A stretch of 64,000 nt of DNA from Utricularia gibba (GCA_002189035.1 NEEC01000004.1:124001-188000); one strand, 5' to 3'; shown: positions 1 to 64,000, counted from the first letter of the stretch. Notes: generated by a model not told the origin, from the letters alone. Numbers and translations are program-made.

Positions 1-2
1 CA

Positions 3-185
3 TGCCACCTGGACTCCGTCGCCGGGCAGTCCGCTCCGGTGGGCCTGGATCATGAAGCCGCGTCTTCGGTCGGATGCAGCGCCGCCGTTGCTCCCTTTAA
101 CGATGATGGGCTCCCCGTGGCGTACACAATGATCAGCTCCGGCATCAATGGCATGGACTCCATTTTCCCTCCCAGGGGTTTTTAG
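3..185 (+). CDS. Probable 3' end of a gene entering from the left edge (...NDDGLPVAYTMISSGINGMDSIFPPRGF*), product unknown
   Basis: GC-rich open frame from the window edge to TAG at 183-185, followed by AT-rich 3'UTR-like sequence. No recognisable motif, and a minus-strand reading cannot be excluded. Confidence 0.35.
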   Translation, partial: CHLDSVAGQSAPVGLDHEAASSVGCSAAVAPFNDDGLPVAYTMISSGINGMDSIFPPRGF

Positions 186-453
186 TGTAAATTTGTGCGA
201 GCGCAAGCTTTTTAGTCTATGAAACGTGTATTTTTGTTCCACTTTTATTTACTGATAAAATAAATGATTTTCGATTAAATAATATGTTTGTTATTTCTTT
301 ATTTAATGATATAGTAGGTTGGAATCTCGAGTGGGCCGCATTTATGGGCTATAATCGCGTGTTGGGCTACTTGATTTTGGGCTTATGGGCCCATTTTACG
401 TTAGGTGTCTTCGCGAGTACCTCCATTGATTTCTCTCCGACGAGACGCAGGAG

Positions 454-2206
454 ATGATTTCTCTGGCGCCTCATCCTCTACTGCACTACACAAGAACCGC
501 TGCGGCTTCGGCGGCCGCCCGTAGAATTCTTGCTTCTGCGGCCTATGCGTCAAGCGTTGAAGTCCCTCTCTCCGTTTTGCACTCTTCATTGAGAAAGTCC
601 GTCTGCGCAATGTCTCCAAATCCATCAAATGTTTATAATATTGCTAATTCGGCTGGGGTTTCGGCGGATTTTCAAGAACGTAATTGCTGTTATCTCACAA
701 GGAACTCTTTTCTGAGTGGCGCTGATGAAGGAGTTGGCGAAGGCGGGGAGTGTTCTCTCGTGGTTGTCTCTTTTTATAAATTCGCTGATTTCCCCACTGT
801 GCTGATATGCGAAAGCCGCTGAAGGACCTCTGTGAGAAGATGGTAGCTTTGGGTTTTTTTTTTTTTTTGTTTTGTTTTGATTCTTGTTCTGTTAGCTTTG
901 GGTTGAACATTGGGTGGTGTAGACACATTTTGAACTTATTCATTGTTAGTCCGAAATTGGAATTATGTGCATCTCTAAGCTGATGCCCTCAGCTTGTTTC
1001 AGGAGGTATTATCCTTGCTCCAGAAGGAATCAATGGAAGCATATGTGGAACCCGGGATTCAGTCGAGTGCGTGCTTGCCTTCATCCAATCCGATGAGCGT
1101 CTTAATGGCCTTAGGCTTATTGAGTCGCCAGTTAGTCCGGAAGAAGAAGCTATTCACCACGGGCATATGAATAGCTCTCCTCTAGCTGCAGGCGAAGATG
1201 CCCCGTTTAGGTGGGATCATGTGAGGGTTAAGCTGAAAAAGGAGGTACTTTACTTCGACCCAAAAGATAACCGTTCAGATTTGCTGATGATTGATGCCAG
1301 TCTAAAATTGCTTGTAGATTGTCACACTCGGTATGCCATCCGTATCACCCATTGAGAGAGTTGGAAAGTATGTGAGCCCGAGGGAATGGAATGAATTGAT
1401 CAATGATCCAGATACAGTAAGTACATTAGCCTCGAATGAGATCTTGCATTGTTCTGTAGGATGAATCTTCTTGGATTTTCGAAGCTGATCTGAAGAATTC
1501 GTCACTCAATCTTGACAACCTAGGTTGTTATAGACGTGCGAAATGATTACGAAACTAGGATTGGGAAGTTCAAACGGGCTATTGATCCTTGCACTAGAGC
1601 ATTCAGAGAGTTCCCATCCTGGGTGGATGAACATTTCAAAGTAGATGAGGCTGAAAATCATGCATCTTCACTCTCAAGCGCCGAAGAAAAAGCTCATGAT
1701 ATGGAATCCAAGGTGCCCCGAGTGGCCATGTACTGTACTGGTGGAATCCGCTGCGAAAAAGCTTCAAGCTTTCTCCTAAGCAAGGGTTTCAAAGAGGTAC
1801 GATCTTTGGAAAACTGAACAGGGTTTTTACGGGATGCAAAATGAGATGAGAATACTCTCTGCCCACTCAGGTTTACCATCTACAAGGTGGAATCTTGAAG
1901 TACCTCGAAGAAGTTCCGGAGAAGGAGAGCCTGTGGGAGGGTGAATGTTTTGTGTTTGATAAACGAGTGTCAGTCGACCATGGCCTGGAGCAGGGGACCT
2001 ACAAGCTTTGCTACGGATGCAAGAAGCCGGTAAGTGACGCCGACATGGAAATGCCGGAGTGGGAATATGGTGTCTCTTGCCCGCACTGCTACCACTCAAA
2101 ATCAGTTGAAGAGAAGGAGAGAGCAAGAGCAAGACAGAGACAGTTTGAGAGATGGGGCATCATTGGTGGCCCGGACAAAGGCCGGAAACCAGTGAGAGCA
2201 GAGTAA
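454..2206 (+). CDS. STR7: Rhodanese-like domain protein 7/8, plastid-targeted (TrhO/UPF0176 family); 5 exons; apparent -1 frameshift at about 795
   Basis: Transit-peptide-like N-terminus. Motifs [36 protein letters not shown]|[14 protein letters not shown], active site [30 protein letters not shown]-type C-terminus. GT-AG junctions join these in frame. One added base after ttcccc restores [12 protein letters not shown]. Confidence 0.93.
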
Positions 2207-2665
2207 CAGAGTTGAGGGAGGATATGGATGGTGGCTAATGTTCTTCGAGCTGAACAGATTCCCCATTTCGTTTTTTTTCTTCCTTGCTTGGAAGCCTTTT
2301 GATCGGATGTAGAAGAGAATCCTCAAAGACCCCAGTCTTCTCTCACGCCTTCATGAAGAAACTGGATTCATTTGAGATCGATGGAAAGCAGCTCGCCGGT
2401 GGCCGATCACCGGCAGCGATGCGCCCTCTAATTTCAGACCGCATCTGTGATGGGCCACTCTCCGTACTGGGGCGGGCTAACATTTCCCATTGTTGGGCCC
2501 GATCAGAAGCCGCAATTATGGGCCCAACTACATTTCATCCCTTTGTTTCGGGCCAAAATTTGATAACGAGGCGGCTTTCAGCGTCACTTTCGGACAAGAG
2601 CTTCTACCGTCGCTCCATATGCGGCTTCTGATTCCTCGCTCCTTTCGTCTAGACGAAAGCATACG

Positions 2666-4894
2666 ATGATGAGCTTGTGCTCATTATTTCACTGGCCCAT
2701 GTTTTCGTGGAAACAACCAAAATTTGCAGCCTGCCGTGGTGTGCTTGCTGGAAGTTTGCATGCCGCTGGAGCTTCAGGTTCAGGAAGAGGCCTTTCTTGT
2801 TCTTTTGATGACCAAGAACGGAGATGGGAAATGGGTTTCTTGACTGCTTCCGCTGCAGCGGCTTCTGCCCCGCTTGACAGCTCTAGTGCTGAATATTTAG
2901 GTAAAATTCCAATCATCTCAGGTTCTCTGCAGGCTACGGGCTTCGGTTTTTGAAAGCTTTTAGTATAAAGGGTCATCCTTGGCGCTCCTTAGGAATTTGT
3001 TTACTTATATTCTGTATAGTATAACTGGGTTTATTGATTAAACTGTAACGTTACCTGTAAGATGTCTGGATAGAATTCCCTTAGACTGATGATTCTTGGG
3101 TTCTCGCAATTTCAGACCAATTATCTAATAACAAGGATGAAACATTAGCCAGCATCGGCCAGGATGAAATAGAAGATCCCTGCCTTCTAGCTGATTCTGA
3201 TAGCTGTTTCTGTGAATTTAACGGTGTACAAATACACCACAAGATCTGTCATGGGGAGTCGTCAGGATCTCCTATATTTAACTTAGATGCAACTCAAGAG
3301 TCCTGTGACAGTTCTACGGAGGTTAACATCCCAATTGTTCTGTTGCATGGTTTTGGAGCCTCTGTCTTTTCGTGGAACAAAGTTATGAAGCCCTTAGCAC
3401 TGGCCACTGGTTCTAAGGTTCTGGCATTTGATAGACCTGCCTTCGGTTTGACATCGAGAGTGAATGCTATCAAGCTTTTGTCACATGGAAACCAAGATTC
3501 CAGACCTTTGAATCCTTTCTCAATGACATTCTCGGTTTTGGCGTCCTTGTTTTTCATTGATTTGCTATCTGCTGAGAAGGCTATTCTTATTGGGTATGTC
3601 TGCTTCCATGTTCTACTTTGGTTGTTTCCACTTCATTTCTATATAAATGTCCCGGAAAAATCATTGGTGATTGTAGACTTTAGGCTTCTTTGGCATGTAG
3701 ACATGAATTAAGAGATGAGTTCCATCACTTTGGCCTGTAGAAGTACTTGTAGGCTTTAGACTTCTTTGGCCGGTAAATATGAATTATTCATTTTTCCTTT
3801 GTATGATAGGATGTATTTTGTGGTGCTCATCCAGTTGCCAATGAACTTTTCTTTGATAGTAAAAGAACTTTTGAGATTGTTACTCATACAATCTCTTGAA
3901 GACAACCAGGCATTCAGCGGGTGCCCTTGTAGCAGTAGATGCATACTTTGAAGAACCGGAGCGCATAGCTGCTCTGATCCTTGTAGCACCTGCAATTTTT
4001 GCCCCACTAATGCGAAGTGCAGCCAAACAACAGTCCCGGACGGAAAGTCCTCCGAAGCAGAATTGGTTTTCCTGCCTTCTTGATGCCGTGTCAACCGCTT
4101 TCAAACATGTTGCAGCTGCAATGGCGAGGATCGTTCGATGGATAGCAGATATGATCAGTTTTCTTTACAGAAGTGCTTTAGCATCATTCTTGCGCTCTTC
4201 ATTTGGAGTTATGGTGGTAAGGAGTTCCCTTCTTTTAGATTGCACTTATCATCCATTTCTACATCAATATGACAGGAGATGAGATTCCGCATAGTAATAC
4301 TTTCAGGTAAGGATGCTGATCAACAAGTTCGGAATAGAAGCTGTCCGCGCAGCATGGTATGACCGAAACCAAATTTCGGATCATGTTCTACAAGGTTATA
4401 CCAAGGTGATTCAGTAATCTTACTTACAGAATGGATCATATTTTAACCAAGGCTAGTTTCTTAATACATTGAAACTCATAGCCACTGAAGCTGAAATTCT
4501 GGGACAAAGCGTTAGCTGAGTTTGCTGTGGCAATGCTAGCAGATCCTGCATCTGAGTCAAAGCTTCCTCTAGGAAAGAGGCTCAGCCAAATCTCATGTCC
4601 AGGTTCTAAGCCTATCTCCATCACCATATTTCGAGCTAACTAGCCAGCTTCTGATTCCGTTTCTGATCAAATTTGATAGTTTTGATCATCTCCGGCGACA
4701 CCGATCGCCTCGTCCCCGTGTGGAACTCCGAAAGGCTTTCGAAATCCATTGCAGGATGCTGCTTCCAAGTGATCAAGAACTGCGGCCACTTGCCCCAGGA
4801 AGAAAAGCCTGATGAATTTGTGTCCATTGTTGATACCTTCCTCCGCCAAGTGTTTGGCGTTCCCCAGGAGAACCCCCAGCCATCACCTGCATAA
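2666..4894 (+). CDS. Alpha/beta hydrolase fold protein; 6 exons; intact
   Basis: HGFGAS oxyanion motif, LAFDRPAFGLTSR, nucleophile elbow GHSAG across a splice junction, GDTDRLVP (Asp) and CGHLPQEE (His). All splice phases are consistent. Confidence 0.92.
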
Positions 4895-5152
4895 AATGTT
4901 CATTCTTAACCCTATCAACTTTCAAATGTGTGTATTCTGATTTTTTTTTTCAAAATTTTTTAATTAAATGAATTTTAGTATTTTCTTATTTTTTTTATCA
5001 ACCTATCTGTCAAATAAATGTTTAATTATAGTTATATAACTTTTTATTTAAATATATTATCAATTAAGTTATTCTTTTAAATATATTTTAATAAATGTGA
5101 ACGAGGCCGTCTAGCAGGCCCATATGGACACGGTAAGCCCATTTCCATTAGA

Positions 5153-5179
5153 TTTTTTTTTTGGGGGGGGGGGGGGGGG
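5153..5179. repeat. Poly-T followed by a G17 homopolymer
   Basis: Direct reading of the sequence; intergenic. Confidence 0.85.
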
Positions 5180-5688
5180 ATTTATGGTAGGTAATTGATA
5201 GACACATTGAACTGTCCTATCTGGACACTTTTCCGTTGAGTTGGTCGGAATGGAGAAGGTGCATCCTTGACAGAGGTGTTGTACTGCGGTAATGAAGGGG
5301 AAACAAACGGTCTCTGTGTTGCTGCTTCTCCTTTACTTGCAGTGAAGGCCATGGGAATCAAACGAAAACAATGCTTCATCATCAAAGAGCACAACGAATC
5401 CGAGAAGAGAGGCTCGAGTTATTAGCACAGGAGGACCTGAGAAGAGAATCAGAAAGAAAAACCTGGATGGACTCCATGATAGCACTTGACACTTAATACG
5501 TGTGGGTATGCAATATGCATGCATGAGGAGGCGCACGAAACCAACGTAATAAAGTGGGGGGAAAGAGACGAAAAACTTTGCTGGATTTCGTACGTCCAAA
5601 AAAGTTGGTGTTACAGAAATCAGATGCTTTATCTCTATAAAATTTGACCCGTTTCCCTCTCTTGGACAAAGGAGTCATTCTTCATTCA

Positions 5689-6570
5689 ATGGATGGGCGG
5701 CCTGATTTCCAGGGTTCCTCACACTTTGGACCGGAGGAATCTACATGGAGTTTTGCAGACAACAAAGTATTTGAAATTGCTTTGTCGGAAATCACCACAC
5801 TCAACCATGATTCGCCATCCTTTTTCGATGAAATAGCTAGGAAGATTCCATGGAAGTCTGCCAGGGACATCCAAAACCACTACCAAGCACTCGTTCACGA
5901 CCTTGAAATGATCGAATCCGGACCCTTTCCGGTGCCGGATTACTTCGCCTCCAGGAGTGGAACCACCGAGGGGAACAGCACTTGGTCTGCTGTTGGAAGA
6001 ACGAAGATTGGCCAACCACATCGTAAAGGAGTGCCGTGGACTGAAGATGAGCACCTGTAAAAAAAATTATGTCCTTCGCCGTGTTGTGTTCTACTGATTC
6101 AACCCAAGAATATGCGATTCTTCTCCTTCTGAAATTTTGTTTTTTACAAATTCCAGTTGAATTTGATGCATACTGATAGTGTTGGGAAATTCAGGTTATT
6201 TCTGATGGGACTTCAAAGGTACGGGAAGGGAGACTGGAGAAGCATCGCGAGACACTACGTTACGACGAAAACCCCAACACAAGTTGCGAGCCACGCTCAG
6301 AAGTACTTCCGGAGGCAGGCGAGTTCGACTCCGGCCGAGAAGCGACGGCCCAGCATTCACGACGTTCAGGTAGTGAACACCCCAGCCCTGATAGAGCGGC
6401 TATCAGTTTCCGGCCTTGTGCCTAGTTTTTCAACCCAAATTCCCTTCTTATCTGATGGCGGTCTCAGTTTTCCGATGATCAGCGGCGGCGGATTTGCACC
6501 GACGGATCCCCTTTTTTTCAATCCTTACGGAATTGCAACCAATTACTCTGCACCGGCGTTCTGGTTTTGA
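5689..6570 (+). CDS. R-R-type MYB transcription factor (DIVARICATA/SRM1-like, SHAQKYF class); 2 exons
   Basis: N-terminal SANT ([10 protein letters not shown]...IP.KS...[13 protein letters not shown]) plus [10 protein letters not shown]|[38 protein letters not shown] and RRPSIHD. Intron at about 6057-6194. Confidence 0.92.
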
Positions 6571-6883
6571 AATAAGGGGATCTCTCTGGTGCATGTACAT
6601 GGAAGGTCGTGTGTCGCTTCTGAAGCCCATTGTCACTTGTAATTCCTCTGCTTAAAATGCCCTGTTTTACAGAAATAAATACTAATAAATAATTTGGAAA
6701 TTATTGACTTATTCATCCATTATATAAAAAAAAGAAAATATTCAAGGGAAAATAAATTAATAAATACAAGAAAACATATTAGCCATATATTTTTTTAATA
6801 TATGTATATATTTTCTATTTATATTAAATGATATATGGCAAATAATCCGCCTAGCATTTAGGCATATACCACTGGGCTCGATA

Positions 6884-7434
6884 ATGGCTTCCTCCACAGC
6901 CGGACCTTCGGTCGCCTTCTTCACCATCTCCGGCCCTCTCCGGCGCCTCCGCGGATTCTTCCGGCAAATATCCGACTTCCGATTCCGAAGCCAGTTCGCA
7001 GGCCCAGGATTGTACTGAGATCAACCGACGTCTCCAAGGAAGACAAGCAGGAGCAGCCGATTTCCCTCCAAGTAGAGGAGCCCGAGGCGAAACTCGACAA
7101 GCGGAGGCTAGAGGAGAAATTCGCGGTGTTGAACACCGGAGTATTTGAATGCAGATCTTGCGGTTACAAATACGAAGAGGCTACAGGGGACCCTGGGTAC
7201 CCGATCCCGCCCGGGATGCCCTTCGATAAGCTTCCCGACGATTGGCGGTGCCCTACCTGCGGCGCGTCGCAGACATTTTTCGAAAGCAAGAAAATGGAAA
7301 TCGCGGGCTTTGCCCAGAATCAGGAGTTTGGATTCGGGGGTAACTCCCTTACCTCTGGGCAAAAGACTTTGCTCATCTATGGCAGTTTGTTTGTAGCGTT
7401 TCTGTTCTTCTTATCCGGCTACTTCATCCAATGA
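6884..7434 (+). CDS. RBD1: Thylakoid rubredoxin (RubA/RBD1-like); single exon; apparent -1 frameshift at about 6900
   Basis: ECRSCGY...WRCPTCG iron-binding CxxC pairs, AQNQEFGFGGNSLTSGQK and a C-terminal TM helix. One added C in acagcc(c)gg joins ATG 6884 to a transit-peptide-like frame. Confidence 0.92.
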
Positions 7435-8050
7435 TCCAAATTGAACAACTTGGCTTTTCTGCAATTTCAGAATTCAATATGCTATTGAATTGTGGGTTAC
7501 TGTTCCTGCCTGATGGTGTAATTTTGCAATCACAGAATCTCCATGTCTTCATCTACTTCTCTGTTTCCGTTCCTGTAGCTCTTTGTGAGCTCATTCAGAA
7601 CTGCTTCCATTAGGAAATGGGATGCATTTGATCTGAGCTTGAGCCTTCTTCCTTAGTCTGTGTTGTCACGAATGAGTCGGGCTTTTCTTCTCCACATGTC
7701 CCATCAATTTGAAGCTGAATATCTCTTGTTTACATGGTGGGCATCGGACACGGGACGTACTCGCACGGATTCGGCTACGCGTCTGCTTTGGAAAACACGG
7801 ATCGAGATATTATGTAATAATTGAAAATAAACGGGGAATTAGAAAAGAACCGTAAATGATTTTTTTACTTTAAAATGTTATTTTTTAACCTGTCCATTTG
7901 AAAGAAATCGGAAAAAGGTTTATAAAGAGAATCGAGGCAGTCTTCGACGCTAAGAATTCTCTCCTGCAGTTGCGAAGCGTTCCAGGGATTCAGGTTCCGT
8001 TGTTTCATGTAGCTCGAATATACTGCTGGAAGGGAGAAGCCGCTGCATCA

Positions 8051-9135
8051 ATGGTGGGACTGTTCTCTAACAGGATTGGAAGAGATGATCTGAAGCCCGG
8101 GGATCACATATACTCTTGGAGGAATTCCTATCTCTACGCTCATCATGGTCTGTTTCTTTCTAACGCGTGTTTCTTTTGTTTATCTGGACTGGATCCCCAA
8201 ACCCTGTTTGTCGTGCGTGTGTGGATTGGGGATACGCGGTTACCTTCTTTCTCTTTTTTTTTTGTTTTTGTGGGAGGTGATTTCTAGGGATTTTGATAAG
8301 GCGTTAATAAATTTGATTTATTTAGAATCTCAGATTCATGCTTGGAGAAGCGATCATGGTTTGAAGCTACAGTTCTTTGTGTTGTGTATGTTTCGCATGT
8401 TTTTCTATGAAGTTTCTTTCCATATCGTTTCTTCTGCGGTAAATTCATGATCTTTATGTTACGGCATGTGTAGGAGTATATATTGGAGATGGAAATGTGA
8501 TCCATTTTACTCGTGGAGCGGGCCATGAGATCGGTACCGGAACATCGTTGGACCGATTTCTCTTCAGTTCATCCGCATCCCAATCAAAGGTTGCCTGTCC
8601 CAGATGTGGTGATCAGTCAGGTTCTAATGGAGTCATCTCCTCTTGCCTCGACTGTTTTCTCGCCGGCGGTGAACTCTATTTATTCCAGTACGGTGTGTCA
8701 CCTGCATTGTTTGTTGCCAAGGCTCGAGGAGGAACGTGCACTCTTGCGAAGTCTGATCCACATGATGATGTAATCCACCGTGCTATTTATCTCCTTGAAA
8801 ATGGTTTTGGTGGTTATGATCTTTTCAGGAACAACTGTGAGGACTTCGCCATATACTGCAAAACGGGTTTACTTGTGTTCACAAATGTAAGCGTCGGTCG
8901 AAGTGGACAAGCCTCCACTTTTCTTGCAGCTGCCAGCACGGTTGTGTCATCTCCACTACGCTTCATGAGCTCAGGTGCAGTTGGCTTGGCCCTTGCAGGG
9001 GCCGGTGTTTACAGCATCAGTCGATATGTTTCAGATATTGGGGTAAGAAGGGATGTTCGTAAAGTCCGTGTTGAGGATCTTGTTGCAAGCACTTCCGGCG
9101 TTCACGCCACACAAGCAGCACCTCAAGCTGTCTAA
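8051..9135 (+). CDS. LRAT / NC-domain protein; 2 exons
   Basis: LKPGDHIYSWR..YAHHG|VYIGDGNVIHFT and YDLFRNNCEDFAIYCKTG (NCExF catalytic motif). Intron at about 8148-8472. Confidence 0.92.
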
Positions 9136-9497
9136 GAAAATTCAGTGTATTGTTCTGTGTTATTTATGAATGTGGCCTGCCTTACAGTATTATCAACGCA
9201 GTAGAGTTTAACCACCAAACCAAGCTCGGAGTGGATTGGCGTTGTTCTCTACGCCTAGATGAAGTGCTGTGTGTGAAGTTATTATAAGAGCCTTGTGCTC
9301 AAGACTCCTGTGTTCCTTCTGTTATTCTTGCTATGCAGGAAGATCATTTACTCTTGTACCAGCTTTGTTCTTAAGAATCTTTTGCTTTTGTGTATTTTGT
9401 GTATTCGCCTGCGAAAGCTTGCAATTACGATTGATGAAGTCAAGGACATGATTTTCCATCAGAAACCGATGATCAACAGAGCAGGGAAATAAAATTT

Positions 9498-10672
9498 TCA
9501 GCCATTTTCTAACTCAGATTCAAAACCGTCTGTATCATCGTCTCTGTTCAGTCCACGACGACCCAGAAGCACAAGATGAAGGTGTTTCCTTCGAGCTGCA
9601 TATACTGGGTTGGGTTCAATCAAGCAACCTCTCTCATATGCCTCCCTCAAGAATACAGTGTGCCTTTTTCCTTGGTTGACAAATAGAATATCCCTGGGTG
9701 ATCAAGGAACAAGTCTCTTACATTGAATTCAATCTGAAACCATTTCCTGAACTGGCTAAACTTCTCCACTTCAATCATCTTCTCCACTGTCAAGCTTAAG
9801 AATTCGTGCATGATCCCAACTGCTCTTTTCTCTTTCCTCAACAATGCATTCTGATGCTTCTTCCCCTGATCCAAACCCACAGCCTCGTAAGGACCAGTGT
9901 ATGGTAATTCTTGCCATTTCTTGACCTTAGCCTTGAATGTCTTCTTTAACCGCATCCCAGGAGGAAAACCTTGTTTAAAGCTGAATCGCAGGTTAGTTCT
10001 GTCTAATTTGCAGTCTTCTTTGCAACATTCTACGACTCTCCAGTTATCAACCGCAGGAACCAAGCAATCACTGTGTTTTTCACTGTTATTCAGCACCAAA
10101 TAATGAGTATTGGTCTCGTTTCCATCATGAAGCGAGAAGATATCAGCATTAGCCGAGATAACAGAATCCTCGAAGTCATCAGGGAGACCGAGTTCCCTCC
10201 ACACCTTGAAAATGGCTCTAAGTGGGACCTTCTTCGTCGGAGACATCGATAGAAGCTTCACCAGACGGGCTACGGCGAGAGGGAGTGAATCGTTAATGGC
10301 ATTTGATTCTTCGCGAATGATTCCAAGGGCAGTGGGTGTGAGTGTGCAATATGGGCTAAGATTATCTCTGTGGCGGAAAATTTCGAATATGTGGGGGTAG
10401 TTCCGAAGGAAGGCGGCGGGGCCGCGATTGAGATGGAGTCTCTGAGAGAGACGACTGAGGAAATCGAGAGAAACGGAAGGTGGGTTAGCGTTGGAAGCGA
10501 GGATTAGGTCTTGAATGGAGAAGACCTTAAGCAAGTGCTTATATTTCTCCATTAATTTTTCGAATTTCGGATCTCTGGGTCTGGAAGCGACGTACTCGGC
10601 TGAGGAAGTTTTCGACCGGCGGAGAAGGCCGGCGGCGGGTAACTTGATTTGCTGTAGAATTTTCGCTGCCAT
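9498..10672 (-). CDS. Plant organelle RNA recognition (PORR/WTF) domain protein; intronless; apparent -1 frameshift at about 9670
   Basis: LGLPDDF, W(Q)ELPY.GPY, EKRAVGIMHEFLSLTVEKM, HPGIFYLSTK. Adding one G restores GKRHTVFLREAYERGCLIEPNP to a TGA at 9498-9500. Likely start MAAKILQQ at 10672. Confidence 0.9.
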
Positions 10673-11322
10673 TCCCAGTGGCGGCCCCCGAGTATCAGCC
10701 TCAGTGCCCCCAACCCCAGGGACACTCGTAAGCTTGAAATATCGAAAAAAAATTAACCTTCTGCATTTACTGGTATCCTTTCTATTCGCACCGGATTCCT
10801 CAAGGGCGTCATCTTTTCCCCGCATCTTTTCCATTTCTTCCCAATTCTCAGCCCACTTTTCCTAATTTCGTTGTTTTCGAGTTAGGGCTCTTCGACGCAT
10901 TGTGAGTTGATCTTTGGAAGCCGAGAAATTTGATTCTCAGATCAATTTTCAATTCCATATCACCTGGGTCGACTCACGTCCACGTATGCACTCTGTTCTG
11001 CCTAACCATTGGTTTAGAGCTGTTAAGATCATTTCTGATGAATTTGTTGTCTTTACTTTTTTTGTGTTGTTTACAAATTGCTCTGATCCTCCCTGTTCTG
11101 CCATCTTCAGCGATCAAAATCTGAAAGTTTGTAAAAGAAGGCGTTTGTTTTGTATTCTTGTGGCTATACCTTGAATTCCTTCGCTTTTGGCCCCAATTTG
11201 GTGCTTCTGAATTTTTTTTTTTCTACGGTGAAATTCTGGGTATAAGAAATTGTCTGGAGGGAGTCAGTGATGGATGTGGCTTTTGAACTCATGTACACTG
11301 TGGGATTAGTTTTGTAGATAAA

Positions 11323-13143
11323 ATGGTGAACTCTGAGCAGGCGAAGAGAAGAGTTGCCTTTGTCCTTGTTGATGGTATTGGCGATGTATCGCTGCCGAGA
11401 TTCAATTACAAGACTCCTCTGCAAGTGGCTAGCACACCCAACTTGGACGCCATCGCATCAGCGGGTGTTAATGGACTCATGGACCCTGTTGAAGTAGGAT
11501 TAGCGTGTGGAAGTGATACTGCCCATCTTTCATTACTGGGTTATGATCCAGGGTGTATTATCGGGGCCGAGGTGCATTTGAATCGATGGGTGCAGGGCTT
11601 GCCATGTCCCCAGGAGATATTGCTTTTAAAGTATGTGATTCTCCATCTTTTCACAACGTGTGTTTGTTCCAGTCCTAAGCACATTCTTGCTTTTTGATCT
11701 AACACTTGATCTTTTCCTTGTTTTATATTATCTTGCAGTCGAACTTTGCTACCCTCGACGAGAAAACTGGAGTTGTTACCAGTAGGAGAGCCGATAGGCA
11801 TTTTGAAGAAGAAGGGCCAGTGCTGTGCGCAGCTTTGGATGGGCTGAAGATTCCTACTTTTCCTGAATATGAAGTCAGGGTCAGGTGTGCGTGTGTGTCC
11901 TCATCAATTAGACATTGATTCCCACATAACCGTGAAATCCCATTACAGATTTCTGTCTCTGGCAATATGATTGTTTTCAGATATGCAACAGAGCACAGAT
12001 GTGGTGTGGTTGTCAAAGGACCTAACTTAAGCGGCAATATATCTGGAACAGACCCGTTGAAGGATAACCGTCTCCTTTTACAAGCTGAACCTCTTGATGA
12101 CTCAGAAGAAGCCAAGAACACTGCTGCAGTTGTCAACGACTTATCGAAGGAGATTTCCCGCATCCTTTCTGCTCATGACATCAACAAGAGAAGGATTGCA
12201 CAAGGAAAGAATATTGCTAATGTTGTCCTCCTGCGAGGATGTGGAATTCGGATTGAGGTAACCTTGGAATCTCCTAGTTGATGCGCCCCTGTTACTCAGC
12301 TTGCTTCTTTTTCTTCCTCTTTTTGTGTACAATGAACCAGGTTCCCCAGTTTGAAAAGATGCATGGTTTATGGCCCTGCATGGTCGCTCCAACGAAAATC
12401 ATTGCTGGCCTGGGCTTATCTCTTGGTATTGACATCCTCGAGGCACCGGGCGCGACCGGAGACTACAGAACGCTGCTAACATCCAAAGCAACCGCAATAG
12501 CGAATGCACTCTCAGCTCCCCTAACCCCCTGTCCTAACGTCTTTGTACCTGGAGAATCAGAACATAAACCCGGCCGATCAGATGGGTACGATTTTGGGTT
12601 CCTTCACATTAAGGTGAGCTTCTGTGCAATCCTTCCATTACCCATCAACATTTTAAAAACCTGCTGTCAAACTGTTCGTAGGCGATAGATGACGCCGGCC
12701 ATGATAAAGCAAGCATCTTCAAAGTGAAAGGCCTTGAAGCTGTTGATAAGGCTATTGGGCAGATGTGTAAGCTGCTTTGGCAATCAGAGTCCAGAGGCAA
12801 GTTTCAGTATTACATCTGTGTGACAGGGGATCATTCGACTCCAGTCGAGTACGGTGACCATAGCTTCGAGCCTGTCCCGTTTGCTCTGTGTCGCCTGAGA
12901 GACTTCGTGGATGCTTTGGGTGGGGAGTCCCGGCTTCAGGAGATCAATCTGGAACCATTTCCGCTCCCCTGTGTGGATGAAAACTCAGAGGACAGCTGCC
13001 CTGCTGCTGAAGAGGGACACGGGGAAGCTTTCAAAGGTGACGGTGTTTGGGAGTTCAGTGAGGTTGCTGCTGCAAAAGGGTGTCTTGGTCGATTTCCGGG
13101 AAGTGAAATGATGAATGTCATAAAGGCGTATCTCAGTCTCTGA
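11323..13143 (+). CDS. Cofactor-independent phosphoglycerate mutase, archaeal-type (ApgM-like); apparent -1 frameshift at about 11550
   Basis: VLVDGIGDVS, ACGSDTAHLSLLGYDP, then YYRGRGAFESMGAGL after a one-base shift, FATLD...RRADR, ANVVLLRG, GFLHIK|AIDDAGHD and VTGDHSTP metal-binding motifs. Confidence 0.92.
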
Positions 13144-13566
13144 TTATGTAGACAGGCGGTTGCAGCCACAGCTTCTGAACTGAAGTGAAATGCCCTGATG
13201 AATAATGGTATCCGTCCGTACTTGTTGAATTTATTTTGTCATTAAATTCTAAAATATCACAAAATTGAAAAAGAAAAGATATTTCGGTTGGGCCGGTTGG
13301 GTTGGGTGAATGTTACTCCTCTTCTGCAGTCGTCGCTGGAGTTTCACTTGACTTGGGCCAAGTGGCTTCCTGTTTCTGGCTGTGGGCATGTGACTGGGCG
13401 GTGCATCTTTGGGCTACGACGCTACGCCGTGCCCGTCCCTATCTCTACTTTTTTCGGTCGCTTTGATTTAGAAAATGTGTCGGGCTTATCAGGGGTTTTG
13501 TTACGTCTCAAATTTTTATTCTGGCGGCAATTTTCAACTGTATTGTGCTTCTGTAAAGCTAACACT

Positions 13567-16500
13567 ATGGTTTGGGGTCTCTTTCCGATCGACCCACTTC
13601 CAGGTAGGCTCTTTTTTCTGCGAAAAACTCTACAACGCCGTGTGGTACTCTCAATCGCCGAGGGCGGGCCTAAATGATGCTTTGTATGAATGATGTCCTT
13701 GGAGCATGAACGGAGCTTTGGGGAATCACTTCACTCTGTTTAAAATATTAGCTTTTTTTTTCTCTAAAGTAGTGATGTTTACTGATTTTCAATTTGCATT
13801 TGCTTTAGGCGAAACCGGATACTATATTTTCCAGAAGGGTGTGTATCAAGTAGGCCGAAAAGGTATTTTACTGCCAATTAGTTGTTATTTGAGGTAAATG
13901 CTGTTTGGGATGTCATCCGTGTGCTCTGGAATGGCTTCATCCATTCTGAACTGGAATGTTGATTGCCGAATTCATGTTGTTCAACTGGTTAAGTTGAGAT
14001 GTGTTGCATTCGGCCACATGTGATTATGATTGAGTGTTCTAGTTATTTGGACAATTGAGGTACTAAAAGTCTGAAACAGATATTCCATGTCTGACTAACA
14101 GGTTGTGACATTATTGTGGACAAGGATAAAGGCGTTTCGAGGGTTCATGCTGAAATCATTGTAGAAGAAATGATTTGTGTGGATCTGTCAGCACAGAGGC
14201 AGTCAAATGATTCTTCCAAAGTTAGGATAAGAGACTGCTCCAAGTATGGGACTTCCATTACGACGTGTGCTGGATCTATTAAAAAAGTTCATGAACTTGC
14301 AAATAAAGAAACAGAGCTGATGGATGGGGACGTGGTTAAATTTGGAACTGGAGCTGCAAGATTTAAGTAATTGAGTTTTCATGTTCTACTCATTCTTTGC
14401 TTTACGTTTATCATTAATTGCTTGTTTTTCACTATGATGAATTTGAATGTTGTAGTGACATTTTACAGGTTCTCTTTTGTGCCTCTTATATTTTTTACTT
14501 TATTGTCCAATGCATCCACTGCAAATAAATTGCGAGAAAATGTATTATTGATGGGTAAGAACTGTTTCAAATACTTTCTGGTTACGCTTCTTAGACTTTT
14601 CTCAAAATATAGCTGAAGATATTATATTTCTCATGCAGGTTCCAGTGTCACTCAGGCTTTGAGTTCTCAGACCACACATGTGATCTGTGATGATGTGGTT
14701 TCCTTTAATGATGCAATACTTGATGCTATTTTCGCTCGAAAGGAATTAGTTAAGTGCAGCTGGATAGAGGTATATTACCCATAACGCTTAATGAATTGGA
14801 ATTCCCCTTCCTCTCTGTGTCTCATCCTATTAGTGAAGAAGATGCACGTCACTTACAAAATATGCGCACCATCTGATTTTGGTAGAATTTTTCTGAATCT
14901 TTGTACTTCTTCACATCTTTTATGTTAGTTGCTCACTTCTTTCTTTTACATATATGCATGCCCACACATCATGTGTGGAAGTGATTTTACAATTTTTTTT
15001 TTCAAAATTTCTTCAGCGCATGCTTATTATTGCATTGCGTTGTCAAGGCAATTGCAGGAAGTACTATCAGTAGTGAACTACCCAGCACCTACTTGTGAGT
15101 TTTCTCGGCTTGTTCTCAACATGTCTTGAATGCATTCCTTGGCCTACTGCTTTCTGTCTGGTTTATGCAAGTTTTCCCCTGCAGGCATGCCCCAAATTTA
15201 ATGTTTCAAGGGGTTTCTCTCAGTGCTGTTCCGCCACAATCTAGAGAGACATGTCTGGACGGATATACTTTTGTCCTGGATTCCATTAAGAAAGTATGTC
15301 TCTTTATTTCATGCTTGCTATACTTAAATTTTTCCTAAATATTTGGTCTGCTGAGTGTTCTTGACTCCGAATGTCAATAATGCATCTCTCTCATAAATGG
15401 ACAGATTTCCTCAAGCATGATTACCCTTCTGATCTCCTACTGACTTCCACTTCCCCTGTATTATCTCGCAGTACAAACTCAAAGAGAAGTTCCCGCAGTT
15501 GTTGGAGTTGGCCAGTGCAAAAGTTTGCATTAAACGTGAAGAGTCTTCCAGCAATGTGGGTAAACCATTTTTTTTCTTTTATTGGATATTTTATTTCCTG
15601 AACTATATCTCCATAATTGGCCTTTGCTACCCTCAACTAACTTGTAGCGCAATCTGGTTTTTGTGATCCCGGAAAGCAATACATCTAGAGCTGAAAGTTG
15701 TACAAGCTTGGCAAAGGTGAAAGAGACAGAATTAGTTATGGCTGTTATTTCGGGACATTTAGATCAATCTGTTATTGCCTCACCTCATGGTAAACCCTTG
15801 TGAATAATCTGCCAATGGTTTTATGGGGTAGTGCATAACTAATTTTCTGGAGTACTCCATATTGCAGAGATCGTTACATCTTCAGGTTCATCCGACGAAA
15901 CGGTAGTAGCGGAATCTGACATGGAAATGGAAACTGCCACTTCAATGGAAACATCGAACGCATTTTTGGCTGAAGCTGGAAAAGAAGCGGAAGTAGAGAT
16001 TAGGAAAACCAAGCCTTACGAAAATCCCGTTCTAATTGGAGAACCTGGTGATGATGGCAGTAGGAAGAATATTCTCCCAAAAAATACTCAACTTGAGTTC
16101 CTTGGGAATCGTCATGTTGAGGCTACAACTGCTTTGAAGTCTGATAAGTTGCTGCAAGATAGAGGGGAAGGTAATTTCATCATCCTTAAGGACAAGGGTG
16201 TTGCTTCAGAATGTCCAGGTCTTGAGGTGATATTTAGTCCAGAGCTGATTGTCAGGCGACAATGTGGAAATTGTACCACAGATGGTGAGCCAACAAATTT
16301 CAAGCGTTTTAAGAAGGTAACACGCCTCATAAATAGTATGGATGTGCACTTCATTATTTGAGCTGCAGAATCACCTTATGCTGGTCTTTCCTTTCTTGTT
16401 AGACGAATACTCCATCAGGGAACAGCTTCACCAACCTCATCCCGTTCTCAAAGCATCCATATCAGTATGTTTCTATGATTCTTTCGCTTAGATAGTTGAT

Positions 16501-16796
16501 TCATCCACGATTAATCTAGCATCACTGTGCCTCTTACATTCATCAGGGAAGCCAACTATGGAAGCAATGATATAGCTGAAGCCTACAGAGAGGAGAAGAA
16601 ACGGAAGCAAATGGAAGCTGCGTCGGAGGACTTGTTCAACAATGACAAGGTTTATTCTTTGTGCACTGCATGCCAATTCCCAATCTTTCATCTTTCTACA
16701 TTCTCTAATCCTTTTTTCTTCCTTACATCTCATTACGCGATCCAGGTAAAAAGAAGAAACTCTGGTTCTATTCTCCGGTTCTTAGATCCTGCTTAG
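13567..16796 (+). CDS. NBS1: Nibrin / NBS1 (MRN complex), FHA + BRCT; multi-exon; appears intact
   Basis: Start MVWGLFPIDPLPG; FHA motifs VGRKGCDIIVDKDKGVSRVHAE and DCSKYGT; SSDETVVAES; MRE11-binding NFKRFKK; GNSF.NLIPFSK; EDLFNNDK C-terminus. Confidence 0.92.
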
Positions 16797-17090
16797 TTTA
16801 GTGCATTCAGATGCTCTGGCCCAACCATGGTTCCCCATTGTAGAAGGATGAACCGGTTGCCTTGTCCATCGGAAGGGATGATGTTTGACTCCCACCGGCG
16901 GTTTCTCAGCCGCTAATAATGTTGCAGTTCATATGTTACACTCCTCGAAACGAAATGGGCATTTCGGAGACTGAGTTTTATGGATATTGCTTCTGCATAA
17001 AACAACACAATATGCAGTGATGGAATCCCAACCGGAAGGTAGGGTTTGGATTCTTTCGACAACAATGGAATTTTATTGTGAAGAAACAGT

Positions 17091-18879
17091 TCAAGAAGAG
17101 ACAGCAGCGGGAGTAACTGCTGTAGAACAAGGAACCTGAATAATCCCATTTCTGGACTTTTGTCGCTGAGGAGAAACGGAGTCTTTCTTCTTGGAATTCA
17201 AAGTTCTTTTGTTGACTTTAGTTCCGCTCCGCCTCGTGTCCCCAGAAGAAGAAACCCATCTATCAGTCGACTCCGCTGAATTTGGCTCCTTTTTGGATGC
17301 AGAAAAAGCGGTTTTTCGCTGAACCCCTGCAATCTTGTTACTGCCTGAAGATTCTTCTTCTCCGATATTGCCCCTGCCACCATTCACGCACTTTCGAGAG
17401 CTGGGCGCCGTCTGATCTTGGGTATCAATAATCATAGACTCGAAAACTGGCTCCCCTATTTCATCCTTCATATTTCCTGCCGGATTAGATTCCGGAGCTC
17501 TCCCGTTTGCACAATGTTTACGCAACTTTTCTCTTCTGTGATCTTCCATCAGAGATGTTGAAAAGTTGGAACCGACGCTGGAGTTAAGATCAGCCACTGC
17601 TTCAAGAATGCTACATGCCTTTGTGACACAAGTTGGCAGCGAGATATCAGATGGGGCAACGTCCTTTTGATGAAAGTTTTGGATATCTTCTAGAAGAAGA
17701 GCTGCGTACGATGAAACATTGGTATCTTCAGGATTGAGGTCGAGGTCTCGCGAGAGACGAGACGACCTGGTTCTGGCAAATCCCTGGTGAACTTTCGGGT
17801 CTAAGAGGATAAGCTCCTCATTTTTGGTGTTCTTGAAGCCCGTGTTGTTTTGCTTATTGACGTGAGGCACCTGCGTATCCCATTGATGCATTTGTTACAT
17901 GAAAATGGGTTCAGAAGCTAGAGAATGGTGAATTGATGTTGCTACTGACCTGGGAGCTGATGATGGTGTCGATTTCAGTGAGTGGATTCCTTCGGAAAGG
18001 AGAATGCTCTGCTTTTTTTGAGTTGCTCCGGCTGAGACATTGTGCTTGTTGATTATTCTCGTTGAAGGTCCTCGCACGCGCCGGGGAACGAGCACGAGGA
18101 GATGCGGTGCCGGCGGAGTTTCGCTTTACGGGGGTTCTCTTCACCGCCGTGGGATTCGAATCAGCGTTGATACTCTTGTCCATCGGCACGGTGGCAGGGA
18201 CGGAGACCATTTTTCCCGGGTTGGTAGATTTGGCATTTATTGCACTTGAGTTTGAATTTGAATAATTCCGACTTGAAACTGGGGACTGGGATCTCCGACC
18301 CGGAGATCTACTCACGCGCCTCCCTCCGCCGCCGCTTCCTCGTTCTCTGCTTCCGGGCCGCCGTTGATTTGAAGTCTGGGTTTTCTCTCTTTCTCTACTT
18401 GGTGACCTCCTCCCCTGTGACAGCCTATGGCGGTTGTCTCTTTCCCTCGCCACCATATCTTCATCTCCGGCAGCGGCGTTGCTCCCTCCTAACTTTGTCG
18501 GTTCGTTGTCGAAATCGCAACTTCGCCCTGAAGCCAGGTTCTTTCTTTCATCATTTTCTGCCCTGGTGGTGGAAGAGTTTCGGCTGAGTCTCCCGCACTG
18601 GATCAAAATTGCGTCCACCTCTTCCTTGGAGCAGCTCGGTATCCTCGCAGGATCTCGTACAACGCCGTCAACTGCAGAATCTGCTTCGGGTTTCTTGAGT
18701 TCGCCGGAAGGCTGCAATTCGTGGCCTCTCCGGTGCTTGATGATGAAAACCTCTTTCTTGACGAATGTTTCTTCGGGGAGTTTCGTTTTCACCAACTGGG
18801 ACTCACATTTAGGTCTCTCTTGCCTGATTGCCGCCGTGGACGGCACACCGCGACTCTTCTTGCTGAAACAACTCCCCAT
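17091..18879 (-). CDS. Ser/Arg-rich disordered protein, At1g65710-like; 2 exons (intron 17871-17949)
   Basis: MGSCFSKK start, conserved KEEVDAILIQCGRLSR block, SPFRRNPL.EID and YAALLLEDIQNFHQK...ACSILEAVADLNS blocks. CAG|GT and CAG|GTG junctions are in phase. Confidence 0.8.
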
Positions 18880-19266
18880 CTCAGATTGGGGGATAGCTGA
18901 AAAATCAGCCAGAGACTGACAAGGGAACTTATTAGGGTCGGAGCACGGCGCCCAAAAAGAAAACGCAATAATGCGATTCGCCGGAGCTGGGGACGAAGAC
19001 TTTCAAAATTTGCTGTGGCGGGTGAGTGAAAATCTATCAACCAAAAAAAACAATTGCAATCAGGCCGCACAAAGGACATTCGGCCCAAATGCAATTATAA
19101 GCCCAGATGAGGCCCAAGGAATTCTCGCACTTTGTTCTTTTTTTTTCATTTTCTAAATCTACAAAAGGAGGCGAGCTCTATCCACAACTCCAGGCACGCT
19201 TTAAGAGACTCCAGAAGGTCCATCGTCTTCCACTCGAGGGCGATCTTGATCTGGTTTGACATTGAG

Positions 19267-20694
19267 ATGGTACCGAGAAGAAAGTACTCTTGTTAGTCGG
19301 CGATTATGTCGAGGACTACGAGGTGATGGTTCCGTTTCAAGCTCTATCGGCTTACGGATTAAAAGTTGACGCCGTTTGCCCCGGCAAGAAATCCGGTGAC
19401 ATTTGTCGTACAGCCATCCATGACGCTCTTGGCCACCAGGTTTTCCATATACTTCGACCAATTGTTTGACTCCATTTCGATTTTGTTCGTCACTGCTCCG
19501 CTTGATATTCTCCTTTCTGCGATGTGCGCAGACGTATTCTGAATCCAGGGGTCACAATTTTAACCTGAACGCTACGTTTGATGAAATAGATCCATTGAAG
19601 TACGATGGGCTCGTCATCCCAGGGGGCGCGCTCCTGAATACCTTGCCATGAATGAATCTGTGTTGACTTTGGTTAAGGAATTCCAGAAATCCGAGAAACC
19701 GATTGCATCCATCTGCCATGGTCAGCTGATCCTCGCTGCAGCTGATGTTGTCAAGGGCAGGAAATGCACTGCTTACCCTGCTGTTAAGCCTGCACTGATC
19801 GCAGCAGGGGCTCATTGGGTAGAACCAGAAACTCTGGCTTTCTGTACGAAAGATGGGAATCTCATAACTGGTGCTACCTATGAAGGCCATCCCGAGTTCA
19901 TTCGCCTCTTCATCAAAGCACTCGGCGCAAGTATATCTGGTTCTGGTAAAAGGATACTCTTTATCTGCGGGGTAAGAATAAAATCCATCAACTGGTTCAT
20001 TCCCATATGTTACCAATTCACTGTCCATGTCTATGCTTCATATGTATCAGGACTACATGGAGGACTACGAAGTAATGGTTCCATTTCAGTCTCTTCAAGC
20101 TCTGGATTGCCACGTCGATTCAGTGTGCCCCGGAAAGAAAGCTGGTGAGATATGTGCAACTGCTGTTCATGACTTCGAAGGTGATCAGACCTACAGTGAG
20201 AAACCAGGCCACAATTTTACGATCACAAAGAGCTTCGACTGCGTGGATGCCTCAACATACGATGGGTTAGTGATTCCGGGAGGACGGGCACCCGAGTACC
20301 TGGCATTGGATGAGAACGTTGTTCAGTTAGTTAGATGGTTCATGGAGTCTCGGAAACCAGTTGCATCCATTTGCCATGGCCAACAGATTTTAGCTGCCGC
20401 TGGTGTTCTGAAGGTGAAGTCTTTTATTCAATTCGGGTGTTTCATGGCTGTGGCTTACAAAGTTGCTGTCTTTTTACATTTTTTTAGGGTAAGAAGTGCA
20501 CCGCGTACCCAGCAGTGAAGCTAAATGTGGTTCTCTCCGGGGCTACTTGGCTGGAGCCGGATCCGATTCACCGGTGCTTTACGGATGGGCATCTGGTCAC
20601 CGGAGCGGCATGGCCAGGCCACCCAGAGTTCATAGCACAGTTCATGGCTCTTCTTGGCCTCAGTGTATCTTTTCGAGGGCAGGCCAAGGTGTAG
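19267..20694 (+). CDS. DJ1D: Protein DJ-1 homolog D (glyoxalase III / PfpI family, two tandem domains); apparent -1 frameshifts at about 19274 and 19622-19626
   Basis: Two repeats of [30 protein letters not shown] and ASICHGQ (catalytic Cys). Each shift is fixed by one extra C or G in a short run. Confidence 0.93.
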
Positions 20695-20846
20695 CTTTGA
20701 TGGCACTTTCCTTCGTCTTGAGAATAAAAATTTACTCCCAGAATAAACATTGATCTTGTTAATTGTCAAAAGGCATCACTGGGTTGAATTTCAAGTTATA
20801 GGAACTACGGTTCCGCATTCCTACATTTCAAGGGTGAAAACCTAGA

Positions 20847-20948
20847 AATGGATCAGATTTCTGGCATGGATTCCTCCAGTTAAGGAGAAAAGTAGTAGCG
20901 CAGTATATTCAGCTTCGATCATTTGGGGAAATAATCGTCATTTCCATT
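20847..20948 (-). ncRNA. Box C/D snoRNA candidate B (paralog of A); family not identified
   Basis: On the minus strand: box C-like ATGACGA (20941-20935), box D CTGA (20856-20853) and a 6-bp terminal stem AATGGA/TCCATT. Internal blocks are shared with copy A. Confidence 0.8.
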
Positions 20949-20996
20949 AACACGACACAGCATAAGAAACAATCTATCAAAAAAGTGAATAAGGTA

Positions 20997-21109
20997 GAGA
21001 TGGATCAGAATATCTGGCTTGGATTTTCTCCCTAGGAAGAAAATACATAAAGAGCGCTCAGTAATTTCAGTTTCGAATCATCTGGGGAAATACTCATCAC
21101 CTCCATCTC
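20997..21109 (-). ncRNA. Box C/D snoRNA candidate A; family not identified
   Basis: On the minus strand: box C GTGATGA (21100-21094), box D CTGA (21008-21005) and an 8-bp terminal stem GAGATGGA/TCCATCTC. Internal ATGA and CTGA are D'/C' candidates. Confidence 0.85.
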
Positions 21110-21446
21110 CGTAAAAAGGATTCAAAAGAAAAAAAACGAAAAACCAGTATCTTCCAGATCCAGATATCGACAACAAAAACGAGAGAAAAATTTCACCGAT
21201 TCCGACTTTGCTCCTCCGAAACGGCGGAGATCCATTAAAAAGACAAACGGCTGGTTAACAATATAGCGTCGTCTCATACACAACGCCCAATTCAATAACG
21301 GGGCGCTGGTAATCAGTAATCGACGCGGTTACCTGCGGCCTAGAGAGGAGAAAGCGAAAAGAAGGAATACACTACCGCGGCGGCGGATAAGGAATAGCAA
21401 CACAGTAGATTCGAAAGCATGGAGACCTGGAAGCGACGGGGAGAGA

Positions 21447-21721
21447 TTATATAAGCGAAGGCAGCCAGCAGCGGAAACCCTAATCTCTTATTCCCGTAGA
21501 TTTGGTACTATTACTTCGCCGCATTTTGGGTAATTTGTTTTTCAACTTTCAAATCATATATATTTTATTTAAAAAAAGAATATCCTCGAAAAAGAGGAAA
21601 AATAAGCCCAAATAAGATGTTGAACCGTTTCTTTTTGGGCTATATGAAGTGTAATGGGCTTCTACATGGGCCGTACGAGAGGACTGGATAAAGAGTTCGA
21701 CATCCCAACCAACGTGGCCCA
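21447..21721 (-). promoter_or_regulatory. Pol II promoter of the snoRNA host transcript: TATA + telo box + five site II elements
   Basis: TTATATAA (minus strand, 21454-21447), AAACCCTAA at 21475-21483, and TGGGCY/RGCCCA at 21605, 21636, 21655, 21667 and 21716. This combination is typical of plant snoRNA and ribosome-biogenesis genes. Confidence 0.7.
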
Positions 21722-23185
21722 GCGGGAGTAATAAATAATTCAACATTTCAAACAAAAAAAAGAAGTAATTACAGTCCAACAATAAATAATAAAATACAGA
21801 AAAAAAATCGTGATGGTACATAATAATTAAACATTCATAATAAGTAATTCCCTAAAGTCAAATTGCGTGACAGCCCTCCATTCATAAACAAAAAATCCGG
21901 AGTCCGATACTTGCAGCGCCAAATACTCTAAATGTCGGGGTCAACCCATTTGCTGCTCCCTTAAATACCACAAAATACGAGTGGCCAGGAGTTTTTCCAA
22001 TTAAAGAATTCGGTCTAAACCCTCGTAGGTAAAGAAACGTGTGTGGCTGGAAACCAGGGGCGCAGTGAGGGAACGAGGCAGTGACGTGGCATAAAAGCAC
22101 ATAAAAAGTTCACATGTGGGGCCTCCGATCATAGTGATCAGCCACGTCAGCTCCATCCTCATCATCCAGAACCGCTTTTTCCGCTTTTGGCTCCTCCACA
22201 TGTTCCCATAAATTCCATTGTTCTTTTTTTTTTTCTTTTGGCTTCTGATTTTTGCGGCCGGAGATATTTCTACTCCTCATTAAAAAAACCAAAAAACAAA
22301 ACAAAAACCTGTTGTTTACCACCCAAAACTACAATAACTTTTTCAATTGTGAATTTTTCGGATTGAAATTGTATTTTTTTTCATAGTTTAATTTTAATAT
22401 TATGTAAAACAGTGTTAACTGTGAATCGTCAAACTGTATGTCTGAGGGGGAGCGACCATGGATTTTGAGGTTTAGGTGGGAAAACTGAACGAGAACACAG
22501 AATTAATTACTTAAACAAGGAGCCGAGACTTGAGCCGGGTCCAAGGGCTACCGGCCACTAAAATGATAACACGTGGAGGGGAATTGTGGAGAAACTATAT
22601 TTTTCTTTTTTCCCCCCTGTTTATGGCTAAAGAAAAGTGAAAAGCGGTATGGAGAAAAAAGGACAAGTGACCAGGAAGGGCCACGTAGCCTCAATATGAG
22701 CCACAAAGAAGTGGATTGCCGAAAAAGCCCTCAAAGCATTTCGCTTTTCTGCACTTTGTCTCCGCTGACGTGGAGCCTCTGGGCGTACATATCTTCTCTT
22801 TATTCGCCTGGAGTGTCATCATTTTCTTGCTTCAGCACAATTGTCCGCTTCGTTCTTTCGTTTCTCTGCCTCCGCCAAAACATTTCGGCTTTCATTTTTT
22901 TGGTTCCTACTTTTGGTCCATACCTTTTCCTGATTTTTTAAGGTACTTTCGCTGTTTTTGGAGCTACCCTTCTCAGATCTATCCCGGTCAGGTGTGTTTC
23001 GAGAACAATGTTCTTTTTTGCTGCTTGTTGTGGAGAAATCTTAATGGGTAAAGTTTGGTTTTTCAAGGATCGAGAACAAGGAAAGCAATAGCAATTCAAA
23101 CGGAATCTGCTTTTTGGGAACAGGATTTTGTTCCAGCAAAGGATTTTTTTCAGTGGGAAACTTGGAGTTGTATTCGTCTGCTGCC

Positions 23186-24850
23186 ATGACTACTCAGGTG
23201 GGTTTTATGGATTATGAACTTGGTTTGGTTTGTGGGTGTTTTCGAGGAGTAGCTTTCATTGCTTTTATAGATTTTTTCCTTCGCTTTCTGCTCTGGATCT
23301 CTGTTGAACTTTGCAAGAATTGGGCTTGTGCTTCTTCGTTTTGTAGATTCCATTTCTGGGATACGCCTATTTTAGCCTGTAGAAGCTAGGCTGTGGAAGT
23401 TTCCCCTGCAATTAGGCTGTAGAAATTTTCGAATCTTGCTGAAATTCTTTTGCCTTCTGATTGTCCGATTCAGGAACAACAGAGCTTTGATGGATTTGAG
23501 GCAACATCGGCCGTAATCCGATCAAAAGATCAGTCGAATCCTAGCGATGTTTTCTCTCCCAAGGTTAAAATCATTTCTAGAAAAGTTGATGATTTCATTC
23601 AAGTTTGCCCTTGATCTGTTTCTAATTCTTTTTTCGACGTTTGTTTGTTCAGGCGAGAAAACCCTATACCATAACTAAACAAAGAGAAAAATGGTCTGAT
23701 GAAGAGCATAGCAGATTTATCGAGGCATTGAGGCTTTATGGCCGCACATGGAGGAAGATTGAAGGTTGTTATATGAATGCTCTGTTGTTTTGAAAGAGAT
23801 TTCTATGATCTAATCTGTGATTGATCTGATTCGACAGAGCATATTGGCACTAAAACTGCAGTGCAGATCCGAAGCCATGCTCAGAAGTTCTTCTGCAAGG
23901 TTGTACCTTTATTCATCGCCATTGTTACATGCTGCCAAGTCTCTGTTGTGTTTGTCATTATTGATGTCTTTATTTTCATCTTTGTGATCAGATGGTTCGT
24001 GACTCTAATATGGGCGATGCCGATCATGTGGACATAATTGAAATACCGCCTCCTAGGCCTAAGAGGAAGCCAGTGCATCCTTATCCTAGGAAGCAAAATG
24101 CTTCCAGTAAACCAGGCTTAGCAGTGGAGAAACCAGTGAAATCGGCTTTGGAAAGTCCTCCGGAGCTGGAGAATCAGTCCCCTAAGTCTCTGCTATCTGC
24201 ATTAGCTTCAGAGTCATCCGGTGGGACTGATTCATTTGTGCCTAACAGTAGTCCATCTTCAGCCACATCACCCCTTGTCAACAAGATTGGCGACGTTTCC
24301 TGCTCCGGAGTTCTGCGTGATGGGGAGGATGAACACTCAAGCCTTGATGATCAAATGCTTGAGGTAATCGATCACACATGGCTTCTTCATCACCCAACAG
24401 CCATTTTGATGTTACTGTTTCCATGTTTAGCAGGAGCCAGTAACAGAAGATCCAAATGAATCAAGTGGGAAGTTCCTCAAACTGTTTGGCAAGACATTAG
24501 TCATCGCTGAAACCGGTGGACCATCGAGTTCCATAGCCATATCATCCCATGAACAAGCAGCGGCCTCGATTCTGATTCCCGTGAGAGTCATTCCTCTGAA
24601 ATTCGCCATGATGAACGAGACCCATATGGATGTTTGCTACCCCATTGCCTTGCCATGGTTGACGCTCTGCGCCAATTCCTCTACACTGCCTTGCGAGGAT
24701 ACCAAAGAGCAGTCTTCCACTGACTCGAATTCTGATTCAGCCTCTGGTACAACCCAACTCTCACGAAAGGCCAGCAAGACCCCAACCACAAATTCAAGGA
24801 AAGGCTTCCGGCCATACAAAAAGATGTTTACCAGAGCAGGATCCCCATGA
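23186..24850 (+). CDS. RVE1: REVEILLE (LHY/CCA1-like single MYB) transcription factor; C-terminus uncertain (possible +1 indel at about 24820)
   Basis: MTTQ| micro-exon, RKPYTITKQREKWSDEEH..F.EAL.LYGR.W..IE|EHIGTKTAVQIRSHAQKFF, IEIPPPRPKRKP.HPYPRK, LKLFG and GFRPYK motifs. Confidence 0.88.
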
Positions 24851-25685
24851 AAAGAGGATGATCAATCTCAGTGTATAGGAAGAGATGAGTCAGTGATACA
24901 TAGCTGATGCCATGCTTCTTTTTGTTCTTTTCAACTCCCTATGTAAACTACAAAGAATTTTGCAGAGACCATACAGGTGAAGGGGTCTCATCGTGTCCCA
25001 GATGTACTCAGCACAGTTGCCATATATCTTAATCATGTTGTTTTCTCGAAATAGCTATACCCTCTTACAGGATTATGCAGAGCTTGTCCAAGTTCATTAG
25101 ACCCTGCTGATCAAACGTTGTTGTCGTGGTGGGCAGAAGTGTAACATAACTGCAAGTGTGGGTGTCTGATTAGAATGAAGATAAGAATCGAATTGGAGTC
25201 ACCCGTACCCTATCTCTTCTACCTCACAAACTGCACAGGATATATCCTGCATTTTCTTGGATCATATTCTCCTCTCCACTGATTTTATTCTTCTGTTTTA
25301 TTTTTATTTTTTAAAATTACATATTCAATTTCTTTTTAATAAAATTACGTGCCTTACCGGTATGTATCACACCAATTGTGATACCGACAAAAGTGAAAAG
25401 AAAAAAAAGATTAAAAAATCGAATATATTTTTAAAATATACTTCCCTCACCTCGCTTTTTTCCCTTCTTTTTTTGTTAAATATCGTGACAAACCAAAAAG
25501 ATATTCGGATGCATATTCCAAAGGCCTTTACCCTTTTCACTGAAATAAAGAGAATTCTAATAGAAGGAGAATGGCACGTGGCAGCGGAGTGGAAACTCTA
25601 TTGAATAAAGCGAGCTTAACTGCTCACCTTCCCTGTGCCGTCTCGTGCTACCTGTTTAGATCTCTGCGATTCATAGGGCGATAAC

Positions 25686-29356
<3,671 letters not shown>

Positions 29357-29668
29357 TTCAAGAGTGTGCTGCATCGCGCGTACTGAGCTTTTGAATGATA
29401 GGAACATGGGAAAATAATTTTCCTTCTTACGGATTGTGAGCAAAAACTGCTGGAACCTATTTTGTGAATCCGTTGTCAATTTCCCTTCAAATGAAGTTCC
29501 TCATATATTGTTTCTTGAGAGAGAAGAGGGGGTGGGGGGTGAACAACTTCTTTCTTTTATGTTTCTAACCTTTTCCTCCACATTTGAACTGTACATTGAA
29601 GAATGATATTTCAGGTTTCAACAACTAAACTAAGTCATCAGGTATGATGTTGGCATGAACGAATCCTT

Positions 29669-32411
29669 CTAGTCAAAATAGTTAAGAGCCTCTTTTATCC
29701 TCTGAATTGTGGAGCTTACCAGCGTGTGAACTGCTGCCACTGACTCCATATTCAGTCGCCTCCTTAGTGTACCATGGCAGACTAGTATCTGGAACGAAGC
29801 TGTCAAAAGCGACCCACTGGAGCCTCCCTCCCCTGAGCTGGTTGAGGCCCCGAACCTATTTTCACCACGACCATCACTGGAGATCACGAAACCTGATGGC
29901 AGAATTGGCACTCTCATCGTATCCTCCCATTAACAACTGAGACCACTGCTTCTAGACTTAATGGTGCATAGGTAATCAGTGCCCCTTGATTACTGATGCT
30001 GCTTTCTTGCAGCATCAAGATGTTAATCTCTCTAGGAACAAAAGGCTGCCTCCATGTATAAATCTTAGGTTAGTGACCTTGTATTAGAAGGTGAAAATTT
30101 AACTGTGTGAAAAGTGATGAGTGTGACCTGAAGAATGGAGACACAGTTCCCAGGATGTGCTCCAGTAGGTATTTCTGCAACTAAACTCACAGGGTTCCCA
30201 CCTGCCAGTATGTCCCACTGCCACAGATTTCAGACAAAAGGATTATTTTTCAATGCAGGGGCGTGAAGGAAAAAAAAAAATAGTTACTTTTTTACCATGT
30301 ACCTTAGCTCTTGCTTTCTTATCATTGAAGAAGTGAACAAATCCTCCATGGAAAAGGGAAGCCAGAAGGAGCTAGAAGCAGAAACCATGAAGCCTTGAGG
30401 TTGCCCAGGTCCGCTTCTCTGAAGAGATAATCTAACCCCACTGTTTCTAAATTCTGAAAGTTGTTGAAATTCATCTTTATCTGGTGTGCTCAGGATTTCA
30501 CAGAAGTTCTTCACCATTCGGTGGGACAGCTGCATCAAGTTTCTACATCCTTCAATCGATCCGATCACTGAATCAAGGTACAAGATGACACTCTTCTTAG
30601 CACAGTATCAAAATTATTCTAAGACAGAGTTGAATGAATACATGCCTCCTCCAACGTCTGTGTTAGTCAGTGCCATTGAAAATGCAAGTCTCTCACACAT
30701 CATGTGTAGTGTAGTTATCCATCTTCTAGCTCCATATGCTTGACCACCAAACACTAGATCTCTATACAGACGGTCAGTCGAGAGTTTGTCGTCCACTTGA
30801 ACATGCTCGATCCATGTAACCTGAAATGACCATGATCATCTTCTGTATTACTTATCTCCACGCATCAGTATTATTCTCACCTTTGATTTTCCATTTGATA
30901 AATCTTCAATCAGAAGCCCCGAAGGAAGCTTCCAAGATCGACCAGAAGCAGCATCATTGGCCCCTTTTACAAAGTCATATGATGCATTCACCATGACCCA
31001 TGTGTTTGGTTTCAGCTGTTGGCAATACCGAATGATGAAGAATTCTCGAGGAGCCACAAGTGGAGACAAGATGTGCGTCTTCTCGTACACCTTTTAGTTC
31101 ACAGGTTAGTTTCTTCAACTCGACATTAAAGCATGAATTCCGAAAACTTACCATTTGTAAAACCCCACCCACGCTTCCAGTATCAACCACATCCACACAC
31201 TCTGCTTTCGTAACAATGGTAGCAAACATATCTTTCCATTTGTTCTGCATGCCACAGGTTAGAAAAATCAGTGTGAAAAATGATAGATAAATCTGTACAC
31301 TCTAGGCTTCATACCACATCAAGAAGAATTTCAACCAAATGTGCTGCACTCATATCCACCTCTCCGGAATCTTTTGAGGATTCCGAACGGGCGCTGGAGC
31401 TTCTAAAATGATTTGGTTTTGGGAAAAGCTTATCATAACTATCCCTATGTAGTGTTTGTCTCCCATCTTCCCTAGCTTTTATCCACACTGGCTCATTTAC
31501 ATGTAAGAGCTTGATGAGTTCATTCATGGCGCCGATGGCTCTCTCAATAACGATGGAAGTCCCTGGATGCTGATGGATCATGTATTTCCCCATCACTTCT
31601 GTGGGAAATTCCTGTCCTTGCCCCAGAATACTTGCTGGAATGTCGACTCCAGGAAGCATATTTGGATTTCCCATTTGATTCGAAATGAAGCTAACTGCTC
31701 TTTCATGCTGGAAATCATGCATAGATTCAGTCAGTTTTTGCTTGTTTTTGTATAAATTTTCATGTAAGTAGTTTTTATAAACAGTACCTCTTCTTTAAGC
31801 CTTGCATTCTCTGATCTCAGCGTTTTCAGATTATGGCTTCTCTCCTTATCACCTATGCCTGGACCATTACAAACTGGACAAGAGATGTTTCTAAGTGAAT
31901 GCTGAAGTGTAAGGTTCTCACAACGGATTCTTTCATTTTCTTCCCTGAGGGAATCATTGTCTGCTTTCTCATTCTGAGCCTGAAATGAAACAGTTGGAAG
32001 CATGAGCATCACTGCTTAGAAGCCAGCAGCAGCAGCAGCAGCAGCAGCATCGGTGGTAAGTGCTGTGCATCAAGAACAGAACCTTCATGTGCGTTCTTTT
32101 GTTTTGAAACCAGAACTTTATCTGTTTAGTGTCGAGGCCGAGCTCCCTGCTTAACTGTTGCCTTCTGTTCCTATCAGGGTGGGGGCATTCCTTGTAGAAA
32201 CTGCATCAAAACCACAATCTTTGTTAGAAATGCACAGAAACCAGGCTCGTCTGAAATGTAAGCTCAACAGTAGTGTTGATTACTCTTCAAGCCTCTGAAC
32301 CTGCTGAGCAGAATGCCGATGATACTGCTTCTTGACCCGTTTTGAGCTCGAAGAACTTCCTTCTTCACCCGAACCATTTCCCTCATTGGATACACCCATC
32401 TCCTTCTGCAT
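29669..32411 (-). CDS. HD-ZIP class IV transcription factor (HDG8/9/10- or ROC8-like): homeobox, ZLZ, START, SAD; apparent -1 frameshift at about 30335
   Basis: [22 protein letters not shown]...[28 protein letters not shown]...[61 protein letters not shown]. The start codon is approximate (32411 or 32399). Confidence 0.92.
32024..32049. repeat. (CAG)8 microsatellite in an HD-ZIP IV intron
   Basis: Direct reading of the sequence. Confidence 0.85.
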
Positions 32412-33853
32412 CCAGGATCCGCAACCGTATATGGTGTGAAAACTTTGAATCGTGGGACCAAGAGCATGGATGCACCAGTGCATGGCGCCCAATATATAGA
32501 AGGACAAAAAATAAAGAAGATCCAGAGCCATTATGTAAGTTCCTTATTTGCTAAAGCAGTGGATTTTGCTGACAAAAATGGACACAATACAGAAAATAGA
32601 AAAGCTCTTAATTTACATATTTTCTTCATTCATTTTATGTGTTGCTGAATTTGGTTTACTTGATAAAAACACCAAACTCATTCACACCCTGCCGATCAGT
32701 CTGCGCGCTCTATTGGGTCGGGAAGTGGATCCTTGTAATTGGGCTTGGGCATAACATTTAGCCCATCGCTTCATGAACAGTTACATTTTTGGGACTTTTA
32801 TGTACTTATTTTGTTTCCTAGCGACTCCATAATGCGCGCATTTAATGTCGCCCCACATGTCATCTCTAACACATCAATATCTCATTTTGATTGGATTTGA
32901 AACCGTCAATGCTTCAATTATTGATATTTTGATAAATTACATTCTTGCCCACCTCTCGAACATGGAAGGTTCGGATATTTTAACTTATAATTGCTTTAGA
33001 GAAAAAGTTGTTGTCACATGCGAAGCATAAAATTTTATAATTGAATTTATTTTAAAAAAATATACATATACAATATGATATTTTTCAAGTTGTGAGACTA
33101 GCGATAGTGATCTGAGACATAAGTTTGTATTCTATTATAACTCATGTATTAAATCTTTGATTTTAATATAGATGAATCTCAAATGCTGTTATGAATTTTG
33201 ACTAAAAAACAAGAAGATATTGAATTTATGTTATAAAAGTTAAATTAATTTATAATTCCAATATTGTTTACAATATAAAAAATACAAGTCTTAATAAAAT
33301 CAAAATCAGTTTGACTTAAAAACGGGTATTAGAACAAATAATCTAATATCAAAAAATTAAAATGATATTATAAAGTATTTAATGTATTATAAATAACTAG
33401 TAATAAATTTGATCTAATATTTAATAATATCATCTACCTTTTTTATGAATGTTAGCTTTACACATATTTATCAAATTTATCAAATCCTTAATTTCAATAT
33501 ATATTGCATAAATTATCTGAAAAATTCAATTCTAACATTTCAGGTTGGCATGTAGACGGGGTTAGACGAGGCATAGGTAGTCTTTCTTGATCCCAACATT
33601 GTCTGAATGAATGCTCCCGTGTCAAAGGAATGAATGATAATTATTAGGAAAGCAAGAGGTATTTCGCGTACAAAATACAGAAGCGTGTTGAATAATTCAG
33701 TCAATAGAGAGCTGCCACGTGGTTGCCTTCCCCAATATATGATCATCGAGCTCGCTTACTAGACAGCAAGCCATTCATCCATAGGCGTCGCCAGGAAGAC
33801 GCAGACATCATTTTTCTTCCTCTACTCTGATCGTTGAAAATTCTCTCGCCGCC

Positions 33854-35903
33854 ATGGTACTCTCCAAGACCGCCTCTCAATCCGACGTCTCCGTCCACTC
33901 CACCTTCGCCTCACGCTATGTCCGCGACTCTCTCCCCAGGTAACTAACCAGTCAATCCACGCCAGATCGCCGATCTTTTTTTTTCTTAGGTTTCAGAATT
34001 AGATCTTGTGCCTCTCCGTTTTTTTTTCGAAACCGATTGTTTCGTTTGTGGATCTAAAGGTTTAAGATGCCGGAGAATTCGATTCCGAAGGACGCTGCGT
34101 TTCAGATTATCAACGACGAGTTGATGCTGGACGGAAATCCGAGACTGAACTTGGCGTCGTTCGTAACGACGTGGATGGAACCGGAGTGCGATAAACTGAT
34201 AATGTCGGCAATCAACAAGAACTACGTTGATATGGACGAGTATCCTGTTACTACTGAACTTCAGGCGAGTCTATTTCTTCTCTTCGATTTCCATTCCGGA
34301 ACACCAGATCTAGTCAACAAAGCTTGTCAGTATTAGAATTAACAAATATTAACTTGATCTACGGTGTAGGATAATGTTGATTTAATCTCACGTCATATTC
34401 ATTAATAATGCTTTGAGTCCTGCTTTCGCACCATGTTTGACCTTCTGGACCACTGTGTGATCTGCCGTCTAATTAGGAAAATTAATTTAAATACAAAATT
34501 GTCTGATTTTTTTATTAATTAATCAAGCTTACATTAGTTCTGGTGATGGATGCAGAACCGGTGCGTGAACATGATCGCGCATCTCTTCAACGCGCCGCTG
34601 GGGGACGGAGAGGCGGCCGTGGGTGTCGGGACGGTGGGTTCATCAGAGGCCATCATGTTGGCTGGTTTGGCGTTCAAGAGAAAGTGGCAGAACAAGATGA
34701 AGGAACTGGGGAAGCCTTACGACAAACCCAACATCGTGACCGGCGCTAATGTTCAAGTCTGCTGGGAGAAATTCGCCCGCTATTTCGAAGTTGAGCTCAA
34801 GGAAGTCAAACTGAGAGATGGGTACTACGTGATGGACCCGGAAAAGGCCGTGGAATTGGTTGACGAGAACACAATCTGTGTTGCCGCTATCTTGGGCTCC
34901 ACTCTCAACGGCGAGTTCGAGGATGTGAAGCTTTTGAACGACCTCTTGGTTGAGAAGAATAAGAAGACGGGGTGGGACACGCCTATTCATGTGGATGCGG
35001 CGAGTGGCGGATTCATCGCCCCCTTTCTTTACCCTGAATTGGAATGGGATTTTAGATTGCCGCTGGTGAGGAGCATCAACGTCAGTGGCCACAAGTATGG
35101 TCTTGTCTACGCGGGCATTGGTTGGGCTATCTGGAGAAGCAAAGCTGATTTACCTGATGAACTCATCTTTCATATCAACTATCTCGGCGCTGATCAGCCC
35201 ACTTTCACTCTTAACTTCTCCAAAGGTATGCGAATTCGAATCTGAACCCGACCCCAACTCGAATCTGAACAACTTCTCCCTTCTAATTTGCAGGGTCGAG
35301 CCAAGTCATTGCTCAATATTATCAGCTCATTCGCCTGGGTCACGAGGTAACATAAAACTTGTTACACGGCAGTTTCTGAATGGCATTTATGTTTTACATG
35401 TCGTGGGAAAATATTTGCAGGGATATCGTAATGTGATGGAGAATTGCCAAGAAAACGCCTTGATACTACGAGAAGGCTTGGAGAAAACCGGGCGCTTCAA
35501 CATAGTTTCCAAGGACAACGGTGTTCCTTTGGTGGCATTTAGCCTCAAGGACCACACCCGCCACAATGAGTTTGAAATATCCGACATGTTGCGCCGCTTC
35601 GGCTGGATTGTTCCGGCATACACCATGCCGCCGGATGCTGAGCATGTCACTGTCCTGCGTGTTGTGATCCGCGAAGACTTCTCCAGGACCCTAGCTGAGA
35701 GGCTGGTGATTGACATTGAGAAGGTTCTCCACGAGCTGGATACTCTCCCATCCAGGGTGACCGAGAAGCTCACCGGTGGCAACCCTGTGGGGTTACCCCC
35801 TCCTGCCGTCGTTAAGAAAACCACTGAGGATGTGCAGAGGGAAATTACAGCAGCTTGGAGGAAACTTGTTGCGGACAGGAAGAAGCAGGTTGGTGTGTGC
35901 TAG
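33854..35903 (+). CDS. GAD: Glutamate decarboxylase with C-terminal calmodulin-binding domain; 5 exons; intron 2 is GC-AG (34265-34555)
   Basis: [44 protein letters not shown]-binding [18 protein letters not shown], and CaM-binding tail [19 protein letters not shown]. Confidence 0.97.
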
Positions 35904-36215
35904 AGGAGCTTCCCTCTCATTATTCCAAGTCTATCAAACCTGCTATGCGTATGGTGTCCGCTTTCTGTATCGGTGGTGCTTATTCTGCTTGCCTTCCCTC
36001 GGCAAGTGACTGAAACTTGAGTTACTTTTCCCATCTTCAGTAAGAGGCTTAAAAAAAAAAGAGAGAGAGCAACCTACGAGCATAGGTATGTAATTCTTAC
36101 ACAGATGCATTTGTTCTCACAAATAGCGACACAGAGTTGAACCACAGGTCCAGAAAGAGTCTGAAGAAATACAAGCCAAACTGAATGACAGGGAAGAACC
36201 TTATTTCAAGGTTGT

Positions 36216-38218
36216 CTACCTCCAACTGGAGCCACCGAGCCTAATGACCTCTTCGGTGCCACTTGGCCTGGAGGAGACCTTGTCTTCATCCTCCTTCTGA
36301 TTGCTCAAATCACCATATAGATCCTTAAGCTTCGCCAGATTGCTTGATGTCCTCTCCTTTGTTGCGTTTCTCGAAGGACTTGACCGACTCTGATCAAGTT
36401 CACTCCTTCCATAGGCACTTCGGCTCCGGCTACGACTCCGGCTCCTGCTCCGCCTGTGACCACGGTGTCGCTCATCACGGTCACTCCTACCAGCATCCCG
36501 TTTGTGGTGGTCTCGGGGCCCCTATCGTATTCAGACCTCCTATCTCTATCTCTGTCGTTGTCCCTGTCCCTGTACCTATCATGGTCCCTGTCTCGATCGC
36601 GATCACTCCTCCCCCGATCCCTATCTGACGTGTCATGGCTTTGGCTCCGCTTCCGAGCAGGAGAGCGCTTAGAATCATCATCTCGATCGTATGATGGAGT
36701 GGCAGTGCGGCGCACAGGAGATGAATCTCTTGTAGAGGCACGATGGGGAGCACGCTGACCGAAGGACACTGAGAGGGAAGCCTTGACAGAAGGCGGCCTC
36801 CTTGCAGTCTCTTCAGACCCGCGGGTGGTTTCACCGGTAACACCACAGTGTTTTGTCGGCAGCTTCATATTTCCAAGATTGGCTACAACAGTCCGCATTA
36901 CAGGGACAGGGATGCGAGGGAACAAGGTGTCAAAGTAATACTGCAAGTGTTAAAAAAGTCCTTCAGAACCAACTATAAAAGAATAAAGTAGGAGAGAAAA
37001 TGCTAACCTGTCCAAGAAGCAAATCGCGCACATACACACCCATTGTAGTCATTCTACCATTGGAACCAGGTGAGAATTCCTGAAATACATTGTGATGGTT
37101 CATGAAATATGATTAAACTTGGATATGTATACCAGCCGACTTCAAGGAAAAAGTTCTATAAATAAAAAGAAAGAAAGCAATCGCCATGGAAAAATTATTT
37201 AGAAAATTACAGAAGATTATTCCTGAGTGAACAAGAACTTCAGATCGACTCCAAGACCCCCCGCACCTAATCACTGACTACCAGTAAAACAAGGACGAAA
37301 ATGAGACACGAAGACTGAACTTTGAGTGAAAAAACCTAAGTACAGAGATATTTCCCAAAACAATGTTTGCCACACAAGCATTTTCACCTGCACAGGAACC
37401 GTGCCGATGCACCACTGAAGAACTCTAAAAACCTTCCACCCTGAGACATGGGGAATTAGAAACACAAAATGGAAGCACAAAAACTGCTGAACGCTGACAC
37501 GAACTCATGGCCAAGAGTATGCGAGTGTATGACAGCAAGTGCAAATACAATATTACAAGAACAAGGCTGCTACTTATTAGATAACATTTTGAGAACAATT
37601 TGCGCCATCAGTCAGCCAAATGGATAACAAATGTCTTTCCCTACCTCATCATCCTTCAGGTACGGTTCATACCAACTCCATAATGTCTTTGGCTCTGCAA
37701 CATACCTAAGATAAAGAAACCCAATCTACAAGGGAAATGACCGAATGAGAATTTTTACCATTACGAGTGACAATCCAACACCAAATTAACTAAGTGCAGC
37801 AAATGATAGAGATATATTCCTATATGAAATTTCCAGTTTCAGGCAAGTTTGGTTGGAAAGTTATCCTACAACAGGAACTCATCACCGAACAATGAAAGAT
37901 ATAGTATCAGAAGAATAATGTACTCACTGCTCTGATATAAGGCGAATCAGGATGCTTCAACAAGCCATGCATCTGTTTCACTGTGAGCTTCATCGTGAAG
38001 AATTTGTACAAAAGGCAAAATGCAGTTGATGGTCCTCTGCAATTGCCAGTCATCCATGGCTCAACATGAGTTACCGTCACATAGATCTCATCTATCACTT
38101 CATGATAAGTTTTTAGTCTCAAAAGGTCTCGAAAGTAATCAGAAGATAGTATATTCATGCAAAGGACCTTCTCCAACAGCTGATCAATTGGCCTGTCCGT
38201 TGACTTTATCTCAGCCAT
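36216..38218 (-). CDS. SRL1: Pre-mRNA splicing factor PRP38 family with RD/RS tail (SRL1-like); 4 coding exons; apparent -1 frameshift at about 36515-36522
   Basis: LKTYHEVIDEIY..V.HVEPWM.GNCRGPSTAFCLLYKFFTMKLTVKQM, GFLYLRY, YYFDTLFPRIPVPV. One added base restores RSRSRSRS...NLAKLKDLYGD...EEVIRLGGSSWR*. Confidence 0.92.
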
Positions 38219-39504
38219 ATTGAATAACCCAGTACCTACAACGACACCAAACGGCACCAGAATCAGGAAAAAGATTTGGTGTAATGAAACTCCAGCTAAA
38301 TCAGATTCAGATGAGTGCTTCATGATCCATCAAACTCTCCAAACTGAATAGAAAACTAGAACTCGCAAAATATCACACAGATTGATCTAAATGTAAAAAA
38401 GGTCGAAAATTTGACTCTTTTGGTGAAAAACGTACAAAGAACGATACGGCACCAGAATTGAAAAAAATAAAAATAGAAACAGCTGAAAAAACATGATCTT
38501 CCCACGGCATACCAACAAAAAATGAAGAATCCAAGAAAGAACACACGTGCCCCAATTCTTGCCAATAACCCAAAATCGCACGTCACCTGAATAGGGTTCG
38601 GAGAAAACGGCAAAATCTCAAAAAAAATCAGGTTCGCGAAGAATCCAAGTCAAAAGACGAATCTCTGAAAAACCTTTATCGTCTGAATCAATGGATTTAA
38701 GTGCCGGAGAGAAGACCCGCGAGCTTCACTTCAAACCCTATCTCGACAAACACACTAACCGCGAGTAATTTTCCTTGGGATTTCAACATGTATCTTACCT
38801 TTTAGACGGGAAATTGGGGTTGGGCCCATTTGTTTGTAGGCTACAGTACACATTGCATGAGGCCCAACTTGAAACCAAACTGGGCTTCTCCAGAGTGGCC
38901 CTTCGTGTAGCAACGCATTCTTTGATACATATTAACTTATCAATTAGATGCATTTAGTAATCTCATTATATCATTTTTTATTTCAAAAAAATTCTTCCTC
39001 CAATTATTTATCGATATTTAAATTATATTATATATAAATTTAATTATAAAACTTTATATCAAATAGTAATAAATAATTATTCATTAAAAATATTAATATT
39101 CTTTTTAAAAATGTAAATTAATCATAACTATATTTACTACCAAATAAACTAAAACATTCTGAAATAAATGGTTAACTTTTTAGTTATTAAAAATTCCCAT
39201 GTGAGATATCCGGTCCATGTTTTAAAACCCGTTTTGGATCGACCAGGACACTCGGGCCGCCCGATGCCCAGAAAATTGATTGTAGGAGTAAAAGAGTAGA
39301 CACGTAACTAAAAAGAAAATGATCACGATGATGATGATGATCTTATGAATGGCTGTTCCCAGCAAGGAAATGTACTCAACTTTGATACAAAGAGGGAAAG
39401 ATCAAATGTCCAGGCAAGCTAGATTATTTCTACAGGTATGTCTGGTGATTTCTCTTTGACCGGAAAACCTGGACATTTGATATTTCTCTTCCATACTTGG
39501 CCTT

Positions 39505-41892
39505 TTACGCCTCGATCCTAGGAGATGATTCGCCCCTAATCAGAACTGGACTTCGCAGGTCCCTTTTGACGGTGTTTTCCTGCAGCAGGAGGGAATGTGG
39601 TAATGGGAAAACCTGTTTCTGGGATGTGAAAAAACGGCTGGTATTTTACCTTACAAGATGATGATCAGGAGATGCTGAGAAGGAAGATGATCCCATCGGG
39701 CCGGCTGGTTCACCCGCATTCATTTGCAGCCACGAGTCTCGGCTACTGAAAGCAATGGAAGCAAGTGTTTGGTTCAGTGTTTGCTAACTTGCCATTCCAT
39801 CACCTGGCACAAGTAGCCAGATGAAGCTGGCGACTTAGTGCCACTAAGTCAGCTCATAAACTTGGATGAGTATTTCATAACGTGTTATAAACTCAGTTCA
39901 CATAGTTTTTCGGAGATCCAAATGATTTTAGAACAGCTCATTATCACAGAGGAGGAAAAGTAAAAGCTGATGGAAAGGAACAGACACCAGCGTACACACC
40001 ATAGAGAAAACAGACTAATCAAGTTGATAGTCTCTAACCTCGAAGAGTTGCTCCAAAGTGTTGCATTCGTGGATGGGTGATTGGTATCTGCCTCTTGTTG
40101 CTGATGATTTCTCCGATCGTTAAACTGCCGGTTTCTGATGGGGCGCTCGCCGCCACTGCCAACGGTAGAGAGATCATCCTCACCGGATCCATCAGAATAC
40201 CCTTCAAGTCAAAAAAAAATTAAAAAGTATCATCAATACACACCGAGAAAAGCCAAGTTATTGTACAAATTTCACCTATCACCAACCTTTTTTCTACCAA
40301 GAATAACTTAAACTTAACTAAACTTTCCCAATAACACCCGAATTCAGCAAAGTTTCGAAATCCTAAACCCTATCAGAGCTGGGTCTGGAGGATTCAGTGT
40401 AAAAAAGTTATCCAAGTAAGTTAAATTGCTTACAACATGATTAATAATCATAGATATAACGCATATTAATGATTCAGCTAACCCATTTATTAAACTTAGT
40501 CCACATAATATAATAATGTACGACAAGAAAATTCAAAGAAGAAACCTGAGGTAGGCGGAGGCTTGTCAGTGGTTTTAACAGTTCGATACATCTGCATGGG
40601 GATGACACACAGAAGAGGAATTAATTAAAAGAAGAAAATCAGGTAAAATGAAGGAAAAGGGAAAGTTGGATTAGTGAATTGAATTGTGATGGTTTTGTCT
40701 GTTTCCTGCAGAAGTTTAGGAATTGTGTCTGGGGATTGACAAGAATGATGTAGTAATGAGGTGTAATGCATTATTGAGAAATGATGACTCCTCCTGCAGC
40801 ATGTCTCCCTCTTTTTCCTTTTTTTTGGTGAATTGTAATTGTGTTCTCTTTTCCCAATGCTACTTCTTCTTCTTCCCTTCAGCCCATTCCTTCTTTAATT
40901 GAAGTCATCGGCGACTGTGCCGGAGAAAATCAGATGGAGACGACGTCGTCTCCACCCACGGGATACAGAGACAGAATGTGAAGTTGATTACCTGCAGATG
41001 GCTCTTAACATGAGCGAGCGTGAGATCTTTTACATCCATGAGCTCCAGAACTGATTTCGGGGTCGCCCCTTTGAGAAAACAAACAAAGCTGTGTCATTAA
41101 AAAAATCCAAGAAAGGACAAGAAGGATTTGGGGTATAGAAGGAATGTTTTTACTTTCATGGCCGCCGAGAAGCTCGACTGCATGAACAAAGCGGGCGTGG
41201 AGGCTACTTGTCCACCTCATTCTCGGTGCTCTCATGCTCCGTTTCGGGGGAGTTTTGGGTAAAAACCGCGATCTCATATGATCATGGGGCTGTAGTGGAA
41301 TTGGGATGATGCCGGAAAAACCGCTTTGATATCCTGCGGCGAACCTCGAAGAGGCGGGGCCACCGTGGTAGTAAGGAGGAGGAGAAGCATTTGGCCGGAC
41401 GAGCATTGGATTCTCGGAAGCTCCTCCGCCTCCTCCTCCGGCGGCGAAGTATGGGTGAGTTGAAGGTGCAGAAGAAGAAGAAAACATTGGGTAAAAGCGC
41501 ATCTTGTTTGCACCCTCTTTCTGGTGGTCCAGAGGAGATAGAAACGAGAGCGGCCCCCGCTTCGACGAACCGCCATAAACCGGTATACCCTTAATCGGCA
41601 ACGGCGGAGGTGGACAAGAAGAAGAGGAATCAAAATCCCCATGGCGGTGTTGCTGGAGCTGAAGTTGACTTGAAGGGCGAAAAGGGTTTTGTTGTTTCAA
41701 GGTATTGGAAGCAAGGGAAAGCTCCGTCAGGGCGGCGCCGCCGTGGGATACATCGAAAACGGATTTATTGTGGGTTCTGGAGGGGGAAGAGGTGGCATCA
41801 CAGTTGGGAGGGCGAATTTGAAGGGAAAGATCAGGGATTTGACTTGAAGCAGAAGAAGAACATGGCTCTAAGAAAATCCCATCCATCGGCAT
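39505..41892 (-). CDS. KAN1: KANADI-type GARP/G2-like transcription repressor; last exon and stop uncertain
   Basis: MPMDGIFLEP...PDLSLQI, PIKGIPVY, RSMRAPRMRWTSSLHARFVHAVELLGGHE|RATPKSVLELMDVKDLTLAHVKSHLQ|MYRTVKTTDK and LWSNSS motifs. Confidence 0.9.
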
Positions 41893-42263
41893 TTTTGCGA
41901 TTTCTTTCTTCCTCCCTTCACTCACTCAAAGATCTCTTTTGTACATAAAAGACAGCTTTTTGTGTCTGCAGATTTCGAAAACACAGTAACTCAAAACTCT
42001 AATTAAATACGCAGTAAATCACACCAAAGCTTGACCAGAAAACACTAGAAGAAGGAAGAAATCCCAGGCAGAACCCCAAAACACAAAACCTTCATAAAGA
42101 AACCCTTGAAAAAACAACCCCTCAATCTCCTCCAAACACAGTTAACAATTCAACTCCGGAAACGAACAGAGATGAAGATGATGAAACTGGGTAAGAAAGT
42201 CAAAAAAAACAAAGCTGAATTTACACCCTCAAACTTGAAAAGAAGAAGGCTTGTGTTTCCAAT

Positions 42264-42287
42264 GAAGAAGAAGAAGAAGAAGAAGAA
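42264..42287. repeat. (GAA)8 microsatellite in the KANADI 5' leader region
   Basis: Direct reading of the sequence. Confidence 0.85.
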
Positions 42288-44713
42288 GGAGAAACATTTG
42301 CCGTCTGGGGAGGGAGAAGTGAAACAGAGAAGAAAAATTGGAACGGCAGGAGGGTGAAGCTGGAGGTGTAGTGTTGGGTTTAATTCCTCAAGAGTATATA
42401 TTGGACACTGACAGTAGAAAGAAGGTAGGCCTGAAAATAATAAATATAAACAAACTACTACTTTTACTATTATTATTATTTGGTATACACAAAAAATAAA
42501 TAACACAATTTCCCCTTTTTCCCTTTTCTTTGATTTTCATCTTCCCCGGGGGCACGACACACAGCACACCGTACAAACTTACCACAGAATCGCATAAAAG
42601 AAGTGGTTAGGAGAAGAAAACTACTAGTGATTCAACTCCCCACAATTTTCTACGCGGAATATGTTTCCTCTGGGGTGAATAAACCACACTCAATGCTACT
42701 GGTAAAATAGTCTTACCTTTACCGGGGTGAGTTATGGAGGTTTGACAATGCAAAACAAGCAAGTTCGGGTTAACCCCAAGTGGTAAATAACGAGGGATTT
42801 AAAATGTAAGAGGGAAGACATTAATCTTGTTGAAAATGCTTCTGTTTGCGTCTACTTTGATTAAAAAAAGTATATATTTGGAGGGTAGAGGAGCTAGGTT
42901 TTGGAAAGAGAGCAAGGATGGAGCAGCAGAAGTGGGATCTGGAATGGACCCAGATTCTGAAAACAACCAAGGGACAGAGAATTATCTTAAGTCTAGGATT
43001 AGGCAAATTAATCTGAGATTAATTGTAATACATATAATAGAATAAGTATATGTGTGTGCAACTAGAGCTTTTACTTTCTCTCAGGAATGAACCTAAACAA
43101 ACGATTGTATAATGGGGTAGGGGGAATCATAGGAGAGTTGATTCTTCCTCCGGTTAGGGTAGAGAAATCGATTACGTACCCGGTATTCCTCTCAAACATC
43201 TTGGCATATGAACAGGATTTACACACACATCAGAAAAACCTGTTCGAGTATGCCTCACTATGGTTATAGGATTCGTGTAGCAGAAGAAGATGCTGATTCT
43301 TGTTTCCCAGTTCCTATCGATATTCCCTTCTTCTACTGATGCATTCATTGTCGATTTTACATGATTTAAGAGAGCATCTTAGCAAATGTGTTGTTGTTTT
43401 TCTTTTGTAGATCAGATGCGTGGGTTGTCAGGGAGGGTACATGGGGTGGATGGCTACGAGGCATCTAGTCTTTGAAAGCTTGTACTACACCTTTTTTTAA
43501 GGAGTTAGGTTTGCATTTTCCTCACGTAATTTGAACACTTTCCGTTTTCTATCAAGAATCAATGGAGTTCATTCCAAGAGGTTTCATCTTTTGAGAGAAT
43601 ATTGCTCAAAGAATGTGTACGGGAAAGGAGTGGAAGAAGGAATGGCTCTACAGGGCTATTCACTGATACAGAAAAAGCCTCCAATTCCACATTCTACACC
43701 TCCATCCAACCCCAACCTTCACCAATTACTTCTCTTAATGAGAAATTTATTCACCACTGGTTTTGGAAAATTCCATTTGGTACTCAACTTTGTTTGATTT
43801 TCAAGAAACTTATGCTTTGACACATTGCTTTCAAGGAGCCCGAGCTCGATCCATCCACACATTAGACAAGTGATGGAACACAAGACCTTTATTAGAGGGG
43901 GCCATTTTATCTTTCTTTTTTTGAGTTATTGAACAAAAAATTAGATCAAGGGAACCATAGTCCATTTTGATCTACTAATATGATGATTTGGACCCCATTC
44001 GGGTCGGACGGGGCGTGACGAATGTATAGTGTATGATGCATGATAGGGATTTTTTCTTGGTCGAAAAATATATGCATGCATGTGTATACAATATGGATAC
44101 TGAGTATTTATTTTTGACGGGAGGCAACACTTGGGGGAATTAAATAAGAAAAAGGAAAAATACAAAAAAAAAACATTTTTTTAGTACGTGGGGTCAATTC
44201 GGATGTTATTGTACAAGAGATCGTGGGAAGTCTAGAAGGACAGTGGTCTTCTGATTGATTGTAAGTAACGCTTTATTGCATGAGCAACATGGCGTAAAAT
44301 ATTCCAATATTTTTAATTATTATAAACTCAATCAAATTGATGTTATTTCGTTTATTTCCAATTATCATCCCCAAATTGCCTCAAAATCCCTAACCTAGCT
44401 CCGAACCTAGGGTCTGTGATGGCATGGAGTGTTCCAATCTTGATGTCACGTTTTCGCTTCATATGAAACATCAAATAATATATATATTATTTTCTATATT
44501 TAAGTTTTGAATATAAAACATATCATATAAATTATGTATTAAATTACACATTTATGAAATAAATTATATAATAATGTTTACTTAATTATAGTATATAGTA
44601 TTATATTAATATGTACAGCATAAATGAACACTTCGTCTTATCATTCAAAGAGGGTGGTTTTTTTTTTTGCAATGGTTTTTAAAATGGGTTGAGCATCTAA
44701 ACATTAATATAAA

Positions 44714-44990
44714 GGGCTTGTTTGATATCCATGTAAAAGTCTTGATTACCTTGGATTTAACAAAAAAAATATGTGTTTGATTAGAAAAATAAAATAAACA
44801 CACTTGATTTTCTAAACCCTAGTTAAATACATATAGATGGATTTATGAAAACCCAACTCCTATGTGGGTTTAGGATTTCATGACTTTATTATTTTAAATT
44901 CACTACTTTTTATATAAGTAATAGGAAAATAAAAAGGATTTATTAAAGTTAATATTGTAATTTGTGTTTAATAACTATAAACCAAACACA
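44714..44990. mobile_element. Possible degenerate Tourist/PIF-Harbinger MITE remnant
   Basis: TIR-like GGGCTTGTTTGAT (44714) and ATGTGTTTGATT (44771) against AACCAAACAC (44980-44989), with an AT-rich interior. No clean TSD at both ends. Confidence 0.3.
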
Positions 44991-45154
44991 ATTTTTATCT
45001 TAGAAAAATGTCACTTTTGGAAAGGAATCGCCGCCCATTTGGATGGTTCGTGTTTTCGACACTCGAATCACGTGATGAGTTCCGGTTTCGTCAGCACTGG
45101 GTCTTGGACTTGATGGTTTAAGATGTCTGAAAGAAATTCAAGTTGGGTGTTGAT

Positions 45155-45441
45155 GGGGTAAGTGCGGGGGAGAGTGCAGTGTAATACAAAGCCTCGACAA
45201 AAGAGTAAATATTGTAAGAAAAGAGAATTGTTAGAAAAAGAAGAAGGTGACATCCCTTTCAAGAGTTACAATGCGGTGTAGGAAATCCTCGCCATATGTC
45301 TGTCTTCCGTCCCGCAGCACACGACTGTAGATGCGCCCACAGGAATCCAGCCCTCTGCACCTGCCTGCGCTGATGCTCGCCTTCAATTCCCATCCGGATG
45401 TAATCAATTCTCTTTAACTTCACTGCACAGGCACTTACCCC
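45155..45441. repeat. Imperfect inverted repeat (three collinear blocks) enclosing a 44-codon ORF
   Basis: GGGGTAAGTGC 45155/45441, GTGCAGTG 45174/45428 and AAAGAGAATTG 45220/45415 are reverse complements in nested order. Confidence 0.6.
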
Positions 45442-47526
45442 CCACCGCACCTTCTCCTTCTTCCGACCTCTGTGTCTCTGTGTCTCTGTGTCTGTGTGTG
45501 CTTCTTTTTTGTTTTTTTAGTGCAAGGCTTGAAATATATGAACCATTCAAACATGGAAATACTTGGACCAACATGAAGAAAGAGTCAAAATTGTGAAAAT
45601 CCTGGTAAAAACCAAGGATGAGAAACGATATTTTTTTACTGGAAGAGCAAAAAGGAGGTGATGGGTATTGCTGTACGATCAGGACATCATCCCTTTTGAT
45701 CTGATGGGGTTGGGGGCATCCTGTAGAATGTAAATGCTTGTTCCTCTCTGTACTGCTCCAGTGTATTTGTATTGCAGGGTGTGTGCACTCCCCACCATGT
45801 GAAAAGTCAGGATGCCCCTTCATCGGTCTCCATCTACCAACTACTCCCAACTAAATGCACCCCCTCGATTCTATTCCCCGCTACAGCTTCTCCAAGGCTT
45901 TAAAACTCATACTAAGCATGTCGATTCAAGCCCCCAAACACAGTTACCCTAAACCCTAAACTGACACACTTGACCGCCAGTTCACAGAAACGAGCAGGTG
46001 ATTTCAGGATGTCGGGGGCGCTGGTGTTAGTGTTAGAAGACAAGAAAAGCCTAGACATGGAAGCACATGCAGAAACACACAGCCCCATTTGATGAGCACG
46101 TCTCACGCAATGGGAATGGCTGGAAAATGTGTGTGTTCGGTTCTGTGAGGTGGGGTAGAAGATGGAGGACGCAAACAAGACAGGGAACAAATAAAATACA
46201 GGGAGAGAGGGAGAGTCTATGTACGGGACTCGAAGTTGACATGAGATAGAGAGAGGGGCCCGCTCCCTCTCTCACACAAACACACAGTTCATCGAGAAAA
46301 GAGATGGAAATGGAAAAGAGACACAGACAGAAAGGCGCAGGACTGACTTTTTTATTCGCCGCAGTGGAAACAACACAGCAACAGAAGATAGAGAGAGGGA
46401 GAGCAGCAGGGTAAATGATTTTGTAATCGATTACTTTATGATTGAACACTCAGAGGAAACAAGTGAAAAAGCAATCCCAACCTCTGCTGTAGTAGGGTTA
46501 CTAGTTTCACATTCACATTCTTCTTATCTTTTCACCCCCATTTACCCATAAAGTTTGAAAGAACATGAAATGGTGGGTATTATTTCTAAACGCCATTGGA
46601 TCGGGTAGAATTCAGAACCAAACTAAACAAAAAAAAATTCACATTCCACAATGCAGCTACTTAGAGAGAGCCCTTTGGGTTGCCAATCTAACCCTAAAAC
46701 CGATACCTCTTTAGAAACCACCTCACAATTCCAGAGTGAGCTCAAAAGATAGAACTTTGGGATTATCCATGATTCAATCCTCATTGGAATTCGAATTTTA
46801 TTTTCCTAAAAAAGTTGAGAGGAATATGTTTTTTTATAAGATAGATAAACTTGGGGATCTGGTACCTGACCTGGGGGCAGTAATAGAGAGGGTTAAGTAG
46901 CTGACCGTACTGTCTCCTCCGCATTTAAAGCGCGCCATTCTGCACCCTCCTCAGTCTTTACTCACTCCCCGCCAATACCAAACTTAACTTATGGCATCTT
47001 TCTTTTTGCACCAACAGTATCCCTTCCCCCCACCCACGGAGGAGGGTCATATCTATGCTCTGTTGAACTCATTTCGAAGCTCCATTTGCCCATAAGAAGA
47101 TGCACGTGGAGGAGCATGAGACTCCAAGAGTTACACTTGTCGGTGTAAAAAACTCTAAACCCTAACCTCGTTGAATCTGAAAACAAATGGTCTGAGAGTA
47201 CAACGTTGTCGAATCATAAAGTCTAATGTTCATCGCCTAAGTCATCAACAGGTTAACTCCAATTCATTTGAACCATAAAAGGCCAGGCCCGGAAGGGAGT
47301 CATTTTGGGTCAAAGTGGCACAAGGCCCATATATTCGGGATGCGGATTGGCCCACGTAAGCCCAAATCCAAACAAGCTGCACCCTCGTTGTCTTCTTCGG
47401 TTTGACGGTGGGTAAAGATTCTTCATCATATTTCAGAATGATCATCAAATGAAAATTTCTATGTTATTACAGTAGAATGTTACATGAAATTTACAGAGCG
47501 AGCCCAAGAGTTTCGAGCTTTGCTCT

Positions 47527-50500
47527 TCAATGCTCATCCCTGACCAAGTACACTTTTTGTCCATCTAAAATCATGTCGGCATCTAAAATCCTACCTCCAT
47601 CTTCAGACAATATACAGTACCCTACTCCACCTTGCATTTGCATCTCCTTTGAGGCTTCACTGATCATTTCTTGGATGGTCGGAGGAACCCAGATTACGAC
47701 GCCGATTCGTCTCTTGCCTTCCGCGTCCCATGGATGAAATGGAAACACCGTGCATTTCTTCTTCCCTTCTACTTTCTCCTCTGTAACTGATAACTGTGAT
47801 ATCTGAACCTTCCTCGCCTCTTCCAGTAGCTTAATCATGTTCCCGTTTCCAGATTTGTGGCCTTCTTCAAGTGGAGTATTACCCCATCTGTTTAATATTG
47901 TTGATTTTCAGTCGCAGATTTTACCTTTTTTTTTTTTAAGGAAAGGAAGTTGACGAAGACTTCACCTATCTTTAGAGAAAACGCTGGCACCTGCTTCAAC
48001 AAGCACCTTTGCTATCAAATGCATTCCATGAGAGGCAGCGATATGAAGTGGGGTTCGATTATCATAATCCTCTGAGTTGGGATCTACACCGTTTGCCAGC
48101 ATCCTCTTAAGCAAATCAGCGTCGCTTTGCGCTACAACTGAGCACAGATAGCTCCCTGCATTCTCAATCTTCAACAAAGCCCCTTGTTTTGAAAGTATAC
48201 TTGCAACTTTATCGTGCCCATTCTTGATCGCTTCTAGCAGAGGCGTGTTGCCAAAATTATCTGTTCATTTCAAAGAAGAACCAAACTTCAGGGTTTGTTG
48301 AGGGTGGCAAGTGAATGAAAAGGAGTTTCCACCTTCAGCGTTGAAGTCCACTCCTTCTTGTACGAGGAAAAGGGTAATAGCTTCATATCCCGTGATGCAG
48401 CCATGTGCTACAAGAAAAGTAGATCAAGTGATGAATTAGTTTTTTGAAGTTGCAGAAGTGGGCATATCTGTAACTAGCACTACCAAAGGTGTTCTTCCAT
48501 CATAATCCTTGTTGTTGGGATCTGCCCCGGCACGTATTAGTCTTTTTAGTTTATCGAGATCACCACAATAAGCCGTGTTGTTGACTTTCAGAGCCAACTC
48601 AGCCTCTTGTTTTCCAATGTGGAATGTGATATCAGACTCCAACTGCTTCACGCGAAGATTGGATTCTTTTTCCTGTACATTATGCAAAAGTAACTTGGTC
48701 ATGATCAAGTAGAACGTGTAGATCCATCATCTGCTGCTTGTTACTTTACCTCCAACAAGTTGGTGAGAACTCTCCGGCCGTCGTGAAAGTAGACCTCGAG
48801 AATGTTGGAGAAAGACATCTTATCGATCCGTAGGAGGCGACATAGTTCGCAAACACGAACTGTGTATGGCTGTGGAATGTTGCAAAGGATTGAGATCTCT
48901 CCAAATATGCTGCATGGTTCTAAGAGAGAGACTGTCTCTTCTGATCCATCTGTACCAGTTCCGACCTCCTCCTGGAAAGATTGACGACTTAAGCATGGAG
49001 GAATAGCACACGAAGAAGTTGAGAGCATGTCCCTTGACGTTACTAACCACAACTCCATGGCAAACTATGTATAGTTGCTCCACAGCATTTCCTTGTTCTA
49101 CTATCAGCTCCCCTGGTAGGAAAAACTCCTCATGCACCCGAGTGACCTGCACAATATTCATCATTATGGGGTGCATATAGATGCCGAGATGCGTGAACGA
49201 AGAGCAGCAGAATCAACTAACAATTTGGTTGATGAACTCAGAGGAGCAGCCTCTGAAGAGAGTAGCATTCTCAACGTATGACTTGTAAAGCGTTCGTGAA
49301 ATCTACAATGCAAATGATAAGGAACATTAGGAATCACAAGAAGTGGTGAAGCCGACAATGAAAGCTACGAATCACCTCTGCGCGAATGGAGATGGGAATA
49401 TCTTGCAGAACCGCAGGATCGGTGTAGTTGCACTCGTATTGTAGACGAAGGTGGCCTTTAATCTGATCACGGAGTTCCCTCCCTAGTCCATTTCTGTTCA
49501 TAAACTTGGTGAGATCTGTCATTCTGTCTCTAAACTTCTCTGTTTTAGACCCTTTCACTATCAAAGCAGTCATGTTTCCTATCAGATATGCACCCAGGAT
49601 CATATCAAATGAAACGAAAATCATCACGAATATCATCTCCCGCACATTAACAGCATGTATGTCTCCATATCCTGCATTTCAAAGTTATGATCAATACCTC
49701 ATTTTCATATTGCAATCAAGATTCATATGTCTAAAGCAACTCACCTACAGTAGCCATGGTGACTATAGCAAAGTACAAAGATGTGATGTACCGTTTCCAT
49801 AGATCAATATCCCTGAAGTTTGCATACGAGTAATCTCCCAGTTTCAAGCTGCCAATCCATGTGTATCCCTCCTTAGCTTGAGGGATCGTGGTAGCCAGAT
49901 AGTAAAAGATGCAAGCAGCCGTGTGTGTGCAATAGAGCTCCACCGCAATAAGCTTAGCTATCCTTGTGAAGAGATAATTGATTCGGATATCTTTCTCCAT
50001 CCTTTGTAGAAAGTTTGTCACTTTTCGAACTCGAGTCAGCCGTATCCATAGCATATATCTGATCTCTTCTTTCCTTCCAAAGTGCTGAAACAGTTGAGGT
50101 TATTCAACAAGCAAAGATCAGTAAGCTTTCGTAAGATTACAATCACTGACATATCAGTTACCTTGTAAATAATATCCCATGGCAGCAAACCGATGAAATC
50201 AGGGATGAAATGGGATCGAAGGTACCTGAATACCAACCAAAGAATTCATGAATCATGGATTGGAAGCTACAATCCTAGCTAAGCCATCTGAAAACGGAGA
50301 TTACCGGAGAGCTATTCTGTTGTGGTTGTAGACCATTTTGTAGGACTGGCTGTCTCTGTAAGTCACAAAAAACTGCAGGATTACGTCGACCAGGAAAGCC
50401 AGTTGAGCCGCATTATCAAGAAAGAAGAGCTTTCGCGGCAGTCCTCTGAAGAAACCAAACTCGAATGGAGTGAAGAAGGAAGAGTAAATCGCCCACAATA

Positions 50501-50871
50501 AGATAAACATATCCCATGCTTTGTACCACCTACAAAGATCATTTCAAGCAACTGGTACACATGGAAACATATTGAAAGAATCCCAAAAGGGTAACTGAAT
50601 AGCTTGCCCATCAGATTTACCAATTTTCGGGGTCGATGAATAAGCCTTGGGAGAAACCTCTAATCCCATTGAGAACCGAAACAGCACTAAACTTCCGGCG
50701 AATCCCCAACTCGTTCTCTATCAACGTGAGTTGGCTACCTCTTGATGATTTCAGCCGCTCTCTTACTTTCTCCACCACGAAATCCTCATTCAGGCCAATT
50801 TCGCCGGAACTCCCATCCTCGTCGTGTCTTCTGTTCACGGGGAACGTCATCGATTTCATGAAAAACCCCAT
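47527..50871 (-). CDS. SKOR: Shaker outward-rectifying K+ channel (SKOR/GORK clade), copy 1, canonical; apparent -1 frameshift at about 48390
   Basis: WYKAW, S4 IRLTRVRKV, MEKDIRINY, pore TMATVGYGDIHAVN, S6 SFDMILGAYLIGNMTALIV, CNBHD, ankyrin repeats, and a complete KHA domain (KKCTVFPFHPW...DGQKVYLV). Confidence 0.95.
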
Positions 50872-51059
50872 TTTATGGAGGCAACTGACCTATGGAGTGT
50901 TAGTTATACGTGATGACACCGGATCGTGGATTCAGGGGAATTGGTGAGGAAACCCGGCGACGATGCTCATCATATTTCGCGGGAAAAATGAAAAAGAAGA
51001 AAACGTTCTCTGTTTTCACGAGGCACTCACTCGCCCGTCACGAGACAGGTTGAAATGTC

Positions 51060-51145
51060 GTCGCCGGCGAAATGCGGTTGTGCGTAGACAGAGGATTCAT
51101 GAAGTAAAAATCAGCACCAACGGCTGCGATTTATATAGACGAGCA
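51060..51145 (-). promoter_or_regulatory. Core promoter of SKOR copy 1, homologous to 56640-56715 upstream of copy 2
   Basis: Both copies share GCGAAATGCGGT...GGATTCAT...AGTAAAA..CAGCACCA...TTATATAGACG, with a TATA box (TCTATATAA) on the minus strand. Confidence 0.6.
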
Positions 51146-53286
51146 GTCTTTGCCAGATATTGCATGTACCACCCCCTCATATTACTCGAAAATACGAAAT
51201 TAACCCCAGATCCAATCTGCCGCTTTTAGCTTTTAGCATGATCGACAATATTTTTTATGTTTTAATCAAGAAAAAAACCGGCGCTTAAAATACCAGAAAT
51301 AACCTTCCACCCTTTTCGCATCTCTGTATTTAGAAATTTAAAATTTATTATAAAAGCCATGGCATTTTATAAGGTATTAGACATATGATCACATGTGGGA
51401 TGGTATTCATATACTCCAAAGCTGATATTAATTATATTGTCAATTGTATAAAAAAAATATTATTATTTATACTTTTCATGAAAATTGTACAAAATATATT
51501 ATTTTATGTTATTTTTCGCAATCGTAAGTGACTCGGCTTGCGAGTGATCTCCCATTCCTAGAACAAAATCTTAGAAAATATCGCACCTAAGGGAGGAAAT
51601 TAAATTTCTGGGTACATTTTTTCTGGGAAAATTAATTAAAGGTGTTTCACTGAATTCAAACCCCGTTGACCAAATTGAAAATTCAAAAAACTGAAACAAA
51701 CGTAGCTAGGAACACGATACTAGGAAGGGGCCCATTACGAGTGACGTGTCCGATTCGTTGACATTTATCCTAAGCGCATCCCGACACGTAAAGGTGAAAA
51801 AAGCAAGTGTCTGAGGTGTCTCCTTTCGGTGTCAGCCACGTCGGCTCAACCGCTTTTGACTTTACAACTCTACCTGCTCCACCCATTGAGGCCCAAGTTT
51901 TGGAAACCGGGGCACCTCAAACCCGGTTCCTTTATGCGTGAATTATCCATCCACCATTTTTTTATTATTTTTTCAATCATTTGCCTTTTTTTATATTATT
52001 GCTTCAAATATTACTATAATGTATAGTATTATATTTATTATACCATGTGTTTTATAATTTCTAAAAAAAATACTATCAAACTTTCTTGGTTCTCATTTCT
52101 CCTAACATTTATATAATACGAAGTTATTACCCACTGCAAATAAGTTGAATAAACGACATGTGATTCCGTATGTTATGTGTGCGTTATGCATAGTATGCGT
52201 AGAATTAGTTCGATATGCTTTGATTGAATGTAAATAGACGGAATTTTTTTCGAAAAAAATGATACACTAAGAATGTCAATGAAAATAAAACTAGCTGTAA
52301 AGATCATCTTATACATCTCACTTTGGACGATTAGAAATCGAAGGAATAAACAAAGGTTTACCATAAACTAGTATACTTTAGTAGAGCTAATAAAAAAAAA
52401 AGTATAATTTATGAGTTACCAATAGATACAATTGCATAAAATTAATGTTTTTAAAAGACTAAGTTGATATGAATAGATAAATAATTCATTACATATTTTA
52501 GAAAATTGTATAGGATAAGTTTTTTCTTAAATTTTGTAATTCTATAAATATGTATCGAGCATTTTATTTAAAAAATTAATGATAAAAAACATAACAGGAA
52601 GTTTTTTAGTTTTATTTCTAGTTTAGTAAGGAATTCTGATTTGGGCGTGCCCCTGCAGGATTTTGTAAGGTACAAGATTCAATGCATGTAGTCTATGGTG
52701 CATGTGTCTCCGTACTTCAAGTACCTGCTTGTTCTTATCAACAAGTCAGCTTCCACGATACTTAGCCTCACGTATCGTGCAAAATGACACTAAAGGCACG
52801 CGAATCTGAATAATATTCACCTATTTACCGTACTTAAAATGTGAATATTCTCAAGGTTGACCTAATCTCATACTAACTGCGATTATTTAACTCCTATTTA
52901 TACACAATTTTCTCATTGTGGATGATATTTAATTAGTTTACATTTCCACCCCTGGTTTTCGGACTCCCGGGATTCGATCAACATCTCCGCCGCATCGGAA
53001 TGTTCCCCGGAAAAGATTCTGGTCAGCTTTTTCAGTTCAGACTTAGAAGTCTTATGCCCCAAATGAGTAAAGAAAAGATGACTACTGATATAATTTGATA
53101 CAAATTAAAGTACACTTTTTTTCTATATAATTATAAAATTAAAAAATATATACTTTATAATTTTGGAAATGGATGCAATGAATTAATTATCCATTTATAT
53201 GTGTTTATGCAATTAACGATGCACAAACTCAAATTTTACAAAGCGGGCTCACGGTTATGAGCTTTTCAACGCTTATCTATGGCCAA

Positions 53287-53445
53287 TCATCCCTTTTGGC
53301 CATCTACCATGATGTCAGCATCTAAAACCCTACCCACATTTTCACACTTTTATGATGTGTACTGACTGTTGCATTTCCATCTTCTTGGAAGCTTCGCTGA
53401 TCATCCCTTGGATGGTTGGAGGAACGCGCATTAGGATGCCGTTTT
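53287..53445 (-). pseudogene. Eroded KHA-domain relic of SKOR copy 2
   Basis: GILMRVPPTIQGMISEASKKMEMQ and ENVGRVLDADIMVDGQK align to the copy 1 KHA but lie in different frames, with an internal 2-nt loss and a 14-nt deletion. Confidence 0.8.
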
Positions 53446-56400
53446 CATGTTTTCTTCAACTTCCTCCTCCATAACTGATGCTTGAACTCTCCTTGCCTCA
53501 TCGAGTAGCTTTATCATGCGGGCGTTTCCTGATCTGTGGCCTTCTTCCAGTGGAGTATTACCCCATCTGTGTAATGTTTTGCATTTTCAGTTTGCAGATC
53601 CTGTTTTATTTCAAGGAAAGGAGGTTGAAGAAGACTTCACCTGTCTTTATTTAAAACACTGGCTCCTGCTTCGACAAGCACCTTGGCGATCGAAAGCATT
53701 CCTTGAGAGGCAGCAACATGAAGTGGGGTTCGACCATCGTAGTCCTCTGAGTTGGGGTCTGCGCCATTTGACACCATCCTTCGTAGCAAATCAACATCGC
53801 TTCGAGCAACCACTGAGCACAGGTAGCTCCCTGCATCTTCAATCTTCAACAAAGCCCCTTGTTTTGAAAGTATACTGGCAACCTTATCGTGCCCATTCTT
53901 GATGGCTTCTAGAAGTGGCGTGTTGCCGAAATTATCTATACAAAAGAACCAGGCTTCATGGCATGTTACACCTTCAGAGCAGAAAGTGAATGAAGCCAAC
54001 TTCCTTCAGTTCTCACCTTCAGCGTTGATGTTCACTCCTTCTTGTAACAGGAAAAGAGTGATTCCTTCATACCCTCGTGCTGCAGCCATATGCTGCACAT
54101 GAATAAAGTGTTAGGGCTCCTTCGACATCTTTATCTTGAAAGGTGGTAAAGAAACAGTGAATGATAGTACCAAAGGTGATCTTCCATCGTAGTCTTTTAT
54201 ATTGGGATCTCCTCCAGACCATATCAGTTTTTTAAGTTGATCAAGATCGCCGTTATGCGCTGCACTATTGACTCTAAAAGCCAGTTCGGCCTCCTGTCTC
54301 CCGAAGTGGGATGTGATATCGAGCTCCCGTTTGTCCTGGTGCAGATTATGCTATTATAGTTCATGATTATGTACTTGGAAAACTGTGCTTGTTGCTGGTA
54401 CCTCCAACAAGTTGGAGAGGACTTTACGGCCGTCGGGAAAGTAGATCTCCATAATGTTGGAGAAGGACATCTTATCGATGCGTAGGAGTCGACATAGTTC
54501 GCAAACACGAACCGTGTATGGCTGTGGAACGTTGCAGAGGACCGAAATTTCCCCGAATACGCAGAATGGTTCCAAGAGAGATACTATCTCTTCCGATCCA
54601 TTTGCTCCCGTCACAACTTCCTCCTGGAAAGATCCACAGCTCAAGAACTGATCAGCGAATGCTGATTCGGGTACAAAACCCGTTAACATTACTCACCAGA
54701 ACTCCATGACAAAGGATATATAGTTGCTCCACAGCGTTGCCTTGTTCTAGTATCACTTCACCTGGGAGGAAGAACTCCTCATGGACCCTTGTGACCTACG
54801 CAAGGTGACAGAATTTGAATGTCCACAGGTTCGAATAACCAGTATTCAGATACCCACCGGAAATACACTTACAATTTGGTTGATGAAGTCAGGGGAGCAG
54901 CCTCTGAAGAGAGGAACATTCTCAACATACGACTTGTACAGCGTACGTGAAATCTACAAGGCCAAAGATAACGAGATTAGAGAATTGATGAAACAGATGA
55001 ATGAAAACTAGGAACCACCTCTCCGCGAATGGAGATGGGCAGATCTTGAAGAACAGCAGGGTTGGTGTAGTTGCTTTCATATTGCAGACGGAGATGGCCT
55101 TTAATCTGCTTACGGAGCTCCCTCCTCAGCCTGTTTCTGTTGATGAACTTGATGATATCTGCAACTTTGTCTCTAAACTTCTCTGTTTTCGACCCTTTCA
55201 CTATCAAAGCAGTCATGTTCCCAACCAGATATGCACCAAGGATCATGTTAAACGAAAGGTAGATCATCGCGAATATCATCTCCCGCACGTTAACCGGATG
55301 CGCGTCTCCATACCCTGCAGTTACAGCACAAGTGGACCATATCATCCAATACTTGCACAAGTCAACTATATCTGCAAAACAACTCACCCACAGTTACCAT
55401 GGAGGCTATAGAGAAGTACAAGGATGTGATGTACCGTGTCCACAGATCGATTTTCCTGAAGTTTGTATATGAGTAGTCCCCCATCTTCAAGCTGCCGATC
55501 CATGTATACCCCTCCTTGTCTGGAGGAGGGTGGTGGCCAGATAGTAGAAGATGCAGGCAGCGGTGTGAGTGCAGTACAGCTCCACCACAATAAGCTTAAC
55601 TATCCTTGTGAATAGATAATTGATCCGAATATTCTTCTCCATCCTCTGCAGAAAGGTTATCAGCCTTCGAGATCGAGTCAGCCGTATCCAGAGCAGATAT
55701 CTGACCGCCTCTTTCCTTCCGAAGCTCTGAGTGAGAGCAAAGATCAGTAAGTTTGTCTTATGATTGCAGTCACGTACAGATCATGTACCTGGTATATAAT
55801 GTCCCAGGGCAGTAAACCAATCACATCTGGGATGAAATAGGATCGGAAGTACCTGAAGAAAGCAGAATAGTAATCGACTCTTCAGGGGGTTTAGTCTAAG
55901 TAAACCAGAGAGGAGTACCGGTGAGCTATTTTGTGGTGGTCATAGACCATTTTGTATGACTGGGAGTCTCTGAAAGTCACAAAAAATTGCAGGACTACGT
56001 CGACCAGGAAGACCAGTTGAGCTGCATTGTCAAGAAAGAAGACCTTCCGAGGCAGTCCTCTGAAGAACCCGAACTCGAATGGAGTGAAGAAGGAAGAGTA
56101 AATCGCCCATAGTAAAACTAACTTATCCCATGCTTTATACCGCCTATAAAAGATCATTTGAAGCAACTCATTCATGGAATGCAATTTCCGAGGACGCAAA
56201 CAAGGGTAGTGAAAAAATTGCAAGCAACGAAAAGTTAGAAATGGTCATGAGAAAATATGCAGCTTACCTGTCATCGGGTTCGATGAAAAAGCCGGTAATA
56301 ACTGGATCTTTACTGAACTTCCGGCGAATCCCTAACTCGTTCTCCATCACCGTGAGTTGGTCGCCTCTTGACGAGTGTATCTCTTCTCTTACTTCCTCCA

Positions 56401-56497
56401 CCACATAATCGTCTTCCCGGCCCCTTTCGCAGGAAATCTCATCGGCACCTTCTCCTCCGTTCACGGGAAACGTCATATTCTTCTTGAAAAACGCCAT
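53431..56497 (-). CDS. SKOR: Shaker K+ channel, SKOR/GORK clade, divergent tandem copy 2 (altered pore/S6, truncated or degenerate KHA); apparent -1 frameshift at about 55525
   Basis: Same exon structure as copy 1 with GT-AG sites intact. Filter TVGYGD, CNBHD and ankyrin repeats are retained. As assembled it stops at TAA 53431-53433. Functional status is not established. Confidence 0.85.
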
Positions 56498-57667
56498 TTT
56501 AAGGAAGAAAGCGAGTCGTATGGCGAATTCAGGTTAACTGTTGTCGAGGAAATCCGGCGACCACGGTCGTCATAGTTCGCCGGGAAATGTGATAGTGAAA
56601 AAAGCCTGCGCTTCACGCGAAAATGAAGTGGCTTGCCCAGCGAAATGCGGTGGTAGCCGTAGGATTCATTTGAGTAAAAGGCAGCACCATTTGCAGCAGT
56701 TATATAGACGACAGCAGCTCCCAGAAATTGCATGTAATTCCCCTCAAACCAATGAAAGTAACCGTAGAATCATACCAACGAACGCTTTGGATTTTTGTTT
56801 TCTTTTCTTGGTTTCACGTACTAAAAATAGTTTTTATATGATTATTTACGTTTTTTATTTATTATGACTCTCGTATTAGCAAAAGATTCCACGCTAGTCA
56901 ACCATATTAAACTATATTTTTAAAAATTACTTCAAATTTTATTTTACCAAAATTGAAATTCTTATAAAATTAATTAATATCTGGATTGTAAAAAACAAAA
57001 ATATATTCTTATAAATAAATAGCATATTTACTTATGTTCATTGGTAACCATATTTTATAAATTTATAAATATATGCATTACAAGTAATTTGTATTACAAT
57101 AATATTTTATAATCATATTTTATGTTATTACTATAGTTTAAATGTTTTAAAATTGGAATACAAAATTAAAGTACTAAATATTATAAAGTAAAGTAAATTT
57201 ATTACATTATTATCAATACAATAAACAATTTATTTACAAATTGATATTAATTTTAATTTTTTATAAAAGGAACATATATAATTATAAATTCATATATCAA
57301 ATCATTTTTTATAGAAAAGTCATCCTTTCATACTTTTACGTGAAGTGAATGCATTCTCAAAAATCAAGTTTTATAGAAGATAATTTAGTATACGCTTGAA
57401 ATGTAGAAATAATTTTATGAAAATAAAATTGATGATGAGAAATGAATTAATTTACAAACCTAGCATTAGTGAAATTAAAAATTTAAGAGTATAAAATCGT
57501 TTCTAAATATAAAATTGTCAGAAAATGACGCCCTGAGAAAAATATTATCCTAACGATTAAACCGTCGGGTACGGTAGATATTTTCCTGCCAATATAAAAA
57601 ACCCTAGACAACCCCCAGAAAAACCCTAACCCTACAATGAAAGCTTCCTTCCCCACCTCGTCCAGAT

Positions 57668-57769
57668 CGTTGACATTTTGTCATTTACCCTAACCCTTTC
57701 TTTTTTTGGATTAGGAAACCCTCGTTGACATTTACCCTATCCCTTTCTTTTTTTGGATTAGGACACCCT
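57668..57769. repeat. Tandem direct duplication, about 47-55 nt units
   Basis: CGTTGACA...TTTACCCTA.CCCTTTCTTTTTTTGGATTAGGA.ACCCT occurs at 57668-57722 and 57723-57769. Confidence 0.85.
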
Positions 57770-59348
57770 CTTCCGACAAGTTACATTCACTGAAGTAAAA
57801 GCATATGACGCGGCTCCAGCACGTTCTGCCACGTGGCTCAAAAGTACTGTTTGACTTCGCAGGTCCGCGTGCTCCCCAGGGGGCTGGAGCCTGGATTGAC
57901 AGGTAACAGCATGACCTGTTCATTTATACATGAATTTCCCTTCATTTAGCATCAACCTGACGCAGCGTAAGATATTTTGGCAGTTGGTATCTGAGTATAC
58001 GGAGAAACAGTCCCCAGAAGTGATTTACAGCCATTGCTGAATCATGTTGAGATGGTGATGGAGGAATCCTTGAGTGCTGCTGATACTTGTCTAAAACCTG
58101 TGGTGATCAGCTGTGTTAGTCCCCACGCAGCATCCGATCCGGTAGGGTGAAGAGCACCAGATACCGCCTTGAAATTCTGAATAGTAAACCCACCATGTTG
58201 CTGTCTGTGAGTGCAGCAGACTGTGGGAAGTGGGAGCTGCTTCATCATCATACAATGGACCTATCCAACTGAACTCACTACTTGCAGTTTTTAATGGGCA
58301 AGTTTGTTGTTTTTCATTAGGAGAAACCCTAACTGCCACCCAGTGGATAATCCTCCTGTTCAAACACCAAAAATGGGAATCATTTGAATTCCAATACCAT
58401 TTGTGTATTTGTTTACGTTTCCGAATACGTACGTGTTAAGCTACGTTTATTTGATAGAAATATTTAATTCGTAAAATATTTATATAGTTTTTCAAGTTAT
58501 GTTTAATTTATCTCATGAATTTTCTTAATTGATTAAATTTTATAAATCATAATAAAGATACATATTTATAAGAAATTATCTATTGAAAATAAATATGACT
58601 ATAATTATATTATATGTATGCATTTGGGTTGGGGTTGATGTCAATAGAAGAAGAGGGCCGTTATCTGGATTGGCCCAATTAATTTGTGGGTGGGTCGAAA
58701 ATTGGCCCATGGGCTAAGCCTACACATCTTATATGGGCTTTTCGTACGGGGTAATTATTGCGATGGTGCCCTTGCCTTGAAACCTGGGAAACTTTTTGAC
58801 CGTTGAGCAAAAAAGCGTGGGAACTAATCTTTTGATATCTGGTTTTTATGGTGTGTTTTTAGCTTCGAATAATGAAAATGGTTCGCATTGTCACTCAGAA
58901 TAGTGTTGTCGTGCTCGTTGTTGCAAATGCACGGAGCTGAAGACCAATGAGGGGGGGTATTTTGTGCGTTCAAGAACGGAGCTTTACGTTCCCGAAGCGC
59001 AGAACACGACACAGACCTTCAGAGCGCAAATCCGCTGGCTCCAGACCCCAACCAACGGCTACAAGTTTTGATTTTTACGGCATTCGAGGCTGTAAAGAGA
59101 GGGATGCCGTAAATGCAATAGAACCCAACAAAACAAAGGGGAAAAAAGCAGCAAAAAAGAGGAAAAGTATAGAACTATCGTGTTTAATTCTAACCGTTGG
59201 ATATTCATTCTCGCAAACAAGTTTCGTCACTGATGCTCTCCGTTTCCCTCTCTTTGTCAAGCTTCGCATTTCTTAAATGCAATTTTCACTTGTCCATTTC
59301 AGTCCCACTGTTCAAAGTTTCTTTCTTTTCTCCGTTTACTGGAGAAAA

Positions 59349-61103
59349 ATGGCCTTGCTCCTCTTCTTTCTCTTGATCGTTCTGTCAGTTTCTTCTGCTG
59401 ATGAAGGTTCGTTTCTGCCGTAACTTCAGCTCCCCTTTCTCTTCTGTGTTTTGCTTGTGGTCTTACGTAATGTGCTTCTTGTTGCATTGCAGAGGCTTTC
59501 ATTGGGGTGAACATTGGAACAGAGCTCTCGGATATGCCTCACCCCACACAAGTTGCTGAACTGCTGAAATCTCAACAGATTCGTCATGTACGCCTCTATA
59601 ACGCTGATAGGGGAATGCTTGTTGCTCTTGCCAACACAGGAATCAAGGTTTCAATTTCTGTGCCAAATGATGAACTTTTAGCTGTTGGGGATCCAATTCC
59701 TCAGCTGCGAATTGGGTTTCTCAGAACGTGGTCGCTCATTACCCTGCTACAAATATTACAACAATCTGTGTCGGTTCTGAGGTTCTGACATCTGCACCTC
59801 ATTTAGCTCCTGTCCTTGTGAACGCACACAGGTTCATACATTCAGCACTTGTGGCTTCAAATCTTGATCGAGAAATCAAAGTTTCAAGCCCTCTTGCTTC
59901 TTCCATTGTTCTGGACTCTTTCCCGCCTTCTCAAGCTTTCTTCAATCGTTCTTGGAACTCTGTTTTAGTCCCAATGCTTAGGTTTCTGCAGTCCACAGAT
60001 TCGTACTTCATGATCAATATTTATTCGTATTACGAATACATCCAATCCAATGGGATAATCCCATTGGATTATGCACTTTTGAAGTCTCTTCCTCCAAACA
60101 AAGAAGCTGTGGATGCAAATACACTGCTGCATTATACCAATGTCTTTGATGCTGTGGTGGATGCTGCTTACTTTGCAATGGCTGATCTTAACATCACCAA
60201 CGTCCCTGTTCTAGTGACTGAATCCGGTTGGCCGTCCAAAGGCGGTTCCAATGAGCCGGACGCGACCTTGGAGAATGCAGATACCTACAACAGCAATCTG
60301 ATCAGACATGTGCTTAACAAGACAGGAACTCCAAAGCATCCTGGTATTTCAGTTAGTGCTTATATCTATGAACTGTACAATGAGGACATGAAACCAGGGC
60401 CCCTGTCTGAGAAGAACTGGGGCTTGTTCGACGCAAATGGAGCTCCGGTTTACATCTTGCGGTTGGCTGGATCCGGCTCCGTGTTGGCAAATGACACTAC
60501 TCACCAGACTTATTGTACTGCAAGAGACGGGGTGGATTCAAGAATGCTCCAAGCTGCTCTGGATTGGGCTTGCGGACCTGGAAAAGTGGATTGCTCTCCT
60601 CTGTTACAGGGGCACCCCTGCTATGAACCGGATACCGTGGCCGCACACGCGACGTATGCATTCGATACGTATTATCATCAGTCCGGTAGGACTCCGGGGA
60701 CCTGTGATTTCAACGGGGCTGCTGCAGTCACTACCACCAATCCAAGTAGGCACAGCAAATGAAATCTTTATGTCGCTTTAGTTTCAGATTATGGGTAAGC
60801 TAATCCATCCCCAACGCATCATTTTTTCAGGCCATGGTTCCTGCATTTTCCCTGGAAGGTACACAGACTGGGATGTTTTCCATACCAGCAACAGGCATAC
60901 GGAATTCCATACAAACCTTTGGTACATTTCCTAATTCGTTTGCATCTTTGTGCAGCAGCAACCGCAACACGACCCTTTTGAGAAACAGCACCGCACCGGC
61001 ATCGGGTTTGAAAAGCTCTAGCTCACGGCCAGGGTTCTCCCAGGCATGCAGCACCTTGTACTTCGGCTTGATGGTTTCATGGATTGTTGCTGCAGCATTG
61101 TAG
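59349..61103 (+). CDS. Glucan endo-1,3-beta-glucosidase (GH17 + X8/CBM43, probably GPI-anchored); apparent -1 frameshift at about 59688
   Basis: Signal peptide, IGVNIGT, ICVGSEVL (acid/base Glu), VLVTESGWPS (nucleophile), IYELYNED, X8 domain YC.A...LQAALDWACG.G..DC, and a Ser-rich linker with hydrophobic C-terminal tail. Confidence 0.93.
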
Positions 61104-61344
61104 CGTAGACATGCAACTGAAAGATTTTTGTTTGGTTGTTGACAATCACAAAATGAGGCACAATTGCCCGTTTAGTCAGACTTCTTTACATGCGCGGAAG
61201 CAAACAAACTTTTAAAGTGCGGGAGCCAGTAGGTCAGCAAGAAAACAATTCGGGTGTGCAAACATCAAGTTAAAACTGAAGCATTAACGAGAGGGCGTAA
61301 CTAGGGCAGTCTGAAAGGAGTTTGAGGAGGGAACTTCCAAGAAT

Positions 61345-63234
61345 TTAAGATTCCATGGCTTCAGCATGATAACTATCGAGCTCCTTGTCAAGCTCTTCTG
61401 CGGATTTTTTGACCCACTGAGCTCCGCCCCGTCCCCTGCGTGCCTGTGTCTGTCCGCGCCCACGTCCATGTCCCCTGCCGGTCATGGTTCCACGACTCCT
61501 AACCTGCCAAAATGTTCGATTTGCGGCAGAAACACCTCCTCTTGGAATAGATGGCCCAGTCCCGGCAGCCCTGTAAATGATACACGACCTGATAAACATA
61601 TCTGACAGACAGTGACCAACATAATCAAGCACTCAACCACCATCAAGAAAGAGCCCTTCAGCAAAAGGATTGTTTCACTTACGCCATGACAACTGTACGC
61701 CTTTGCCCGGTTGTACCTCCAACAACATTAACACGAGGTGATACAGCAGTGTCAATACTGTCGCTCACTATCTCAAGTTTCATGGGCCTCCCGTCCAACT
61801 GAACATTGTTATATCGTCTCAGTGCTTGAATGACATCACTTCTCCGGAGGAAAATGACCTCAGCAGTGCCCTGGAAAAATCAGGACGAGGGAAAGAAATA
61901 AGGAACACGACGACCACGTCCGGACTAATTTGATAACATCAGCCACATAGCCCTCACAGAAAACACATCACTCGTTCATGAAGTGTACTTGTTAGTAATA
62001 TAAAGCACCATGGGGCGTGTAATCCAAAAAACTGAAGAAGCACCAAAATCAATCTTACACTTGGACGTCCATTTCTGTTGAAATGAACTGCATAACGGAC
62101 CAGCTCGCCAATCTCAGAGAAGAGCTCCTGGTTGGAAATATTTTTCAGTATGCGCCCAATACAAACCATTGCAAAAGTTGAAAACATTTGCTTAACAGGA
62201 TGCTTGTACCCTTATATCTTCATTTGTAACACGCATGTCCAGATTCGAAATATGCAATTTCGTACCAACTTCTCTACCAGACAAATCAGCTGCTTTAATA
62301 CTGTCTTCAACAAGACCATTATGCCAAGGCAAATTCTTGGTTGTTCGAATCGACTGATACAAGGAGACAGGGAAATCAATATACTTTACAACCAGAAAAC
62401 AGCATTTCACTTTTCATGTAAATGACATATCAGAAAAGTTCCAAGATGAAGACACCCCACAGGCTCAGAAAGAATTCTAACACCACTGCAAAATGAGGTA
62501 TGAAATTAGATATGACTGAGGAGATCCACTAGCAGACTGCGAGACAGCCAAACAGGCTTGGGCATTTTCAGAATGCCATTGATCCCTCAGCAAAAAAATT
62601 TCTCAAATAACCAAGACATCCACCAACTCCCCTTAAAAATTAAAGAACGAAACGATAGAGAGCCATCTGCTTATAAAAGTAGTAACACCTTGTCACTTTC
62701 CAGTTTTAGTTATAACAGTGAAAAGCACATCATGTGGGATCTGGGCTCTTCTAGATGTCATTCCAGATATAATCAAATCCACATTTCCATGGAAGGCATT
62801 CCAGTTATGACCAATAGGCAATTCGAACTGTACAAAATGTACCATAGGAGCTGCACAACCATCATATTCCACAAGGCGGACTCACAACTAACAGATTCTC
62901 TCACTGTTCACATACTGCAAGTTTCTCCATAAACCAAGGACATTCTTTTGTTTCTAATGCAACCACACAATCTTCATCGCGGTATTATAGCTTACGGATT
63001 TGTCAAGAAAATGCATAAGCTTCCATAATTCGGGCTTGCCTTGGCAATAGAAAATGCTGAAGGTCGAACATTTAGACCGAGTACATTTCTGCGTAGAGCC
63101 CCAGATACTCGGCCACCTCTCAATGCCCGTCCGCGCCCTCTTCCAAATTGAGCCCCTAAAAATGTTCTGCCTCCTCTATTAAGATTTCGCCTGTTCCTTA
63201 TCACATCATCCAAAGACACGTCCAAAGATGCCAT
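61345..63234 (-). CDS. ALY: THO complex subunit 4 / ALYREF-like mRNA export factor (ALY3/4 type); 5 exons; intron 1 is GC-AG (63039-62354)
   Basis: N-terminal UBM SLDVSLDDVI, RGG region, RRM GTKLHISNLD..VTNEDIRELFSEIGEL...GTAEV...YNNVQLDGRPMKLE, C-terminal UBM KSAEELDKELDSYH. Confidence 0.93.
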
Positions 63235-64000
63235 TCGCAACAAGTCTGCATTTTTTTTACATAAGAACTACTTATAAAAAAAAATAAGAGAACGAATGAC
63301 GAACAATTATTTTAATCAGAAACAATATCAACTCATCATATACATAAGGTTAAATCGCGAACCAACAAAGAAAACAAAAAAAAAGATCTAACTCAAAACA
63401 AGATAAACAGTAGAGACTAAATCACACGAATATAATTAAGAAACAAGTAAAAAGGAATTGCAAACCTGAGATTGATAAAGCAGCAGTCTATCTATCGCCT
63501 TTCGATGTTGAGGAAACCGAACCCACCGCAAAAAGGTATCAGAAAACTAGGAATTCGAAATTTCGGAAGAGGGAAACAGTGCGAACTTTAGGATCAAAGG
63601 AATTGGGTAGAAGGGGAGCTGAGCGTCTGCAATTGTAGATCTAGGGTTCCAAAGGTCACTCAAAAGCGCGCAATCCCGCAGAGATACTTATGGTAAAAAG
63701 TTTCTCGGTCACTGGGCTTTTCCAGCCCAATATCATTTTGGGCTTCTAAACGCCATCTAAGGGGTATATTAGTAATAAACGAACATTCACCAGCATAATA
63801 TTCTGTTAATAAAAAACATGCAATTTTTTTATTACATTTAAAAATTAAAATACTAATAATTCATAACAAGATTATCCCAAAATCAATGAGTTAATGCGCT
63901 TTTTACATCATTAATTTTGTGTTTTTATTAATTCAATAGAACATGTTTAGAATGTGTATTAGGAAGATTTAGATTATGGTACCAACTATAAAAAAGTTGA

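What the first reader, a model, noticed from the sequence alone, without database searches (positions are those of the whole stretch)
55240..55430. Tandem SKOR paralog with inward-rectifier-like residues at the S6 gate and pore
Seen: copy 1 reads YFAIVTMATVGYGDIHAVN...SFDMILG, while copy 2 reads YFSIASMVTVGYGDAHPVN...SFNMILG (AAC at 55249-55247 versus GAT at 49606-49604 in copy 1). Established, from memory and to be verified: plant outward rectifiers (SKOR/GORK) carry D-M-I in S6 (SKOR D312-M313-I314), whereas inward rectifiers (AKT1, KAT1) carry N-L-G. AKT1 has YWS..GYGDLHPVN, and D312 substitutions in SKOR alter K+/voltage gating, with D312N plus L271P reported to give inward conduction. Copy 2 therefore has a natural D312N equivalent plus AKT1-like S and HPVN, while keeping the GYGD filter, the M286 equivalent, L271 (IDLW) and M-I. 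Inference: a duplicate that may have been rewired toward weak, inward or K+-insensitive rectification beside a canonical outward channel. If the host is a carnivorous Lentibulariaceae, this could relate to trap ion and water transport.
Basis: partly seen in the sequence, partly recalled or inferred. Interest (0 to 1): 0.82.

Follow-up and report, generated by a model that had tools for sequence, protein, structure and literature searches.

The report
Diverged SKOR potassium-channel duplicate, Asn at gate
A small Lamiales plant genome carries two side-by-side copies of an outward potassium-channel gene. The second copy is a real, expressed gene that has lost the aspartate used to sense external potassium, and also its tail domain, so it is a good but untested candidate for altered gating.

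Summary
Copy 2 reads AAC (Asn) at 55249-55247 where copy 1 reads GAT (Asp) at 49606-49604. PDB alignments show this is SKOR D312, and that L271, K257 and M286 are kept.

The window shows a 1-bp frameshift in copy 2 between S5 and the pore helix. This is an assembly error: two DNA and two RNA runs all carry one extra base behind 55524. No run differs at the Asn codon.

Corrected, copy 2 is a 12-exon, 742-aa channel with S1-S6, a GYGD filter, C-linker, CNBD and ankyrin repeats. Every intron is spliced in RNA contigs. Its KHA tail is truly destroyed.

The two copies are sisters inside core Lamiales. Copy 2 evolves about 2.7 times faster but is still constrained (pairwise dN/dS 0.21; pN/pS 0.27 against a second accession). 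Its hits on otherwise invariant sites cluster around the pore helix and upper S6. Asp holds this position in about 284 of 294 outward-type homologues.

Different RNA samples hold each copy. Changed K+-dependent gating is plausible. Conversion to an inward rectifier is not supported, because L271 is kept and the L271P+D312N phenotype is disputed. No current has been measured. I rate it a new variant of a known kind, of moderate interest.

The parts
53431..56497 (-). Copy 2 coding region. It has 12 exons: 56497-56268, 56143-55919, 55852-55789, 55726-55388, 55314-55019, 54953-54873, 54795-54697, 54623-54402, 54335-54171, 54092-54017, 53935-53641, 53566-53431. It encodes 742 aa once the read-supported base is added.
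   Evidence: All 11 introns appear as CT..AC joints in RNA contigs and were refined to GT-AG. Translation is. tblastn against P0008 is.
55247..55249 (-). AAC codon: Asn309 of copy 2, equivalent to SKOR D312, the first residue of the S6 gating domain.
   Evidence: No variant in runs X1, X4, X5 or X7.
55524..55526 (-). Assembly error. The window has CC where the reads have CCC (minus strand). In the window this shifts the frame between S5 and the pore helix.
   Evidence: table 4: 'put in behind 55524: G' in every contig of X1, X4, X5 and X7. The corrected reading LATTLPPDKEGYTW matches homologues.
55388..55523 (-). S5-P linker and pore helix of copy 2. K257, L271, W272 and M286 equivalents are kept. 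A282S, V284A, T285S and A287V are changed (SKOR numbering).
55019..55314 (-). Exon 5: GYGD filter, AHPVN flank, S6 (SFNMILGAYLVGNMTA) and C-linker.
   Evidence: The best PDB match is the engineered L271P/D312N SKOR (8jec, 8wui), just above wild type.
53230..53430 (-). Remnant of the KHA domain, now downstream of the stop codon (53433-53431). It is broken by several deletions, including about 46 nt that removed the KKCTVFPFHPWDAEGKRRIGVV stretch, and by in-frame stops.
   Evidence: DNA alignment to copy 1. Pfam KHA scores 18.5 bits, below the 29.6 cut-off, against 70.8 bits in copy 1. The RNA contig X5 record 9 and the DNA contig X4 record 4 match the window here without gaps.
55388..55434 (-). 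47 nt that are skipped when a cryptic donor (CG|GTAC at 55434) is used. This removes the pore helix and gives a premature stop.
   Evidence: table 5: X5 has the joint 55313->55434 (skips 120), while X7 has the canonical 55313->55387 (skips 73).
47527..50871 (-). Copy 1 coding region: 12 exons, 832 aa, a canonical SKOR-type channel with D-M-I and a full KHA domain.
   Evidence: Pfam KHA E 9e-20.
49604..49606 (-). GAT codon: the Asp of copy 1 that corresponds to SKOR D312.
48389..48391 (-). GGG run in copy 1 exon 10 (ankyrin). One base appears to be missing compared with copy 2 and all homologues. This is probably another homopolymer assembly error and was not checked with reads.
56527..56736 (-). 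Proximal upstream region of copy 2. It is the only upstream stretch still alignable to copy 1 (50930-51168, about 73% identity). Nothing further upstream or downstream of the genes aligns.

Best explanation
Copy 2 is a live gene and not a pseudogene. It arose by a tandem duplication specific to this Lamiales lineage from a SKOR-type outward-rectifying Shaker K+ channel gene. Since then it has kept an open, correctly spliced 742-aa frame (S1-S6, GYGD, C-linker, CNBD, ankyrin) under purifying selection, although more relaxed than in copy 1. It has lost the C-terminal KHA domain. It has also collected substitutions at otherwise invariant positions in one structural module: the base of the pore helix, the filter flank and the upper S6. 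These include D312N, which removes one of the three charges specific to outward channels and a residue of the external-K+ sensor. Inferred mechanism: the subunit still forms a K+-selective, depolarisation-activated pore, because the S4 charges, E225, K257, L271, M286, M313-I314 and GYGD are all kept. The coupling between pore occupancy and the S6 gate is changed. That would weaken or shift the dependence of activation on external K+, so the channel may open at voltages where a normal SKOR stays shut. Copy 2 appears in different RNA samples from copy 1, so the pair also looks partitioned by expression. Shown here: the sequence, the reads, splicing, selective constraint, rarity of Asn, clustering of changes, and loss of KHA. 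Inferred: every statement about gating.
For: All four runs agree on Asn and restore the reading frame. All 11 introns are spliced in RNA contigs, giving a 742-aa ORF. Pairwise dN/dS is 0.215 at dS 0.575, and it is 0.15-0.22 in the TM, CNBD and ANK regions. Against a second accession about 1% divergent there are 15 synonymous and 14 nonsynonymous differences, so pN/pS is 0.27, with binomial p 5e-4 against neutrality. The copies are sisters at 100/100 support, with branch lengths 0.12 and 0.33. A relative-rate count gives 21 versus 57 unique changes, p 5e-5. At 267 sites conserved in at least 97% of 135 homologues, 17 changed only in copy 2 and 4 only in copy 1. Seven of the 17 lie within 28 sites of residues 279-317, with scan permutation p 0.029. 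Asp is near-universal at this position. D312 belongs to the K+ sensor and S6 gating domain, which interacts with the pore region (PMC12318183, PMC6435592). It lies near E225 (PMC11211230). GORK lacking KHA, or lacking ANK plus KHA, is fully functional (PMC11861651). The RNA samples holding each copy are complementary.
Against: No current has been recorded for this protein, and the effect of D312N alone could not be read from a primary source here (Li 2008 is not held; Johansson 2006 is not in the library). Copy 2 evolves faster and hits invariant pore positions, which also fits partial decay. The post hoc pore window inflates the Fisher p, and the unbiased scan p is only 0.029. One RNA run assembles a mis-spliced isoform with a premature stop. 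KHA has been reported as important for K-out assembly (Dreyer 2004, cited in PMC6435592). No orthologue from another species was found to show that Asn is conserved. The expression evidence is only presence in contigs of coded samples and is not quantitative.
Confidence: 0.55

Rival explanations
1. Copy 2 is functionally an ordinary outward rectifier. Asn and the neighbouring changes compensate for each other or are tolerated. The copy is retained only because its expression was partitioned from copy 1.
For: Different RNA samples hold each copy, and the upstream regions are unalignable beyond about 300 nt. All other outward-type signatures are kept. Overall dN/dS is low.
Against: [quoted passage not shown] Seven further near-invariant positions in the same module have changed.
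Confidence: 0.2
2. Copy 2 is a decaying duplicate. It is transcribed but non-conducting or non-assembling, on its way to becoming a pseudogene.
For: KHA is destroyed. The protein branch is 2.7 times faster. Copy 2 alone has 17 hits on near-invariant sites. One RNA run carries an isoform with a premature stop. One laboratory found SKOR L271P/D312N non-functional (PMC10313817).
Against: The frameshift seen in the window is an assembly artefact. No stop or frameshift occurs in 742 codons despite dS 0.575. dN/dS is about 0.2-0.3 and pN/pS is 0.27, both significantly below 1. The ankyrin and CNBD regions are as constrained as the pore. GORK works without KHA (PMC11861651).
Confidence: 0.13
3. Copy 2 has become a hyperpolarisation-activated inward rectifier, the strongest form of the first reader's idea.
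For: S, HPVN and N match the inward-type consensus. L271P+D312N SKOR and the equivalent GORK mutant conduct inward in one laboratory (PMC11211230).
Against: L271 and W272 are kept, and L271P is regarded as the key change (PMC11211230). M-I has not become L-G. E225, K257 and the F of YF are still outward-type. The double mutant was non-functional in another laboratory (PMC10313817). Phylogeny places copy 2 firmly in the SKOR clade. Six of the nine pore changes are not toward inward-type residues.
Confidence: 0.05
4. Copy 2 is a modulatory subunit that works mainly in heteromers with copy 1 and tunes their K+ sensing or voltage threshold. This would parallel what KC1 does for inward channels.
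For: It is a tandem partner with a conserved tetramer-forming core. Its gate module is altered. X7 and X11 hold both transcripts.
Against: The two copies appear mostly in different RNA samples. Loss of KHA may weaken assembly (Dreyer 2004, via PMC6435592). There is no direct evidence.
Confidence: 0.07

Closest known systems
Arabidopsis SKOR / GORK (plant Shaker group V outward rectifiers; PDB 8jet, 8wtz, 8wfz)
   Same: The exon peptides are about 75-85% identical. The domain order S1-S6, GYGD, C-linker, CNBD, ANK is the same. E225, K257, L271, M286 and M313-I314 are kept. Copy 2 sits in the SKOR clade within Lamiales.
   Different: Asn replaces D312. The pore helix reads FSIASMVTV instead of FAIVTMATV. 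The filter flank reads AHPVN instead of IHAVN. D208N in the S4-S5 region is also changed. The KHA domain is absent.
Engineered SKOR L271P/D312N (SKDM or SKORmut; PDB 8wui, 8jec)
   Same: It carries the same Asn in SFNMILG and is the top-scoring PDB sequence for copy 2 exon 5.
   Different: Copy 2 keeps Leu at 271. The mutant's phenotype is disputed: inward in PMC11211230, non-functional in PMC10313817.
Other natural outward-type paralogues without Asp at this position: Apostasia KOR2 (N-T-I), a Malus paralogue cluster (N-M-I), grass KOR2-like (S-I-L), Castilleja P0031 (V-M-I)
   Same: They are divergent duplicates of outward-type channels that have lost the sensor Asp.
   Different: They are independent lineages. 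I found no functional study of any of them. The Malus models lack part of the pore helix. Copy 2 additionally lacks KHA.
AKT1 / KAT1 inward rectifiers (PDB 7fcv, 6v1x)
   Same: They share Ser in the Y-x-S pore-helix position, HPVN (AKT1-type), and Asn at the S6 position.
   Different: They have N-L-G rather than N-M-I, YW rather than YF and TLTT rather than SMVT, and they lack the E225 and K257 equivalents. Identity to copy 2 exons is far lower (E 1e-18 against 1e-45).

Membership tests
Plant Shaker outward-rectifier (SKOR/GORK) channels | Phylogenetic placement inside the SKOR/GORK clade | tested here: met
   In an ML tree of 34 sequences, copy 1 and copy 2 are sisters (100/100) within core Lamiales SKORs. 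The best PDB hits are SKOR and GORK.
Plant Shaker outward-rectifier (SKOR/GORK) channels | S1-S6 with a basic S4 and a GYGD selectivity filter | tested here: met
   The full-length translation aligns throughout. Pfam Ion_trans hits on single exon peptides are weak (E 3e-4 to 7e-4, 19-21 bits, below the 25-bit cut-off). GYGD and the S4 motif RYLLWIRLTRSRR are present.
Plant Shaker outward-rectifier (SKOR/GORK) channels | S6 gating domain D-M-I (SKOR 312-314) | tested here: not met
   Copy 2 has N-M-I and copy 1 has D-M-I.
Plant Shaker outward-rectifier (SKOR/GORK) channels | Three outward-specific charges: E225, K257, D312 (PMC12318183) | tested here: inconclusive
   E222 and K254 of copy 2 correspond to E225 and K257 and are kept. 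D312 is lost. So two of three are present.
Plant Shaker outward-rectifier (SKOR/GORK) channels | C-linker, CNBD and ankyrin repeats | tested here: met
   Pfam cNMP_binding E 2e-10 and Ank E 8e-17 on copy 2 exons.
Plant Shaker outward-rectifier (SKOR/GORK) channels | C-terminal KHA domain | tested here: not met
   Copy 2 stops at ...EENMKTAS. The out-of-frame remnant scores 18.5 bits, below the 29.6 cut-off. Copy 1 scores 70.8 bits.
Plant Shaker outward-rectifier (SKOR/GORK) channels | Depolarisation-activated outward K+ current dependent on external K+ | not testable with these tools
   This needs electrophysiology.
Plant Shaker inward rectifiers (AKT1/KAT1 type) | N-L-G in S6, Y-W-S-I-T-T-L-T-T pore helix, clade membership | tested here: not met
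   Only N, S and HPVN match. M-I, YF and SMVT do not. The tree and E-values place copy 2 with SKOR.
Pseudogene | Disabling frameshift or stop, no constraint, no proper transcript | tested here: not met
   The only core frameshift is an assembly error. dN/dS is 0.21 and pN/pS is 0.27. Spliced RNA contigs exist. Only the KHA tail is pseudogenised.

The most novel reading that the evidence does not exclude
Copy 2 is a naturally evolved outward-type Shaker channel that has uncoupled gating from external K+. It could act alone as a weakly rectifying or bidirectional K+ pathway, or as a KC1-like modulatory partner of copy 1. It would be used in a tissue different from the canonical SKOR, in an aquatic, probably carnivorous, plant. 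That would make it the first natural counterpart of the laboratory D312 mutants.
Probability: 0.15. Interest if true: 0.75.

Novelty: new variant of a known kind. Interest (0 to 1): 0.45.

Why it matters
How plant outward rectifiers sense external K+, and what sets rectification polarity, is still argued from engineered mutants, and the published results conflict. A natural, selectively maintained SKOR paralogue would be a ready-made test case. It carries Asn at the sensor Asp, eight neighbouring changes at the pore-helix/S6 interface, and no KHA tail. Recordings of it, and of its Asn-to-Asp revertant, would show which natural combinations of residues tolerate loss of D312 and what that does to K+-dependent gating. 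The finding also carries a practical warning. This assembly contains single-base homopolymer errors that mimic pseudogenes.

Tried and rejected
1. Pseudogene reading. The window's frameshift (stop after 252 codons) first suggested a dead gene. Reads rejected this.

2. Reaching copy 2's nearest relatives.
- An alignment of P0182 with all exon peptides was badly misaligned by MAFFT and was discarded (A1).
- A cleaner alignment (A2) was searched but returned only general Lamiales and angiosperm SKORs, with no Lentibulariaceae entry.
- A search with exon 5 alone found nothing above 78% identity.
- So whether Asn is conserved in sister species remains unknown.

3. The primary paper on single SKOR mutations (PMC2268552) is not held. 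Johansson 2006 is not in the library. The single-mutant effect of D312N therefore rests on how later papers describe it.

4. No branch-specific codon model was run, because no outgroup CDS was fetched. Branch omegas (about 0.12 for copy 1 and 0.32 for copy 2) are rough. They come from splitting the pairwise dN by the protein branch lengths and assuming equal dS.

6. Enrichment of copy 2 hits across the whole S5-P-S6 block is weak (7 of 80 against 10 of 187 elsewhere). Only the narrower pore-helix-to-upper-S6 window stands out.

7. A literature search for Utricularia together with SKOR found nothing relevant.

Full report
**Observation.** On the minus strand, copy 2 reads YITSLYFSIASMVTV / GYGDAHPVNVREMIFAMIYLSFNMILG, with AAC at 55249-55247. 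Copy 1 reads YITSLYFAIVTMATV / GYGDIHAVNVREMIFVMIFVSFDMILG, with GAT at 49606-49604. Alignments to solved structures fix the numbering:
- the first residue of exon 5 in frame is SKOR Y291, so the Asn/Asp position is 312, followed by M313-I314;
- in the preceding exon the equivalents of K257, L271, W272 and M286 are all present in copy 2.

The best PDB match to copy 2's exon 5 is the engineered SKOR L271P/D312N (8jec, 8wui), just above wild type.

**A frameshift that is not real.** As assembled, copy 2 has a 1-bp frameshift between S5 and the pore helix (LATTLLQTRRGIHGSAA*). That truncates the protein after 252 codons. I laid contigs of two DNA runs (X1, probably the source sample, and X4, a 2019 sample about 1% divergent) and two RNA runs (X5, X7) on 53200-56700. 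Every contig carries one extra G behind 55524 on the + strand. This was the only indel reported. It turns CC into CCC on the coding strand and restores LATTLPPDKEGYTW, the homologue consensus. No run shows any difference at 55247-55249. The Asn codon is therefore real, and the frameshift is a homopolymer assembly error.

**Gene models.** RNA contigs give CT..AC joints at all 11 introns of copy 2, which I refined to GT-AG.
- Copy 2: the corrected CDS runs 56497 to 53431, has 12 exons and encodes 742 aa.
- Copy 1: it runs 50871 to 47527, has 12 homologous exons and encodes 832 aa. This needs one base added in a GGG run at 48391-48389, where the assembly again appears one base short compared with copy 2 and all homologues. 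I could not check that site with reads.

Pfam finds cNMP_binding and ankyrin repeats in copy 2's exons. KHA is full in copy 1 (70.8 bits), but copy 2 has only an out-of-frame fragment of 18.5 bits, below the cut-off. A DNA alignment of the last exons shows several deletions in copy 2. One of about 46 nt removed the start of KHA. The new stop follows ...EENMKTAS, and further indels and stops lie in the remnant. RNA and DNA contigs match the window there without gaps, so the KHA loss is genuine. This agrees with an earlier first-stage note on the same window.

**Origin and rate.**
- In an ML tree with 32 SKOR-type proteins, the two copies are sisters (100/100) within core Lamiales. The shared stem is long (0.27). 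Terminal branches are 0.12 for copy 1 and 0.33 for copy 2.
- At sites where at least 7 of 8 outgroups agree, copy 1 alone changed at 21, copy 2 alone at 57, and both at 66. Tajima chi-square is 16.6, p 5e-5.
- Only about 240 nt of proximal upstream sequence still aligns between the copies.

**Constraint.**
- Pairwise dN/dS is 0.215 at dS 0.575. By region it is 0.22 in S1-S4, 0.15 in S5-P-S6, 0.17 in C-linker plus CNBD and 0.18 in ANK.
- Splitting dN by the protein branch lengths gives roughly 0.12 for copy 1 and 0.32 for copy 2. This is an inference, not a fitted model.
- Against accession X4, copy 2 shows 15 synonymous and 14 nonsynonymous differences. pN/pS is 0.27, and a binomial test against neutrality gives p 5e-4.
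- An open frame of 742 codons kept at this divergence, together with correct splicing, argues strongly against a pseudogene.

**Where copy 2 changed.** I took 267 sites conserved in at least 97% of 135 full-length outward-type homologues.
- 17 changed only in copy 2 and 4 only in copy 1.
- Seven of the 17 fall within the 28 such sites of residues 279-317. In SKOR numbering these are A282S, T285S, A287V, A296P, V309L, D312N and I320V.
- At the looser criterion of at least 7 of 8 outgroups agreeing, V284A and I294A also fall in this window.
- Fisher p is 6e-4 for that post hoc window. A window-free scan permutation gives p 0.029.
- This is the base of the pore helix, the filter flank and the upper S6. 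Reviews describe this interface as coupling pore occupancy to the S6 gating domain D312-M313-I314 in K+-dependent gating (PMC6435592). [quoted passage not shown]
- A second conserved acid, D208 in MEKDIRINY, is also Asn in copy 2.

**How rare Asn is.**
- Among 197 sequences with the outward-type S6 motif, 189 have Asp. Among 97 matched fragments, 95 do.
- Asn occurs only in a Malus paralogue cluster with an incomplete pore helix, and in Apostasia KOR2 (N-T-I).
- Grass KOR2-like proteins have S-I-L, and a Castilleja protein has V-M-I.
- None of the outward-type sequences surveyed has AHPVN after GYGD.
- Inward-type representatives typically read YWSITTLTTVGYGDLHPVN/AEN...NLG. So three of copy 2's nine pore-module changes (S, P, N) go toward the inward consensus and six do not.

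**Expression.**
- RNA runs X5 and X7 hold spliced copy 2 contigs.
- Within one 2020 study, copy 2 is held by X5, X9, X10 and weakly X11. Copy 1 is held by X17, X18, X19 and X11.
- The two sets are almost complementary, which suggests expression partitioning. The samples are coded and the measure is only presence in contigs.
- In X5 the assembled transcript uses a cryptic donor at 55434. This removes 47 nt (the pore helix) and gives a premature stop. X7 uses the canonical donor.

**Mechanism.**
- L271P+D312N converts SKOR, and the equivalent pair converts GORK, to inward conduction in one study. That study attributes the key role to L271P and places D312 next to E225 (PMC11211230).
- Another study found the same double mutant non-functional (PMC10313817).
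- Replacing D-M-I by N-L-G abolishes outward rectification (Poree 2005, as cited in PMC12318183).
- Copy 2 keeps L271, W272, M313-I314, E225, K257, M286, the S4 charges and GYGD.
- GORK truncated before KHA, or before ANK, is fully functional (PMC11861651), so KHA loss need not be disabling. Earlier work linked KHA to assembly (Dreyer 2004, cited in PMC6435592).

My best reading is a working K+ channel subunit whose dependence on external K+, or whose activation threshold, has been altered, and which is expressed apart from its canonical neighbour. The alternatives are:
- ordinary function with partitioned expression;
- partial decay;
- a modulatory heteromer partner;
- true inward rectification, the least likely.

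**Host.** The tools code the organism name. The evidence is tiny introns (62-124 nt), about 95 Mb of genome contigs, placement in core Lamiales on a long branch, and an earlier follow-up note calling it a compact Lamiales genome. All of this is compatible with a bladderwort such as Utricularia gibba, but that is an inference. No link to trap physiology was tested.

**Verdict.** This is a new variant of a known channel kind, and a good candidate for electrophysiology. It is of moderate interest until currents are measured.

Noticed in passing
window 55524-55526 and 48389-48391: The assembly has single-base homopolymer deletions inside coding exons. The first is proven by four runs. The second, in copy 1's ankyrin exon, is inferred from homology only. 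Apparent frameshifts elsewhere in this genome should not be read as pseudogenes without reads.
   Followed up: partly
window 55388-55434: RNA run X5 assembles copy 2 with a cryptic GT donor 47 nt upstream of the normal one. This deletes the pore helix and creates a premature stop. Run X7 has the normal junction. Copy 1 has the same cryptic CGGTAC sequence.
   Followed up: partly
runs X5, X9, X10 versus X17, X18, X19 (one 2020 RNA study): The samples that hold copy 2 transcripts and those that hold copy 1 transcripts barely overlap. Only X11, and the 2017 run X7, hold both. This suggests tissue or condition partitioning. The sample labels are coded.
   Followed up: partly
proteins P0182 and P0232 (Penstemon davidsonii, adjacent locus tags RD792_013135 and RD792_013136): Another Lamiales species also has a tandem SKOR pair. 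Its copies are 98% identical and both carry Asp, so it is an independent and recent duplication.
   Followed up: partly
proteins P0042 (Apostasia KOR2, N-T-I), P0016 cluster (Malus, N-M-I), P0028 cluster (Sorghum and Miscanthus KOR2-like, S-I-L), P0031 (Castilleja, V-M-I): Several plant lineages have divergent outward-type paralogues that lack the sensor Asp. The grass KOR2 clade looks like a conserved case worth its own study.
   Followed up: partly
window 55880-55883 region: codon 205 of copy 2 (MEKNIRINY): A second near-invariant Asp, the SKOR D208 equivalent at the end of S4 / the S4-S5 region, is also Asn in copy 2. I found no literature on this residue.
   Followed up: no
window 59728-60762 (+): An uninterrupted 344-aa ORF encodes a glycosyl hydrolase family 17 domain plus an X8 domain (a beta-1,3-glucanase type), just upstream of copy 2.
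   Followed up: partly
window 53200-56700, accession X4: Some X4 variants carry the ancestral residue where the window's copy 2 is derived (for example G350 and A384). Part of copy 2's divergence is therefore recent and still polymorphic. Asn309 is shared by both accessions.
   Followed up: partly
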